Below, piece by piece: positions 1 through 64,000 of a stretch of DNA of 64,000 nucleotides; position 1 is the stretch's first letter; every line of letters begins with the position of its first letter. Origin of the DNA: an uncultured Ponticaulis sp. (GTDB taxonomy: Bacteria; Pseudomonadota; Alphaproteobacteria; Caulobacterales; Hyphomonadaceae); contig OY782947.1 in NCBI GenBank assembly GCA_963678615.1, forward strand, positions 2,118,688-2,182,687, in the 5' to 3' direction. Under the pieces are notes generated by a model that was not told the DNA's origin, ran no database searches, and worked only from the letters and a program-made list of their open reading frames with translations. The translations under genes and the position numbers were made by a program.

Positions 1-492
1 TGACAAGACGCGTATGATCTCGTCTACTGAGCGCCCAACATTCATCGGATAGTGAATAATCGCCCGGACATAGCCTTCCGGATCAATGAAATAGACAGAC
101 CGCACAGCCGCTGTTGATGACGACTTGTCATGGATCATGCCATAGGCGCGGCTCACCGACATTGAAATGTCTTCGATAACGGGAAAGCTGATACGAACGC
201 CAAACCGGGTTTCAATATCCTTCACCCACGCCAAATGCGCATAAAGACTATCAACCGACAGGCCCAGCAGTTCGCAATTCAGCGCAGCAAACCGGCTCAA
301 CGCTTTTTGAAACGCAATGAATTCAGATGTGCACACCGGCGTAAAATCTGCCGGGTGAGAAAAGAAAACCAGCCATTTGCCGCGATAGTCCGACAAACGA
401 ACCTGACCCAGCGTTGTGCGCGCCTCAAATTCAGGGGCCAGCTCGTCAATGCGAACCAGATTGAATTTAATCAGCGGAACAGAGTCAATCAT
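1..492 (-). CDS. Peroxiredoxin (AhpC/TSA, Prx6-like), runs off the window's left edge
   Basis: Hand-translated, not in the ORF track: MIDSVPLIKFNLVRIDELAPEFEARTTLG...WLVFFSHPADFTPVCTSEF...YFIDPEGYVRAIIHYPMNVGRSVDEIIRVLS. PVCTxE peroxidatic motif; frame open to base 1. Confidence 0.92.
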   Translation of the reverse strand, partial: MIDSVPLIKFNLVRIDELAPEFEARTTLGQVRLSDYRGKWLVFFSHPADFTPVCTSEFIAFQKALSRFAALNCELLGLSVDSLYAHLAWVKDIETRFGVRISFPVIEDISMSVSRAYGMIHDKSSSTAAVRSVYFIDPEGYVRAIIHYPMNVGRSVDEIIRVLS

Positions 493-578
493 ATCGATTT
501 CCTTTCTTGTAATTTACATATTTCTAATATACATATTTGTCAACTGAAGCAGGTTCTAAAATTGAGAGATTGCGACCT

Positions 579-1004
579 ATGGAGAATTTCACCCCCCTTT
601 CAGCGAGTCTGGGCGGCGCGCTGATTGGCTTGTCAGCCGTCCTTTTAATGGCCCTGAATGGCCGGATTGCCGGAATTAGCGGCGTGTTGTCCGGAACGCT
701 GTTTGCAGACTCCGGAGACAAACAATGGCGCTGGTTCTTTGTGATCGGCCTTATCCTTGGCCCGCTCATCTATTGGGCCGTTCGTCAGGAACCGCCTCCC
801 TTCAAGATGGACGCCAGCTGGCCCGTCATTCTGATCGGCGGCGTGCTGGTTGGCTTTGGCACACGACTTGGCTCCGGCTGCACTAGCGGCCATGGCGTTT
901 GCGGTCTGTCCCGACTGTCCATCCGCTCAATGGTCTCAGTCGTCCTCTTCATGGCGGCAGGCATGTTCACCGTCGCACTTTTCAAACATCTGATCGGAGC
1001 CTGA
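579..1004 (+). CDS. YeeE/YedE family sulfur-compound transport membrane protein
   Basis: NGRIAGISG and GTRLGSGCTSGHGVCG motifs with 4 hydrophobic segments. Start moved from 537 to the ATG at 579 (MENFTP). Confidence 0.9.
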   Translation: MENFTPLSASLGGALIGLSAVLLMALNGRIAGISGVLSGTLFADSGDKQWRWFFVIGLILGPLIYWAVRQEPPPFKMDASWPVILIGGVLVGFGTRLGSGCTSGHGVCGLSRLSIRSMVSVVLFMAAGMFTVALFKHLIGA

Positions 1005-1005
1005 T

Positions 1006-1440
1006 ATGGGAAAATCGATTTCTGCTCTCATTGCCGGCCTGGTTTTCGGCCTCGGCCTGTCTGTCGCCGAAATGGTCAATCCAGAAAAAGTGCTCGGCTT
1101 TCTGGACCTGTTCGGAAACTGGGACCCGTCCCTCGCCTTTGTTATGGGCGGCGCACTGATCGTGACCGCCATCGGCTATCGACTGGTCTGGATGCGCTCA
1201 AAGCCTGTCTTTGAAGCCAAATTCCAGGTGCCGGGAAACCGCACCATCGACAAACGCCTGATGATTGGCGCTGTTTTATTCGGGATTGGTTGGGGGCTTG
1301 TCGGCCTGTGCCCTGGTCCGGCGATTGCCAGCCTCACTTTTGGCGGCACACCGGCGCTCGCCTTTAGCGCAGCCATGCTGGCTGGTGTCATGCTATTCGA
1401 AGTGTTCGACCGAGCAACCCGCAAACCAAAAACCACCTGA
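1006..1440 (+). CDS. YeeE/YedE family partner protein (DUF6691-like)
   Basis: M.NP.KVLGFLD..G.WDPSL.FVM and GWGLVGLCPGP motifs; 1 nt after the preceding gene. Confidence 0.9.
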   Translation: MGKSISALIAGLVFGLGLSVAEMVNPEKVLGFLDLFGNWDPSLAFVMGGALIVTAIGYRLVWMRSKPVFEAKFQVPGNRTIDKRLMIGAVLFGIGWGLVGLCPGPAIASLTFGGTPALAFSAAMLAGVMLFEVFDRATRKPKTT

Positions 1441-1470
1441 TCGCCAGCCCAAAACACCGCACTCAAACAA

Positions 1471-1500
1471 AAACCCCCGCAACAGTTGTTGCGGGGGTTT
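1471..1500. terminator. Bidirectional intrinsic terminator
   Basis: aaacccccgcaac-agtt-gttgcgggggttt, a 13-bp stem flanked by A/T runs between convergent genes. Confidence 0.85.
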
Positions 1501-1526
1501 CTTTTACTTCAGCAGAAGTGCCGATC

Positions 1527-3563
1527 TTACATGCCGCAAGGGCCATGCAGATAAGCTTCTATTTCTTTCAGAACTTTCTCTTTGTGCTCAGGCAGCCATT
1601 TGTTGGACTGGTGCCCCATTTGCTCCAGAACAAGAAGCTTGGACTGCGGAGACGCCGCCTTGATCTTATTGTAGAAGTCAACGCTGTGGAACAACGGCAC
1701 GCGAACGTCGTAGTCACCATGGTAGAGAAGGATCGGAATGTTGACCTTGTCTGTGTTCTGCATTGGATCCATGCCCGCAACAGTGTGCCCCTGAACGGTC
1801 CGCTGGATACGGTTCTGGCCCCAGTTGTTTGAAATCTTAGCGAGGTTGGATACACCCGCACCCGCAATTGCACACGCATATGGGCTGTTCGGACGAACAG
1901 ATGCGGCAATCGCAGCGAAGCCACCATAAGAATAGCCATGAATAGCGATCTTATCTGCGTCGACATACCCCTGATCTACCAGCCATGCAGCGCCGTCATC
2001 TTTGTCGTCCTGCATTTTCTGGCCCCACTCGCCGTCACCAGCCATCCAGAGCTTACGGCCCCAGCCGTCGGAACCACGGTATTGCGGCTGCAGAATTGCG
2101 TATCCACGACTTGCAAAATAGCCAGTCCAGCCTGAGCTGTCGAAACCTGCATAGTCACGCGCCCAAGGACCACCGTGCGGATGAATGATCGCACCGCGAA
2201 CCTTGTCACCCTTTTTGTAACCCGGAGGCAGTGTCAGCAGGCCAGGAATTTTCAGTCCATCGCGCGCCGTGTAATAGATAAGCTCCGTTTTGCCGAGGGA
2301 GGAGTCATCCATCCAAGGACGAGACTTACCGATCAGAACAACTGTCTTCTTGTCCAGCAGCAGGAAGTAGGTTGGCGGAAAGTCAGAAGCACTTACCGTA
2401 AACAGAATACGACCGCGGTCGTCAGTCCAGTCATCAAGAGAAACGTGCTTGCCAGGATAAGCGGCGTCGAGACCAGACTGGATTGATGCCATTTCCGGAT
2501 CAAGCCAATAATCTTTGTAGACTTCGGCCTGGTAAGAGAAACCAAGCACACGGCCATAATCTTCGGCACGACGTGACAGGATCAGACCACCAATATTGAA
2601 CTCCGGGTGCTGCAGGAGCGGCTGGTCAGAAAATTTGTCTGTTTCAGAGTTGTAAGAATAAACAGACACTTTATCGGAAAACTTGTCCGTCAACACATAG
2701 TAAACTGGCTGACCTTCAATCTTCGACGCAATGCTGAGCTCATAGCGGTCTTTAATATCACGCGTCAGCGGATCTTCGACCACAAACTCACCAGACGCAT
2801 CCGGAAGTTTGATATACTGCTTCCAATTGCCGTCCTCGAATTCAAGACGGGTTTTTGCAAAGACTTCGCCGGTTTTACCGCTGATCTGGAAACTATCCAC
2901 GTCATCGGCTTTGTAGAGAAACTTCTCTTTGCCGTTCTTCAGATTGTGTCGATAATAACGCGTATTATAGTCTGTATCTGTACGAGACAGAATTATGTCC
3001 GTCTTATCCAGCGGAAGCAAGCTGACCAGATTTGTCTGGCCGTTAAGCTCGAAGCAACGCTCGACCATTTTGTTTGCACCGATTTCAGTCCGGCCAGATG
3101 GGAGGTCATCAATTTTCTTGATGAGCTCATTACCCATATAGACTTTCTGAATGTACTTTTTGGTGGAACCTGTGGTTTTCCCCTCACCACAGCCCATCAA
3201 AGCACCCGTATACGGCTGAACCGTGAACCAAAGAGACTTTTTCTGTTTCAACGCATTCGCGGCGAAGAATTTGGATCGACCGGAAGTTGGCGTCACTGCA
3301 GTTGGGAACAAAGGTTTGGTTGGATCAATGTCCGCATTATTCTTTGGCAGGTCCCAGTAAGCAGCCGCCCGCTGCTCACCCGGCTTGGATGGATCCGATA
3401 CTACAGCAACCAGAATGTCGCCTTCGAGCGACATAGAGACGCTGCTAACGTCCGGAAATTTGGAAAACTGATCATACGGAATCGGCTCAGCTGAAGCAGA
3501 CATAAGTCCGAGTCCGGCAAAAATGCCTGTAAACAGCACCGAGAGGGGCACACGTTTGTTCAT
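1527..3563 (-). CDS. Secreted S9 family (prolyl oligopeptidase/acylaminoacyl) peptidase
   Basis: Signal peptide (MNKRVPLSVLF...ASA), beta-propeller-like N-terminal half, HPHGGPWARD, GYSYGG nucleophile, HGDYDVRV Asp, GH His. Confidence 0.9.
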   Translation of the reverse strand: MNKRVPLSVLFTGIFAGLGLMSASAEPIPYDQFSKFPDVSSVSMSLEGDILVAVVSDPSKPGEQRAAAYWDLPKNNADIDPTKPLFPTAVTPTSGRSKFFAANALKQKKSLWFTVQPYTGALMGCGEGKTTGSTKKYIQKVYMGNELIKKIDDLPSGRTEIGANKMVERCFELNGQTNLVSLLPLDKTDIILSRTDTDYNTRYYRHNLKNGKEKFLYKADDVDSFQISGKTGEVFAKTRLEFEDGNWKQYIKLPDASGEFVVEDPLTRDIKDRYELSIASKIEGQPVYYVLTDKFSDKVSVYSYNSETDKFSDQPLLQHPEFNIGGLILSRRAEDYGRVLGFSYQAEVYKDYWLDPEMASIQSGLDAAYPGKHVSLDDWTDDRGRILFTVSASDFPPTYFLLLDKKTVVLIGKSRPWMDDSSLGKTELIYYTARDGLKIPGLLTLPPGYKKGDKVRGAIIHPHGGPWARDYAGFDSSGWTGYFASRGYAILQPQYRGSDGWGRKLWMAGDGEWGQKMQDDKDDGAAWLVDQGYVDADKIAIHGYSYGGFAAIAASVRPNSPYACAIAGAGVSNLAKISNNWGQNRIQRTVQGHTVAGMDPMQNTDKVNIPILLYHGDYDVRVPLFHSVDFYNKIKAASPQSKLLVLEQMGHQSNKWLPEHKEKVLKEIEAYLHGPCGM

Positions 3564-3866
3564 TGAAAACTACTCCCGAGAATTTTCATTCTCTCTGGAT
3601 GTTACACTATAAGCGGGATGGTCAAGGTATGGCGCGCAAAGAATACTTTGTCACTATCCAAATGCAGGCAAGCCTGTTCCGAAAAGTGACAAAAACGACA
3701 CACTTCTGTTCTCAAACCACCATTGGTCTTACAAAAACGTCATATTTCCTTGCGCGGAGATTTTGACCGTGCATTCTGCTGCGCAAGCCCGGGAGTCGGT
3801 TATTGGGAACCGGTCTCGGCTTGGGGTTTTCCAGTGGGAAACATAACTTCAAAGGGGCCGTTTCAG

Positions 3867-6800
3867 ATGAAACATCTATCTCTGCGTCAGTCGATTTGTT
3901 CGAGTGTTGCTCTCAGCACACTTGTTCTCGCTGGCGGCGCATCATTTGCACAAAACGATGCCGACGCACCAGTCGTCATCGAAGAAAAGAAAACTGAAAA
4001 AGAAGCTCGTCAGGAAAAAGTCGTAATCACCGGCTCTCTTCTGGCACGTGACGAGTTCACTTCTGCTTCTCCAGTTCAGGTTATCACTGCTGAAGTTGCA
4101 ACTCTTGAAGGTCTGGTTGATACAGCTGACCTCCTCCAGGGGTCGTCGCTCGCAGCTGGCGCAACTCAGCTCAACAACACTTTCCAGAACTACGTTACAA
4201 ACGGTGGTGTTGGTACGCAGACTCTCGACCTTCGCGGTTGCGGTGACACACGTACGTTGGTTCTGATCGATGGTAAGCGCCCAGGCCCTGCCGGTACGCG
4301 TGGCTCAGTCTCTGCGTTCGATCTGAACAACATTCCTCAGTCTATCGTTTCCCGTGTGGAAATTCTGAAGGATGGCGCGTCCACGATTTACGGTTCTGAC
4401 GCAGTTTGTGGTGTTGTTAACGTCATCACTCGCGACTCAGTTGACGGTCTTGAACTTAACTTTACCGGCTCCGTTCCAGAGGAGTCCGGTGGCGAGAACT
4501 TCCGCCTGTCTGGTGCTTACGGGTTTGACTGGGGCGACAACGCTAGCTTCACAATCTCCGGTGAGTATCGCAAAAGCGCTGAGCTGAACATTGGTGACCG
4601 GTCTTATCTCGAATGCCCTGTTGACCGTGTAACCGATCCGCTGACCGGCAATCGTATTGACCGCCTGAACTATTCCGCAACAGCAACGGATCCGATGCGG
4701 AGCTGTTCAAACCTCTACCACAACACAGTGCTTGACTACACCGAGGTGCTTGCTGGTATATCTAACCAAATCTATCGTCTGATCCCGACTCCGGACGGCG
4801 TTGAAGCGCCAACTCCTTGGGGGGTCTTCATTCCGGGTTATCGTCCGCGTCCGCTTGCTGGCACAGGATATAATGCTGAAGGTCAGCCTTACTACGAAGA
4901 TATCCTAGACGCACCATTCCTGCGCAGCATCGACTTTGCCCCAGAGCAGGAGAACATCTCCCTCTTTGGTACCGCCGACGTAGAATTTGGCGGCCTGGTC
5001 TGGGATACAGAGATCCTCTACAACCGCCGTACGACCAAAGTTGATGGCTGGCGCCAGTTTGCACCTTTCGTAGGTGACGGGAACAACATCTTTGGGTCGC
5101 CATCTGTTGGTTATGCTTCTGATCCGACCTATTCCAGCGGTGCTGGTACGATAGTTCGTCCGATCCTGACCTTCCAGGATTACAGTGAATTTAAGATCGA
5201 CTACTTTAACGCGTCGACCTCTCTTTCTGGTGGTTATGGTGACATTGACTTCCTGTCTGACTGGTCCTGGAAAGTAGATGGTACATTCTCTCGAAGCAAA
5301 GGTACCTATGGGCTCACCCAGATCCTCCTTTCCAAGTCTGGTGACTGGAACTATCAAGGTGAAGACTGGGATGGAGACGGTACGCCGAACGTGATTACGC
5401 CGCCAACCATTGACTATCTCGATCCGGATGTCCTCAACGGTACACGCCAAGCTGAGCTCCGTGACGCCGTCACAGCATGGGATGAAGGCGAAACCATTTA
5501 CGAGCAGACAATTTTCACCGCAACAACCGCTGGTGAGCTCTTTGATGTGTATGCAGGTCCGGTCGGCCTCGCGCTCGGTCTTGAATATCGCGAATTCTCC
5601 ATTGATGACACGCCAGGCAAGTACACGCTCGAGGGCGATGTCTGGGGCCGTTCTACAGCTGGACCAACCCGCGGTGATAACAAGGTATTAGAGTATTTTG
5701 CTGAGACCAGTATTCCGCTGCTCAAAGGCATGCCATTCGCTGAAGACGTTGAACTATCTGCTTCCTGGCGTGGGTTCGATTATGATCTTGGTGGCTCAGA
5801 TTCGATCTACAAGATCGGCTTGAACTGGCAGATCAACCCGGTCTTCCGCGTCCGCGCAAGTCAGGGCACATCTTACCGTGCACCAGCATTGTTCGAATTG
5901 TTCCTGGAGGATCAAACAGGCTTCGTCGATCAGGGCTTTGACCCATGTGTCGAATGGGGCCAGAGCAACAACCCAAATATCCGTGCGAACTGTGCTGCTG
6001 CAGGTGTGCCGGACAATTATGGTGGGTCTACAGGTACAGCGCTCGCAATTTCCTCTGGTGGCGGCACCGATCTCAAACCGGAAACAGGTGATACCTTCAC
6101 CGCCGGTATCGTGTTCACGCCAACGTTTGCTGACCTGAACATCGCACTCGATTACTACGAGATCGAAATTGACGATCAGATTGCAAGCCTGTCTGCAGGT
6201 CAGGTTGTTGGTGGTTGTTATTCCGCTGAGACTTATCCGAACTACTTCTGCGGTCTGTTTGAGCGTACACCAGGCGGACAGACGGGTGCCTATGGCCTCG
6301 ACAATATCCGCACACCAACTCTGAACGTTGATAGCCAGCAACAGCGTGGTATCGACCTCGAAGTTCGTTACGAGAAAGAGTTCAACTTCGGTATCCTGAC
6401 TGTGGACCTCGGCATGAACTGGGCTCTCGAGCGTTATGTCAACGTCTTTGGTGCAAACGTAGTGTCCGGTATTGATAATAACGACTTCAACGGAACGATC
6501 GGCTACCCAAGCGTTGTTGGTGATGTTCTCATCACATTCGACCGTGGTGACTGGACCTATTCCTGGTTCACCGACTATGTCGGACATCAGGACGACAACC
6601 GTTACTTCAACGCTGATCTGAATGAACCACAGGGCTATTTCAATAGTGTTGGTTACTATGATTCAGCAACCGAAGCTCAGTTCACTCACGGTGCATCTGT
6701 TCGTTGGGAAGGCGACACATGGACCTTCGCTGGTGGTGTTCGCAACATCTTCGACGAGCACCCACCTGCAGTGTCTCCGGACGTTGCAACGACGAGCGCA

Positions 6801-6878
6801 GGTAACGTTCCGCTGTCAGCAACCCAGTACGACATACTCGGTCGCACATTCTTCTTCTCGGTTTCAAAAACTTTCTAA
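3867..6878 (+). CDS. TonB-dependent receptor (about 1003 aa)
   Basis: Signal peptide, EKVVITGS TonB-box region, plug motifs LRGCG...TLVLIDGKR and RVEILKDGASTIYGSDAVCGVVN, C-terminal GRTFFFSVSKTF. Start at ATG 3867 after SD aaagggg. Confidence 0.95.
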   Translation: MKHLSLRQSICSSVALSTLVLAGGASFAQNDADAPVVIEEKKTEKEARQEKVVITGSLLARDEFTSASPVQVITAEVATLEGLVDTADLLQGSSLAAGATQLNNTFQNYVTNGGVGTQTLDLRGCGDTRTLVLIDGKRPGPAGTRGSVSAFDLNNIPQSIVSRVEILKDGASTIYGSDAVCGVVNVITRDSVDGLELNFTGSVPEESGGENFRLSGAYGFDWGDNASFTISGEYRKSAELNIGDRSYLECPVDRVTDPLTGNRIDRLNYSATATDPMRSCSNLYHNTVLDYTEVLAGISNQIYRLIPTPDGVEAPTPWGVFIPGYRPRPLAGTGYNAEGQPYYEDILDAPFLRSIDFAPEQENISLFGTADVEFGGLVWDTEILYNRRTTKVDGWRQFAPFVGDGNNIFGSPSVGYASDPTYSSGAGTIVRPILTFQDYSEFKIDYFNASTSLSGGYGDIDFLSDWSWKVDGTFSRSKGTYGLTQILLSKSGDWNYQGEDWDGDGTPNVITPPTIDYLDPDVLNGTRQAELRDAVTAWDEGETIYEQTIFTATTAGELFDVYAGPVGLALGLEYREFSIDDTPGKYTLEGDVWGRSTAGPTRGDNKVLEYFAETSIPLLKGMPFAEDVELSASWRGFDYDLGGSDSIYKIGLNWQINPVFRVRASQGTSYRAPALFELFLEDQTGFVDQGFDPCVEWGQSNNPNIRANCAAAGVPDNYGGSTGTALAISSGGGTDLKPETGDTFTAGIVFTPTFADLNIALDYYEIEIDDQIASLSAGQVVGGCYSAETYPNYFCGLFERTPGGQTGAYGLDNIRTPTLNVDSQQQRGIDLEVRYEKEFNFGILTVDLGMNWALERYVNVFGANVVSGIDNNDFNGTIGYPSVVGDVLITFDRGDWTYSWFTDYVGHQDDNRYFNADLNEPQGYFNSVGYYDSATEAQFTHGASVRWEGDTWTFAGGVRNIFDEHPPAVSPDVATTSAGNVPLSATQYDILGRTFFFSVSKTF

Positions 6879-6900
6879 TCTGAAAGTTGAACGAACCAGA

Positions 6901-6927
6901 AAGGCCGCCTTCGGGCGGCCTTTTTTT
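6901..6927 (+). terminator. Intrinsic terminator with UUCG loop
   Basis: aaggccgcc-ttcg-ggcggcc followed by T7. Confidence 0.9.
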
Positions 6928-7047
6928 ATGCCTGCCCCAACCTTCGCGGTTTAACACCATGAAGACGCCACAGTTTTTTCTTCAAACCTGACGTAAAGCA
7001 TTGCTTTTTAGCGAAAGACACGCTGGATTGAGCGGGCGGGGGTTTGC

Positions 7048-7695
7048 ATGGATTCAACGACAAATGAAGAACTGATACGAACGTATGATCAGCTAAGTGC
7101 TGACCCGTCGTTTCAGACTTCTCTGCCAGTACCGCCGCCAGACCCCATTCAGCCGGACCTGTCTTTTCTGAACGGAATTTTCGCCGCCATCGGGGCGTTT
7201 TTTGCCTTCATAGGCCCAGCCTTGTTCTGGATACTCGTCGTCGGAGGCATCGCCTTATTGTGCTTTGTCCTGTTCAGCATTGGCCGCGCCATTTATGAGC
7301 GTCGTGACCGACTGAACGCCTTGCTGAAAAAAGACGCCCCCGAAGATGTTCTTTCAACGATGGATGTTCGTCCGGACGAGCATTTTGCAAAGAACCTGCT
7401 TAGTGAGGCTGATAAGCTGGCCAGTGAAGGCCGCTATGGCGAGGCGATCCGCCTCCTCCTGCACTCATCCATCTCGGACATGCAGGAGCGTATTCACAAA
7501 CGCATCGGCGTTTCCCTGACGGCCCGGGAGATCGGCCAGCTCGGCAGCATTCCGGATGACTCCCGCAGCGCCCTGCACCGCATTATCTATACGGTCGAAA
7601 TCAACGTGTTCGGAGAACAGGACGTTTCCAGTGACGACTTTGTAAAAGCCCGTCACGACTACACTGTGTTCGCCTTTAAGGGTGACCGGAAATGA
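7048..7695 (+). CDS. DUF4129-like membrane protein, first gene of MoxR cluster
   Basis: N-terminal TM segments; A..LA..GRY.EAIRLL...SLTAREI pattern; context. Confidence 0.7.
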   Translation: MDSTTNEELIRTYDQLSADPSFQTSLPVPPPDPIQPDLSFLNGIFAAIGAFFAFIGPALFWILVVGGIALLCFVLFSIGRAIYERRDRLNALLKKDAPEDVLSTMDVRPDEHFAKNLLSEADKLASEGRYGEAIRLLLHSSISDMQERIHKRIGVSLTAREIGQLGSIPDDSRSALHRIIYTVEINVFGEQDVSSDDFVKARHDYTVFAFKGDRK

Positions 7696-8918
7696 GCGGG
7701 AACTCGACCGCATCCAATGGTGTTTTTTCCTGGAAAGCCGGACTGATCGTTCTGGTCATCGGCATTTTCAGCTTTTCTGCCTTTATTGTGTTGTCTGCCT
7801 TTGCACCGGACCTTGAAGACAAGGATATGGCTGGCCTGCACGCTTTTTCGAAATCCGCGCTTGGCTATAATTTCTCCGTAAAGCTGCTCGAAAAGACAGG
7901 CTATCAGATCGATATCAGTCAGGATCCAGCTCGCCTGAAAGACAAGACCGGATATGGCATTCTTGTCCTGACACCTGAGGGCAGCCGCGATCTGTCTGAG
8001 ATGGAAGACATCAATTATGATCGCGCAGACCCGGTTCTGATCGTTCTGCCGAAGCGGTGGGGATCTGCTGACCCGAATATACGCAGCCATCAGGCGAGAG
8101 TCGGCGAATTGTCCCTCAATTCTGTCAGCCGTTTGCTGCAACCCGTTGATGACAGCTTTGGTATGCGCCGGGTACATGCGGTCAAGGAAGTCGATACGGC
8201 AATTGGCAGACTGCCCGTGACTTTCAATGATCGCACGCAATTGATCACCAGCGGCCCGATCGACACCATTATCGGAACCGATGAAGGCACCGTGTTTGGA
8301 CAGGTCACCGGACGAAACATTTATATCCTGTCTGACCCGGAACTGATGAACACGCATGGTCTGGCCCATATCGATAATGCCCGCCTGATGTTGATGATGT
8401 TCGAGGCTATCACCGGGAACGACAAATCCTTCCCGATCACTTTTGATACGACGATTAACGGCTTTGAGCGGTCACGAAACCTGTTGCAGCTCTTGTTCAA
8501 GCCACCTCTGCTTGGCGCAACGTTGTTTGCGTTTGCGGCCTCAATTCTGCTCGGCTGGGCGGCCTTTGTCCGGTTTGGCCGGGAGCCCGTGTCCAGACCA
8601 GAGTTTGCGACCGGCCGGGCCTCACTGATTGCCAGCACGGCAGGATTGTTCGAGCAAACCGCCAGAGAACACCTGCTCGCCAAACAATATGCTGACATTG
8701 TCGACCGGCTAACCGTCACAGAGCTTGGGTATCCGGACGATCTGACGCCTCAGCAAGTCCAGGACATTTTAAAAACAATCGAAACATCGCGCCGCGAAAA
8801 AGGCATTCAGGTCTCAGACAGACCCTCTGCCGATAACATTCACACTGCCGGTCAGTTTGTGAATTTCGCACGCGCCTACCACACTTGGAAAAGGGACATG
8901 AGTGATGAACGTAAGTGA
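7692..8918 (+). CDS. DUF4350-like membrane-anchored protein
   Basis: N- and C-terminal TMs, [16 protein letters not shown] motif; overlaps both neighbours in the MoxR cluster. Confidence 0.72.
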
Positions 8919-9861
8919 ACTCAAGGAACTGGGAGAGAAGCTCAGCGCTGAGATCAGCAAAGGCGTCATCGGACAGGGCGACGCTGTCGATCTGATGCTG
9001 ATCGCACTGTTTTCAAAGGGCCATGTCCTGTTGGAAGGTCCACCGGGAACAGCAAAAACGTTTCTGGCGCAGTGCTTTGCTGCATGTCTGAACCTCGATT
9101 TCGGACGGATCCAGTTCACACCGGACCTCATGCCAGGCGACGTCATCGGCACCAATCTGTTCAATTTTCAGACCAATACATTCTCACTCACCCGTGGCCC
9201 GATCTTTACCGATCTCCTGCTAGCGGATGAGATCAACCGGACCCCGCCGAAAACGCAGGCCTCTCTGCTGGAAGCGATGCAGGAACGCCGGGTCACAATT
9301 GACGGCGAAACCTATGCGCTCGGCGATCACTTCATGGTCGTCGCAACGCAAAACCCGATTGAGCAACAGGGAACCTATCCACTGCCTGAAGCACAGCTCG
9401 ACCGCTTCCTGTTCAAGCATTTGATGAGCTATCCGGCTGAAGCAGACGAGATGAAGATCATCGAAGCTCATGCCCGGGGTGTTGGTATGCCAAAAGTTTC
9501 TGACCTTGGCATTTCAGCGGTTATGACGGGTGAACAGCTTGCCGTCGCCATCAACACCGTGCTCAGCATCACGCTGACGGATGAGGTGATTGCCTATATC
9601 ACCCGCCTTGTCCGCGCGACGCGCGAAACCCCTGCCCTGACTGTGGGTGTCAGCCCGCGTGCAGGCGTCAATCTCGCGATTGCGGCACGCGCACGCGCCG
9701 GGCTGAATGGCCGCGACTATGTGATTCCGGATGACGTGAAAGCTTTGGCATTGCCAGCCATGCGCCACCGCGTTGTCTTGTCGGCCTCAGCAGAGATTGA
9801 AGGCCGTACGGCGGAAGACATTATCGCAGGTATTATCGACCAGACAGAGGCGCCACGCTAA
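8905..9861 (+). CDS. moxR: MoxR family AAA+ ATPase
   Basis: Walker [21 protein letters not shown], Walker [32 protein letters not shown]. Confidence 0.96.
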
Positions 9862-9864
9862 CTC

Positions 9865-11172
9865 ATGCCGGTCATCATTCCATCCAGATTTGCCATTCTT
9901 TTGATGGCAATCGGCGTGCCGGTGGCATTGCTGATCGCGGCGATCATTCCGTCTGGATGGGTGTTTGCCTTTGCAGGCATTGCAGCCATCTTAGCCGCGC
10001 TGGTATTGGACAGTCTGCTATCTGCTTCAGCCCGCAAAATCAGTGTTGAGACCAAACTTCCACCGCTCTTCTTTGTCGGTGACGACAATCAGCTTTCCTT
10101 AAGCGTTGAAGCCAAGAGTGGTCGGGTGCCCAACAGCATTCAGATCAAACTGGAAATGAATGACCTCATTGAGGAAGAGCCGGTCCGAAACCTGCCCGCC
10201 GACAATGAGGCCCATTACAAGCTGAAAACACGCAAACGCGGGGAAGCGCGCATTGAGGCCGTATGGCTGAAATGGCCCGGCCCGTTGCGCATGACGGCAA
10301 AACAGATCCGCATTCCGCTCGCTCTGGCGCGACCAGTGAATCCGGATATTCGCACCATGCAGGCTGATGCCATCCGGCTGATCAACCGTGAGGCTGAGTT
10401 CGGGATGAAGTCGCAGCTGGAACGCGGCGATGGCTCTGAATTCGACGCCATGCGCGAATTCGTTCAGGGCATGGACCATCGCAGTCTCGACTGGAAAGCA
10501 TCTGCGCGCCACCGCACGCTGATGGCGAAAGAGTTTCAGACAGAGCGGAACCACAATGTGGTTCTGGCTTTCGATACAGGCCGATTGATGTGCGAACCCA
10601 TTAACGGAATTTCTCGTTTGGATCACGCCGTCCATGCCAGCCTGTTGCTGGCTTATGCGTCTCTGCGAGGCGGCGACCGGGTCGGCGTTTACGGATTTGA
10701 TGCTCGCCCTCAACTCATGACCGGTCTGGTGCGGGGCCAGAACGCCTTTGCCAAACTCCAGACCGAAATGTCCCGTCTGAACTATTCGACGCTGGACGCC
10801 AATTACACGCTTGGCCTGACGCGTCTTTCAAGTGCGCTCAACAGGCGCTCACTGGTCATTCTATTCACGGACTTTGTGGATACCACACAAGCCGAGCTGA
10901 TGATTGAGAACGCGGCCCGTTTGTCAAAACGACATCTCGTCCTATTCGCCGTGTTTCAGGATGAAGACCTGTACAATGTGATCTCAAAATCGCCGGAAAC
11001 AGCTGATGATGTGACACGCGCCGTTATCGCAGATGGCCTGCTTCACGAACGCCGAACGGTTCAGCGTCGCCTCCAGAGACTTGGCATTGAAGTTCTGGAA
11101 GCCCCGGCCAAACAGTTTTCAAGCGAGCTATTGAGCCGCTATCTCACCCTCACCCGCCAGGAACGGATTTAG
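9865..11172 (+). CDS. DUF58 (vWA-related) protein
   Basis: EFDAMREFVQG.DHRSLDWKASAR and NVVLAFDTGRLM; follows moxR. Confidence 0.92.
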   Translation: MPVIIPSRFAILLMAIGVPVALLIAAIIPSGWVFAFAGIAAILAALVLDSLLSASARKISVETKLPPLFFVGDDNQLSLSVEAKSGRVPNSIQIKLEMNDLIEEEPVRNLPADNEAHYKLKTRKRGEARIEAVWLKWPGPLRMTAKQIRIPLALARPVNPDIRTMQADAIRLINREAEFGMKSQLERGDGSEFDAMREFVQGMDHRSLDWKASARHRTLMAKEFQTERNHNVVLAFDTGRLMCEPINGISRLDHAVHASLLLAYASLRGGDRVGVYGFDARPQLMTGLVRGQNAFAKLQTEMSRLNYSTLDANYTLGLTRLSSALNRRSLVILFTDFVDTTQAELMIENAARLSKRHLVLFAVFQDEDLYNVISKSPETADDVTRAVIADGLLHERRTVQRRLQRLGIEVLEAPAKQFSSELLSRYLTLTRQERI

Positions 11173-11180
11173 GATCAGAC

Positions 11181-12182
11181 ATGAGTGCAGAAGCTGAACT
11201 CAAAAGTTATCGTTTCCGGTCTGAACGGGAAACCGAATGGCGTGCGCTGGAAAGCCTGTTGGAGCGCATCCAGAAATCAGGTGTAAAATCCCTGTCTCAG
11301 GAAGACTTGCTGGCGCTGCCCAAACTGTATCGGTCGGCGGTGTCTTCACTGTCGACGGCGCGTGCGATTTCGCTGGACCGCAATCTGACCGACTATCTGG
11401 AGACGCTCTGCACCCGGGCCTATCTGTTCATGTATGGTCCACGAACAACATTCTGGCGCAAGGTTGCAGACTTTTTCATGCATGACTGGCCAACCGCAGT
11501 CGCAAAGGCCGGGTGGGCAACGCTTCTGTCTGCGCTCTGCATGTTTGGCGGGGCGCTGATTGCTTTCATCATGGTGTCGAATGACCCGGACTGGTTTTAC
11601 GCCTTCCAGCTAAGCGCGGGAGATACGCGCACCCCAGAAGCCACGACCGAACAACTGCGCGCAACGCTTTATACCGAAGACCATGAGCTGAAAGACTCAC
11701 TTTCAGTTTTCGCCGCCTTTCTGTTCCAGAACAATTCCATGGTGTCATTACTGGCGTTTGCGCTGGGCTTTGCCTTTGGCATACCGACGGCCATGTTGCT
11801 GATCCATAACGGCTTTGTGCTGGGGGCGTTTGTCTCTTTGTTTGCGAGTCGCGGGCTTGGCTTTGAGTTGGGCGGATGGCTTCTCATCCATGGTGTGACG
11901 GAATTGTTCGGCATTGTACTTGCCGGGACAGCCGGGTTCCTGATTGGCGGCACGCTTGCCTTTCCAGGGGATCGTCGACGCATTGATGCCGTCGCAGAGG
12001 CCGGCAAACAAGCCGGAACCATTGGCATGGGCGTTTTGATCATGATGATGATGGCCGCATTCCTTGAAGGGTTCGGACGTCAGATGATCAATTCCGATCT
12101 GATCCGCTATACGATAGCGGGCACAACCCTACTAGCCTGGCTCAGCTATTTCTACATTTACGGCCGACGGAAATTGTCATGA
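11181..12182 (+). CDS. Stage II sporulation protein M-like membrane protein
   Basis: LYR....LS.AR, YL..L..RAY, F.NNS.VSLLAFALG, HGVTEL.GI.LAG, AAFLEGF. Confidence 0.9.
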   Translation: MSAEAELKSYRFRSERETEWRALESLLERIQKSGVKSLSQEDLLALPKLYRSAVSSLSTARAISLDRNLTDYLETLCTRAYLFMYGPRTTFWRKVADFFMHDWPTAVAKAGWATLLSALCMFGGALIAFIMVSNDPDWFYAFQLSAGDTRTPEATTEQLRATLYTEDHELKDSLSVFAAFLFQNNSMVSLLAFALGFAFGIPTAMLLIHNGFVLGAFVSLFASRGLGFELGGWLLIHGVTELFGIVLAGTAGFLIGGTLAFPGDRRRIDAVAEAGKQAGTIGMGVLIMMMMAAFLEGFGRQMINSDLIRYTIAGTTLLAWLSYFYIYGRRKLS

Positions 12183-13102
12183 GCAAAACCGTCGCTGCCC
12201 ATAAGGCCGGATATATCAACGAACGCGAAGCAAAGATGTGGCGGGAAGTCGTCACACCAGAAGGCGCGACCATCAATCTGAGGCTCGCAGACGCTGCCGA
12301 ACGCGCCGGTGCGCTGATGATTGATGCGGCCATCATGCTGGCCACGCTTATCGCCGTGGCGCTAGCGCTGATCTTTATGGCGTCGATCTTTAATTTTCAG
12401 GACGATATGTCGGAACTAATCACGGTGGTGTGGTTTCTGTTCTTCTTCGTTATGCGCGCCCTTTATTTCACCCTGTTTGAAATGGGACGACGCGCAGCCA
12501 CCCCCGGCAAACGCCTCATGCGATTGCGGGTCGTCGCGCGTGAGGGACGCCAGCTGACAGCCAATGCCGTGTTCGCCCGAAATGTAATGCGCGAACTGGA
12601 AGTCTTCCTTCCATTTATCGTACTGATGGGCGGTCCCGGCGACACACAGATTTCCGGGCTTTTGACTTTGTGTCTGATTGTCTGGCTAGGCGTATTCGTT
12701 CTGATGCCGGTGTTCACCAAAGACAAGCTGCGCGCCGGTGACATCGTGGCCGGCACCTGGGTGATTCGAAATCCAAAACTGGAGCTGGAGAACGATATTT
12801 CGTTGCAAAGCACCGCTCATGACGATGACTTCCGTTTCTCAACAGAACAATTGCAAGCCTATGGCGAACACGAATTACAGGTTCTGGAAGACGTGCTTCG
12901 CGGCGACAATATCGAAATTCAGGCTGCTGTTGCAGACCGTATCCGCAAGCGAATTGGCTGGGAAAAAGGGCCAAAAGAGGCCAACCGGGACTTCCTGGAA
13001 GCCTTCTACAAAGGCCTTCGCAAAACGCTGGAAACCCGCATGCTGTTTGGCAACCGCAAACGGGACAAACACGATGCCGGTGATGCCTCACGCCTGTCTT
13101 AA
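12179..13102 (+). CDS. RDD family membrane protein
   Basis: RAGALMID, TPGKRLMRLRVV, RNVMR, R.GD..AGTWV. Confidence 0.9.
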   Translation: MSKTVAAHKAGYINEREAKMWREVVTPEGATINLRLADAAERAGALMIDAAIMLATLIAVALALIFMASIFNFQDDMSELITVVWFLFFFVMRALYFTLFEMGRRAATPGKRLMRLRVVAREGRQLTANAVFARNVMRELEVFLPFIVLMGGPGDTQISGLLTLCLIVWLGVFVLMPVFTKDKLRAGDIVAGTWVIRNPKLELENDISLQSTAHDDDFRFSTEQLQAYGEHELQVLEDVLRGDNIEIQAAVADRIRKRIGWEKGPKEANRDFLEAFYKGLRKTLETRMLFGNRKRDKHDAGDASRLS

Positions 13103-13147
13103 AAATTTCTGATGCAAAGATAAAACACACACGTGTAATGTCGGATC

Positions 13148-14068
13148 ATGAATATTCGGGATTTTGCACTTCTGTCCCTGATCTGTCTGGTCTGGGGAAT
13201 GAATCTTATTGTGTCGAGATGGGTCTTTATCTCGACCGATCTCGAGCCGTTATTTTATGCCGGACTACGGTTCGGACTGATCGCACTGGTCCTGACACCG
13301 ATCTTCTTTCAGAAATGGCCTGAAAAGCTGCACCGGATATTCCTGATCTCGCTGTGCATGGGATCAGCGCATTTCGGACTGTTGTTTTACGGCCTCGCCA
13401 ATGCCAGTGCGAGCTCCGCGGCAGTGGTTGGCCAGCTCGGCGTTCCGTTCTCCACCATTCTGTCGATGATCTTTCTCGGCGAGAAAGTCCGCTGGCGACG
13501 CGGCATCGGCATTTGCCTTGCTTTTGCAGGCGTGGTCATCATCTCGGTGAACCCGGATACGTTCTCTGTGTCCGTCGGCCTTCTCTACATCATGGCGTCG
13601 GCTTTTGTTGGCTCTGTCGGCGCCATATTGATGAAACAGGTCAGCGGTCTGACCGGCATGCGCATTCAGGCCTGGGTTGGCGTCTTTGCCTTTCTGCCTT
13701 TGTTTATTTCCTCAGCATTCATCGAGGGCGGCGAAGCCGGTTTTATGGGACAAATCCACGCCTTCTTTGAGGGGGGATGGATGCTGTGGGTCGCAACCGC
13801 CTTTGCCGTGATTGGCGTCTCCATTTTCGGCCATGGCAGTTTCTACATGCTGATTCAGCGCCATGATGTTTCGCTCTTGTCACCGCTGACCCTGATGGTG
13901 CCGGTCTGGGGCGTCATTCTGGGCGTCCTGTTGCTGGGTGAGCCATTCACTGTTCAATTCCTGATCGGCGGAGCGGTTTCCCTGCTCGGGATTCTGATCA
14001 TCGCCTTGCGCCCGAACAAGAAGCTGCCCATAGCTGCTATAGCGAAGAAACTGATTTCTGGTTCCTGA
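13148..14068 (+). CDS. DMT/EamA family transporter
   Basis: About 10 TMs; LVWGMN, A..VGQLGVPFSTILS...LGEK, LLLGEP. Confidence 0.9.
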   Translation: MNIRDFALLSLICLVWGMNLIVSRWVFISTDLEPLFYAGLRFGLIALVLTPIFFQKWPEKLHRIFLISLCMGSAHFGLLFYGLANASASSAAVVGQLGVPFSTILSMIFLGEKVRWRRGIGICLAFAGVVIISVNPDTFSVSVGLLYIMASAFVGSVGAILMKQVSGLTGMRIQAWVGVFAFLPLFISSAFIEGGEAGFMGQIHAFFEGGWMLWVATAFAVIGVSIFGHGSFYMLIQRHDVSLLSPLTLMVPVWGVILGVLLLGEPFTVQFLIGGAVSLLGILIIALRPNKKLPIAAIAKKLISGS

Positions 14069-14823
14069 TGGATATCATTCAAAGCCCAAGCCTGAACTTT
14101 AACGACCGTAAGCAAAAGCTGGACGTGCTGATTTTGCACTATACCGGCATGGAGGATGGTCCCTCTGCGCTGGAGCGCATGCAGGATGAAGCCGCAGAAG
14201 TCTCCGCACATTATATGGTCGATGTCGATGGAACGGTTTTCCAGCTGGTCGCCGAAGACAAGCGCGCCTGGCATGCCGGTCGCGGCAACTGGCAGGGCGA
14301 TGAAGACCTGAACTCACGCTCTATCGGCATTGAGATCGTCAATGGCGGCCATAACATTCCGCTCCCCGATGGCAGTCTGCCGCCTTATACCCGCGTCCAG
14401 ATTGATGCGGTGATTGCGCTCTGCAAAGGCATTATTGCGCGACACCATATTCCGCAGACACGCATTGTCGGCCATTCCGATATCGCCCCGACCCGCAAGG
14501 AAGATCCGGGTGAGCATTTCCCATGGGAGGAGTTTGCCTCACACGGGATTGGTCTCTGGCCGGAACAGATCGATTTCGCGCCGCCGCCAGAAGATCGGAT
14601 TGTGTTGGGAGATAAAGGGCCGAACGTGGCAGAGCTCCAGCATATGCTGAAAGTTATCGGTTATGGCATTGATGTGAATGCGGACTATGACGCGCTCACC
14701 CGCGATGTCGTCATTGCCTTCCAGCGCCGCTGGCATCAGGCCTATGTGACCGGGGAAGCTGATATCGTCACAGTGAAGCTGGTCGAGCGGATCGCAGAAC
14801 TCTCGTCAAACGCCAGCGTGTAG
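14068..14823 (+). CDS. N-acetylmuramoyl-L-alanine amidase (Amidase_2, AmiD/AmpD-like) with C-terminal PG-binding domain
   Basis: LILHYTG, VSAHY, RAWHAG, SIGIEIVN, GHSDIAPTRKEDPG; TGATG coupling to the transporter gene. Confidence 0.93.
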   Translation: MDIIQSPSLNFNDRKQKLDVLILHYTGMEDGPSALERMQDEAAEVSAHYMVDVDGTVFQLVAEDKRAWHAGRGNWQGDEDLNSRSIGIEIVNGGHNIPLPDGSLPPYTRVQIDAVIALCKGIIARHHIPQTRIVGHSDIAPTRKEDPGEHFPWEEFASHGIGLWPEQIDFAPPPEDRIVLGDKGPNVAELQHMLKVIGYGIDVNADYDALTRDVVIAFQRRWHQAYVTGEADIVTVKLVERIAELSSNASV

Positions 14824-14827
14824 AAGA

Positions 14828-14853
14828 CTCACCCCAGTGTGTGCCGGGGTGAG
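14828..14853. terminator. Hairpin between convergent genes, probable terminator
   Basis: ctcacccc-N10-ggggtgag 8-bp stem with no clear U-tract. Confidence 0.5.
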
Positions 14854-14863
14854 CTGAACTCGC

Positions 14864-15664
14864 TTACTGACCTTTAAAGTCCGGTGCGCGTTTTTCCAGA
14901 AGCGCAGTCACACCTTCAACATGGTCATCTGTATGATGAAGGATTGCCTGTTGCGCCGCAGACATTTCCATAATGGTTTCATAGTCAGCGTTCTGCGCTT
15001 TGCGGAGCAACATTTTTGCGGCGCGAAGCGCCAATGGTGGTTGCGCAGCTGTTTTCTCAGCGAGTTCCATGGCGGCATCCATCAGCTCACCGTCTGGCAC
15101 TTTGCGAGACGCCCAGCCCCACTCAATCGCCGTATCCGCATCATACATTGTGCCGGTGAAGATCATTTCTGAGGCACGCGACAGACCAACAATGCGCGGC
15201 ATGAGCCAGGAGCCGCCATCACCTGGAATCAGACCGATGCGCAGGAAGGACATACCGAACCGTGCGCTCTCACCAATGACGCGCATATCCGCCATACAGG
15301 CCACATCGCAACCAAGACCAACCGCTGGGCCGTTCACCGCTGCGACCAGTGGCAGTTCAAAATTCCAGAGTGAATTGACGATTTTGTGGATGTTCTTCGT
15401 GTAGCCGTTCTTGACCTCAAAAGGACTGCCGCCAAACGCGCCAGAGCGATCTTTCATCGCTTTCAGATCACCACCTGCAGAGAAGGCACGTCCCGCACCC
15501 GTCAGAATGCAGCACCGCAGTTCCTTGTCAGCGGCCAGTTCTTTCGTCACCTCAACAAACGCATCGCCATCGCCAGCCTTCCCCAGCGGGTTCAGCTGGT
15601 CAGGACGGTTGATGGTCATGATGGCAATCTTGCCGCGCTTTTCGACTTTCAGAAGGTCCTGCAT
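14864..15664 (-). CDS. Enoyl-CoA hydratase/isomerase (crotonase) family protein
   Basis: TINRPDQLN, AFSAGGDL, AAVNGPAVGLG, GLIPGDGG, KRAPDFKG. Confidence 0.93.
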   Translation of the reverse strand: MQDLLKVEKRGKIAIMTINRPDQLNPLGKAGDGDAFVEVTKELAADKELRCCILTGAGRAFSAGGDLKAMKDRSGAFGGSPFEVKNGYTKNIHKIVNSLWNFELPLVAAVNGPAVGLGCDVACMADMRVIGESARFGMSFLRIGLIPGDGGSWLMPRIVGLSRASEMIFTGTMYDADTAIEWGWASRKVPDGELMDAAMELAEKTAAQPPLALRAAKMLLRKAQNADYETIMEMSAAQQAILHHTDDHVEGVTALLEKRAPDFKGQ

Positions 15665-15702
15665 GTCGTCTCATTCTCCCGTAATGATGTTCTCAAACGG
15701 TT

Positions 15703-15718
15703 CTGACGAAAACGTCAG
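15703..15718. promoter_or_regulatory. Palindromic operator CTGACG-AAAA-CGTCAG (LiuR-like)
   Basis: Perfect 6-4-6 inverted repeat between divergent crotonase and thiolase; related sites at 24421 and 29852. Confidence 0.6.
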
Positions 15719-15824
15719 GAATTGCAATGCCAACTGCATAAACTTCCTGCTTGATTACCCTAAGGGCAGTTGTTGGAGATACTCTCCCAACACCAAGTTT
15801 ATAGTTCTCAGGGAGATTATTTAT

Positions 15825-17003
15825 ATGGCTGACGCTTATATCGTATCCGCAAAACGGACCGCAGGCGGTCGTAAGAATGGCGCGCTGGCAGGTTGGCACC
15901 CGGCAAACCTCGGCGCACAGGTTCTGAACGCTGTTATCAAAGACACAGGCATTGATCCTGCTGTTGTTGAAGACGTGATCATGGGCTGCGTCACTCAAGC
16001 CGGTGAGCAAGCTGGCCAGGTTGGCCGCACATGCGTCATGGCATCTGATCTCCCAGACAGCGTTCCTGCGGTTACAATCGACCGTCAGTGTGGTTCGTCT
16101 CAGCAATCTATCCAGTTCGCAGCGCAGGCCGTTATGTCTGGCACGCAGGACGTTGTGATCGCGGCTGGTATTGAGAGCATGTCTCACTGCCCGATGGGGC
16201 TGAACTTCCAGGCTGGTAAAGTCATGGACATCCCAACTGATCCAACGCCGAAAAACCTCAAAGAGAAGTATGGCATTCGCGGTTTCAGCCAGTTTGCTGG
16301 TGCGGAAATGATCGCGAAAAAGCACGGCCACACAAAAGAAATGCTCGATGCATTCTCTGTTGAGAGCCACAAGCGTGCGGCGGCAGCAACAGCGGCTGGC
16401 GCATTCAAAGACGAGCTGGTCGTGATTGAAGGCCGTGACGGCGAAGGCAACGCAGTCATGCACGACAAGGATGAAGGCATTCGTTACGACGCCTCTATGG
16501 AAGGCATGGCGAAGCTGAAAATCCTCATGGAAGACGGCGTTATGACTGCGGCAAACGCGAGCCAGATCTGTGACGGTTCTTCTGCGGTTATGGTTGTGTC
16601 TGAGCGCGCTCTGAAAGAGCACGGCCTCACCCCATTGGCGCGTATTGCGAACCTCACCGTCACCGCTGGCGACCCGGTCATCATGCTCGAAGAGCCACTC
16701 TTCGCAACTGACCGCGCTCTGCAACGCTCTGGCATCAACATCAACGATATCGACCTTTACGAAGTGAACGAAGCCTTCGCGCCAGTTCCACTTGCCTGGC
16801 TCAAGCATGTCGGTGCTGACCCAGCGAAGTTGAACGTCAATGGCGGCGCGATCGCTCTGGGTCACCCACTCGGTGCATCAGGCGCAAAGCTGATGGCAAC
16901 TCTGGTTCACGCTCTGAAAGCACGTGGCGGCAAATACGGCCTGCAAACCATGTGTGAAGGCGGCGGCGTTGCAAACGTCACAATCATCGAGAACCTCGCT
17001 TAA
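15825..17003 (+). CDS. Acetyl-CoA C-acyltransferase (thiolase)
   Basis: DRQCGSSQ catalytic Cys, NEAFA, GGAIALGHPLGASG, TMCEGGG. Real start is ATG 15825 after gggag; the 138-aa extension in the ORF track is spurious. Confidence 0.96.
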   Translation: MADAYIVSAKRTAGGRKNGALAGWHPANLGAQVLNAVIKDTGIDPAVVEDVIMGCVTQAGEQAGQVGRTCVMASDLPDSVPAVTIDRQCGSSQQSIQFAAQAVMSGTQDVVIAAGIESMSHCPMGLNFQAGKVMDIPTDPTPKNLKEKYGIRGFSQFAGAEMIAKKHGHTKEMLDAFSVESHKRAAAATAAGAFKDELVVIEGRDGEGNAVMHDKDEGIRYDASMEGMAKLKILMEDGVMTAANASQICDGSSAVMVVSERALKEHGLTPLARIANLTVTAGDPVIMLEEPLFATDRALQRSGININDIDLYEVNEAFAPVPLAWLKHVGADPAKLNVNGGAIALGHPLGASGAKLMATLVHALKARGGKYGLQTMCEGGGVANVTIIENLA

Positions 17004-17031
17004 GCGATTTCGACAGACATTGGTTCTGGAA

Positions 17032-17061
17032 AGGCGGGCCTTCGGGCTCGCCTTTTTTATT
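17032..17061 (+). terminator. Intrinsic terminator, copy 1 of a 30-nt direct repeat
   Basis: aggcgggcc-ttcg-ggctcgcc-ttttttatt. Confidence 0.88.
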
Positions 17062-17140
17062 GCGCCAACTAATCGTTGAACCTACGCTTCCCGGTAATCG
17101 ACCGCAAAGACGCCGGTCAAATGGAGGGAGTGAAAACCAC

Positions 17141-17878
17141 ATGTCCAAATCCGCACGCCTCTGGCTTTCGGCCGGCGCATTTGCGCTAACGGCTCTGACT
17201 TCTGCGGCATCAGCGCAAGAATACAGAATGGAATCCGTCAAAGTTACATCGAGCAAGATGTCTGAAGATCTCCCAGGTGTTGTTTTGAAACATCAGGGCG
17301 ACTTCCTATTGATGGATATAGCCATCGAAAGCGATTCTCGTGAACTTTCTGTTCGGAAAAAAGAAATTCAGGAAACCGTCGATAAGCTCCTGAAGTCGGC
17401 AAAACAAAAAGAAGACATCACCGTCAGCATTGATACCAATGGAATGGTCTTTCCTCTTTTGACATCCGCAAATCTCCCAATGACCTCAGGGGCACGTCCT
17501 GATACTTCGCTCGTCAATCTCGTTTTGCGAACCCCCATTCCAAAGGAAGTGAAGGATGTGCAGGATCTCTCCTCACGTCTGAGTGTATTTGCGAATTCCA
17601 TCAACGGCGTCGGTCGGGCGACAGTCGGCGCGTATGCCGATACGACTGTCAGCGTTGTGAACCCTCAGCAATATCGCATGGACGTTATCTTTGCGGTTCT
17701 CGATGAAGTGAAAGCTGTCACTGAGCGACTGGGCCCCGACTATCGCGTTGTCCTGACCGGCATCGACAACCAAATGGAGTGGCGCGGCGTCGACAATACC
17801 AATGTGCTTTTCTACATCCCCTATAGCTACGATGTCATTCCAACGAGTCTGAACGCAAGACTGGACAGCGACTATTAA
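17141..17878 (+). CDS. Exported hypothetical protein, possibly SIMPL-like
   Basis: SD ggagggag, signal peptide MSKSARLWLSAGAFALTALTSAASA|QE; no catalytic motif recognised. Confidence 0.7.
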   Translation: MSKSARLWLSAGAFALTALTSAASAQEYRMESVKVTSSKMSEDLPGVVLKHQGDFLLMDIAIESDSRELSVRKKEIQETVDKLLKSAKQKEDITVSIDTNGMVFPLLTSANLPMTSGARPDTSLVNLVLRTPIPKEVKDVQDLSSRLSVFANSINGVGRATVGAYADTTVSVVNPQQYRMDVIFAVLDEVKAVTERLGPDYRVVLTGIDNQMEWRGVDNTNVLFYIPYSYDVIPTSLNARLDSDY

Positions 17879-17890
17879 TTCCTTCGGCAC

Positions 17891-17920
17891 AGGCGGGCCT
17901 TCAGGCTCGCCTTTTTTATT
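17891..17920 (+). terminator. Intrinsic terminator, copy 2 (29/30 identical to copy 1)
   Basis: aggcgggcc-ttca-ggctcgcc-ttttttatt. Confidence 0.88.
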
Positions 17921-17964
17921 TAGGAGGCGCGCTTAAAAGGGCCAATTGACCCAGTCACACATTT

Positions 17965-19008
17965 TTATTTCAGAACATCTTCGGCGTCTGCGATTTCTAC
18001 ATCCCGCATCATGGCTAGGTATGCGTCCAGATAGCCTTTATGAGACGCGCCGACGATGACCAGCATACGGCTGCCTGGATGCGCACCAAAAGCCTCGCGA
18101 ATATTAGCCGCCATACGAAGGTTCCGTGTTTCCCAATAGGTCACATACTGACGTCCATATTGTCTTTCTGAAGGATCCGCCAAGGCTGCTCCGAAGTCAC
18201 GAGCATAGACTTGTTTCGGATATGCCGGATCATTGTACAGCCGATAGGCGTCCAAAACGCCTTCCGGCGAATACAATCCCGGTCCCCGGGCGTCAGCCTC
18301 CCTCTTCGAAGGTTCAGATGCCGCCGTATTCCAGGCCGCAGAAATCGCTTTACCGTAAGCGTCATCATCGTCAATTGGGATGGAAACGGCCTGATCATCA
18401 TATTGTACCACACGCTGCAGACCGAGCTGCACGGCCAACGGTGCGGCAATCCAATAATTCTCATTTCGTCGTCCGATCCGCGAGTTGAGATAGTCAACCA
18501 ATTCGGGCGTGAGCCGGTCACTTTCGATACGGTCTGCTTCCGCCAGATAGAGCCATTGTATCGTTGCAGAGACCGGATCACCGGCTGCCAGCATAACTGC
18601 CGCAAGGTTGCGGCGCATAGCTGGAGCAGGATCGGACGGCCAATCCGACAAAAGCCTTTCACGTTCTGCAATCGCAGCAGCCACATCCAGACCCGTGGCA
18701 ATACGGGCAGCTTTCGTATCCGGGCAGTACGTTTCTGCTTCATCAATGAATTCTTTCTGCCGGCGCATCAGATCGCATTCATCACCGGGTATTGACTCAA
18801 TGCCGATGATTTGCGGCCGCCAAGTTTCGAGGCGATCTATCAGCGGATCAAGATTTTCAATTTCAACATCTTCTGGCCAATAGGCGATATGCGGTGTGCC
18901 AAGCACCAACACTTCATTTGGCATGCGCGCACCTACCGCGTCTTGTGCATACACAACGCCAAGGGAATTGACCGCTGCCAGACTCCACAAAAAAAGTGCT
19001 CGTATCAT
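17965..19008 (-). CDS. Secreted DUF5694-like protein
   Basis: Signal peptide, VLVLGTPH, W..RNLRMAANI, LVIVGASHK. Confidence 0.75.
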   Translation of the reverse strand: MIRALFLWSLAAVNSLGVVYAQDAVGARMPNEVLVLGTPHIAYWPEDVEIENLDPLIDRLETWRPQIIGIESIPGDECDLMRRQKEFIDEAETYCPDTKAARIATGLDVAAAIAERERLLSDWPSDPAPAMRRNLAAVMLAAGDPVSATIQWLYLAEADRIESDRLTPELVDYLNSRIGRRNENYWIAAPLAVQLGLQRVVQYDDQAVSIPIDDDDAYGKAISAAWNTAASEPSKREADARGPGLYSPEGVLDAYRLYNDPAYPKQVYARDFGAALADPSERQYGRQYVTYWETRNLRMAANIREAFGAHPGSRMLVIVGASHKGYLDAYLAMMRDVEIADAEDVLK

Positions 19009-19099
19009 GAAAATTCCCTCATCTCCGCCATTAGGATAGACCAGATGACAAGCGGGACAAGATCAATATTCGTCGTATGCAGACCGACCGATCTGCTGA

Positions 19100-19390
19100 T
19101 TAAAATGCCTCGGCATCCGCCTCATACAGCCGGAGCTGACGGTCTGAAATGCCAATCATCGGCCAGGCTTCCCGCCACGCCCGAATATGATCGGTCTGCA
19201 GATGCGCCGCGAGATGCGCGCGACTTTCCCAGCGTTCAATCACCCGAAACAGACCCGGCTCGAGCAGATCCTGCGCATAAGCATAGTCAATGCAGCCGTG
19301 TTCAGCGCGGCTTGCGGCGATCATCGCCGCCATGTGAGGCCTTGCCGCTTCCGGATTGGCAACGCGAATGGTTCCCTCAACAATGATCAT
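19100..19390 (-). CDS. Putative quinol monooxygenase (ABM domain)
   Basis: SRAEHGCIDY, F.VIERWES..HL..H...H. Confidence 0.88.
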   Translation of the reverse strand: MIIVEGTIRVANPEAARPHMAAMIAASRAEHGCIDYAYAQDLLEPGLFRVIERWESRAHLAAHLQTDHIRAWREAWPMIGISDRQLRLYEADAEAF

Positions 19391-20133
19391 ATCAGTAGCT
19401 TCAACGCTTCATTCAGCGTCACGCCAATTTCAGCATTGATGACGAGGTCTGCAATCGGGTCCTGATCCGTTGGTTCACGGTTGAGGATGACATATTTTGC
19501 ACCGGTCTGTTTGGCGATGATCGGGATGTTCGCCGCCGGATACACCACCAGCGATGATCCGATAGCAATACAAAGATCGCACGCATGAGCGGCGGCTTCC
19601 GCCAGCATGACCTCATCTTCCGGCATGGCCTGACCAAAGGAAATCGTCGCCGATTTCAGCAAGCCCTCACAGACGTCACAGGTCAGATCTTCGCCCGCTT
19701 CATAGCGCGGCTTCAATCCGTCAAAACTATAGGTCTGCCCGCAGTCCAGACATTTGGCGTAAGAGGCATTGCCGTGGATTTCGACCACCATTTCGTCACG
19801 TACGCCGGAATCCTGATGCAGATTGTCGACATTCTGGGTGACGATCATTTTCACCTTGCCCATATCGACCAGGGTTTTCAGCGCCAAATGCCCTGAATTC
19901 GGAGCAGCGCCTGTCCAGCCCGCCGTTTTGTTGTAAACGCGGTCCCACGCCTCTTTGCGCTTTTCACGAGAGGCGACAAAGTCCTGAAAGTAAATCGGTT
20001 GCATCTTGGTCCAGACACCACCCGGACTGCGAAAATCAGGAATGCCGCTTTCGGTGGAGATACCCGCGCCGGTGAACACCATGATATTGCGCGCTTCACT
20101 GATCAGATTTGCCAAAGCCTGAGCGTCAGACAT
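19387..20133 (-). CDS. cobB: NAD-dependent protein deacylase (Sir2/CobB family)
   Basis: TGAGISTESGIPDFRSPGG, TQNVDNLH, EIHG, CxxC...CxxC, GSSLVVYPAA. Confidence 0.93.
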   Translation of the reverse strand: MSDAQALANLISEARNIMVFTGAGISTESGIPDFRSPGGVWTKMQPIYFQDFVASREKRKEAWDRVYNKTAGWTGAAPNSGHLALKTLVDMGKVKMIVTQNVDNLHQDSGVRDEMVVEIHGNASYAKCLDCGQTYSFDGLKPRYEAGEDLTCDVCEGLLKSATISFGQAMPEDEVMLAEAAAHACDLCIAIGSSLVVYPAANIPIIAKQTGAKYVILNREPTDQDPIADLVINAEIGVTLNEALKLLI

Positions 20134-20191
20134 GTCGTATCCCTCCCTGACTGTTGTTCGGGATCAGATTAGCTGCGCTTACCGGAACGGT

Positions 20192-20332
20192 CTATCCAAA
20201 CCGACCAGGCTTGTGATCTTCCGGCTTGGGCGGAAAAGCGCCTTGCTTGGCTTTCCAGTCTTTTCCCTTGTGAAGCCACATCACGCCAATGATTGCGACA
20301 ATCGCAATCGGTAAAACCACTATTGCAAGCAT
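20192..20332 (-). CDS. Small single-pass membrane protein, 46 aa, not in the ORF track
   Basis: MLAIVVLPIAIVAIIGVMWLHKGKDWKAKQGAFPPKPEDHKPGRFG*; starts 3 nt after the upstream stop and fills the gap before cobB. Confidence 0.6.
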   Translation of the reverse strand: MLAIVVLPIAIVAIIGVMWLHKGKDWKAKQGAFPPKPEDHKPGRFG

Positions 20333-20335
20333 TGC

Positions 20336-20623
20336 TTAAAACGCACCGCCATCACTGCCGCCAACATCATGGAACCCACTCGTTTCCGAGGGTTCCGAGG
20401 TGTCACCCCTGCCACCAAAAAGGACCGCGATCAACGCGACAATTCCGGAAAACACGATGGCGGTGATATGAAAGAGCGGCGCCATCATAAAGGCTTTGAA
20501 AACAGAGAGCCCGCCCTGCGCCGGGTCGGTCAACTGAATCAGAATGCCAAGCCCGATCGGGATAACCATCAGCATCAGATATGTCTGAAACAGTTTAATG
20601 ATGAATCGTTTCAGCATCCTCAC
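20336..20623 (-). CDS. Small hypothetical membrane protein (2 TM)
   Basis: Two hydrophobic helices and a G/D/S-rich tail; co-oriented in the operon. Confidence 0.65.
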   Translation of the reverse strand: MRMLKRFIIKLFQTYLMLMVIPIGLGILIQLTDPAQGGLSVFKAFMMAPLFHITAIVFSGIVALIAVLFGGRGDTSEPSETSGFHDVGGSDGGAF

Positions 20624-20674
20624 CCCACTCTCAACGTAACCGGGAAGATAATCTGAATCCGGACTAACCGCAAA

Positions 20675-21151
20675 TCACACTATCAGCAGCTCATTACAAA
20701 TCGCTTCGAGCCATTCCTGATCGACAGTATCGAAGGCGTTATAGTCGGTTGAATCGACATCGAGAACCGCAACGAGGTTTCCGTCTTTGTCGCGAACCGG
20801 AACCACAATTTCCGAGTTCGACCGGCTATCGCATGCAATATGGCCCGGAAAGGCGTGGACGTCCGGAACCAGCTGTGTTTCGCCGCTTTGCGCGCACGCT
20901 CCGCATACACCTTTGCCAAACGGAATGCGCAAACAGCCCAGCGTGCCGTTATACGGACCGACCACGAGTTCCTCTGGTTTGAGCGGGTCCACCACGTAAA
21001 ATCCGGTCCAGAAAAATCGCGGACGAAACGCTTCAGACAACAGGCAGGCTGTCGTTGCCAGACGAGCGGGCAGATAGGTTTCCCCGGCAACCACCGAAAG
21101 AATTTCATCCTTAAGGTCTGCGTATTTTTCGGCGCGATTATCAACAGTCAT
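20675..21151 (-). CDS. msrC: GAF domain protein, free methionine-(R)-sulfoxide reductase-like (MsrC/YebR)
   Basis: FWTGFY, LVVGPYNGTLGCLRIPFGKGVCG, DVHAFPGHIACD..SNSEIVVP, VLDVDS. Confidence 0.85.
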   Translation of the reverse strand: MTVDNRAEKYADLKDEILSVVAGETYLPARLATTACLLSEAFRPRFFWTGFYVVDPLKPEELVVGPYNGTLGCLRIPFGKGVCGACAQSGETQLVPDVHAFPGHIACDSRSNSEIVVPVRDKDGNLVAVLDVDSTDYNAFDTVDQEWLEAICNELLIV

Positions 21152-21221
21152 GAGACGGGCTTTCTGTAACAGGAGCCCGTCATGTGATCATGAAGTTTCA
21201 AAGGTCAAGACCGGGGCGCCG

Positions 21222-24200
21222 TTATAACGGACAACTGAGCGGGCTGTTCTCCCCGCCTGTGTTCTCATAGACCGTGAGCAAGTCGACAGCAGCAGCCGCC
21301 AATCGCCCAACACCCGCAAAGCAAGCAAGCCCAATCGCTTTGGCAATTTCACAAGCCATGCCCGCAATCACTTTCTGGACAGCAGGGGCAATGCCGCTCG
21401 CATCCATGAGGACCAGCGTGACGCTGACCGCTGCATACAATCGGGCAAGCCGCTGACCATAAGCGGCAACAATGCCAAGCGATGCACCCGCGATGCCGCC
21501 AATGGCACCGGTCCAGCCAACCACCATGATCAACAGGTTCAGGGCCGAGATAATCTCATCAATTTCTTTCAGCTGGCGCATAATGCGTTCTTCTTCGGCG
21601 CCGCCGCCGCTGCCATCGGAAAGCAGGCCATAAACTTCACCGGTTTCCCGGTCGACCGACCAGCTTGCCAGTGTCTGATAGTCCGACGCGGTGACATGAA
21701 TGGCCCCCTTGGGGAAGCGGGATTTGGCTTCTTTCTGGAAGCGGTGCCAGGCCGGTTCCATCTCCTCCGGGCCGGTCTCTCTTGCCGCCTTCAGGTCAAA
21801 GGCTGTCAGCTGTTTGCCTTGCAACAGACTGCGCGTGCTCTTTGAGAACAAAGCCGTTTCGCCATTGGCAAGTCGCAGGCTGGACAACATAGCCATTTCA
21901 ATCGCCGTGTTCTGATCTTTCGCCAGCGTGTAGGTTTTGCTGAACGGCATAATGTCGAGCTTGCGCACGAATTTGTCCGTTCCGATGACGGGATGCTCAG
22001 AATAATAGACCGTGCGAAGCCCCTGCTCAGAGAAGCAATAGCCCTCCCCCGCCCCTGGCATGGTGCGCGCCATAAAGGTAGCGAGCTCGCCCGGCAGATA
22101 GTCCACGCCCTCTTCCAGAACGGACATCATCTCATCGGCTGAATCGGCGTGGTCCTGTGAGGCCTGATACAAGTTCTCGACGCTGAGCTTTGCCTTCAAC
22201 ACATCATCCATCAGTGTCGAAATAGATGGTGCGGCCCCTTCAAACGCTATCAGATGTGAGCCGAACATTGCGCCATGGATCGCGCCGTAATCCTCTTCGG
22301 TCGGGGCATCGCCATTTCCGTCAAAACCCGCAATCAGGCGGGTGATGCTGTTACCCGACATGCGAACCGTGAGATAAATGCCCGCGATTTTCTTACCGAA
22401 GCGCTGAACGTCTGGCCGGGTGTAGTCGGCCTGAGCCGAGGCCGCACCGATCTTTGCTGTCACGATATGCTTACCGGCTGACTGATCCGGCGCACGATAA
22501 GATACCAGATATGGCAAGTCTGCCTCGCCAACTTCCAGATAGCGCGTCATCAGCGCTTCGATCTCGGACTGGTCTTCCTCGCTGACATTTACCGCTTCGC
22601 CGCCGGTTGCCCGCGCCATGGCGTCCATCACACTGTCAGCATTGCTTTCGCGACGCTTTTCCAGTTTGGACTTCACATCCATCATAATGGTCTTCGGACC
22701 ATTCGCGAGGCGTTCCAAAATGTCTTTTGACGGCCCGCCATTCACATCACCATCCGTGGCATAGACAATCAGGCTGTACTCACCTTGAGCGTATCTGGCG
22801 AGATTATGCCAAAGCGACGAATTCGTGCCCGTCACTGTGACTTTCGCGTCCGGGTGAATGGTTTTAGCAATTGCCTCAACGCGCTCGGACAAGGCTTTCA
22901 TCTGAGGGGCTTTACCGCCCCGAAAGGCCGTCGGCATGGAAAGCGACTCATCTGCCAGAAACAGAATATGGGGTGCGACTGAGGTATTATACAGACGAAC
23001 GGCAGCGGCTTGTTCCTGATCCGTGATGAGGAAGTCGCCAGCGCTCAGCCCATCGACCAGCTTTCCATTCTCATCGCGCGGCATGACCTTCAAACGTATA
23101 TCCGGAAAGTCCGTAGCTACCGTTTCAACGGTGACAGATCTGACGCGCCCGGCAAGGCCGCTCGGCTCCGGCGATGGCAGTTTCTCACCATTCTTGAGGA
23201 TCTCACCGGATTCTGTAACGGTGATGCGGTCCCCTTCCAGGGTGAAGGCATCCCCCATCCGGAACTTCTGATCCGGCTCGATAACTTCCCCGTCCAGCGC
23301 CTGCAAAGCCAGAACCGGAGAGAAGGTCCGCACATCTCCGATACGCGCACCGAGCATGGCAACGCTGTCCATTGCGGACTTAAAGCCGATACGAACTTGT
23401 CGCCCGGCAAGATCGTGACTGGTCCAGCGACCCTTCACCAGATCAATATGCTTATCGAGATCGTCATTCATTACCGCCGACAGTGTGATACTGACACCGG
23501 AACCGCCTGACAGTTTGCGGAAAGTCGTAGACGAATGACCGTCCGGCCAGGGTTTGAACTCACCATTCGGGCGAATCGGATCGGCGTAATAGCGCGTTCC
23601 GTCTTCTTCAGTGATTTCGACGACCGGCAGACCGCCCGTCCCTTTATAGCTGAGAACAGCATTTCCGATACGCGCCCTGGTATCGTCATCCAGCAACCCC
23701 ATGAGCTCCGGCGCGAGGGAGTCGATATCCCCTGCCTGTTCTTCAATGGTCGGCGGCGGCGGGTCCGTGTCAGGCTGGCCTAGGCGGCGCTTCCAGTCCT
23801 TTAGTTTGTCTCTGGAAAAATCAGGCTCGAAGGGTTGCTCATAGCTGCGAAAAAAAATGCCCTTTGTTTCGCCCTCATCAGGATTGTCGGCGTTAACGAC
23901 CCGCGCTTTGCGACCTGTCTTGCGGACAAGCTCAGCAAAGATTTCCGCCTTTTCCCGTGCGGTTCCTGCCCCGGCTCGTAAGGCTGCGCGTGTGCCTGTA
24001 TAGGCTTCATATCCATAGCGAAAACTGTTTTTCCGATTGGAGATCAGCCGGATCTCATCACGCACGAACCGGTGCAAGGCCTGTAGATCGCCTGCGGCAA
24101 CCAACCGGGCTGCGCGGCCCACTGTATGGTCGGGGCTGACGCGCAAAGCCGCCTGCACTTCGCGCCAGACAGAGAACGGCCCCGGCTCCGCCGCCGGTAA

Positions 24201-24323
24201 CGGCTCTTGCTTCTGACAGGCAGACAACGCTCCCGGCAGACCACCAATGACCACGCCTGTAACGCCGAGTTTCCATCCGCTGCCAAGTAAGGCACGCCTC
24301 GAAATACCGTTCAGTTCTGCCAT
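21222..24323 (-). CDS. Large Tat-exported lipoprotein (1033 aa): degenerate transglutaminase-like region, vWA domain, hydrophobic C-terminus
   Basis: SD gaggagga; SRRALL Tat motif, LSAC lipobox; ALRAGAGTAREKA...LVRKTGRKARVV; LFLADESLS MIDAS plus YATDG and ATGG; Gly-rich hydrophobic tail. Confidence 0.7.
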   Translation of the reverse strand: MAELNGISRRALLGSGWKLGVTGVVIGGLPGALSACQKQEPLPAAEPGPFSVWREVQAALRVSPDHTVGRAARLVAAGDLQALHRFVRDEIRLISNRKNSFRYGYEAYTGTRAALRAGAGTAREKAEIFAELVRKTGRKARVVNADNPDEGETKGIFFRSYEQPFEPDFSRDKLKDWKRRLGQPDTDPPPPTIEEQAGDIDSLAPELMGLLDDDTRARIGNAVLSYKGTGGLPVVEITEEDGTRYYADPIRPNGEFKPWPDGHSSTTFRKLSGGSGVSITLSAVMNDDLDKHIDLVKGRWTSHDLAGRQVRIGFKSAMDSVAMLGARIGDVRTFSPVLALQALDGEVIEPDQKFRMGDAFTLEGDRITVTESGEILKNGEKLPSPEPSGLAGRVRSVTVETVATDFPDIRLKVMPRDENGKLVDGLSAGDFLITDQEQAAAVRLYNTSVAPHILFLADESLSMPTAFRGGKAPQMKALSERVEAIAKTIHPDAKVTVTGTNSSLWHNLARYAQGEYSLIVYATDGDVNGGPSKDILERLANGPKTIMMDVKSKLEKRRESNADSVMDAMARATGGEAVNVSEEDQSEIEALMTRYLEVGEADLPYLVSYRAPDQSAGKHIVTAKIGAASAQADYTRPDVQRFGKKIAGIYLTVRMSGNSITRLIAGFDGNGDAPTEEDYGAIHGAMFGSHLIAFEGAAPSISTLMDDVLKAKLSVENLYQASQDHADSADEMMSVLEEGVDYLPGELATFMARTMPGAGEGYCFSEQGLRTVYYSEHPVIGTDKFVRKLDIMPFSKTYTLAKDQNTAIEMAMLSSLRLANGETALFSKSTRSLLQGKQLTAFDLKAARETGPEEMEPAWHRFQKEAKSRFPKGAIHVTASDYQTLASWSVDRETGEVYGLLSDGSGGGAEEERIMRQLKEIDEIISALNLLIMVVGWTGAIGGIAGASLGIVAAYGQRLARLYAAVSVTLVLMDASGIAPAVQKVIAGMACEIAKAIGLACFAGVGRLAAAAVDLLTVYENTGGENSPLSCPL

Positions 24324-24420
24324 GGTGGTCTCCTCCTCTTCCCCTGTTTTCACGTCAGAAACTTACAAAGCCGGACATTTTTTCTAAGCCCACCGAAGAC
24401 CTTTTACTTTCGATAGATCG

Positions 24421-24436
24421 TTGACGCGGACGTCAA
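24421..24436. promoter_or_regulatory. Palindromic operator TTGACG-CGGA-CGTCAA (LiuR-like)
   Basis: Perfect 6-4-6 inverted repeat between the two divergent Tat-lipoprotein genes. Confidence 0.62.
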
Positions 24437-24498
24437 TTTTGACTTGCGTCCGGACGGCGAAAGCGAAACACTCCACTCAAAAATACCGGGAGGAAAAA

Positions 24499-25989
24499 AT
24501 GACTCATATTACACGGCGTCAGGCGCTGGTTTCTGGTGGCGCGCTCGGCGCGTTTCTGCCTATGGCTGCGGCTTGCGCCCCCGCAAAGACGGCAAATGCC
24601 TCTCCGGACGAGAGCAAATTCACCGATGGTGTGCGCCTGGCTGAATTGATTGCCAAAGGCGAGTTGACGGCACTGGAAGCCGTTAACGCTGCGATTGATC
24701 GCGCAGAATCAGTCGAGCCAAAGATCAACGCGATTGCCAGCAAAATGTATGACAGTGCGCGCGACATGGCCGCCTCCACCCCACAAGGTCGACTGGGCGG
24801 TGTGCCGAGCTTCATCAAAGACCTGAATGACTGGAAAGGCGCGCCAACCTTTTATGGCAGTCAGGCGTTTAAAGGCTATATCGCCCAGTCCGACCATGAA
24901 ATTTCAATGGCCTGGCGCAAGGCTGGCATTATTCCAATCGGCAAATCGACCTCACCTGAGCTCGGTTTGACGGCGACCACTGAAACGCTGGTGACGGGCG
25001 CGTCTCGCAATCCGTGGAACACCGATCATTCAACCGGCGGATCATCTGGCGGTGCAGGCGCACTTGTCGCCGCACGTGTTGTACCTTTCGCGCATGCCAC
25101 CGATGGCGGCGGCTCTATCCGCATTCCAGCCAGCTGTAATGGTGTGTTCGGCCTGAAACCATCGCGCGGACGCACTTACCTTCGGGCCAGTGAGCCGCCT
25201 GTGCCAATTTCAGTCTCGCTGGCAGAGACCCTCACCGTTCGTGACAGTGTGGCGGTGTTCCGCGTCAATCAGACCGGCAATTATGATGACATTGGTGCAA
25301 TTTCCGGACCGTCAGAAAAGCGACTGAAGATCGGTCTTCTGACAATGCCGCCTTCCGGCAAGCCTGCTGATGCTGAAGTCGTTGCAGCAACCGAAAAAGC
25401 CGCCGCACTTTGTAACTCGCTTGGCCATGAGGTCGTGCCGTTTGCCTTCCCGGCTTCTTTCAGCACCGCGGAATTTGTCGAAAACTTTGTCCTCTACTGG
25501 TCCGCAGGCGCGGCAGAATTCGTCCAGCAGGCCAGCAAGTTTACCGGCAAACCGCCGGGACCAGATATTGTCGAGCCTCTGACGCTTCATCTGGCAGGTC
25601 ACTTCCAGAAAAACGCCGCAGCCTTTGGCGACGCAGTTGCTTATCTGAAGGGCTTTGAAGCCGTCTATGACAGCTGGTTTTCGAATATGGACATTCTTCT
25701 GACGCCAACCCTGCCGCATCTGCCGTTCAAGATTGGTGAGATCGGCCCGACCGTTGATCCAGAAGTGCATTTCTCAAAAGTGATCGACTATGCAACGTTC
25801 ACCCCGCTGATGAACGTATCCGGCGCAGCGAGCATGTCTGTGCCGCTCGGCTGGAGCACATCGGGTCTGCCAATCGGAATTATGTTCTCTGGCAAGCGCG
25901 GTGATGACGGCAAGCTTTACGGACTTGCTTACGAACTGGAACAGGCCGCTCCGTGGATCGACAACATCCCGCCGGTACATGCCAGCTGA
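24499..25989 (+). CDS. Amidase signature family enzyme with Tat lipoprotein signal
   Basis: TRRQAL...AAAC; IKDL (Lys), [20 protein letters not shown]. Start at ATG 24499 after ggagga. Confidence 0.92.
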
Positions 25990-26049
25990 TCAACATTTGA
26001 GTGATTGACGGTAATCGGTTAGAAGCGGCGCTTTGTTACGATAAAGCGC

Positions 26050-27066
26050 ATGAAAAAAATCGATTACCGTTTCTCTGTAGCTCCCATGATGGACTGGACC
26101 GACCGGCATTGCCGGGCGTTTCATCGTGAGCTGTCGGACCATGCGCTGTTATACACCGAAATGGTGACAGCGGACGCGGTGATCCATGGCGACCGCGAGC
26201 GCCTGATCGGCTATTCCGATGCAGAACACCCTGTCGCGTTGCAATTGGGCGGAAACGAACCGGACAAGCTGGCCGAAGCCGCCCGTATCGTTGAAGATTT
26301 CGGCTATGACGAGGTCAATCTGAATTGCGGCTGCCCATCGGATCGGGTGCAGTCAGGCGCGTTTGGGGCGTGTCTGATGCGCGAGCCTGATCTGGTCGCT
26401 GACTGCCTGTCTACCATGCAAAAAGCCGTTTCCATCCCTGTCACGGTGAAGCACCGGATTGGCGTCGACGAAGATGACGAGCGCGACTGCGTGTATCGTT
26501 TTGTCGAAACGGTGACGGACAAATCAGACTGCACAGTCTTTATTGCCCATGCGCGCAAAGCCTGGCTGAAAGGACTAAGCCCGAAAGAAAACCGGGATAT
26601 TCCACCGCTCAATTATCCGCTGATTCATGAGCTGAAGTCAGACTTTCCCGATCTCACCATTGTTTTGAATGGCGGTCTGGCGACTGTCGATGACAGCCTG
26701 CCTCACCTTGCAAAACTGGACGGCGTCATGCTGGGGCGTGCGCCTTATCAGAACCCCTCGCTTATGCTTGAGGTCGATTCAAAAGTTTTTGGCGCACCGC
26801 AGAAACATGAGGACATGATTTCCGCCCTGCTTGCCTACCGGGAATATATCGTCCGTGCACTGGAAGCCGAAACCCCGCTGCACGGCATTACGCGGCATTT
26901 GCTGGGCTCTTTCAATGGCTTGCCCGGCGCGCGCCTTTGGCGTCGTCACCTGTCTGAAAACGCGCCACGAGCAGGCGCAGACATTACCGTTTTTGATACA
27001 GCGCTTGAATTTGTTCAGCGCTATCAGGACGAAGCCGAACCGATCACGAATGCGCAACCGGCGTAA
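26050..27066 (+). CDS. dusA: tRNA dihydrouridine(20/20a) synthase
   Basis: FSVAPMMDWTDRHCR, NLNCGCPSDRVQSGAFGACLM, HARKAWLKGLSPKENRDIPPL. Confidence 0.96.
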   Translation: MKKIDYRFSVAPMMDWTDRHCRAFHRELSDHALLYTEMVTADAVIHGDRERLIGYSDAEHPVALQLGGNEPDKLAEAARIVEDFGYDEVNLNCGCPSDRVQSGAFGACLMREPDLVADCLSTMQKAVSIPVTVKHRIGVDEDDERDCVYRFVETVTDKSDCTVFIAHARKAWLKGLSPKENRDIPPLNYPLIHELKSDFPDLTIVLNGGLATVDDSLPHLAKLDGVMLGRAPYQNPSLMLEVDSKVFGAPQKHEDMISALLAYREYIVRALEAETPLHGITRHLLGSFNGLPGARLWRRHLSENAPRAGADITVFDTALEFVQRYQDEAEPITNAQPA

Positions 27067-27109
27067 AACATCGCTTGCTCTGATCGATTTCGCCTGCGAC
27101 TAAGCGAAC

Positions 27110-27934
27110 ATGATCGAAACGCTTATCCCTTATCTTCCGCTGCTCGGAGCGCTCATCGTTGCGGGCCTGTTTGCAGGTCTCGTCGCCGGATTGTTCGGCA
27201 TTGGCGGCGGCGTCGTCATCGTGCCAACGCTGGCTTTTGTCTTCACACAGCTCGGCTATCCGGATGTCGCGATGCACTCTGCGGTCGGCTGTTCGCTGGC
27301 AACCATTGTGGCAACGTCACTTCGGTCGGCGAGCGCCCACCATAAACGCGGCGCGGTAGATATGGACGTGGTGAAAGGCTGGGTGCCGTTCATCATGATC
27401 GGTTCAATTCTTGGCGCACTGATTGCCGGTATGCTGCCTGCGGCAGGCATGCGCGGCGTTTTTGGCGGCGTCCTGTTCGTCATTGCTCTGCAGTTCATTT
27501 TCGGACGCCCGACCTGGAAGCTGGCAGATCAACTGCCGTCCGGCCTGCCGCGCATTGGCATTGCCTCGTCGCTCGGGGCGTTGTCAGGCATTATGGGCAT
27601 TGGCGGCGGCGTGTTCGGCGTGACGCTGATGACGCTGTGTGGCCACCCGGTTCACCGGGCGGTTGGCACAGCTGCTGCTTTTGGGGCCGCGATCGGTTTT
27701 CCGGCCGCAATAGGCTTTGCCTATACCGGCTGGGGCGTTGAAAATCGCCTGCCGCTGTCGATTGGTTATCTGAATGTGCCAGCCATTGTGATCATTGCTC
27801 TCCTGACGACCAGCATTGCCCCGCTTGGCGCGGCACTTGCCCATCGTCTGGATGCAACAACCCTTCGCCGCGTGTTTGGCGTCGTGACTGTAATTTTGTC
27901 AGCAAATATGTTGCGGGTGGCGTTCGGCTTTTAA
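27110..27934 (+). CDS. Sulfite exporter TauE/SafE family protein
   Basis: GLFGIGGGVVIVP, GIMGIGGG; about 8 TMs. Confidence 0.9.
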   Translation: MIETLIPYLPLLGALIVAGLFAGLVAGLFGIGGGVVIVPTLAFVFTQLGYPDVAMHSAVGCSLATIVATSLRSASAHHKRGAVDMDVVKGWVPFIMIGSILGALIAGMLPAAGMRGVFGGVLFVIALQFIFGRPTWKLADQLPSGLPRIGIASSLGALSGIMGIGGGVFGVTLMTLCGHPVHRAVGTAAAFGAAIGFPAAIGFAYTGWGVENRLPLSIGYLNVPAIVIIALLTTSIAPLGAALAHRLDATTLRRVFGVVTVILSANMLRVAFGF

Positions 27935-27942
27935 AGCGTGTC

Positions 27943-28467
27943 TCATTGACCGCGAATAATCATGGTCGAACCTCGAACTTCGTAAGACTTCAGCTCACTC
28001 ATAAAGCTCATTCCGAGCAATGATTGCTTGAGGTGTGCGTTTTCCAGAACCAGCGCGCCGACATTTTTCACAACGACATCGCCAATTTGCACTTCGTCCA
28101 GCATAACGACAGCGCCGCGTGTTTCCCCGCCAGCCGTGAAGACTTTGATATTATACTCAAGGTCGTCATCTTTGACGCCGAGGCGTTTCGCATCGGTCCG
28201 GGTCAGCGCAACGCTTTTGGCCCCTGTGTCGACCATGAATTTCACATGGACATTGTCGACCTTGGCATCCGCCCAGAAATGGCCGTCCTCTTTGCGCTTC
28301 AAAACAGCCGCGCGCGGACCGGGTGCTTCAGGGCGAAACGTATTGACGGCAACCTCTTCAACGACCTTCGTTTCTTTCTCGGAGCTGAAAAACGAATCGT
28401 TCATTTTCAGCGCTACCCAAAAGGCCGCGCACATGACCAGAAACAACGGAAAGAAAAAACGGGACAT
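27943..28467 (-). CDS. Clan AA aspartic protease (TIGR02281-like)
   Basis: DGHF, FMVDTGA, SLLGMSF; N-terminal TM. Confidence 0.92.
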   Translation of the reverse strand: MSRFFFPLFLVMCAAFWVALKMNDSFFSSEKETKVVEEVAVNTFRPEAPGPRAAVLKRKEDGHFWADAKVDNVHVKFMVDTGAKSVALTRTDAKRLGVKDDDLEYNIKVFTAGGETRGAVVMLDEVQIGDVVVKNVGALVLENAHLKQSLLGMSFMSELKSYEVRGSTMIIRGQ

Positions 28468-28478
28468 TCAGGTTACTT

Positions 28479-28676
28479 TCAGCCGAGTTTGCCGTCCGCA
28501 CGCAGTTCATCCAAACGCACGGGCAATGACTTCATAACGTCATCTCGTTGCTGTTCGGTATACCGCGACCATTGACTTATCTCTTTTAGTGTCCGCCCAC
28601 AGCCCAGACACCAGCCACTTGGTCCATCTATTGCACAAACCCGGATACAGGGTGTTTTCACAGCGATTGGTTTCAT
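28479..28676 (-). CDS. DUF1289 domain protein
   Basis: TPCIRVC...GWCLGCGRTLKEISQW. Confidence 0.92.
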   Translation of the reverse strand: MKPIAVKTPCIRVCAIDGPSGWCLGCGRTLKEISQWSRYTEQQRDDVMKSLPVRLDELRADGKLG

Positions 28677-28830
28677 GTGACTAATATGCAGGCAAAACAG
28701 TCTGTGTCACCTTCATGTTTGCCGACTATAATGGAAATGTCATATTTCCTATGTACGACGACCACTAATCACAGCTTTCTTTTTGCAGACAGACGCAATA
28801 GGAACTCTTTTTTCAAACCGGATTGTTAGA

Positions 28831-29811
28831 ATGACGGACACACCATTTAATGATGTGAGGGATTTGATTGCGCGAATGCCCGACCTGAATTTGCCGAGCG
28901 AGTACAATGCCGATGGCAGCGTACCGCACAACAAATTTGGCCGGCTCACGCGAATCGGAGACTGGCTCAGCGCAAGCCAGCGACGCGAAATCCCTGAAGT
29001 CGAGAAAACGACGCTGGCCCTGTTCGCCGGATCGCATGGCCTTGCCAAATATCAGGTCTCCGTGTCTGACCCGGATGCCACCCGTCATCGCATTGAGAAG
29101 CTGCAAAAAGGCACGCTGCCAACAAACGGTATCGCTGCAGATGCCCGCGCGACCGTGAAAGTCTTTGAACTGGCACTGGAACAGCCAACAGGTGACATTT
29201 CTGTCGAACCGGCCATGTCTGAAAAAGACTGCGCTGCGACAATCGCCTATGGCATGGAAGCCGTAGCGGACACGCCTGACTGTCTGGCGCTCGGCGTTCT
29301 TGGTGTTGGCGGCGGTACAGCCGCAGCCGCCGTTGCCGCCAGCCTTTATGGTGGAGATGCACGCTATTGGGTGCGCGCAGGTGTCGGCCCGACCAGCGAA
29401 GTCAATCTGGCCCGTGAAGCCATCGTCAACAAAGCTGGTGAATTCCACCGCGGGCACCTTCAGGATCCGTTGGAAATTCTGCGCCGTCTGGGCGGCCGCG
29501 AACTGGCAGCCTGTGTCGGTGCAATCATCGCTGCACGCCATCAGGGCGTTCCGGTTCTGCTCGATGGATTTGCGACCTGTGTGGCCGCTGGCATTGTCCA
29601 CAGCCTCAATCCGCGTGGCATTGAACATGTCATGGCAGGTCAGATCACTGATCGGCCATCGCACACAGCGATTCTCGATCGGATTAAGCTCGATCCGGTC
29701 TATGATTTGCGTCTTCAACTCGGCGAAGGCTTTGGTTCAACACTCGCAATTCACGTTTTGCGGGCTGCTGCAATTACACGACGCCTCCAGTCTGAGGCCT
29801 CAAACGGCTAA
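28831..29811 (+). CDS. cobT: Nicotinate-nucleotide:dimethylbenzimidazole phosphoribosyltransferase-like protein, divergent
   Basis: FGRL, VFELAL..PT.DI..EPAM, LGGRELAA, LLDGF, LRLQLGEG.G; several active-site motifs altered. Start set at ATG 28831. Confidence 0.8.
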   Translation: MTDTPFNDVRDLIARMPDLNLPSEYNADGSVPHNKFGRLTRIGDWLSASQRREIPEVEKTTLALFAGSHGLAKYQVSVSDPDATRHRIEKLQKGTLPTNGIAADARATVKVFELALEQPTGDISVEPAMSEKDCAATIAYGMEAVADTPDCLALGVLGVGGGTAAAAVAASLYGGDARYWVRAGVGPTSEVNLAREAIVNKAGEFHRGHLQDPLEILRRLGGRELAACVGAIIAARHQGVPVLLDGFATCVAAGIVHSLNPRGIEHVMAGQITDRPSHTAILDRIKLDPVYDLRLQLGEGFGSTLAIHVLRAAAITRRLQSEASNG

Positions 29812-29851
29812 ATCGACAATTAGACGCAGATAAAATGCGAGATTCTTCACG

Positions 29852-29867
29852 TTTACGTTCGCGTCAT
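29852..29867. promoter_or_regulatory. Degenerate LiuR-like operator TTTACG-TTCG-CGTCAT
   Basis: Matches the 15703/24421 palindrome with mismatches; about 60 nt upstream of the acyl-CoA dehydrogenase pair. Confidence 0.45.
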
Positions 29868-29925
29868 AGGTTGAAGCTAGCAAACTATATTCTATTATCG
29901 CCCCAAACCGTCATGGGAGCATAAT

Positions 29926-31122
29926 ATGAATTTGGAATTCTCGCCGGAGGAAATCGCGTTTCGAGACGAAGTGCGAACATTTATCGAAGAAAACTACCCA
30001 GCTGAGCTGAAAGGCAAAGGTCACCGTGAAGACCTGACACCTGACGAGTTCACTGCCTGGCACAAAATTCTCGGCAAAAAAGGATGGTCTGTACCGTCCT
30101 GGCCGGTTGAGTATGGCGGCACAGGCTGGACCCCAACTCAGAAATATATCTGGTCAGAAGAGAATGCGCGCGCTGACACAATCATGCCGCTTCCATTCGC
30201 TGTCTCAATGGTTGGCCCGGTTATCTACACATTCGGTAGCCAGGAGCACAAAGACCGCTTCCTGCCAGGTATCGTCGACGGCACAACATGGTGGTGTCAG
30301 GGCTTCTCAGAGCCGGGCGCTGGATCTGACCTTGCTGGTCTGAAAACAACAGCTGTTCGCGATGGCGATGAGTGGGTCATTAACGGCCAGAAGACTTGGA
30401 CGACCCTCGGCCATTATGCTGAATGGGGCTTCTTCCTCTGCCGCACAAACCCGGATGCTGCGAAAAAGCAGGAAGGTATTTCCTTCATCCTCGTAAAAAT
30501 GGACACTCCAGGCGTTGAAGTACGTCCAATCATCATGGCCGATGGTGGCCACGAAGTGAACGAAGTCTGGCTGACAGACGTTCGCGTTCCAGTGGACAAT
30601 CTGGTTGGTGAAGAAAACAAAGGCTGGACTTACGCAAAATTCCTTCTCGCTCACGAGCGGACTGGTATTGCAGGCGTTGCACGCTCTAAGCGTGGCATTG
30701 AGCGTCTCCGCGAGATCGCTTCAACTGAAGTCAGCAATGGCAAGCCACTTCTGGAAGATGCAGACTTTGCAGAAAAAATCTGCAAGCTGGAAATCGACCT
30801 GACTGCGCTTGAGTTCACTGAGCTGCGCACCCTGTCTGCAATGCAGGCTGGCAAAGGCCCGGGCCCTGAAAGCTCCCTGCTGAAAATCAAAGGTACTGAG
30901 ATTCAGCAGCGCCTGACAGAGCTCACCATGGAAGCGGTTGGCAATTACGCTCTCCCATATTTCCGCGGGTTCCCGGAAGACGGCGACAACCGTTTCCCAA
31001 TCGGTCCGGATTACGCACACCATTCTGCACCGAACTATTTCAACATGCGTAAAACATCGATCTATGGTGGATCGAATGAGATTCAGCGCAACATCATCGC
31101 CAAAGCCGTACTCGGCCTCTAA
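29926..31122 (+). CDS. Acyl-CoA dehydrogenase, PimC-like large subunit
   Basis: WCQGFSEPGAGSDLAGLKT, NGQKTWTT, SIYGGSNEIQRNIIAK. Confidence 0.93.
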   Translation: MNLEFSPEEIAFRDEVRTFIEENYPAELKGKGHREDLTPDEFTAWHKILGKKGWSVPSWPVEYGGTGWTPTQKYIWSEENARADTIMPLPFAVSMVGPVIYTFGSQEHKDRFLPGIVDGTTWWCQGFSEPGAGSDLAGLKTTAVRDGDEWVINGQKTWTTLGHYAEWGFFLCRTNPDAAKKQEGISFILVKMDTPGVEVRPIIMADGGHEVNEVWLTDVRVPVDNLVGEENKGWTYAKFLLAHERTGIAGVARSKRGIERLREIASTEVSNGKPLLEDADFAEKICKLEIDLTALEFTELRTLSAMQAGKGPGPESSLLKIKGTEIQQRLTELTMEAVGNYALPYFRGFPEDGDNRFPIGPDYAHHSAPNYFNMRKTSIYGGSNEIQRNIIAKAVLGL

Positions 31123-31223
31123 GCTACAACTCAGAACAAAGGGTAGCACTGGCAATTTCGATAGCTCGATCATTTCACTGAACGAGCTATCAATGCGCTG
31201 GACGCTCATAAGGGAGAATAGAC

Positions 31224-32381
31224 GTGGATTTTAATTTCACCGAAGAACAAGGCATGATCCGGGACTCACTGTCTCGTCTGATCCGTGAACAATACGACTT
31301 CGAAACTCGCCGTAATGTTGTGAACTCTGAGTCTGGCTGGCGTCCGGAAATGTGGGCTCAGTTCGCTGAACTCGGTCTTCTGGCAGCTCCATTCTCAGAA
31401 GAAGATGGCGGTCTTGGCGGCAATGCAGTTGACTCCATGGTTGTCATGGAAGAGTTCGGCAAAGGCCTGGTTATCGAACCATTCGTACCATCCGTTGTTG
31501 GCGGTGGTGGCTTCCTGAAGCATGGCGGCAACGCAGCTCAGAAAGAAGAATACCTGGCAGGCATTATTGGCGGCGAAATGATTTTCGCGGTTGCTGCATC
31601 TGAACCACAAAGCCGGTTCAGCATGTCTGATGTCACAACAACAGCGCGCGCAAACGGTTCATCTTACGTGCTCAATGGCCACAAGGCAGTTGTCATGGGT
31701 GCGCCATGGGCCACTCACCTCGTTGTGACAGCTCGCACATCTGGCGGTCAGTATGATGCAGACGGCATTTCTGTCTTCATCGTTCCTAAGTCTGCAAACG
31801 GCGTCGTCACACGTGACTACCCGACTGTTGACGGCTTCCGCGCGTCTGAAGTTTACCTTGAGAACGTGGAAGTTTCTGGCGACGCAATGATCGGCGAAGA
31901 AGGCAAAGGCCTGCCTCTGATCGAGCGCGTTCGTGACGATTCTATCGCTGCGACATGTGCGGAAGCTTGCGGCGCAATGCAGGTGCTTCACGCGCAGACT
32001 CTGGAATATGCAAAGAGCCGTAAGCAGTTCGGCGTTCCGATTTCAACATTCCAGGTTCTGCAACACCGTATGGTCGACATGTTCGTTGAGCATCAGCAGT
32101 CTGTTTCCATGACATATCAGGTCACTCTGCGTCTGGAAGAAGATGCAACAGCCCGCATGAAAGCGGCATCTGCTGCAAAAGTTCAGATCGGCAATTCTGC
32201 TCGTTTCGTTGGTCAGAGTGCAGTTCAGATCCATGGCGGCATGGGCGTAACAGACGAGCTGGCAGCCAGCCACTACTTCAAGCGTCTCACCATGATCGAC
32301 ACTCAGTTCGGCAATGTAGACTACCATCTGCGTCGCTACACTGATCTGTCTGGTGCAGAGATCGCGGCTGCGGCTGAATAA
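31224..32381 (+). CDS. Acyl-CoA dehydrogenase, PimD-like small subunit
   Basis: MDFNFTEEQ, RKQFGVPISTFQVLQHRMVDM, QIHGGMGVTDE; GTG start after gggag. Confidence 0.92.
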   Translation: MDFNFTEEQGMIRDSLSRLIREQYDFETRRNVVNSESGWRPEMWAQFAELGLLAAPFSEEDGGLGGNAVDSMVVMEEFGKGLVIEPFVPSVVGGGGFLKHGGNAAQKEEYLAGIIGGEMIFAVAASEPQSRFSMSDVTTTARANGSSYVLNGHKAVVMGAPWATHLVVTARTSGGQYDADGISVFIVPKSANGVVTRDYPTVDGFRASEVYLENVEVSGDAMIGEEGKGLPLIERVRDDSIAATCAEACGAMQVLHAQTLEYAKSRKQFGVPISTFQVLQHRMVDMFVEHQQSVSMTYQVTLRLEEDATARMKAASAAKVQIGNSARFVGQSAVQIHGGMGVTDELAASHYFKRLTMIDTQFGNVDYHLRRYTDLSGAEIAAAAE

Positions 32382-32400
32382 GCCGAGCGGTACACAGCTT

Positions 32401-32439
32401 AAAAAGACGCCCATCCTGTTCAACAGGATGGGCGTTTTT
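32401..32439. terminator. Bidirectional intrinsic terminator
   Basis: aaaaag-acgcccatcctg-ttcaa-caggatgggcgt-tttt. Confidence 0.9.
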
Positions 32440-32462
32440 CTGTCCGGCGGTGAGGGCCTGAA

Positions 32463-33257
32463 TCAGGCGTTATCGCAAATATTCAGAACCCCTTTAGAGA
32501 CCAGCGTCTCCCACGCCTCTTCAGGGCTGTTGGCATAAGAGAACAGTTTCAGATCGTCTTGAGAAATTGTGCCAGCCTCAAGGAGCGTTTCCATATTCAG
32601 GAAGCTTTTCCAGAAGTCTTCATCGTAGAGCACAATCGGAACCGGTTGATCGATCTTGAGTGTCTGGCGCAGAGTGAGCAGTTCAAACAACTCATCCATC
32701 GTGCCAAATCCGCCGGGAAAAACTGCGAGACCATTTGCGCGCATTGCCAAGTGCATCTTGCGCATATTGAAGTAGTGGAAATTGAAAGTCAGGTCAGGCG
32801 TCGAATAAGCATTCGGCTCCTGTTCGAACGGCAGAGTAATGTTGAAGCCCACCGATGGCGCACCAACATCATGGGCGCCGCGATTGGCCGCTTCCATAAT
32901 GCCCGGGCCGCCGCCCGTTGCGATGACATTGTCCCGCATACGTCCTTCAGTAAACAAGGAGCCGCCGTGTTTCGCGGCGAGCTGTCCGAATTTGCGCGCG
33001 TCATTATACCATTTGGCGTGGCGTTCCGGTCCATCCGGGCGGAAGCGGGCCGAGCCGAACACGACAAGTGTTGAGCGAACGCCCCATTCGCGCAAATGCT
33101 CCTCAGCCTTTTGATATTCCAGCATGAAGCGCGCACCGCGCATGGAATCGCCAAGCAGGAAGTCTGCGTCGAACGCAGCCAGCTTATACGCTGGAGACGC
33201 CATATTGGCTTCGACAGATGGATGGGCCTGAACGTCAGGAAGAACTTTTTTGATCAT
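32463..33257 (-). CDS. LOG/SLOG family nucleotide-binding protein (TIGR00730-like)
   Basis: VVFGSAR, TGGGPGIMEAANRGA, PGGFGTMDELFE. Confidence 0.9.
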   Translation of the reverse strand: MIKKVLPDVQAHPSVEANMASPAYKLAAFDADFLLGDSMRGARFMLEYQKAEEHLREWGVRSTLVVFGSARFRPDGPERHAKWYNDARKFGQLAAKHGGSLFTEGRMRDNVIATGGGPGIMEAANRGAHDVGAPSVGFNITLPFEQEPNAYSTPDLTFNFHYFNMRKMHLAMRANGLAVFPGGFGTMDELFELLTLRQTLKIDQPVPIVLYDEDFWKSFLNMETLLEAGTISQDDLKLFSYANSPEEAWETLVSKGVLNICDNA

Positions 33258-33295
33258 AATCAGAGAAATAGGCGCTTCCCGGCAGGCTTACCACT

Positions 33296-33712
33296 CTAAT
33301 CCGGTCTGAAATGCATCACGACGCGGCGATTATGCGGCGCATTTCGGTGTTCAAACAGATAGATACCTTGCCAGGTGCCCAGCATGAGCCGACCACCCGC
33401 CACGGGTATAGAGAGGTTCACCTGCGTTAGCGCGGATTTGATATGCGCGGGCATATCATCCGGCCCTTCATCGCGATGGAGAATATAGCTCATGGACGGG
33501 TCATTTGTGTCCGGCACGAGCCGCTCAAAAAATGCCTGCAGATCGCGGATCACATCCGGGTCGGCATTTTCCTGAATGGTGAGCGAAGCTGATGTGTGCT
33601 GGCAGAACAGCGTCAACAGGCCAGCCCCCTGCCCGCGCACAAACGCTGCCGCGTCTGAGGTAAACTCATATAGCCCCGGCCCGCGGGTGGAGAGGGAATG
33701 CGTTTGGATCAT
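33296..33712 (-). CDS. yjbQ: YjbQ/UPF0047 family protein
   Basis: HTSASLTIQENADPDV, HRDEGPDDMPAHIKSAL, LGTWQGIYLFEHR. Confidence 0.93.
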   Translation of the reverse strand: MIQTHSLSTRGPGLYEFTSDAAAFVRGQGAGLLTLFCQHTSASLTIQENADPDVIRDLQAFFERLVPDTNDPSMSYILHRDEGPDDMPAHIKSALTQVNLSIPVAGGRLMLGTWQGIYLFEHRNAPHNRRVVMHFRPD

Positions 33713-33733
33713 TCCCTTTTGAACCTCAGTTTA

Positions 33734-35530
33734 TCAGCCAAGTAAATCCGCAGGCACTTTTACCGGGAAATCCAGCAATTGCTGGGCTTTGCCTTTGGCA
33801 AGCGGATCAATGCGGAGGCTGGCAAACTGACCGCCACCAAGCGAGTCTTTCAGATGAAAATTCAGGGCATTGAGGCCGGGCAGTTCGTAAATATCAAGCT
33901 GCGGGTTCACCGCGCCTTCATACTCATGCGCGAAATAGGTCATGACCGCGTCTTTGGTGAGAGCCGCGCGAATGTAAGGCAAATATTCCGGCTTGCGGGC
34001 AATGACGCCCACATTAAAGGCATCGCCCTTATCGCCTGACCGGGCCCAGGCAAGGTCGATCAGCTCTTTCTCAACAAAGCTTTCCTCGACCTTCGCGGTT
34101 TCTCCAGCGTCAGGGCGGTTGACCATAGACAGGTTGAACGGCGTTGCCGGGGCTGGACCGTCCACAGTGAACTCCTTGCCATCAAGGACCACAGTGGCGG
34201 GCACGCCTTCGGTCGGAACAGTGAAAGAGAACACCTTCATCACTGGCGTGATCTGTGCGCGCGCACCGAACCAGCATGTCGTACCAGCAGACATGGACGT
34301 GGCAGGCGCATCCCACTCCCGCACAAACACATTGAGCGCGGCTTCCTCGTCATGCTCCACAGCAAGCTTTGACATGACTTCACGCACATCACGGGCGCGC
34401 GAGTTTGCGCCATAACTTGATTCAGCCCCTATGGATTCAAGACGTTTGGCACGGAATGGGCCCATCTGACGATCGCGCAGCATTTCCTCAACGCGCGTGA
34501 TGATGGCCTCCATCTGGCGCTCTGCCTTCAGCGCAGCCTGACGACCGAGAACCGGCATAAAGGCCATACACCGATAGCCGTCCTTATGCGTCAGCGAGAC
34601 CTTGTAGCGCCCTGTCGCTGGATAGCCGATACAATTGGTAACGCGAACCCGGTTTTCGCCGGTTTGTTCCAGCTTCAGCTGCGTAAAATCACACACAACA
34701 TCCGGCAGCATATAGGCTTGCGGATCGCCAACTTCGTACAGTGTCTGTTCGGCGATCACGGCAGGCGTAATCAAGCCACCAGTGCCTGCAGGTTTGGCGA
34801 CCGTAAAGGCGCCATCCGCCTCGCACTCAACAATAGGATAGCCAATATGCGCCCAATCCGGCACGTCTTCCCAGTCAGTGAAGAGACCGCCCGAGCCTTG
34901 TGCACCGCACTCAATGATATGCCCGGCAAGAGAGCCCGCCGACAGCTTGTCCCAATCATCTTCTGCCCAGCCAAATTCATGCACGAGCGGGCCGAGCGTC
35001 AGCGCCGAATCCACCGCGCGGCCCGTGATAACAATATCAGCCCCAGCCGCCAGCGCTGCCGCAATCGGACGCGCACCAAGATAGGCGTTGGCCGTGACGA
35101 CCTTTTCTAGGTCCGGGAAGGCATCACCTTTAAAGAGCTCCGTCACACCGGCTTTTGCGAAATCGGGAACGCGCGGTAACAGGTCATCGCCCTCAACCAC
35201 GGCAATCTTGAAACTCAGCCCGGCTTCTTCAGCCATCGCTTTCATGCGAGCGACGCAGGCGCGCGGATTCAATCCGCCCGCATTGGTGATGAGCCTGGTG
35301 CCCGTCTCTTTCAGACGGTGCATATTTTCTTTCCAGATCCAGTCTACAAGGTCGAGCGCATAGCCGAGCTGGTCGTGCTTTGCCTTCATCTGTCCAAGCG
35401 CCGACATCGTCGCCTCAGCCAGATAATCCATCACCAGATAATCAACACCCGCTTCAATGAGCTGGCGCGGAGCGACGGAGGAATCTCCGTAAAAGCCACC
35501 CCCACCGCCAATCTTGATAATCTTGCTCAT
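33734..35530 (-). CDS. atuA: Acyclic terpene utilization AtuA family protein (DUF1446)
   Basis: GFYGDS, DYLAE, NAYLGA, GHIIECGAQ, C-terminal ARSGDKGD and IDPLAKG. Confidence 0.9.
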   Translation of the reverse strand: MSKIIKIGGGGGFYGDSSVAPRQLIEAGVDYLVMDYLAEATMSALGQMKAKHDQLGYALDLVDWIWKENMHRLKETGTRLITNAGGLNPRACVARMKAMAEEAGLSFKIAVVEGDDLLPRVPDFAKAGVTELFKGDAFPDLEKVVTANAYLGARPIAAALAAGADIVITGRAVDSALTLGPLVHEFGWAEDDWDKLSAGSLAGHIIECGAQGSGGLFTDWEDVPDWAHIGYPIVECEADGAFTVAKPAGTGGLITPAVIAEQTLYEVGDPQAYMLPDVVCDFTQLKLEQTGENRVRVTNCIGYPATGRYKVSLTHKDGYRCMAFMPVLGRQAALKAERQMEAIITRVEEMLRDRQMGPFRAKRLESIGAESSYGANSRARDVREVMSKLAVEHDEEAALNVFVREWDAPATSMSAGTTCWFGARAQITPVMKVFSFTVPTEGVPATVVLDGKEFTVDGPAPATPFNLSMVNRPDAGETAKVEESFVEKELIDLAWARSGDKGDAFNVGVIARKPEYLPYIRAALTKDAVMTYFAHEYEGAVNPQLDIYELPGLNALNFHLKDSLGGGQFASLRIDPLAKGKAQQLLDFPVKVPADLLG

Positions 35531-35660
35531 GTCTACGCCTCTCCCGATCTTGTTTTTTGAGACCGTAGCGCAGCTTCATATGCCTTTTCCATGGTGACGC
35601 AGCGACAATAGAACGGTATTTATTTTCGTGAAAGTTTAAAGCGAACAAGGGGAAATCGTC

Positions 35661-36515
35661 ATGCGCTGGAAAGAGGGCCGCACAGGCGGGAATGTTGAAG
35701 ACCGCCGTGGAAGTGGGGGCGGAAAAGCAGCGGCAGGCGGCGGCCTTGGCATTATCGTAATCGCCTTGGTCGGCTATTTCGTTTTCGGTATCAGCCCGGA
35801 CCAGACCATGAAGCTTGCCAGTCAGTTTGGCGGCGCAGGCTCAAGCGAACAGGTTGACGGCCAGCGCGGCACTCCGGCTGATGAAGCGGGCAAATTTGTC
35901 GACATTATTGGCGCCAATGTGAACGATGTCTGGAGCCAGATGTATAGCGGCTATAAAGAGCCAACTGTCGTCATCTATAATACCGGCACCCAGACCGGCG
36001 GCTGTGGCTATGGTCAGGCCGCGATGGGCCCGTTCTACTGCCCGGCTGACCAGAAGGTCTATCTGGATCTGGAATTCTGGCAGACAATGGAAACACAGCT
36101 TGGCGCATCCGGTGCAGACTTTGCCCGCGCCTATGTGATCGCCCATGAATTTGGTCACCATGTGCAAACGCTGATGGGAACCAATTCGAAAGTGCGCAAA
36201 GCCCAACAGGCGGCACGCTCTAAAGCCGAAGCCAACCAGTTTCAGGTCGCAATGGAATTGCAGGCCGATTGCTATGCTGGCGTCTGGGCCGCAAATGCCG
36301 CCAAGGTTTCTGGCGGTCGCGTCTCAATGGATGCGGCTGACATCGCCGAAGGCATGAAAACAGCCAAGGCAATCGGCGATGATGCTCTGATGCGCAATGC
36401 AGGCCAGAAAGTCGTTCCGGAAGCCTTCACTCATGGCTCGTCTGAACAACGCATGGCGTGGCTGAAACGCGGATACCAGACCGGTGATCCGCGCCAGTGC
36501 AACACATTTGACTAA
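35661..36515 (+). CDS. Neutral zinc metallopeptidase (YpfJ-like)
   Basis: NVEDRRG, GPFYCPAD, AHEFGHHVQ, ELQADCYAG, FTHGSSEQR. Confidence 0.93.
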   Translation: MRWKEGRTGGNVEDRRGSGGGKAAAGGGLGIIVIALVGYFVFGISPDQTMKLASQFGGAGSSEQVDGQRGTPADEAGKFVDIIGANVNDVWSQMYSGYKEPTVVIYNTGTQTGGCGYGQAAMGPFYCPADQKVYLDLEFWQTMETQLGASGADFARAYVIAHEFGHHVQTLMGTNSKVRKAQQAARSKAEANQFQVAMELQADCYAGVWAANAAKVSGGRVSMDAADIAEGMKTAKAIGDDALMRNAGQKVVPEAFTHGSSEQRMAWLKRGYQTGDPRQCNTFD

Positions 36516-36532
36516 AGCCAGGCCCTGGCAGC

Positions 36533-37999
36533 TCAGTTTTGCTGCCAGTTATCCGGAAACCATGTCCCATTGAGAATGTCGTCACCAGGTCCATAAAGAC
36601 GCATGACGACATTCAGCGGGATATCCTTAGATTTCGCATTCGGTATCCAGTTCGCCAGATAGCTTTCATCTTTTGGTGGCTCCGGGGAAATGAACACCCG
36701 CAGGGATCCGTCCGGCTCAATCTTCAGACCGGGCGTGTTGTCGCCAATCCGGTATTTATTTGCGTCATTGTCGATCAGCTGCGCAGTATCGGAGTTGTAA
36801 AGCGTGATCGACCAGAACTCTTTAACTGGCGGTGCAACAGCGAGGCGCAGCTCGTAAGACTTGCCGCCCGTCATGTCCTTTTTGTCGGCATCTTTCGTCG
36901 TGGTCAGATAAACCGACTCTTCCTTCGTATTCACGAGAATGCCGTACTCCATCAGACTCGCGCGCAATAACCACGACCATTCAGGCGTGGAAAGCTCAGG
37001 CGGGGTCAGGCGCCAGCCTGACAGGCGCCCCGCCAATGGCGATGTGCGGATCATGCGCTGGCTATCAAACGCGGCCTGTTTGAGCGCAGATTTGAAGACC
37101 GGATTGTCCGGCATGCCCGCGCCCGGTATGATTTCTTCAAAAATCTCAGCCGACACCAGATCTTTTCCGTAAGGCGGGTTACGTTCCAGAATTTGCTTGT
37201 AATTGTTGAAGATGGCTGTGGTCTGACGTGCATTCGGATCAATCAGCTCATAACTGCGACCCGGCAGAACATTCGTCTTTTTCGGCACACCTGTCGCCGC
37301 CTGAAGGCCTTCGACAGTGACCAGATCAAGAGCCGCCTGCGCAAGTTTCACATCTTCCGGCACTTCCGGACTCACCCGGATTCGGCCAAGCAGCGCGACC
37401 GTATTTGTTGGAGAGTTAAGGCGGATCACACCGTCAGGAAGATCGCCCGTCCAGCCCGGCCCAACCAGTGCCACGCGCTGATCACCGCCAGCATGGGTCT
37501 GGCTGGATACATTCGCGATAATATTGTGCCAGGCATCCACGAACATGAACGTGAAATACCGGTCGTCTTCGATCGGCGGAATGGTCAGAATTTGCGGCTG
37601 CTCTGCCAGATCGAAATAGGACACGATGTTCAATACATCGAGGTTCGGCGTGACATAGATTTTGTCGCCAGCCTTGGGCGGGTCTCTGTATTTCAACAGC
37701 GTGTTGATCTGCGCGCCATGTTCCTCAACGAATTTGTATTCCTCAAGGATCATCCGCCAGCGGCCATAAAACCAGATATAGGCCTGCCCGCCGAGATCAT
37801 AGGCATATTTCTCAGCGAATTCAGCGACCGGATACGGTTCGATATCGTTCAAATCTGAGGCTGTGGCCGCACTGCCAGAAGGCGCAACCGCACGGATCGC
37901 GACAGCGACCGTCTTATTACGGGCCACGAACACAGCCGTCACCGCGCTGACGGCCAGCATGACCAAAAGGATTACACCAAATTTCAGAAATGTTTTCAC
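36533..37999 (-). CDS. DUF1254/DUF1214 family protein
   Basis: TPNLDVL...FDL, RYFTFMFVDAWHN, PPVKEFWSITLYN, MRLYGP. Probable GTG start at 37999 after ggaggg (ORF track start 38047). Confidence 0.85.
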   Translation of the reverse strand: MKTFLKFGVILLVMLAVSAVTAVFVARNKTVAVAIRAVAPSGSAATASDLNDIEPYPVAEFAEKYAYDLGGQAYIWFYGRWRMILEEYKFVEEHGAQINTLLKYRDPPKAGDKIYVTPNLDVLNIVSYFDLAEQPQILTIPPIEDDRYFTFMFVDAWHNIIANVSSQTHAGGDQRVALVGPGWTGDLPDGVIRLNSPTNTVALLGRIRVSPEVPEDVKLAQAALDLVTVEGLQAATGVPKKTNVLPGRSYELIDPNARQTTAIFNNYKQILERNPPYGKDLVSAEIFEEIIPGAGMPDNPVFKSALKQAAFDSQRMIRTSPLAGRLSGWRLTPPELSTPEWSWLLRASLMEYGILVNTKEESVYLTTTKDADKKDMTGGKSYELRLAVAPPVKEFWSITLYNSDTAQLIDNDANKYRIGDNTPGLKIEPDGSLRVFISPEPPKDESYLANWIPNAKSKDIPLNVVMRLYGPGDDILNGTWFPDNWQQN

Positions 38000-38173
38000 A
38001 ACCAGTCCCTCCGCCGAATACCGGGTCAGGACAGGTATGACAAACACCCATTTTAATTACAATGAATTATTTTAATCTGAATATATCAGGCAATTAGCCT
38101 CACCTAGCGTTAATATGAATTCATTTGAATTATATCAGGCGTATATACGTCCAGGAAGATCGCAAGCTCTCGA

Positions 38174-38638
38174 TCAGAATAACTGCCGCTTATCCGGATG
38201 AGACATGGTTTGCGCCTCGGTATCAGCCAGGTTGATACCAAGGGCAGCTGCACCCGCTTCCAGATAGTCGCCGAGCATCGGCATGCCGGAGAGATAATGC
38301 GCGACATCGCCGTTATCGCGTTCGGCCGCGAGCTTACGGGCCTCGTCCCATTCATCACCGTCAAAGTCACCGCGGCCAATCCAGACCAGCGCGACCAGCG
38401 TTTCCTGCTCTTCCATGCTGAGACCGGCAATGCCTTCCAGAAGGACCTGTTCAGCCGGGTTGTCCGCCTGATCTTCCAGAACGGAAACCTCGCCGTCATC
38501 CATGTCGTTAGAGCCTTCGTCTTCATCGACTTCATCAACGGTCGCGTCGAAAGCGCGTGCTTCGAGAATGATGGCCGCGATTGTATCATCGGAGACACCG
38601 AGGTCTTCAACCTTACGGCCTGTGTCAATGGTTCTCAT
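38174..38638 (-). CDS. DUF3775 domain protein
   Basis: LVALVWIGRGDF...W..A and YL.GMPMLGDYLEAG; acidic. Confidence 0.88.
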   Translation of the reverse strand: MRTIDTGRKVEDLGVSDDTIAAIILEARAFDATVDEVDEDEGSNDMDDGEVSVLEDQADNPAEQVLLEGIAGLSMEEQETLVALVWIGRGDFDGDEWDEARKLAAERDNGDVAHYLSGMPMLGDYLEAGAAALGINLADTEAQTMSHPDKRQLF

Positions 38639-38716
38639 GGCGCTCTCCTGTCTTGTTACAGGAGTAATGTGGGCCCAAATCCACGTATTGCGAATAGGGT
38701 TTCCTGTCGCAGGGGG

Positions 38717-39196
38717 TTAGTCCGGCTTCACCGCAATGCACTCGATTTCAAGGCTCGCGCCAAGCGCAATTCCATCAACGCCAAAGGTCGAACGGGCTGG
38801 CTTCGGATCTGGCAAGGCGGCTTTATAAGCTGCATTCATTTCGCCATAGTCCGCCATGTCTTCCAGAAAGACTGTGCATTTCACAATGTCGGACAAGCTC
38901 GCGCCATGGCGCGCCAGTGTCGTTTCAATGTTTTTGAAAATCTGAGTGGTTTCCGGCCCTGCCCCACCTTCAACCGGCGTACGTGTGCCCGGCTCAATGC
39001 CAAGTTCGCCGGACAGAAAGATCAGGTCATCAACGCGCACGCTTTTGGAAAATGGCAGACCAAGACCTGTGCCTTCTGGCCCGAGATCATATTCGACTGA
39101 AGACGTTTTCGTGATGATCCGTTCTTCGTGATCCACCACAACACAGGCTGACAGATATATCAGGGCTGTAGATGCGAGCGCTAAACGTACAAACAT
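38717..39196 (-). CDS. RidA/YjgF family protein with lipoprotein signal
   Basis: LPFSKSVRV..LIFLSG, DIVKCTVFL, PARST, LEIECIA; N-terminal MFVRLALASTALIYLSAC. Confidence 0.88.
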   Translation of the reverse strand: MFVRLALASTALIYLSACVVVDHEERIITKTSSVEYDLGPEGTGLGLPFSKSVRVDDLIFLSGELGIEPGTRTPVEGGAGPETTQIFKNIETTLARHGASLSDIVKCTVFLEDMADYGEMNAAYKAALPDPKPARSTFGVDGIALGASLEIECIAVKPD

Positions 39197-39325
39197 GAGA
39201 CTCTCCGGCATAACTTCAGTGTCAGGATTACACGACCGCAGTATTTCTCAAGGCAGGGAACGTAAAAATCACGCTCTTGGTTATTGAATGCGCGATCGCG
39301 TATCGCTTTGCGGGCAACCAGACTA

Positions 39326-39703
39326 TCAACCGTCTCGTTTTGCGCCGAACATATCGCCAAGCGTTGTCAGCGCTCCACGCGCATATTGCGTTAATGTCGG
39401 TGTTTTGCCGCGCGCATGCCGAACGAAGTGAACACAGTTTGAGCCTGTCAGATCATAGTCATGGCCCAGGCGACGCAGCGCACGGTGATGCGCCAGATAT
39501 TCGCTGTCGCCGCTCGTGTTGGGGTGATGCGTGACCTCCCGGCCCTTGGCAAACTCACCAAAGGTTTGAGACACAACACCGCCCTCTTCGCCGTTATTGG
39601 AGAGTATTCGACCACCAAACGTCACCACGCCGTAATGGCGCAACACGCCACCAAAACGGACAGATACAATGTCACCAGGACGCAGATCATCTTTAAAATT
39701 CAT
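39326..39703 (-). CDS. Permuted NlpC/P60 (LRAT-like) protein
   Basis: PGDIV...RHYGV (His) and YDLTGSNCVHFV, resembling the LRAT NCEHF motif (Cys). Start uncertain (39703 or 39775). Confidence 0.65.
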   Translation of the reverse strand: MNFKDDLRPGDIVSVRFGGVLRHYGVVTFGGRILSNNGEEGGVVSQTFGEFAKGREVTHHPNTSGDSEYLAHHRALRRLGHDYDLTGSNCVHFVRHARGKTPTLTQYARGALTTLGDMFGAKRDG

Positions 39704-39854
39704 CGATAAACGATAATTGCATTTGATGTCGTCGTCAATCTCATTTGCAGCGACCCCGGATGACGCCGAAAACACGCAAACTAAAAATGGTTGATATGCA
39801 TTTGCCCCTCTCCTAATCCTGAGACATCAGAGGAAACCGGCACACCGCACTGAC

Positions 39855-40202
39855 ATGTTGTTCGCACTCACCATATCGCGCTTGCGCCTGTGTCTGGCTG
39901 TTTTGCTGACTGCTGTTTATCTGGCTGCGCCAATCGCAGAAGCACGCCATTCTGAGCACACAATCGAACATATCTGTGAAACGGCTATCACTGATGGTGC
40001 TGTAGCGAGTGATAAACTCGATCCACCAGCCGATCATACCCACCACACCCACAATTGTGGCAGTTGCCATATCCATCTTCTGAACGGAGACGCTGTGGTC
40101 GCCACAACTGGCCAACTTGTTTCCAGCTCACCCGGTCCACGACCTGCTGAAGCTGTTCTGAACCGCCCACCTGGGAACCCATACCGCCCTCCTCGCGGCT
40201 GA
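39855..40202 (+). CDS. DUF2946/CruR/CutF-like His-rich upstream ORF with CxxC and C-terminal RPP motifs
   Basis: Signal peptide (..APIAEA|R), 9 His, HNCGSCH, ends RPPGNPYRPPRG*, 65 nt before a TonB receptor. Confidence 0.75.
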   Translation: MLFALTISRLRLCLAVLLTAVYLAAPIAEARHSEHTIEHICETAITDGAVASDKLDPPADHTHHTHNCGSCHIHLLNGDAVVATTGQLVSSSPGPRPAEAVLNRPPGNPYRPPRG

Positions 40203-40260
40203 AACGGACTCCATCGGCACCTGCTCACCAGGCTGCCTTTCTCGTTTCAGTTTAAAGGGC
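40199..40260 (+). promoter_or_regulatory. Alternative RNA structures between the uORF stop and the receptor SD
   Basis: ctgaaacg(40199-206)/cgtttcag(40243-250); inner ggcacctg/cagg-c-tgcc; anti-SD gccttt(40235-240)/aagggc(40255-260). Confidence 0.55.
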
Positions 40261-40267
40261 AATCAAA

Positions 40268-42247
40268 ATGTCAAAGCAGTATTGGAGCAGCGCGGCTGCT
40301 CTCATCCTCTGTGCAATGGGACTTAACTCTATCTATGCGCAGGAAACACATCCACCGGGAGACGATCACGACGATGAAGCCGTGATGCAGAAAGTGGTCA
40401 TCTCAACCACACGATCTGGTCGGCTGGCTCAGGATGAACCAATGAAAGTCGAAGTCATCAACCGGGAGGAAATTGAAGAAAAAGCCATTATGCGTCCCGG
40501 CAATATCGCCACCATGGTGAATGAAACCGGCGGCATTCGGGTGCAGGTCACCTCTCCCGCGCTTGGCGCCGCAAATGTCCGGGTTCAGGGGCTGTTTGGC
40601 CGATACACTCAACTGCTCGCCGACGGTTTACCGCTTTATGGCGGACAGGCCTCTTCTCTCGGATTATTGCAGATTCCACCAACTGATTTGCGCAAGGTGG
40701 ACGTGATCAAAGGCAGCGCATCATCCCTGTACGGGGCGTCCGCTCTGGGTGGAGTGATCAACCTGCTCTCACGCCTGCCGGGCGATGAAGCCGAAGGCGA
40801 AGTTCTGTTCAATGTGACGTCCCGCAATGGTCAGGATATCACGGCCTATTATGCAACCCCGATCAACGACCAGCTTGGCGTCTCGATCACGGGCGGCGCG
40901 CACAAACAGGGTCTGGAAGACTTCGACAATGATGGCTGGATCGACATGCCGTCATATGAACGCTGGACGGCCCGGCCTCGCCTGTTCTGGGACAACCATA
41001 ATGGCGCGAGCATTTACGCTACGCTTGGCTTCATGACCGAAGACCGGACAGGCGGCACCAGAGATGGCGTCGACGCGCCAGATGGTTTGCCTTTCGTTCA
41101 GGCACAGGACACAACCCGCCTTGATGGTGGACTGATTGGTCAAAAAGACCTCAGCCATGCACTGACCGCACAGGTTCGGGCCTCGGCCATGGTGCAGGAT
41201 CACACCCATCAGTTCGGCAGTGTGATCGAAGATGATGAACATCAAAGTTATCTGTTCGAAACGTCTCTGACGGGCGCCTATGACGCGTCAAACTGGGTTC
41301 TGGGCCTCGCCTGGCAATCAGATCGCTATACGTCAGACACCTTTCCAGACTTTGACTACACCTATGATGTGCCGGGTGTGTTTGGGCAATATGATCGCGA
41401 CATTTCCGACGATCTGACCCTGTCACTCAGCGCGCGCCTTGATGACCATAACGTTTTTGGCACGCAATTCAGCCCGCGCGTTTCAGCGCTTTATCGGCCC
41501 GGAAACTGGACGATCAGAGGCTCTCTCGGCAAAGGCTTCTTCGCGCCAACGCCCTTTGTAGAAGAGATTGAAGATGCTGGCCTCTCTCGACTGGACCCGT
41601 TGTCAGGTCTGGTCGAAGAAACGGCGAAAACGGCATCACTGGATGTCGGCTATCAGACAGGAGGCATTGAGACCAATCTCACTTTGTTCGCCTCAGATGT
41701 CGAGCATGTCACCGAACTCGAAGCCTATGCGAGCAGTCCGGGCGGCGTTGAAGACCGCGTCCGCCTCGTCAACACAAGAGGCACAACCCGGATTCGCGGC
41801 GCAGAGCTCTTGCTTCGCTATGTGTGGAATGACTTCAAAATCACGGGAAGCTATCTCTTCATCGACTCAAGTGAGCCAAGTGTTGCCGGCTCACCGAACG
41901 ATGAAATTCCGCTGACACCAAAACACTCAGCCGGCATGGTCGCCATGTGGGAACGCCATGGTGAATTCCGGCTGGGTATGGAGATGTACTATACCGGCGA
42001 GCAGCGCATTGACGACAGCCCGTTCCGGACGCGCAGCGACAGTTTCCTCGATATTGGTCTGTTGGGGGAGATCACAATCGGCCCGGCGAGCTGGTTTATC
42101 AATGCCGAGAACCTGCTCGATGTTCGTCAGACCCGTGAAGAGTCGATTCTGCGCCCGATCCGCACGGCGAGCGGTCGGTGGACGACCGATATCTGGTCAC
42201 GCAATGACGGTTTCATCGTCAATGGCGGCGTGCGTCTGAAATTCTGA
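40268..42247 (+). CDS. TonB-dependent receptor (659 aa), probably metal-related
   Basis: Signal peptide, HPPGDDHDDE, KVVISTTR, VDVIKGSASSLYGASALGGVINL, C-terminal GGVRLKF. Confidence 0.93.
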   Translation: MSKQYWSSAAALILCAMGLNSIYAQETHPPGDDHDDEAVMQKVVISTTRSGRLAQDEPMKVEVINREEIEEKAIMRPGNIATMVNETGGIRVQVTSPALGAANVRVQGLFGRYTQLLADGLPLYGGQASSLGLLQIPPTDLRKVDVIKGSASSLYGASALGGVINLLSRLPGDEAEGEVLFNVTSRNGQDITAYYATPINDQLGVSITGGAHKQGLEDFDNDGWIDMPSYERWTARPRLFWDNHNGASIYATLGFMTEDRTGGTRDGVDAPDGLPFVQAQDTTRLDGGLIGQKDLSHALTAQVRASAMVQDHTHQFGSVIEDDEHQSYLFETSLTGAYDASNWVLGLAWQSDRYTSDTFPDFDYTYDVPGVFGQYDRDISDDLTLSLSARLDDHNVFGTQFSPRVSALYRPGNWTIRGSLGKGFFAPTPFVEEIEDAGLSRLDPLSGLVEETAKTASLDVGYQTGGIETNLTLFASDVEHVTELEAYASSPGGVEDRVRLVNTRGTTRIRGAELLLRYVWNDFKITGSYLFIDSSEPSVAGSPNDEIPLTPKHSAGMVAMWERHGEFRLGMEMYYTGEQRIDDSPFRTRSDSFLDIGLLGEITIGPASWFINAENLLDVRQTREESILRPIRTASGRWTTDIWSRNDGFIVNGGVRLKF

Positions 42248-42262
42248 AACCCGTAACAGGAT

Positions 42263-42287
42263 TGCCCGTCTGCTGAGCGGACGGGCA
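42263..42287. terminator. Hairpin between convergent genes, probable terminator
   Basis: tgcccgtctgc-tga-gcggacgggca. Confidence 0.6.
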
Positions 42288-42290
42288 GTT

Positions 42291-43070
42291 CTAATTCGCC
42301 GTCACCATGACGTTCTGACGTTGCAGCAGAGCTGAACCAAAAATCGTCATGAAGCTGATATCGGTCGCATCGCGACCATAAGTGATCCGCACCAGACTTT
42401 CTTCTTTCGCGAGGCGGGTCGGGTCAATCAGATGCCAACTGCCATCCAGCCAGACTTCAGCAACGGCGTGAAAGTCCGGCGGATTAATATCCGGCGCATA
42501 ACAGGACACCATGCGCGCCGGAATGCCGACAGAGCGCGCCAGCGAAATCAGAACATGCGCATAATCGCGACACACACCCTGTCTTTGCAGGAAACTGTCC
42601 GTCGCCGTGGTCGTCGCATCAGAAGCGCCCGGAACATAGTCGAAATTCTCGAAAATCCAGTCAGCCATTTGAAGGATCTGATCACCGCCGGAGACATCTC
42701 CAAACCGTTTCACCGCATAGGTTTCCAGTCGGTCTGACTCGCAATAGCGGCTGGGGAACAGATAATGGATCACATCCGGCGGTAACTCGCGACGCGGTGG
42801 CACGCAAAGGCCTGCAATGCTGAGCGGCTTTCGCTTCACATCCATAACCGCTTCATACCGGATGCGGGTGTTGCCACGTGTTTCCGTCCATTGACGACGC
42901 CCCGGCGTGCCATGCTCTTCAACGCTGCGCAACGTCGTGCTCTCACCTGTCACCGTGAGGCGATCGCGGATGAGTTTCTGATCCAGCATTGGAATGGCCT
43001 CAACCGCCAACAGAACATCTGTCGGTTCGGAAAAGAAATAGTCGAGTTCGGCTGTGATCGACACGCGCAT
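42291..43070 (-). CDS. Transglutaminase-like family protein
   Basis: YLFPSRYCESD, GVCRDYAH (Cys), DFHAVAEV (His), LIDPT (Asp). Confidence 0.92.
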   Translation of the reverse strand: MRVSITAELDYFFSEPTDVLLAVEAIPMLDQKLIRDRLTVTGESTTLRSVEEHGTPGRRQWTETRGNTRIRYEAVMDVKRKPLSIAGLCVPPRRELPPDVIHYLFPSRYCESDRLETYAVKRFGDVSGGDQILQMADWIFENFDYVPGASDATTTATDSFLQRQGVCRDYAHVLISLARSVGIPARMVSCYAPDINPPDFHAVAEVWLDGSWHLIDPTRLAKEESLVRITYGRDATDISFMTIFGSALLQRQNVMVTAN

Positions 43071-43218
43071 GGGCCAAATCCTCTGGGGTCAAAACAATTT
43101 TACGGGGGACACAAACTAGTCTCGCCCCTAACACGAAGCTCCGGGGCATTGGCAAGCCTAATTCGCGAAGTATTCAAAATAATTCTCCCTCAGAGAGTCT
43201 TCAGAGGGAGAAACTTAC

Positions 43219-43614
43219 TCAGTGATACCGGCAAGGGGTCAGTTCATTGGGTTTCGCCACCACTTGCTGCGCGTCGCGGTAGAGGATCTGCCCAGGCTGA
43301 TTGGTCCGCAGAACCCGAACCGGCAACCCCGCTTCGCGGAACAAGGCCGCCAGCGCCCACGCCCGGGAAACCGTTTGGGCATGCTGACAATCAAACCAGC
43401 AAATCCCGTGATATTGCCGGACACCCTTGGATCGCACCCAGGTGCGGTCCGGAAATGGAAGATTGGTGTTGAACCAATCCAACTCGGTATTGATCGCCTT
43501 GCGGAGATATACAGGCGCATCGTCACAAATATCCCAGGTCAGATCAGACCGGAAGAATCCAGGCGCAATGCCGCGCGCAGGCCCACGGCCCGGCGTAACA
43601 AATCGCATATACAT
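43219..43614 (-). CDS. Hypothetical protein (about 131 aa)
   Basis: Protein-like composition (LDWFN..LP.P, GICWF, RT..PG.ILYRD..QVVAKP). Start MYMRFV at 43614 is a guess. Confidence 0.65.
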   Translation of the reverse strand: MYMRFVTPGRGPARGIAPGFFRSDLTWDICDDAPVYLRKAINTELDWFNTNLPFPDRTWVRSKGVRQYHGICWFDCQHAQTVSRAWALAALFREAGLPVRVLRTNQPGQILYRDAQQVVAKPNELTPCRYH

Positions 43615-43629
43615 GAATAGCCATTTCTC

Positions 43630-43780
43630 ACCCCGCAGCTTTTGCGGGATGTCCAATTTCAAATTGTGAGGAGAACGGTCCGAACCGCTCAGATAAAACA
43701 GGCGTCGTTACGCCTTGTGAGAGACCTCACATGGCGGCGCGCTGTGGCTATATTTCTCAATGAAACGCATCGCTCTCTCC
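43630..43780 (-). promoter_or_regulatory. Attenuator-like structured leader: four hairpins with alternative pairing
   Basis: tgtgag/ctcaca, aggcgt/acgcct plus gttttat, gagcggt/accgttctc, cccgca/tgcggg; long-range tgtgagg/cctcaca. Confidence 0.55.
43708..43770 (-). CDS. Candidate 20-aa leader peptide MRFIEKYSHSAPPCEVSHKA
   Basis: SD ggagag 4 nt upstream of ATG; stop TAA lies in the terminator-like hairpin loop. Confidence 0.45.
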   Translation of the reverse strand: MRFIEKYSHSAPPCEVSHKA

Positions 43781-44100
43781 GATATTGTAGCCTGCCCGAT
43801 ATCACAGGTGGTATTTTTCAGCAAGATAAAGCCAGACGTTTTGTTCAGCCGAACCTCATTGCAGCTGATTACTTTCTCGCCTCTGGAGTCATGCTAAGCA
43901 GGTAGTGGAGTGATCGTTGGGGGATGAGATGAGTTCACGCACATTCGATATGAATTTCCGCCCGGACTATAATCCGCGAGCGCTGTTCGGCGAGTTGGCT
44001 GTAGGGCGCCAAAAACAATAATTTATTTGAACGGAGCCATTTCCCAATGCAGATGAAGTTTGTGGCGATCAGCGCTTCAATAGTCGAGCTAACCCGGCCT

Positions 44101-44238
44101 CTAGTTACATCCATAAAAGCCAGCACTTAAAGGCCAGGCAGTGTTTGCTTCTCCAAGCGCCGGATCGCTAAACTCCGCAAAAACAATGGACGCAACAAAT
44201 ACCGTTACTGTCAGGAATAGTGCCACTCTCTTCATCAT
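44101..44238 (-). CDS. Candidate small exported or membrane peptide (45 aa)
   Basis: MMKRVALFLTVTVFVASIVFAEFSDPALGEANTAWPLSAGFYGCN*; SD ggaagg; signal-peptide-like N-terminus. Confidence 0.4.
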   Translation of the reverse strand: MMKRVALFLTVTVFVASIVFAEFSDPALGEANTAWPLSAGFYGCN

Positions 44239-44268
44239 TCCAGTTGACCTTCCACGACTGTTGCTCCG

Positions 44269-44294
44269 AAAAAAACGGGCGCCGAAGCGCCCGT
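44269..44294 (-). terminator. rpoD intrinsic terminator with UUCG loop
   Basis: Minus strand: acgggcgc-ttcg-gcgcccgt followed by T6. Confidence 0.9.
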
Positions 44295-44304
44295 CCAAAT
44301 CTTC

Positions 44305-46272
44305 TTATGTATCCAGGAAGCTGCGAAGCTTACGAGACCGGCTCGGATGCTTCAGCTTGCGAAGCGCTTTGGCCTCGATCTGACGGATACGTTCCCGTGT
44401 AACCGAGAATTGCTGACCAACTTCTTCCAGCGTGTGGTCGGTGTTCATACCGATACCAAAACGCATCCGCAGAACACGTTCTTCACGCGGCGTCAGTGAC
44501 GCCAGAACGCGGGTTGTGGTTTCGCGCAGGTTTGACTGGATCGCGGCATCCACCGGCAGAAGGGCTGCTTTATCCTCGATGAAGTCGCCAAGGTTTGAAT
44601 CCTCGTCGTCACCGATTGGTGTTTCGAGAGAGATTGGCTCTTTCGCGATTTTCAGAACCTTACGGATCTTCTCCAGCGGCAGACCGAGCTTTTCTGCCAG
44701 TTCTTCCGGTGTTGGCTCGCGGCCAATCTCGTGAAGCATCTGACGCTGAGTGCGAACGATCTTGTTGATCGTCTCGATCATATGCACCGGAATACGGATC
44801 GTACGGGCCTGGTCTGCGATAGAGCGGGTAATGGCCTGACGGATCCACCAGGTCGCATAGGTCGAGAACTTGTAACCGCGACGGTATTCGAATTTATCAA
44901 CCGCTTTCATCAGGCCGATATTGCCTTCCTGAATGAGATCGAGGAATTGCAGGCCACGGTTGGTATATTTCTTCGCGATGGAAATCACGAGACGCAGGTT
45001 TGCCTCGACCATTTCCTTCTTCGCGATGCGGGCTTCACGCTCGCCTTTCTGAACCGTCTGAACAATGCGGCGGAAATCATCGATCGGAATACCGATTTCC
45101 TGAGCCGTTTCAGAAATGTCGTTACGGAGGATTTCGATTTGCGCATCCTCTTTCTCGACGAAACGTTCCCATTTCTTCGACTTGCCGCGAACGTCTTCCT
45201 GCCAGTCTGGTGCCAGCTCGTGGCCCAGATAAGCTTCAAGGAATTCACGACGCGGAACGCCATGTGAGTCTGCCAGACGCATCAGCTTGCCTTCAAGGCC
45301 CATCAGACGCTTATTGATCGCGTAAAGCTGCTCCACCAGTGCCTCAATACGGGCATTGTTGAGGTGCATCGTCTTCAGGTTTTCGATGATGTTGTTCTGG
45401 ATCGAGTCATAAGAGGACTGATCCTTATCGGTGAGGCCCTTGCCTTCCATGCGGCGGGAAATCAGCGTTTCCTGCAGCTGACGGAATTTGTTGAACTCGC
45501 CGGCAATCTCATCGAGCTTGCTGGTTACGCCGTCACGAAGTTCCGCTTCCATGGCCGACATGGACATGGCTGCGCCTTCGTCATCATCGTCATCTTCTTC
45601 GCGTTTGCGCTCGCCGTCTTCACCCTCTTCAGAGTTTTCAGACTCGTCTTCCTCGTCTTCTTCTTCCTCTTCCTCAGGCTCCGGAGGCGGGTTTTCCGCA
45701 CCATAAGTCGCCTCAAGGTCGATAATGTCACGCAGGAGAACGCGCTCATTCACGAGTTCGTCACGCCAGACCATCATCGCTTCGAAAGTCAGCGGGCTTT
45801 CGCACAGGCCGCGGATCATCGCATCACGACCCGCCTCAATGCGTTTCGCAATCGCGATCTCGCCTTCACGAGAGAGAAGCTCGACCGAGCCCATTTCGCG
45901 CAGATACATGCGAACCGGATCATCGGTTCGGTCAGATCCGCGGGCATTGCCCTTGGTCGTGGTAACGGCTTTTGACCCGGAAACGGTCGCCAGCTCGTTT
46001 TTCTTTTCGGCTTCTTCTTCGCCTTCTTCATCGGAGTCGACGACGGTAATGCCCATCTCAGAGAGTTGGGACATGATATCTTCGATCTGGTCAGGGTTGA
46101 CCTCATCAGACGGCAGAACTTTGTTCAGTTCCTCATGGGTGATGTACCCACGGGTCTTCGCCTTCTTGATGAATTTCTTTACACCTGCATCATTGAGATC
46201 CAGCACAGGACCTTCACCCTCATTGGTTTCAGTCTCATCTTCTGTGGCTGGGTTCGCTGCAGCTTTGCTCAT
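44305..46272 (-). CDS. rpoD: RNA polymerase primary sigma factor
   Basis: [83 protein letters not shown]. Confidence 0.99.
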
Positions 46273-46319
46273 CGACACTCTCTCTCCAGTCGCGGGCCCG
46301 GCACCAACGCCCGCTTGAA

Positions 46320-48206
46320 TTATTTTCGCGCTTTTTTGCGTCTCACCGCGTCATCAAACGCAGAAATCGCATCCCGAAGACCTGATTTTGAATTTTCAGG
46401 CCCATGGTTATTTTCATCACCTCGGGTTAGATCTCTGATCTCCGTCTTCAGTCGCGCCTTCTTTGATACGCAATCAGGCACAATAGCTTGTCCCCCGGCT
46501 TCACTACGAAGCCGTTGCTCGTCCTGGGACAGCTCGTCCACCGCGCAGAACCGCTCTAAGGCACTTAGCCATTCCCGACCCTCCGGAGAATTGGGGTCGA
46601 GCGGGGATACAGCCGGTTGCGTGCGCAGATATTGTAGAGCAGACTTCTTCCCAAGAGTCCGTAGATGGAGTGTCAAGCCCGTTCGGTCAACCTCTTCACC
46701 GTTTTCTAAGAGATCAAATACTGAATCTTTCAGGTCTGCGACCCCCGGATCGGGAAATTTTGCCAGTGCGAGCCGCTCCAAAGACGCCTCCAACAAGGCT
46801 GGCGAATCGATCAAACGCAGCAAAATGCCAAGCCCGCGCAAGTTTCCGGATGGCGTAACAATCGGAGCGGGCGCTGCTGGGCGTCCAGCGGGGCGGAAAT
46901 TCCCCTGACCGGCCCGTCTTAGCTCATAAAGGTGATTTCGCAGTCTTTGATGCAGTTCCCGGCCATAGGCCTTTTTCACCCCATCATGGGAAATCGTCGC
47001 GACCGCATGATCAAGGCGCTGCTCAAACCCTGCCTGACGTTCTGGGGTGTTCAGCGGATGCGCGGCAAGCTCTCTCGACCACAAAAGGTCGACCAAAGGC
47101 CGCGCGCCATCAAGCGCTTCTTTCATGGCATCCTTACCGCGTTCGCGGATCAGATCGTCCGGGTCGAGACCATCTGGAAGCATGGTGAAGAACAAAGACC
47201 GGCCCGGCTCCAGAAACGGTAAAGCGCGATCAATCGCCTTGTACGCCGCGCGTACGCCCGCCTCATCACCGTCAAAACACAGAATAGGCTCGCCGCCGAC
47301 TTTCCAGAGCAGCGAGAGCTGATCTTCGGTCAGCGCCGTTCCGAGCGGCGCAACCGCCCAGCCAAACCCGGCTTCGGTCAGCGCGATGGCGTCCATATAG
47401 CCTTCGCAGACAATCAGCCCTTCGCGATTCTCCATCGCAGCAGCCTCACGGGCACGGCGATAGCGGTAGAGCTGATGGCCCTTATGGAAGAGGTCCGTCT
47501 CAGGTGAGTTCAGGTATTTCGGCTTGGCATCTTTTTCCATCGCCCGGCCGCCAAAAGCGATGACATGGCCCTGCGTATCTTCAATTGGAAACATGACCCG
47601 GCCACGAAACCGGTCATAGGGCTCACGGCCAGTATCAGGCTGAATGATCAAACCGGCGTCCAGCATGTCATCAACACGTGCGCCGCTCGCTTTCAGCTTG
47701 TCCTGAAGATGTCGCCAGCCATCCGGCGCAAAGCCGAGACGATGACGCCCCCAGGCATCTTTCTTCAGTCCGCGACCTTCCAGATAGGCGCGCGCCGCTG
47801 CCCCGTCCGGTCCACGCAGGCTCTCTTCGAAAAAGATGCAGGCTGCTTCCATGACATCCAGAAGCCGGCCTCGGCGAGAGCGCTCCGCCCGGTCTTGCGG
47901 CGTATCCTGAGGCAGTTCCATACCAGCTTCTGCAGCGAGGCGCTCAATCGCCTCTGCAAACGAGGCGCGCTCTGTTTCCTGAATGAAGGAAATGACGTCG
48001 CCAAACTTGCCGGACGAGAAGCATTTGAAGAACTGCTTCTGATCATTGACGTAAAAGCTGGGTGTTTTTTCGGCAGTGAATGGCGACAGGCCGACCCATT
48101 CCTTACCCTTTTTGGTGAGCTTCACCTTGCGGCCAACCACATCTGAAATCCGGATGCGGGATTTCAGTTCATTGATGAAACTGTCATTGAAACGGGTGGT
48201 GGCCAT
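46320..48206 (-). CDS. dnaG: DNA primase
   Basis: [48 protein letters not shown]. Confidence 0.98.
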
Positions 48207-48327
48207 CGCGGGAGTTTACATTTTTTTTACGATGATTCCAGTGTAGCAAATGCCTCTGCCCCTGTGGATAATGGGCAATTCCTTACCGCCACGCCGGTTT
48301 CGCATCATAGAAGGGCTTAGGCCCGCC

Positions 48328-49335
48328 TTAGTTTGCGCTCACAACATCAATCTCGCTGAGATATTTTGCTTTATGCTCGTCAGACAGAAACGCGCCGGTA
48401 AAGCTGTTCTTCGCCAGCGTCACAATCTCATCTGACGACAGGTTCAACGCCTCGGCAATCGCGATGTAATTGTCATTCACATAGCCGCCGAAATAGGATG
48501 GATCATCGGAATTCACCGTCACACTGACGCCAGCGCGCAGAAGGTCTGCCAACGGGTTGTCTTTCAGGTCAGGCGTGACGCAGAGGCGCTGGTTTGACAG
48601 CGGACACATGGTCAGCGTCAGCCCACGCGCCTTGATCTCTTCAATCAGCCTTACATCTTTCGCAGAGGCGTTGCCGTGGTCGATGCGGTCAATCTTCAAC
48701 AGGTCCAACGCTTCCCAGACATAGTCCGGTGGACCTTCTTCACCAGCGTGAGCCACAAGCTTCAGCCCGGCATCCCGCGCTTTTGCAAAAACGCGCTCGA
48801 ACTTAGACGGGGGATGGCCCATTTCAGAGCTATCAAGACCAATGCCGTGAAGGCGAGAAAGATGCGGTGTCGCGATTTCCCACAGCTCCAGCGCGTCTGC
48901 TTCCGGCAAATGGCGCAGAATGCACATGATCAGCTTGTACGAAATGCCGTGTTTCGCCTCGCCATCCTTCAGTGCGCGCTCAATGCCATCAAGCACGGTT
49001 TCAAACGCAATGCCGTGCTCCATATGCGCTTGCGGGTCGAAAAAGACCTCGACATGGCGCACATTATCGGCTGCGGCACGCTCAAGATAGGCAGCCGTAA
49101 GATCATAAAAATCTGCTTCCTTCAGAAGGACGCCCATGCCCTGATAGTAGAGATCCAGAAAGTCCTGCAGATTTGAAAAGTCATAGGCTGCACGGATGTC
49201 GTCTACGGAGGCATATTTCAGCGCCACGCCATTTCGCTGCGCCAGCTCAAACATCATTTCAGGCTCAAGTGAGCCTTCAAGGTGAAGATGGAGTTCTGCC
49301 TTTGGCAGCGCATGAATGAGGTCCTTGATGTCCAT
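48328..49335 (-). CDS. add: Adenosine/adenine deaminase family protein
   Basis: PKAELHLHLEGS, VAHAGEEG, RIDHG, VNSDDPSYFGG. Confidence 0.92.
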   Translation of the reverse strand: MDIKDLIHALPKAELHLHLEGSLEPEMMFELAQRNGVALKYASVDDIRAAYDFSNLQDFLDLYYQGMGVLLKEADFYDLTAAYLERAAADNVRHVEVFFDPQAHMEHGIAFETVLDGIERALKDGEAKHGISYKLIMCILRHLPEADALELWEIATPHLSRLHGIGLDSSEMGHPPSKFERVFAKARDAGLKLVAHAGEEGPPDYVWEALDLLKIDRIDHGNASAKDVRLIEEIKARGLTLTMCPLSNQRLCVTPDLKDNPLADLLRAGVSVTVNSDDPSYFGGYVNDNYIAIAEALNLSSDEIVTLAKNSFTGAFLSDEHKAKYLSEIDVVSAN

Positions 49336-49343
49336 GTCTGCCC

Positions 49344-50243
49344 TTAGCTCCCGCACGGCCCGATCCAGTCCACAATCGCATCTGTCAGTGCATTTCGGGA
49401 CCAGGAGAATGAGTGATCGCCTGACAAGGTAACATGCTTGAGGGTGATCGTGTCATTCCCGCTATACGCATCTGCGATTGACTGCACCATAACTGGGGAA
49501 ACCGAGGCGTCTTTATCCCCCGCAATCAGCAATACGGATTTGCCAGAGAGCTTCTCACTGAGAGGCGACAAGAGCAGCGCCTCCTTGCTTGTTGTCAGCT
49601 CCTTGATGGCCTTTTCGCCCGTCCATCCGTTCAGCATTTGAAGCGTATCAGAATAAAGCGCAAAGCCGCTCGCAGCCTCTTTCCCGAACTCAGGGATACG
49701 CGCCATATCAGCCGGGGCAATGCCTGCAACACATGTCACGCCATCATCATTGGCCGCGCCCTGCAGAGCTGCCAGCCCACCCATTGAGTGACCAATCAGG
49801 ATCAGCTTGTCCGGATCGACCCGATAGGCCGCCGCATTGTTCCGCAGAAAATCGAGGCCACTGGCAACATCTTCGATCACATTGCCAAAGGAGAACTCGC
49901 CCTCGCTGCCCCATGCGCCGCGATAGTGAAAGAACAATACGTTATAGCCGATACGGCGCAGAGACTGCGCCAGATCGAGGTTCTTTTCATTGCCAGGATA
50001 GCCATGCAGCAGAACAACTGTCGGGTGCGGCCCCTCGCCATTGGCAAGATAGATCAGGCCATTGAGGCGCTTGCCGTGACTGTCAAAAAACACTTCGTTG
50101 ATGGCGGGCGGCGCGGTCTCATCGAGTGTCAGCGGATCGGTGTAGTGCGGCGGCGTAGCCTGCATCACACCACCCGGAGAATGCGCGCATCCGACCAGTA
50201 AGCCAAACGCACCAGCGGCCAGCATCGTGCTTAGAACTCTCAT
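49344..50243 (-). CDS. Alpha/beta-hydrolase lipoprotein
   Basis: MRVLST...LLVGC lipobox; LHGYPG, YRGAWGSEG, GHSMGG, GDKD, DHSF. Confidence 0.88.
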   Translation of the reverse strand: MRVLSTMLAAGAFGLLVGCAHSPGGVMQATPPHYTDPLTLDETAPPAINEVFFDSHGKRLNGLIYLANGEGPHPTVVLLHGYPGNEKNLDLAQSLRRIGYNVLFFHYRGAWGSEGEFSFGNVIEDVASGLDFLRNNAAAYRVDPDKLILIGHSMGGLAALQGAANDDGVTCVAGIAPADMARIPEFGKEAASGFALYSDTLQMLNGWTGEKAIKELTTSKEALLLSPLSEKLSGKSVLLIAGDKDASVSPVMVQSIADAYSGNDTITLKHVTLSGDHSFSWSRNALTDAIVDWIGPCGS

Positions 50244-50378
50244 CCCATCCTCCCAAGTCTGCCGGTCGAGTATGACGGAAACGACCTCTATTTGAACTGT
50301 TTTCTTTGCATTTCGACAAAAAACGCCATTTAAGAGACCGCTGAACCTATCCCATCGCTGAGGAGAAAAAGACAGTAA

Positions 50379-51317
50379 ATGCCGATCCGAATTCCTGATG
50401 GACTGCCCGCTCGCGACCACCTCATTCAAGAAGGTGTGCGCGTGATGAGTGAACGCGTGGCCATACGTCAGGATATCCGGCCAATGCGCATTGGTCTTTT
50501 GAACCTCATGCCGAACAAGATCCGTACCGAGTTACAAATGGCGCGCCTGATTGGCGCAAGCCCGCTTCAGGTCGAACTGACGCTGGCTCGCGTTGGCGGG
50601 CACACGCCGAAAAACACCTCTGCCGACCATTTGTTTTCGTTTTATCATACATGGGATGAGATCAAGGATCAGAAGTTTGACGGCTTCATCATCACAGGGG
50701 CGCCAGTCGAAAAGCTCGACTTTGAGGACGTTACCTATTGGGATGAAATGAAGGCGATTTTCGACTGGACCGCCACGAATGTGCATTCCACGCTGAATGT
50801 CTGTTGGGGGGCAATGGCGGCGATCTGGCATTTCCACCGCGTGCCGAAATACGTGCTCGATCACAAAGCCTTTGGTGTGTACCGCCACCAGAACCTCAAC
50901 CCGGCCTCGCCTTATATGAACGGGTTTTCCGACGACTTCATGATCCCGGTGTCACGCTGGACCGAATGCCGCGCAGAAGATGTCGACAAGGTTGAAGGTC
51001 TGGAAGTTCTGATGGATTCAGAAGAAACTGGTCTCTGCATCGTTCACGAAAAAACGTGCAACCGGCTCTATGTGTTCAATCACATTGAGTATGATTCAAC
51101 TTCGCTGAAAGAGGAATATGTGCGCGATCTGGAAGCGGGACAGCAAATCCAGATGCCGTTCAACTATTTCCCGGATGACAATCCGCAGAAAGAGCCTCTG
51201 AACCGCTGGCGCTCACACGCGCATTTGCTGTTCGGCAACTGGATCAACAATATGTACCAGACCACGCCGTACGACATCTCCAAAATCGGCATGGAAGAGC
51301 ACGATCCGGGCTATTAA
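50379..51317 (+). CDS. metA: Homoserine O-acyltransferase, acetyl-type predicted (MetAA)
   Basis: [45 protein letters not shown]. Confidence 0.95.
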
Positions 51318-51784
51318 AACGCGCCCGGCGCACCCGGCATGGTCGTTTCAACCTTGTACTCCGGCGGCACGTCTTCCGGAGCGCAGGCAAACTTCATCAC
51401 CCGAAATGACAGCTGATGCAGCAGAGCGCCCTCTGGTGACATCACCAGGGCGCGCCGAATGCGCTCTTTCGCGTCCAGCACCACAAGCAAACTGTTTTCA
51501 CCAGCGGGCACGGCGACGGATGTCAGACCATTTCGGAAGATGAAATGGCCCTCTGCCAGTTGTACAATCGCAAAGTGGCGCAAGCTGATCAGCGAATAGA
51601 GCATCACAAAAATCAGCAATCCCAGCAAAGGCGGAATGAACAGGCTCGCCCGCGTCGCATCCGGGGCAGAATACACAGCAAACCCACCCTTCTCGACAAA
51701 GGTAAAGCCCAGCCATGCTAAGGTTGCCAGCATGAACAACCAGAGCGGAATAGCGCGCTTAAGGTCCCAGATGATAAGCGGCAC
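51314..51784 (-). CDS. Hypothetical membrane protein
   Basis: Two N-terminal TMs; stop codon overlaps the metA stop (ttaa, 51314-51317). Confidence 0.6.
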
Positions 51785-51786
51785 GT

Positions 51787-52194
51787 TTATCCCTTAACGC
51801 GTTTCCAGGTCAGCTTGGTCACATAGACAGTGCCGGACTTTGACGTTTCAGGCGCTGTAACAAGGCGGATCGTGTCCTCGTCGATCACTTGAATTGTGCG
51901 CTCAAACTGCGTCCCGACTTTTGTCGGGACCGATGAATAAAGAATGGTGTGACAGACCTGATCGCCGTCACGTTCCCATGTCCCGCCATACGAGAAGAAT
52001 TCGGTGAAGCTGTTGGCAATCGTGGTATTGTCGCCGCGCGACGCCCAGTCCGGGTCCATCAGAAACGCGGACATGCGCCCATCCGCCGTGTATTGAATCT
52101 GTCCGGCAGGCGGCTCGCCAAAGGTCGGCTTCGGCTCATCGCCGCGATAATTGATACTGGAAACCAGCGTCCACGCACCAAGCAGATTTGTCAT
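51787..52194 (-). CDS. Lipocalin-like domain protein (Lipocalin_5-like)
   Basis: LLGAWTLVS, GQIQYTADGRMSAFL, FSYGGTW, LTWKRV. Confidence 0.85.
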   Translation of the reverse strand: MTNLLGAWTLVSSINYRGDEPKPTFGEPPAGQIQYTADGRMSAFLMDPDWASRGDNTTIANSFTEFFSYGGTWERDGDQVCHTILYSSVPTKVGTQFERTIQVIDEDTIRLVTAPETSKSGTVYVTKLTWKRVKG

Positions 52195-52204
52195 ATCTCT
52201 CTCC

Positions 52205-52231
52205 CGTTTCAGATCTGAGTAATCTGAAACG
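52205..52231 (-). terminator. 10-bp hairpin between yqeY stop and lipocalin SD
   Basis: cgtttcagat-N7-atctgaaacg; no U-tract. Confidence 0.45.
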
Positions 52232-52275
52232 CAGAGCGACTAAAGCCCCTTACCCTGGATAGAGACAGGATTTGA

Positions 52276-52764
52276 TTAGCTGCAAAGAGCTTTCTTGACG
52301 AGCTTGCCCGCTTTTTTCGCGTCAATGTCTTCAGAATAGCGAGACTTCAGCTCGTTCATGCAACGGCCAAGGTCTTTCAGGCTGACCGCATTGAGGTCGC
52401 CAATCACGCTTTCCACGGCGGCGCTGAGCGTTTTGTCATCCATTGGCGGCGGCAGATAGCGCTGAATCACGTCGATTTCTTCGCGCTCATTATCCGCCAT
52501 GTCGATGCGGCCTGCGTCTTCATATTTGGACGCAGATTCTTCGCGCTGACGAACCATCAGTTGAAGGACGGTCTTGATGACTTTGTCGTCACAGCCAGAA
52601 CACGAATCGTTCGCACGGGCTTCGACGTCGCGGTCATGCACAGCGCACATAACCAGTCGAAGTGTGGCAGCTTCTACGCCGCAGGAATTCTCCGATTCGG
52701 CGCGCGCCAGATCAGCTTCCAACTGGTCGCGAAGTTTGAGATGCATTTTTTCGGTATCAGTCAT
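52276..52764 (-). CDS. GatB/YqeY domain protein, Cys-rich variant
   Basis: TLRL..AV.DRD, MVRQREES...YE.AGR.D.A..E..EI.VI..YLP; divergent from carA. Start at ATG 52764. Confidence 0.88.
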   Translation of the reverse strand: MTDTEKMHLKLRDQLEADLARAESENSCGVEAATLRLVMCAVHDRDVEARANDSCSGCDDKVIKTVLQLMVRQREESASKYEDAGRIDMADNEREEIDVIQRYLPPPMDDKTLSAAVESVIGDLNAVSLKDLGRCMNELKSRYSEDIDAKKAGKLVKKALCS

Positions 52765-52920
52765 ATAGAGAAACTTGTGCCTATTCAGCTCGTTCCGATG
52801 TGCACGCGTTACAATCTTCTTTTCTTGCGCTTGACGCGAGCGCCTCTCAGCATTAGGCGTCGCGCGTTTGCCTGACGGCCAAATACGCAGCCGCCCATTT
52901 AAAAACAAGGAACCCTCTCT

Positions 52921-54114
52921 ATGCCTTTCCTCACCGATGATCAAGTCAGGATTGAAGCCTCCGGTGCCCTCGTACTTGCAAGCGGTGAAGTGTTTTTCGG
53001 TCGAGGGTGCGGCGCAGTCGGCTCTTCCCCGGCAGAAGTCTGCTTCAACACAGCCGTAACAGGGTATCAGGAAATCCTGACTGATCCATCCTATGCAGAT
53101 CAGATTGTTGTGTTCACCTTCCCGCACATTGGTAATGTCGGCGCAAATGGTGACGACAATGAGGAATCTTCCCCACAAGCAGCCAGCGCAGCGCGCGGCG
53201 CGATCATCCGCGCACCGATCACACCGCCATCAAACTGGCGTGCCGTTGACCATTTCGATGCCTGGCTTGTCCGTAAAGGCATTGTCGGCCTGTCTGGCGT
53301 TGATACACGCGCCATCACGCGTCGCATTCGTGAAGGCGGCATGGTGAACGGCGTTATCGTCCACGCACCTGTCGAAACGCTGTCGATCGCAGACATCCGC
53401 AAAGAACTGGAAAATTTCGCTGGCATTGAAGGCGCAGACCTCGCCGCGAAAGTCGGTCCGCTGTCGCGCTATGCCAACACAGAGCGTAACTGGCGTCTGG
53501 CGGAAGGCTTCACACAGATCGAAGACGCAAAGTACCATGTCGTTGTCTTGGATTTCGGCGTGAAGAAAAACATTCTGCGCAATCTGTCAGAAGTCGGTGC
53601 GCGCTGCACGGTCGTTCCTGGCAACACCAAGGCGGAAGATATTCTGGCGCTCAATCCAGACGGCATTGTTCTGTCAAACGGCCCGGGCGACCCATCGGCA
53701 ACAGGCGTTTATGCAGGTCCGGAAATCAAGAAACTGATCGATTCTGGTAAGCCAATTCTCGGCATCTGCCTTGGCCACCAGATGCTGGCTCTGGCGCTGG
53801 GCGCGAAGACCGTCAAAATGCCTCAAGGCCACCATGGCGCAAACCACCCGGTGAAAGACATGGAAACCGGCAAGGTGGAAATCGTTTCCATGAACCATGG
53901 TTTCACAGTCGACCCGACATCCCTGCCTGCTGGCGTAGAGCAGTCTCACGTTTCGCTGTTTGATGGCACAAACTCTGGCCTGAAAGTGGTTGGAAAGCCG
54001 ATCATTTCTGTTCAACACCACCCCGAAGCGTCGCCGGGGCCTCAGGATAGCTTCTATCTGTTCAGCCGCTTTGCAGGCCTTATGGACCGCTATCTGGCGA
54101 CTGAAACAGTTTAG
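52921..54114 (+). CDS. carA: Carbamoyl-phosphate synthase small subunit
   Basis: [45 protein letters not shown]. Confidence 0.98.
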
Positions 54115-54126
54115 TATTTCGATTTT

Positions 54127-54161
54127 AAAGGGGCCCTCGATTGTCATCCAGGGCCCTTTTT
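54127..54161. terminator. Bidirectional terminator between carA and rsmE
   Basis: aaaggggccct-N12-agggcccttttt. Confidence 0.75.
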
Positions 54162-54165
54162 GAAC

Positions 54166-54963
54166 TCAGTCGTCTTTCACGCCTGTACTTTCATAAGCGC
54201 GCCAGTCCCCGCACATCGCCTGATAGAGCGTCAGCGCCGCAATCGCAGCCGTTTCAGCGCGCAGGATTCGCGGCCCGAGGGACACAGGGACAACATTTTC
54301 CAGCTTACGCAGCATATCGCGTTCCTTTCGCGAGAAACCGCCTTCAGGGCCGATCAGAACCGCCGCGCTGCCCGCTGGCGCTTTACGCAACACCTCAGCC
54401 ATTGGCTGTGCGCGATTTTCATCGCCGCCCCAGACCGCGTTCTCATCATCGCCGCGCTCATCACAGAAATAGATGCGACGCTGTTGAGACAGTTCATGCA
54501 GCGCCGTGATCAAAGGCTTTGCTTCAAGTACGCGCGGTGTGTTGAGCCGTTCAGTTTGCTCAGCCGCTTCCAGCGCAATACGGTTCAGCCGGTCAGTACG
54601 AACACGCTCTGCATTGGTAAATTCAGTGACAACAGGTTGCATCACTTCAACGCCAAGCTCAGTTGCCTTTTCAACGACAAAATCGGTGCGCGTTTTTTTC
54701 AAAGGGGCAAACAACAGATAAAGGTCTGTCAGTTTTCCCTGTGTACGCAGGCGCTCATCCACACGCAGAAGCCCGGAAGACTTGCCGAGAATTTCCTGGA
54801 CGCTGGCGCGCCATTCCCCGTCTCGTCCGTTGAAGACCCGAACCGGGTCCCCAATCTGAAGGCGCATCACCTTGAACAGATATTTGGACTGCGCATCATC
54901 GAGAGCGACCGGGCCGCCCTCAGTTAAATCGGTCGGAACGAATAGTCGTGGGATATTACTCAT
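54166..54963 (-). CDS. rsmE: 16S rRNA m3U1498 methyltransferase
   Basis: VMRL..GD.V.VFNG.DGEW, EKATELGV, IGPEGGFS, LGPRILRAETAA. Confidence 0.96.
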   Translation of the reverse strand: MSNIPRLFVPTDLTEGGPVALDDAQSKYLFKVMRLQIGDPVRVFNGRDGEWRASVQEILGKSSGLLRVDERLRTQGKLTDLYLLFAPLKKTRTDFVVEKATELGVEVMQPVVTEFTNAERVRTDRLNRIALEAAEQTERLNTPRVLEAKPLITALHELSQQRRIYFCDERGDDENAVWGGDENRAQPMAEVLRKAPAGSAAVLIGPEGGFSRKERDMLRKLENVVPVSLGPRILRAETAAIAALTLYQAMCGDWRAYESTGVKDD

Positions 54964-55071
54964 AACTCTGTGATGTCATCCCTCTTTCGGCAGGGCAAGA
55001 AAAACCAATATAAAGACATTCTCGAATCCATGCGATAAGTCATGCATTCAGTCGACGGCAAAGGACACAAA

Positions 55072-55998
55072 ATGATTGATGCCACACGACCGGGTGATTC
55101 CCGTGACAGCTGGGTAGACCGGCTGCCTGGCGGCCTGCAACCCTTTGCACGGCTGTCCCGGTTTGACCGACCGATTGGGTTCTGGCTGCTCGCCATTCCC
55201 TGCTGGATGGGGATTACGTTCGGCGCGATGACCGCCGAATGGCACCAGGAAAATCTGTTATATCTGTTCCTGTTCGGAATTGGTGCCGTCGCCATGCGCG
55301 GCGCGGGCTGTACCTATAATGACATTGTCGACAAGGACCTTGATGAACAGGTCGACCGGACAGCCGGACGACCGCTGCCATCTGGTCAGATCACAACGAC
55401 CTCAGCCTGGCTGTGGCTGGCGCTGCAAATTGCGGTCGGCTTCATGGTGTGGCTGTGCTTGCCGCTCGGCGCAAAGATCACCGCACTTTTATCTATTCCG
55501 CTGGTTGCCGCCTACCCATTCATGAAACGCATCACATGGTGGCCTCAGGCCTGGCTTGGCTTGACCTTTAACTGGGGCTTTCCGGTTGGATATGTGGCCG
55601 CGGGCGGCGATTCAATTTTCTGGCCCATCCTGTATTATTTCGGACTGTTCTGCTGGACGATCGGCTATGATACGATTTACGCGCGTCAGGACGTTGAGGA
55701 CGACGCACTGGTCGGCATCAAATCTACTGCCCGGCTGTTTGGTGACAGCACTCTGCCCGCTGTGACCGCGCTTTATGCGGCCTCTGGTTTGCTCGTCGGA
55801 CTTGCCCTGACCAATGGCGGGCCACGCATTCCCGGCATTATCGTGACGCTGGCCTTTCTCGCGCATCTGATGTGGCAGCTCTGGCAATATAAAGCACAAG
55901 GCGATAAAGCGTCACTATACGTGTTTAAGTCCAACCGGCAGGCAGGCCTGTTGGTGGTGTTCGGGCAATTGGTAATTCTCGCTCTTTCGGCGTTCTAA
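55072..55998 (+). CDS. ubiA: 4-hydroxybenzoate polyprenyltransferase
   Basis: RLSRFDRPIG, MRGAGCTYNDIVDKDLDEQVDRTAGRPLPSG, YPFMKR, YDTIYARQD. Confidence 0.96.
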   Translation: MIDATRPGDSRDSWVDRLPGGLQPFARLSRFDRPIGFWLLAIPCWMGITFGAMTAEWHQENLLYLFLFGIGAVAMRGAGCTYNDIVDKDLDEQVDRTAGRPLPSGQITTTSAWLWLALQIAVGFMVWLCLPLGAKITALLSIPLVAAYPFMKRITWWPQAWLGLTFNWGFPVGYVAAGGDSIFWPILYYFGLFCWTIGYDTIYARQDVEDDALVGIKSTARLFGDSTLPAVTALYAASGLLVGLALTNGGPRIPGIIVTLAFLAHLMWQLWQYKAQGDKASLYVFKSNRQAGLLVVFGQLVILALSAF

Positions 55999-56026
55999 CG
56001 AGAGAGGGTGAACGAGGTGAAGTTTC

Positions 56027-56884
56027 GTGAGCGGGGCCAAGGACAAACCTTCAGATAAGGCAAATGATCCAGCGGAGAACCGCCCGAAACTGTTCTGGGC
56101 AGACCCGCTGTTCAGTCTGGTGTTTGGCCTGTTGTTTGGTGTGCTGGTCTTTGTCGCCGGGCGTTTTGCGTTCGCGGCCTACCAACCCGCGCACCAGCTT
56201 TCGCTCGCTGAACCGGCAAATGGCAATTCCTCTCCGCGCCTTTTGCTCGAAGCCGAAACTGATCAGTTTATCTACCGCGCGTCCGGAATTGATCTTCAGC
56301 CCGGATCCGACATTCTTGCCTCGATTATGAGCCAGTTGCCTGCTGAAATCACAGCCCTCCAAGCTGGCTTTGCGAACGCATCGAGCGCGCCAAACCTGAT
56401 AGATGTCACCTATCAGCGGCTCGCCTCATCAGGACCGGTGCACAGTCTGGTGCGTATAGAGCGCCTGGTGTTTGACGAAGGCCACAGCGAACTCAGCTAT
56501 GCGACCAGCCTGTTCAACTCGCTTGCCCCGACAGAAAACGACATTCGGCCAATGTTTCGGACGTATCCGGGCATGGCTACAAGCCTGACCAAGCGCCTCT
56601 GCCGTGAAATCCAGAAACAAAAAGCCATTCGAATTGGGAAAAGTGCGGTTTTCGAGTGCGAGGGCTATAAAGCCATCGACTTTTTCGAGGGGGCGCCGCA
56701 CGCCTTTGTCCGATCAGATCAGCCAAACCAGTTTGGCGGGCTGCGATATTACTTCAGCGCCGAATCAATCGGCGACGCGTCTGAAGGCATGTATATCGTT
56801 ACTGTGCCGCAGTCCGAATTTCGAAGTGAATTGAAAGAGGGCTACCAATCCCTGTTCGGCGGGTCGCCAGCCGCCGCGAAGTGA
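56027..56884 (+). CDS. Membrane-anchored periplasmic protein, DUF3298/RsiV-like C-terminus
   Basis: N-terminal TM; GLRYYFS..SIG..SEGMY.V.VP pattern; Cys pair LC...C. GTG start. Confidence 0.55.
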   Translation: MSGAKDKPSDKANDPAENRPKLFWADPLFSLVFGLLFGVLVFVAGRFAFAAYQPAHQLSLAEPANGNSSPRLLLEAETDQFIYRASGIDLQPGSDILASIMSQLPAEITALQAGFANASSAPNLIDVTYQRLASSGPVHSLVRIERLVFDEGHSELSYATSLFNSLAPTENDIRPMFRTYPGMATSLTKRLCREIQKQKAIRIGKSAVFECEGYKAIDFFEGAPHAFVRSDQPNQFGGLRYYFSAESIGDASEGMYIVTVPQSEFRSELKEGYQSLFGGSPAAAK

Positions 56885-56890
56885 GGCTGG

Positions 56891-57406
56891 CTACTCAACA
56901 GCGCATTCCTGCGACCAGACGCCAGCATCAGTTTGACACGCCGCGCCGATAAAGGGCTGTATGGCTTGTCCCAGCCAGTCAGAACGAGTTTGCAATTCCT
57001 CTAAAGAAGGCAAATCAGCCTCAAATACGAACGCCCATTCAGGAATTTCGAGTGCAGCAGATGTCGTTCTATCGACAAGTCCTGCCTGAAAGGCTTCGTT
57101 CCGCAATAGCATCAGATTGTGTACGCCATTCAAAAGCGCCCTGTGAATACGCAAACGCCCATCTTCATCCGAAAGGGAATAGGCCCTTGTGACAGGCTCC
57201 CGTCCGCGGGCATTGTCGATCATCACATCCCAGCGCTCTGCTTCAATGGCAAGGTAGAACGGATCAATCGGATCTGATTTGACGTCGGCATCTGCGCCCG
57301 GCTTCGGCTTGCTGGTATCAGCAACAGCCTTCGGTTCGACAGTCTCTGCCGTACAACCAACAACTCCACCCAACGCCGCGATGAGAATGAGCCACTTCTG
57401 GGGCAT
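56891..57406 (-). CDS. Hypothetical lipoprotein
   Basis: SD ggagga; MPQKWLILIAALGGVVGC lipobox. The long upstream extension in the ORF track overlaps the DsbA gene and is spurious. Confidence 0.75.
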   Translation of the reverse strand: MPQKWLILIAALGGVVGCTAETVEPKAVADTSKPKPGADADVKSDPIDPFYLAIEAERWDVMIDNARGREPVTRAYSLSDEDGRLRIHRALLNGVHNLMLLRNEAFQAGLVDRTTSAALEIPEWAFVFEADLPSLEELQTRSDWLGQAIQPFIGAACQTDAGVWSQECAVE

Positions 57407-57490
57407 CTGCTTCCTCCTGCAACGTTGAAAAACACGATCCTCAAGGATTCTTGACCTGACATTCTCAGAGAAAGAGGGCAGACTTATGGC

Positions 57491-58180
57491 ATGACTGTGT
57501 TGATCGAAATGGTTTCCGACCTTGTCTGCCCGTGGTGCTGGCTGGGTCTTCGTCGTCTTCATTCTGCTGTCGAAGAAGTTCGAGGCGAGATCGAAGTTGA
57601 AGTGGTGTATCGACCGTATCAGCTGGATCCGACAATCCCTGAGGCTGGAATCCCGTACAAGGAATACATGTCGCAAAAGTTTGGCGGCGTCGGTGAAACC
57701 GAGAAAAGCGAAAGCAAGGACCGCTTCTCCCAAATGCGCGCCGCGCTGGAAGAATATGGTCAGGCGGAAGGCATTCCGTTCAGGTTTTCCGGCATAGAGA
57801 TGCGCCCGAACACCATAAATGCGCACCGCGTCGTTCGCTGGGCTCAGGGCCAGGGAAAAGGCTGGGCCGCAAAGGAAATGCTGTTCAACGCCTATTTCAA
57901 TGAGCACCACGACATTGGCGATAAAGAGGTACTGGCAGACATTGCCTCTGCTGCCGGGCTCGACCGCGCCCTCGTCGCCGACCTTCTGAAGGGTCAGGCC
58001 GATATGGAAACCACGCTTCAGGAAGAAGTCTATTACCGCCAGCTCGGAATTTCAGGCGTGCCGACCTATATCGCAAACCGCAAAGTCGCCGCGCAGGGCG
58101 CAGAAGATGTTCACAAGCTGGTTCGGTTCATTCGCACTGCAGCAAAGGAATATCCGCTGGAACTCGAAGCAAACAACTAA
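57491..58180 (+). CDS. DsbA family oxidoreductase (FrnE-like)
   Basis: SDLVCPWCWLG, RPYQLDP, PNT..AHR, ISGVP. Confidence 0.92.
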   Translation: MTVLIEMVSDLVCPWCWLGLRRLHSAVEEVRGEIEVEVVYRPYQLDPTIPEAGIPYKEYMSQKFGGVGETEKSESKDRFSQMRAALEEYGQAEGIPFRFSGIEMRPNTINAHRVVRWAQGQGKGWAAKEMLFNAYFNEHHDIGDKEVLADIASAAGLDRALVADLLKGQADMETTLQEEVYYRQLGISGVPTYIANRKVAAQGAEDVHKLVRFIRTAAKEYPLELEANN

Positions 58181-58185
58181 GCGCG

Positions 58186-58932
58186 CTATTTCACTTTTAA
58201 AAAGCCGAGCGGCAGATCTTCAGCAATGATGGCTGCCGTCAGCGGGCCGCCAAAGACTGCTCCTGTATCAACATTGATCCGGGTATTTCGTCCGGCTATT
58301 TCAGGGTCGCCGCCCAGCGTTGGCGTGTGTCCATGGACAACCTGATACCCCTCAATCGCCGGATACCCCTTCCATTGAGTTGGGTCGAAGAACTTCATGG
58401 AGCGCGTCCAAAGATAATGCTGCGGATTGCAGTTTGGAAATGTCGACGGGTCAATGCCCGCATGTACAAAAACCAACTTTCGCTGATCATCGTGCAAAAT
58501 CGAAGGTAGATTTTCCAGCCAGCGGCGATGCGCCATCGGGAAGTGATACAGCACATCCTCCATATCCTGGCCTCTGCGCTTATAGCTGCGCAACGTTGCC
58601 CGCCCCCCATTGTTTAGCCACATATCCGTGGCCATTGCGCCACCTTCCAGCGCATCCAAAAGCATTTGTTCGTGGTTTCCACGGAGCGACAGAACCGTCA
58701 GGCTTTCCAACCGCCGCGCCTTCGCCTCAAGTGCCAGAATGGTGTCGATCACCCCGCGCGAATTCTTGCCGCGATCCACATAATCGCCAAGATGGACGAT
58801 CGCGAGCGGTCGCTTCTTGTGATAGGCCGCATGGTGCTTGAAGATTTCGCCATGCAGTCTCTGCAGGTGCTTATCCATGCCATGCACATCGCCAATGGCG
58901 TAAATTATGGATTCGGGTTGAAATAAAGTCAT
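58186..58932 (-). CDS. Metallophosphoesterase (PPP-like Ser/Thr phosphatase)
   Basis: GDVHG, GDYVDRG, LRGNHE, HAG, VHGHTP, VDTGA. Confidence 0.92.
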   Translation of the reverse strand: MTLFQPESIIYAIGDVHGMDKHLQRLHGEIFKHHAAYHKKRPLAIVHLGDYVDRGKNSRGVIDTILALEAKARRLESLTVLSLRGNHEQMLLDALEGGAMATDMWLNNGGRATLRSYKRRGQDMEDVLYHFPMAHRRWLENLPSILHDDQRKLVFVHAGIDPSTFPNCNPQHYLWTRSMKFFDPTQWKGYPAIEGYQVVHGHTPTLGGDPEIAGRNTRINVDTGAVFGGPLTAAIIAEDLPLGFLKVK

Positions 58933-58966
58933 ACGTGTTTGGTCCTGAGCGACCGACCCTGATTAT

Positions 58967-59125
58967 TCAGGAATGTTTCGAAATTGGGGCAGCTCGGCGG
59001 CATCTCTCGGAACAGTATTTTACCTCATCCCAGCAATTTTCCCATTTCTTTCTCCAGTGAAAGGGGCGATTGCAGACAGGACATTGCTTGTGCGGGCGTT
59101 CGGAAGGTGGGCGATGACGGCTCAT
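58967..59125 (-). CDS. DUF2256 domain small protein
   Basis: [28 protein letters not shown]. Confidence 0.9.
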
Positions 59126-59225
59126 TTCAGGGGATATAGGACTGCCGACGGAAATTGCGCGCGAAATCAACAATACGCTTAATGTTTTTGTTTTGTTCCG
59201 CGACAAATCCTGCTAACCTGACAAG

Positions 59226-60716
59226 ATGAATACTGCGATTGTCTTATTTGGCGATGTTGCGCTTGATGCGCTTCATCTGATTTTTATTGGCTTATTGATC
59301 TGTTTCGGTGCTGTGTCTGTCTGGCTGTTTCAGGAGCGCAAACGCCTGTCTGCCATTGATGCCCGCCGCGAAGCGCTAGCGATTAAATGCGAAGAGCTGG
59401 ACACACAGAATGATGATCTCAGCCGGGACGCAGCCATTCTGAAAGTGCGCCTCGAAGATCAACTTTCAAGCTTTGAGCGCGAACGTCTGGCCTTCACCAC
59501 ACGCTTGTCTGAGGTTGAGGAAGCCCGCAGAACCCTTCAGCTGCGGCTGGAAGATGCGGAAAAGAGACTCGAGGCGTCGACCGTCCGCGAAGAAGAGCGC
59601 GCCCGTACATTCGATGAAGAACGCAAGCGCCTGATCGAACTGCGCGAAGAAGTTCAGACCAAATTCAGCGAGATCGCTCAAACGGCCCTTTCAAAGTCTC
59701 AGAAACTGTTTCTGGAAACCGCTAATGAGACACTTGGTAAACAGAAAGAGGCCGCCGAGGGCAATCTGAAAGAAATGTTCAGCCCTCTGAAAGAGGCAAT
59801 TGGAAAATTCGAAAACCGGGTTGAGAACCTCGAAAAAGTCCGCGCCGAGGACAAGTCAGCCATTTTCGAACAGGTCAAACATATCAGTGCCCAACTGATC
59901 GAAAACCGCACAGTGACGAACAAGCTCGTCAATGCTCTCTCCACGCCGAAGGGCGGCGGCAGCTGGGGCGAAGAATCGCTGAAGAACGCGCTTGAACTGG
60001 CCGGTGTTTCAGAACATTGCGACTTCCGTCAGCAATCCACCGATGATGACGGAAAGCGCCCGGACGTCGTCATCAAAATGCCGGGTGGCCGGGAAATCGT
60101 CATCGACTCCAAATTCAGCTGGACAGATTATCGCCAAGCTGCCGAAGAGGCTGACGAGCAAAAGCGGGACCTTTATCTGTCCGAACACGCGCGCAAAATG
60201 CGCGACCATGTCCGCGGCCTTGCGAGCAAGGAATACTGGAAAGACATTGAACACCGGGTCGATTTCGTTGCCATGTGGGTTCCAAATGAAGGGCTTTATT
60301 CCGTCGCCCTTCAATATGACCGGGGGCTTTTCGACTTCGCCGCGCGAAACCGTGTTCTGATTGTTACGCCCTCCACGCTGATCGCGCTTGCGAAAGCAGT
60401 TGCCTATGGCTGGCGTCAGGAAGAGGCCTCCAAGAATGCTCTGGAAGCGGCCGCAATTGGACGTGAACTCCATAAACGCCTCAAAACACTGGCAGACCAT
60501 GTTGAAAAGGTTGGCAAACACCTTGGGCAGTCAGTGACCGCGTATAACAGAATGACCGGCTCGTTCGATCGAATGGTTCTGTCACAAGCGCGAAAGTTTG
60601 AAGATTTGCAGCTTAATGAAAGCGGAACCGAGCTTCCAAAGCCGGAACTTCTGGACTCCATGCCGAACAATTCCGGTCAGGCCTTGCTTCCAATGGAAGA
60701 AGACCCCACTGAATGA
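59226..60716 (+). CDS. rmuC: DNA recombination protein RmuC
   Basis: N-terminal TM, coiled coil, G.WGE..L, RPDVVIKMPG...IVIDSKF, DFVAMWVPNE, TPSTLIAL. Confidence 0.95.
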   Translation: MNTAIVLFGDVALDALHLIFIGLLICFGAVSVWLFQERKRLSAIDARREALAIKCEELDTQNDDLSRDAAILKVRLEDQLSSFERERLAFTTRLSEVEEARRTLQLRLEDAEKRLEASTVREEERARTFDEERKRLIELREEVQTKFSEIAQTALSKSQKLFLETANETLGKQKEAAEGNLKEMFSPLKEAIGKFENRVENLEKVRAEDKSAIFEQVKHISAQLIENRTVTNKLVNALSTPKGGGSWGEESLKNALELAGVSEHCDFRQQSTDDDGKRPDVVIKMPGGREIVIDSKFSWTDYRQAAEEADEQKRDLYLSEHARKMRDHVRGLASKEYWKDIEHRVDFVAMWVPNEGLYSVALQYDRGLFDFAARNRVLIVTPSTLIALAKAVAYGWRQEEASKNALEAAAIGRELHKRLKTLADHVEKVGKHLGQSVTAYNRMTGSFDRMVLSQARKFEDLQLNESGTELPKPELLDSMPNNSGQALLPMEEDPTE

Positions 60717-60752
60717 GTTGAATAAAACCCTGATCAAGCTTATTTTCTAAAC

Positions 60753-61277
60753 ATGGCTATTCGAGAAATTCTGACCGTTCCAAATCCAGTGCTCAAAAAA
60801 GTCTCCGAACCTGTACAAGGCGGCGTGACAGATGAGCTGCGTGTTCTCATGGATGACATGCTGGAAACCATGTATGACGCGCCCGGCATTGGCCTGGCCG
60901 CCATTCAGATCGGCGTTCCGAAACGCGTCATCGTGATGGATCTGGCGCGCGAAGGTGAAAAGCCTCAGCCAAAATTCTTCGTAAATCCGGAAATCGTGGA
61001 AACGATTGAAGAAACGCAGCCATACGAAGAAGGCTGTCTGTCCATTCCGGAATATTACGACACAGTCGACCGTCCGGCCAAATGCCTGATCCGGTATGTG
61101 GATTATGATGGCAAACAGGTCGAAGAATGGGCAGAAGGCCTCTATGCCGTCTGCATTCAACACGAGATGGACCATCTCGAAGGCACATTGTTCATCGACC
61201 ATCTGTCACGTCTCAAGCGCCAGCGCGCCGTTGAGAAAGTGAAGAAAAGCAAACGCCTTAAAGAAAAGGCCGCCTGA
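60753..61277 (+). CDS. def: Peptide deformylase
   Basis: [24 protein letters not shown]. Confidence 0.98.
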
Positions 61278-61300
61278 TCGTTTCAGCAAAATATAGATGG

Positions 61301-61471
61301 ATGTTCGCCCTTGGCGGCGCCGCGCTGATCGTTCTGTTGACGCTAGGCTTTTTCATCATGGCTGGAAAAATCGCTCACACACTTTCGGTGAATAGCTGTC
61401 TGGAAAATGACGGACGCTGGGACTATACCGAACAGCGTTGCTATCTCCCGCGTCAGACAAAGGACCGCTAA
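61301..61471 (+). CDS. Small membrane-anchored protein with a Cys pair, 56 aa, not in the ORF track
   Basis: MFALGGAALIVLLTLGFFIMAGKIAHTLSVNSCLENDGRWDYTEQRCYLPRQTKDR*; fills the def-fmt gap and ends 3 nt before fmt. Confidence 0.65.
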   Translation: MFALGGAALIVLLTLGFFIMAGKIAHTLSVNSCLENDGRWDYTEQRCYLPRQTKDR

Positions 61472-61474
61472 CCC

Positions 61475-62404
61475 ATGCGCCTGGCTTTTATGGGCTCACC
61501 TGATTTCGCCGTTCCTGCACTCGCCGCCCTGATTGAGGCGGGGCACGATATTGCGTGCGTCTACACTCAACCCCCTCGCCCAGCCGGTCGCGGAAAAAAA
61601 CTCACGCCAACACCCGTCCATGCCTTTACTGAAGACAAAGGCCTGGAGGTTCGCCACCCTGACAGCCTGAAGTCTCAGGAAGAGAAAGATGCCTTTGCGG
61701 CGCTCAATCTCGATGTTGCTGTTGTGGTGGCCTATGGGCTGATCCTGCCAAAAGCGGTTCTGAACGCGCCAAAGCTCGGCTGCATCAATATTCATGGCTC
61801 GCTTTTGCCACGCTGGCGCGGCGCTGCACCCATGCAGCGCGCCATCATGGCGGGTGACGACATTACCGGTGTACAGAGCATGCAAATGGAAGCCGGTCTC
61901 GACACCGGCCCGGTTTATCTGACGGCCACAACGCCGATCTCCAAAGACGACACAGCAGGCACGCTTCATGACCGTTTGGCCGCGCTTGGCGCAGAGCAAA
62001 TCGTGCTGACACTCGACGCCTTGGCGAAAGGACATCTGGAACCCAAGCCGCAAAGTGACCTCGGCATCACCTATGCCCACAAGCTCGGCCCGGATGACAC
62101 CCGCATTGACTGGACCAGACCCGGTAATGAAATCGACTGGCAAATACGGGGACTTTCTCCTTTTCCTGGGGCGTGGTTCGAGATTGAACAGAATGGCAAG
62201 CCCGTTCGCGTCAAAGCGCTGATGTCTGAATATATTGAAGATCTTTCCGGCGCACCGGCGAGCGTTCTGGATGACCAACTGACCATCGCTTGTGGTCGTG
62301 GCAGCGTCCGCCTCACACGCGTTCAGAAAGCCGGAAAAAGCGCCTGTTCCGCGGAAGATTTTCTGCGCGGAAATCCGCTCGCATCCGGCGACAAGGTGCT
62401 CTGA
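61475..62404 (+). CDS. fmt: Methionyl-tRNA formyltransferase
   Basis: [43 protein letters not shown]. Confidence 0.98.
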
Positions 62405-62405
62405 C

Positions 62406-62909
62406 ATGCCCGGCACGACGCTTCGCCCCGCAACACCAGCCGACCTTTCAGCCATTTGCGCGTTGAACGACCTCGCCTTTGGCGGAGAGGACGAGAGCCG
62501 CATCGTAGAAAACCTCGTCGCGGCAGATGAATGCCTTCTGTCCCTTATTGCGGAAACCGAAAGCGGCGACCTTGTCGGCCATATCCAGTTTTTCCCGATT
62601 AATGTAATCAACGCCATCGAACACGCTCGCTTTGCAGGGCTCGGTCCGATGAGTGTCCATCCGGATTATCAACGCCTAGGCATTGGCGGTGCGATGATCC
62701 GACAAGGGCTCAGCGAACTCAAAGCCATGGGCCTTCAGCGGGTCTTCGTACTGGGTCACACTGACTATTATCCAAAATTCGGCTTCAGCGTAGAGACGAC
62801 GGCAGGCTTTGCTTCGGCATGGGGCGGCCCGGCCTTCATGGCCAAAGTCCTCAATTCCGGCGGACCCGATTTTGGTGAACTCATCTATCCGGAGGCATTC
62901 GCAGACTGA
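62406..62909 (+). CDS. GNAT family N-acetyltransferase (YhbS-like)
   Basis: AFGGEDE..IV..L, LGPMSVHPDYQRLGIG, VLGH.DYYPKFGF. Confidence 0.88.
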   Translation: MPGTTLRPATPADLSAICALNDLAFGGEDESRIVENLVAADECLLSLIAETESGDLVGHIQFFPINVINAIEHARFAGLGPMSVHPDYQRLGIGGAMIRQGLSELKAMGLQRVFVLGHTDYYPKFGFSVETTAGFASAWGGPAFMAKVLNSGGPDFGELIYPEAFAD

Positions 62910-63652
62910 TGCCACGTTACAAGCTGACAATTGAATATGACGGACGCCCTTTCTCCGGATGGCAGCGCCAGTCAGACCAGCCGAGCGTTCAACAGGCTCT
63001 TGAAGACGCCTGCGCCAAGCTCGATGGCGCGCCGGTCGTTGTTTATGGCGCGGGCCGCACCGATTCCCGCGTTCATGCGACGGGCCAGGTGGCGCATATC
63101 AATCTGCAGAAAGACATGCCGGCCGATACGGTGATGGATGCCGTAAACTATCATCTGAAGCCCAACCCGGTGGCCGTCACCTCATCAGAGCTGGTCGATG
63201 AAACCTTTCACGCCCGGTTTTCGGCAACCGAGCGGCACTATCTCTATCGCATTGCCAACCGCCGCGCGCCGCTGACATTGGATGCTGGATTTGCCTGGCG
63301 CGTAGCCGTCTCGCTCGATGCCGACGCAATGCACGCCGCTGCGCAGGCGCTGGTCGGGCATCATGACTTTTCGACATTTCGCGACAGTCAGTGCCAGGCT
63401 GATAGCCCTGTCAAAACATTAAATGCTATTTCCGTGAGCCGTGTGGGCGAGGAAATCCATTTGCGCTGCCGCGCGCCGTCTTTCCTGCATCGTCAGGTTC
63501 GATCCATGGTCGGCTCCATCGCCGAAGTCGGGCGTGGAAAGGAACCGGTTTCCTATATTGCCGACATTCTGGCGGCGGCGGATCGGTCTGCCTGTGGCCC
63601 GGTTGCTCCACCCGATGGCCTCTATCTGACCCGTGTGGATTATCCAAATTAA
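62909..63652 (+). CDS. truA: tRNA pseudouridine(38-40) synthase
   Basis: IEYDG..F.GWQRQ, GAGRTDSRVHATGQ, FHARFSA, SFLHRQVRSMVG, APPDGLYL. Confidence 0.98.
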   Translation: MPRYKLTIEYDGRPFSGWQRQSDQPSVQQALEDACAKLDGAPVVVYGAGRTDSRVHATGQVAHINLQKDMPADTVMDAVNYHLKPNPVAVTSSELVDETFHARFSATERHYLYRIANRRAPLTLDAGFAWRVAVSLDADAMHAAAQALVGHHDFSTFRDSQCQADSPVKTLNAISVSRVGEEIHLRCRAPSFLHRQVRSMVGSIAEVGRGKEPVSYIADILAAADRSACGPVAPPDGLYLTRVDYPN

Positions 63653-63726
63653 GCACGCATCAGGGCTTTCCTTCGTCTTAGAAATATTCCAGCTTCTGAC
63701 GGTCTGATTGAATCCAAGAGACCGTT

Positions 63727-64000
63727 ATGGAAACTTTCGAAAAACACCATATCGAACACGTCCTGCGTACGTTTGAACAAAGGCTGCAAGCCTTTGGGTT
63801 TCGTCGGAAAAGAAAAGATCAGTTCGTCCGGGATGCATCAGATGGCATCGTTCACGCCGTCACTGTCAGTTGCTCAAAATACTGGGGAACGTTGAAAATT
63901 TGCCCCATCCTGTCAGTTATGCACGCTGGTGCGGGCGCGTTGGTATCTGAAGCGTTATCACCCGGAAGAAGCGGCAGTCTTGCGCGACAAAAAGAGTGGG
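63727..64000 (+). CDS. Possible hypothetical protein, truncated by the window end
   Basis: METFEKHHIEHVLRTFEQRLQAFGFRRKRKDQFVR...; frame open to base 64000; SD weak. Confidence 0.4.
   Translation, partial: METFEKHHIEHVLRTFEQRLQAFGFRRKRKDQFVRDASDGIVHAVTVSCSKYWGTLKICPILSVMHAGAGALVSEALSPGRSGSLARQKEW

Follow-up and report, generated by a model that had tools for sequence, protein, structure and literature searches.

Proline-codon leader open reading frames are experimentally known from a handful of enterobacterial loci, mgtL and mgtP among them. The Salmonella mgtP leader has a 17-codon reading frame with three proline codons (PPP) at codons 10-12, alternative stem-loops and a sequestered mgtC ribosome binding site (RBS); it is without a U-tract terminator and is sensitive to proline and EF-P (PMC3641672, PMC6460261). 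Stalling at polyproline alters termination (PMC5021804), and upstream open reading frames (uORFs) of the mgtQ type open a sequestered RBS (PMC8092293). The core of the RAPP arrest peptides is a C-terminal R-A/G-P-P, or RAPG or RAGP, and AAPP and AGPP have been used as comparison motifs in their study (PMC12992588).

The locus described here lies on the minus strand of a 64,000 nucleotide stretch of DNA from an uncultured Ponticaulis sp. (below, "the window", whose numbering is used throughout). Its segment 43790-43615 probably forms, as part of the whole explanation developed below, the 5' leader in a monocistronic cassette of leader, 131 amino acid protein gene and terminator, and is best read as a translation-coupled cis-regulatory leader. 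The first-pass annotation had proposed translation-coupled attenuation; the leader ORF, the Pro-Pro codons and the hairpins of that proposal are supported, but its terminator, its TACAAT box and its CCTCACA switch are not. To judge from the comparisons below, ribosome pausing on the leader most likely controls the 131 amino acid protein gene by a route other than that terminator. We found no paper describing a Pro-Pro leader of this protein family.

The downstream gene and its family

The putatively regulated gene (43219..43614, minus strand, ATG at 43614) encodes a 131 amino acid member of a large unnamed family, and its frame, with a dN/dS of 0.18, is the best of the six. Word-indexed protein and single-protein locus searches had made it seem an orphan, a reading that was overturned by an exhaustive HMMER search, which found 630 representatives of this ~130 amino acid family at E<=1e-3 (at least 630 clusters). 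Members align from residue 1 (family protein alignment A2) and share the N-terminus MY[LIM]RF and invariant R4, F5, W47, W73, D114 and Q117. The public names of the family proteins are all "hypothetical protein", and no Pfam, NCBIfam, PADLOC or PHROG family matches the 131 amino acid protein. An alignment-based AF2 model of it has a pLDDT of 86.9 (39 for single-sequence AF2), and a Foldseek comparison of the model with the PDB and BFVD gave no informative match and no PDB fold.

Two other starts near the gene were rejected. A longer version beginning at TTG 43662 would be cut short in the closest relative by a TAA (43644 C>T) and conflicts with the alignment from residue 1, and an out-of-frame 26-codon ORF from ATG 43624 has TTG as its start in homologous locus L087. 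Neighbour clustering found no conserved partner gene; its top cluster arose artefactually from ORFs antisense to the family gene. An intrinsic terminator (43175..43212, minus strand) begins 7 nt past the stop codon and consists of a 12-nt inverted repeat, 43212-43201 / 43194-43183 (repeat I6), followed by AUUAUUUUG. Because the gene has its own terminator, leader and gene form a self-contained cassette.

The leader reading frame

The leader ORF and Shine-Dalgarno (SD) sequence of the first-pass annotation are borne out. On the minus strand GGAGAG (43780-43775) precedes an ORF of 20 codons and a TAA stop (43708..43770; MRFIEKYSHSAPPCEVSHKA), with 6 nt separating GGAG from the ATG, and codons 12 and 13 are the Pro-Pro codons CCG CCA (43732..43737), the presumed ribosome pause site. 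The SD and the TACAAT lie in a conserved 5' UTR block, [C/T]T[A/C]CAATA[T/C]CGGAGAG (43771..43790, minus strand; alignments A3 and A5), which is kept in lineages at 58-68% protein identity.

Between the window and a 95% relative there are 2 substitutions in the 190 nt from 43598 to 43787, whereas the rest of the shared block differs by about 5.4% (Poisson estimate, p ~0.002) and the 131 amino acid protein gene has a pS of 0.12; neither substitution falls among the 63 nt of the leader ORF, and the interval has no additional variable site in four further metagenomic haplotypes. The more distant L085 and L087 have leaders of exactly 20 codons as well (MRLIEKYSHSAPPCEAFHKA and MRFFIQNSQNAPPCETAHTA, each followed by a stop) that differ by synonymous changes; codons 1-11 of the window and L085 are separated by five synonymous changes and one non-synonymous change. 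From codon 12 to the stop every synonymous site is invariant in this APPCE subtype, so that constraint on the peptide and constraint on the RNA are inseparable there. The homologs P0002 (68% identity), which lies between genes for GFA and Aldedh, and P0003 (58% identity), which follows BipA, carry TTCCAATACCGGAGAG-N4-ATG and a 20-codon ORF that ends in APPCExxHxA and a stop. Judged by these loci, leader and downstream gene stay tightly linked where the genomic surroundings are unrelated. A metagenome scan for APPCExxHxA followed by a stop gave 8 matches, and the family gene followed in none of the 8.

A wider sample consisted of 82 non-redundant family loci, picked by protein pattern alone among the matches listed. 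An SD-preceded uORF is present at 54 of these 82 (17 in the reverse complement, 11.9±3.1 in shuffles), and at 35 of the 82 an SD-preceded Pro-Pro uORF lies 50-150 nt upstream of the gene, compared with 2 in the reverse complement and 1.6±1.3 (maximum 7) in shuffles. When uORFs were chosen blind to proline, CCNCCN occurred in frame 0 in 35 of the loci listed and in the other two frames in 6 and 7. The Pro codons vary synonymously inside subgroups, and 19 of the 35 pairs among these matches, including the CCG CCA of the window, are not anti-SD-like. In the other 16 of 35 the Pro codons form CCUCC; because this is complementary to the SD of the same uORF, some of the Pro-Pro signal is, on this evidence, an RNA-level constraint. 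A permutation test of SD:anti-SD matching gave p = 0.15, the SDs being all alike.

The peptides range from 12 to 33 amino acids and share a hydrophobic start and the Pro-Pro, and the sequence after the Pro-Pro is unrelated; the spacer from leader to gene is structured and 48-149 nt long (family loci among the matches listed). Among the same matches 32 of the 35 Pro-Pro leaders are alphaproteobacterial, such a leader is present at 32 of 55 alphaproteobacterial loci but at 1 of 24 belonging to other phyla, and every one of the 46 alphaproteobacterial uORFs has at least one Pro. The clade of Mesorhizobium, Aminobacter and Bradyrhizobium has R-L-P-S or R-P-S in place of Pro-Pro. Cultured carriers include Aminobacter, Mesorhizobium, Novosphingobium taihuense and Asticcacaulis. 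By these comparisons the leader ORF is genuine, conserved and SD-preceded, and its Pro-Pro codons are under selection.

Promoter and transcript start

The TACAAT that the first-pass annotation pointed out is present at 43789-43784, but its role as a -10 box does not hold up, as it reads TCCAAT in L001, L085, L087 and four metagenome runs; position 43788 is A in the window only and C in all of these. Moreover, the box and the SD cannot both serve as described, since a box ending at 43784 predicts a start at about 43777, inside the SD. We infer instead a candidate promoter (43798..43824, minus strand) of TTGCTGA (43824-43818), a 12-nt spacer and GTGATATC (43805-43798), which would set the transcript start near 43791; cross-lineage conservation begins near 43791. 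We take it to resemble the Caulobacter housekeeping consensus TTGACGS-N10-14-GCTANAWC, and L085 and L087 have a similar TTGnnn-N15/16-GATATC/GTACTC arrangement. A strong upstream terminator in L087 ends about 55 nt ahead of the leader ATG, so its promoter must sit in that interval. Aminobacter RNA-seq contigs are flat across 8-11 kb, too long to give transcript ends.

Structure of the leader RNA

All four hairpins described in the first-pass annotation, H1 to H4, are present on the minus strand, and the fold of the whole 191-nt leader has a z of -2.8. H1 (43731-43716; UGUGAG-GUCU-CUCACA, -6.3 kcal/mol, z -3.5) starts directly 3' of the Pro-Pro codons and covers the codons Cys-Glu-x-x-His; in three lineages its arms are conserved and its loop is variable, one pair has gone from G-C to G-U, and compensatory changes are absent. 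The CGCC of the Pro codons (43736-43733) can also pair with GGCG (43714-43711), giving an extended H1 of -22.4 kcal/mol, and this excludes H2 and vice versa. H2 (stem 43715-43700, with its GUUUUAU tail 43693..43715; AGGCGU-AACG-ACGCCU, -8.5 kcal/mol, z -2.6) has the leader UAA stop at its stem/loop junction. It is terminator-like in the window lineage only; homologs keep a GGCG-UAAG-CGCC hairpin with the UAA in its loop, and the U-tract is missing. In all three lineages GGCG has two partners, the Pro-codon CGCC or the downstream CGCC of H2, and the three segments are invariant, hence without covariation; H2 is not part of the RNAalifold consensus.

In homologous upstream regions, where the first-pass annotation had suggested looking for covariation, H3 and H4 show compensatory changes; these two stems and the leader ORF are conserved. 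H3 (43673..43690, minus strand; GAGCGGU-UCGG-ACCGUUC, -9.2 kcal/mol, z -3.1) has a sole polymorphism, 43680, which falls in its loop. A LexA-like reading of H3 was rejected, its spacing being GTTC-N5-GTTC and not the N7 of the alphaproteobacterial LexA box. H4 (43629..43651, minus strand) is a 9-bp GC-rich hairpin (-14.8 kcal/mol, z -4.6) that ends 14 nt before the main ATG, and its 3' arm contains GGGG, the only SD-like purine run. Four of its pairs are changed on both sides between lineages, and the polymorphism at 43644 converts a C-G pair to U-G. Among the matches listed, nearly all family leaders have an equivalent GC hairpin (z -9.3), and the region around the uORF stop is also structured (z -5.8).

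The RNAalifold consensus further contains a 7-bp long-range helix between AUAGCCA at leader codons 7-9 (43745..43751, minus strand) and UGGCUAU at -9 to -3 of the main start (43617..43623, minus strand), which is found in the single-sequence MFE fold too. One pair is changed from U-A to C-G in both L085 and L087, and this one covarying pair across three lineages is the support for the helix. Cognate duplexes of uORF and main translation initiation region are stronger than non-cognate ones across the family (p = 0.0008, among the matches listed), an effect that is modest (1.4 kcal/mol), carried by a subset and partly due to the palindromic CAUG that both start codons share. At the main RBS of L221 there is a perfect 10-bp anti-SD:SD helix. 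Equilibrium folding with a ribosome footprint on the Pro-Pro did not systematically open the main RBS (0.40 to 0.38, p = 0.6). Rfam 15 covariance models gave no match in 43600-43800 even at E<=10, and none at gathering threshold in the leaders of 18 family loci. Taken together, these alignments and folds show the leader ORF, its Pro-Pro, H3, H4 and the structure close to the RBS to be conserved and, by the pattern of changes, under selection.

A possible mechanism

The leader is predicted to be translated into a 20-codon peptide whose two adjacent Pro codons would be a programmed site of ribosome pausing. In free RNA the leader ORF would pair through its 5' half (the start region and codons 7-9) with the main initiation region (-9 to +9) and H4 would sequester the sole SD-like purine run, so that the main gene would be poorly translated. 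A ribosome lingering on the Pro-Pro, as it might under a shortage of EF-P activity or prolyl-tRNA, would cover codons 7-9 and the Pro-codon CGCC and break the long-range helix and the extended H1; the freed GGCG could then refold into H2 and the output of the main gene would change. The pause as signal and the direction of the switch are our suggestions from these pairings. For the output step we favour translation initiation over premature termination, whether at the weak H2 or by Rho. In kind, this mechanism is probably that of the proline-codon leaders of Salmonella mgtP and mgtL, a judgement that applies to the explanation as a whole.

If it is correct, the Pro-Pro leader would be an independent and phylogenetically broad example, spread over dozens of alphaproteobacterial genera and always attached to one uncharacterised protein family, with the unusual twist that in many members the Pro codons also form an anti-SD for the leader's own ribosome binding site; it would provide a clean comparative data set for the uses of Pro-Pro pauses outside the Enterobacteria. 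It would also offer a first clue to function, namely induction or repression when the translation of polyproline falters, for a family without name, Pfam domain or structural relative. A bolder form of the idea, which we consider rather unlikely, is that this is a widespread, undescribed regulon-like module of the Alphaproteobacteria in which the Pro-Pro leader gauges polyproline translation capacity (EF-P/prolyl-tRNA) and switches on a novel-fold 130 amino acid protein that counters the resulting translational stress; such a polyproline gauge would be a natural EF-P or proline sensor in a clade whose EF-P modification and regulation are little understood, and would give a function to an unnamed family of at least 630 clusters. 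For annotation, a gene that seemed an orphan in word-based searches proves to have a large family, and its leader ORF is left unannotated across public genomes.

Alternative explanations

Classical transcription attenuation, as in the first-pass annotation, would make H2 and its GUUUUAU tail a terminator and let the pairing of the H1 5' arm, with its own arm or with a distal CCUCACA, decide whether it forms. We think this unlikely, although H2 with its U-rich tail is invariant within the window lineage and the two conserved CGCC partners of GGCG do look like an antiterminator/terminator pair. Among the matches listed a hairpin followed by at least 4 T of 8 occurs in 16 of 35 leaders (5.0±2.0 in shuffles) and one with at least 5 T in 6 of 35 (1.3±1.1), an enrichment that may merely reflect more hairpins; the L221 and Aminobacter leaders have terminator-like hairpins right after the uORF stop. 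As a conserved intrinsic terminator, however, H2 is not supported: the two nearest independent lineages lack its U-tract (UUGCGUCA and UGACCGUCA), the 6-bp stem is weak (the rpoD terminator in the same window has -18.2 kcal/mol and seven U), the consensus fold is without it, and a clear terminator-like site is present in only 6 of the 35 family leaders among those matches. The distal pairing is real in the window, where UGUGAGG:CCUCACA (43671-43665) forms 7 bp and gives a three-way junction of -25.9 kcal/mol, but it is not conserved, the distal segment reading TCCCAAA or TTCCAAA in homologs.

Rho polarity, in which the Pro-Pro pause uncouples ribosome and RNA polymerase and Rho terminates in the untranslated 90 nt that precede the gene, or in which the ribosome, paused there, masks a Rho loading site in the manner of mgtL and tnaC, would account for a conserved leader ORF that has no conserved intrinsic terminator, and there is precedent in the Rho termination that polyproline stalls are reported to trigger and in the action of mgtL through Rho (PMC5021804). 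We nevertheless regard it as quite unlikely here: the region from leader stop to gene is strongly structured (H2-H4 and the family z values above), which is unfavourable for loading, and no C-rich unstructured tract was identified.

It is very unlikely, in our estimation, that the leader peptide is a trans-acting micro-protein serving as partner, substrate or metal-binding peptide (Cys-x3-His) of the 131 amino acid protein. Small ORF and gene always co-occur in the loci compared and three lineages share an invariant C-terminal half, APPCExxHxA, but that invariance extends to all synonymous sites, pointing to RNA structure; peptides so variable in length and unrelated past the Pro-Pro are typical of cis-acting leader peptides, and a structured spacer with a sequestered RBS is leader-like. 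Most improbable of all is a non-coding element, either the sRNA that the first-pass annotation offered as its alternative or a structured 5' UTR with a fortuitous ORF whose Pro codons are merely anti-SD (CCUCC), for despite the over-use of CCU as first Pro codon (16 of 35 against a 13% background), the pairing of the SD region with the Pro-codon stretch in 29 of 51 loci (both among the matches listed) and an L223 CCUCC that lies in another frame, the frame-0 excess of CCNCCN, the majority of Pro-Pro pairs that are not anti-SD-like, the synonymous substitutions at constant 20-codon length, the strong and well spaced SD, the fixed linkage to the gene and the absence of an Rfam match all argue against it.

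Relationship to known leaders

The favoured reading, a translation-coupled leader with a Pro-Pro pause, has parallels in several known systems. Like the RAPP-like arrest peptides (ApdA, ApdP, CruR and the Streptomyces RAPP/RGPP uORFs), the leader is a uORF with an A-P-P-type motif proposed to stall the ribosome and thereby control the gene downstream, but the resemblance seen in the first-pass annotation is not supported. Published strong arrest needs R-A/G-P-P, and the defining Arg is missing: S or N precedes A-P-P in the window (HSAPPCE) and L087 (QNAPPCE), and others have TPP, LPP, RPP or KPP without the R-A/G-P-P tetrad. The window motif also lies 7 codons from the C-terminus and not at it, in a peptide of 20 amino acids without signal or transmembrane segment. 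With the trp, his and pyrBI leaders it shares regulatory codons, in a leader here predicted to be translated, followed by hairpins with potential alternative pairings (CGCC:GGCG:CGCC); it differs in the absence of a conserved GC-stem and U-tract terminator, in having just two regulatory codons and in a gene that is not one of proline biosynthesis. As in erm and cat translational attenuation and in mgtQ, the main initiation region appears to be locked in structure that includes leader ORF sequence, and holding a ribosome on the leader would release that region; here, however, no antibiotic link is known, the stall determinant would be Pro-Pro, and the equilibrium modelling was without systematic opening of the RBS.

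The closest likeness is to mgtP and mgtL, which also have a short SD-preceded ORF in a long 5' leader (17-18 codons there, 12-33 here) with Pro codons about 10 codons in (PPP at 10-12 in mgtP, PP at 12-13 here). In both cases the 3' part of the ORF overlaps alternative stem-loops and a stem-loop hides the downstream RBS or start, without a canonical U-tract terminator. There is no sequence homology between them, the Rfam models that were unmatched including those of the Mg-sensor and mgt leaders, and a Mg2+- or ATP-sensing element is not evident in the window leader. The present leaders are found in Alphaproteobacteria, not Enterobacteria, their cargo is an unnamed 130 amino acid protein and not Mg2+ transporters or MgtC, and the Pro codons of many members also serve as an anti-SD to the SD of the leader itself. 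On this comparison the resemblance to mgtP and mgtL is one of mechanism and not of descent.

The 131-aa gene and its genomic setting

On the minus strand, dnaG and rpoD are followed by a strong terminator of rpoD; ~530 nt further on come the candidate leader, the 131-aa ORF, a terminator and a transglutaminase-like gene. The rpoD-to-transglutaminase synteny is kept across the Hyphomonadaceae with a spacer of 170–1900 nt that carries unrelated cargo, and a 925-nt block (43071–43994) is common only to the window and its 95% relative (L001) and was not found in other Ponticaulis genomes. The spacer is a hotspot with strain- and genus-specific cargo, and the upstream flank of the cassette differs even between near-identical strains (window vs L001 5568–5620 and metagenome contigs); divergence sets in at 44009 for the window and metagenomic haplotypes X5 and X6, and at 43994 for the L001/X7 type, which has a 138-aa ORF after rpoD in place of the window's 310 nt. 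Synonymous divergence between the window and L001 (42291–43614) is ~0.12 in the 131-aa gene and 0.28–0.30 in the transglutaminase-like and TonB-receptor flanks, so the cassette block seems to go back to a more recent common ancestor than the DNA around it does, the two lineages having exchanged it by recombination or transfer. A short plus-strand ORF at 43930–44021, divergent from the leader, has a strong Shine-Dalgarno sequence (SD), GGGGGATGAG, and reads MSSRTFDMNFRPDYNPRALFGE...; its first 22 codons are kept in the relative (one D to G change), its end past the breakpoint is strain-specific. This ORF may be the beginning of a gene that was cut short, or else a small gene in divergent orientation. 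The rpoD intrinsic terminator (minus strand, 44265–44296) is GGGCGC-UUCG-GCGCCC plus seven U (-18.2 kcal/mol), and weak, sub-threshold Rfam matches to several sRNA families there were rejected as simple terminator matches.

The 131-aa gene is a real gene and is not an orphan. Compared with the relative, its dN/dS of 0.18 in its own frame is the best of the six frames, and a C to T change in the relative makes a stop in the longer TTG-start frame, which rules out that version and places the main start at 43614. A word-based protein search gave a single homolog cluster, and exhaustive HMMER gave 630 representatives, contradicting orphan status; these are mostly ~130 aa, align from residue 1 and share a conserved MY[LIM]RF N-terminus. 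Public records call them "hypothetical protein", and Pfam, NCBIfam, PADLOC and PHROG have no model for the family. The AF2 model is confident (pLDDT 86.9); it has no significant structural match in the PDB, and its sole match in BFVD is one uncharacterised phage protein. No conserved partner gene was found in the family neighbourhoods examined.

The leader in the window and its close relatives

The leader ORF, MRFIEKYSHSAPPCEVSHKA, has 20 codons on the minus strand from ATG 43770 to TAA 43710–43708, and is preceded by an SD, GGAGAG, at 43780–43775. Four minus-strand hairpins, H1 to H4, lie at 43731–43716 (-6.3 kcal/mol, z -3.5), 43715–43700 (-8.5, z -2.6; followed by GUUUUAU), 43690–43673 (-9.2, z -3.1) and 43651–43629 (-14.8, z -4.6), and the 191-nt leader region folded whole has a z of -2.8. 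The first-pass annotation described this ORF, SD and four hairpins, and an alternative 7-bp UGUGAGG:CCUCACA pairing; since all were located, its observation is confirmed as accurate. The alternative pairing is possible in the window, but its distal CCUCACA is unconserved in homologs. The TACAAT at 43789–43784 (minus strand), proposed as a -10 box, is not conserved either and reads TCCAAT in L001, in two homolog loci (L085 and L087) and in four metagenome runs, and it is too near the SD: a -10 box ending at 43784 would put the RNA start inside the SD, so the two are not both usable as described. A 26-codon out-of-frame ORF, MAIHVYAICYAGPWACARHCAWILPV (minus strand, 43544–43624), begins at ATG 43624, 10 nt upstream of the main ATG, and is preceded by GGGG (-10 to -7); its ATG is retained in L085 and is TTG in L087, and although it lies within the initiation region it is probably fortuitous.

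The leader ORF is conserved, as homologs with 68% (P0002) and 58% (P0003) protein identity, in unrelated neighbourhoods, share this upstream arrangement, in which four bases separate TTCCAATACCGGAGAG from the ATG of a 20-codon ORF (MRLIEKYSHSAPPCEAFHKA and MRFFIQNSQNAPPCETAHTA, each followed by a stop). Between the window and L085, codons 1–11 have five synonymous changes and one non-synonymous, and from codon 12 to the stop all synonymous sites are invariant, the only changes being in codon 19 and the pair of codons in the H1 loop. The 5' half thus seems to be under selection at the peptide level, and in the 3' half a constraint on the RNA seems to come on top. Over the 190 nt at 43598–43787, two substitutions are seen within the window's species cluster, one in the H3 loop and one changing an H4 C-G pair to U-G, vs ~5.4% elsewhere and a pS of 0.12 in the gene. 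A longer minus-strand ORF near 894 of metagenome contig Ga0247840_10152379 (L213) ends ...MVSAPPCEGAHTA before its stop, and matches the window leader in its UGUGA...UCACA hairpin and in the context of the stop. A start-motif scan of 200 nt downstream found no family gene start (the contig has ~460 nt there), and this ORF may be distantly related to the APPCE-type leader or a decayed form of it.

Occurrence of the leader across the family

A genome collection was scanned with a pattern of invariant protein residues alone, so the test is unbiased toward the leader; among the matches listed, 117 were validated by the family HMM and were reduced to 82 loci at ≤80% identity. An upstream ORF (uORF; SD-preceded ATG or GTG, 8–45 codons, at -250 to -30) is present in 54 of these 82 loci, vs 17 in the reverse complement and 11.9±3.1 in dinucleotide shuffles, and one with Pro-Pro in 35 of the 82, vs 2 and 1.6±1.3 (maximum 7 in 200 shuffles). 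When the only criteria for picking uORFs at the listed loci were SD, length and start codon, CCNCCN lay in frame in 35 of 51; the two other frames had 6 and 7. Representative peptides are MFFFMTFRPPHTEGLAPKR, MFKFIILTPPPLA, MFAMLLPPGR... and MFLISHQTQRPPARA, and extra members picked by protein identity concur (MYFIAHFKPPYS and MMHKRTAPPPARR, both stop-terminated). Pro-Pro is mostly at codons 7–12 with 2–25 codons after it, and the stop is 48–149 nt before the main ATG. The Pro-Pro leader is found at 32 of 55 alphaproteobacterial loci and 1 of 24 in other phyla among the matches listed; Vibrio plasmid homologs are without it.

The first Pro codon is CCU in 16 of the 35 leaders among the matches listed (background 13%), giving CCUCC, the complement of the leader's own SD, and clade-specific paired variants occur (GGAGGCA with UGCCUCC, GGAGACG with CGUCUCC). 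In the other 19, including the window's CCG CCA, the pair is not anti-SD-like, within one subgroup L-P-P is encoded by five different synonymous codon pairs, and the reading-frame bias of CCNCCN given above is strong. The CCUCC excess, a clade in which R-L-P-S replaces Pro-Pro, and one locus with CCUCC in another frame argue that the constraint is not purely at the peptide level; judged from these sequences, peptide- and RNA-level constraint both contribute to the signal. At L119 (Aminobacter niigataensis, 1460–1600, minus strand) and at Mesorhizobium and Bradyrhizobium loci the peptide ends ...R-L-P-S-A-K-G or ...RRPS..., with no Pro-Pro; the SD is an unusual GGAGACG to which the R-L-P codons, CGUCUCC, are perfectly complementary, and directly after the stop comes a GC hairpin whose tail is U-rich. 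Here the leader may work by a variant of the mechanism.

Downstream RNA structure and a possible mechanism

Across lineages the H1 arms are invariant and the loop is free to vary, and a small GGCG/CGCC hairpin is conserved whose loop contains or borders the stop codon. The covariation sought in homologous upstream regions was found as compensatory changes between lineages in H3 and H4. Among the matches listed, a strong GC hairpin ends 6–20 nt before the main ATG family-wide (z -9.3), and no well-placed canonical SD for the main gene was found. RNAalifold predicts an extended H1, which competes with H2 by pairing the Pro-codon CGCC with GGCG, and a long-range helix of AUAGCCA (codons 7–9, 43751–43745) with UGGCUAU (43623–43617, -9 to -3 of the main start), in which one U-A pair is C-G in both other lineages. 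The listed family loci lend support to this long-range pairing, since cognate duplexes between leader and initiation region (-13.7 kcal/mol) exceed non-cognate ones (-12.3±0.45 kcal/mol) in stability (p = 0.0008), a modest effect carried by a subset of loci.

The best-supported reading of these comparisons is a cis-acting proline-codon leader ORF. The main initiation region would be locked in a structure that includes leader-ORF sequence, and a ribosome paused on Pro-Pro would remodel the leader RNA by covering codons 7–9 and the CGCC; a ribosome footprint set on Pro-Pro in equilibrium folds gave no systematic RBS opening. One alternative output is weak intrinsic termination at H2 in the window lineage. 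The U-tract after H2, which the first-pass annotation called terminator-like, is not conserved in L085 and L087; among the matches listed, 6 of the 35 leaders have a hairpin followed by ≥5 T in 8 (1.3±1.1 in shuffles) and 16 of the 35 have one followed by ≥4 T (5.0±2.0), an enrichment confined to a minority of leaders that an excess of hairpins alone may explain. Another alternative is Rho-dependent termination; stalling at polyproline is known to affect Rho-dependent as well as intrinsic termination (PMC5021804). We prefer translation initiation as the output step because the RBS-proximal hairpin is universal and no terminator is conserved, and the attenuator interpretation of the first-pass annotation is partly supported.

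Comparison with known leaders

The suggested resemblance to RAPP arrest motifs does not hold, since the R-A/G-P-P core that defines the class (PMC12992588) is missing. Rfam has no family match for the window leader, and full-text literature searches turned up no description of the Pro-Pro leader or the 131-aa family. The closest system in architecture is Salmonella mgtP. Its SD-preceded ORF has 17 codons, of which 10–12 are PPP, and among its alternative stem-loops is one that sequesters the mgtC RBS; mgtP lacks a U-tract terminator and is responsive to proline and EF-P (PMC3641672, PMC6460261). The window leader has no homology to mgtP or mgtL. It appears to be a new and widespread addition to the class of proline-codon leader peptides, and the protein family to which it is linked is unnamed.
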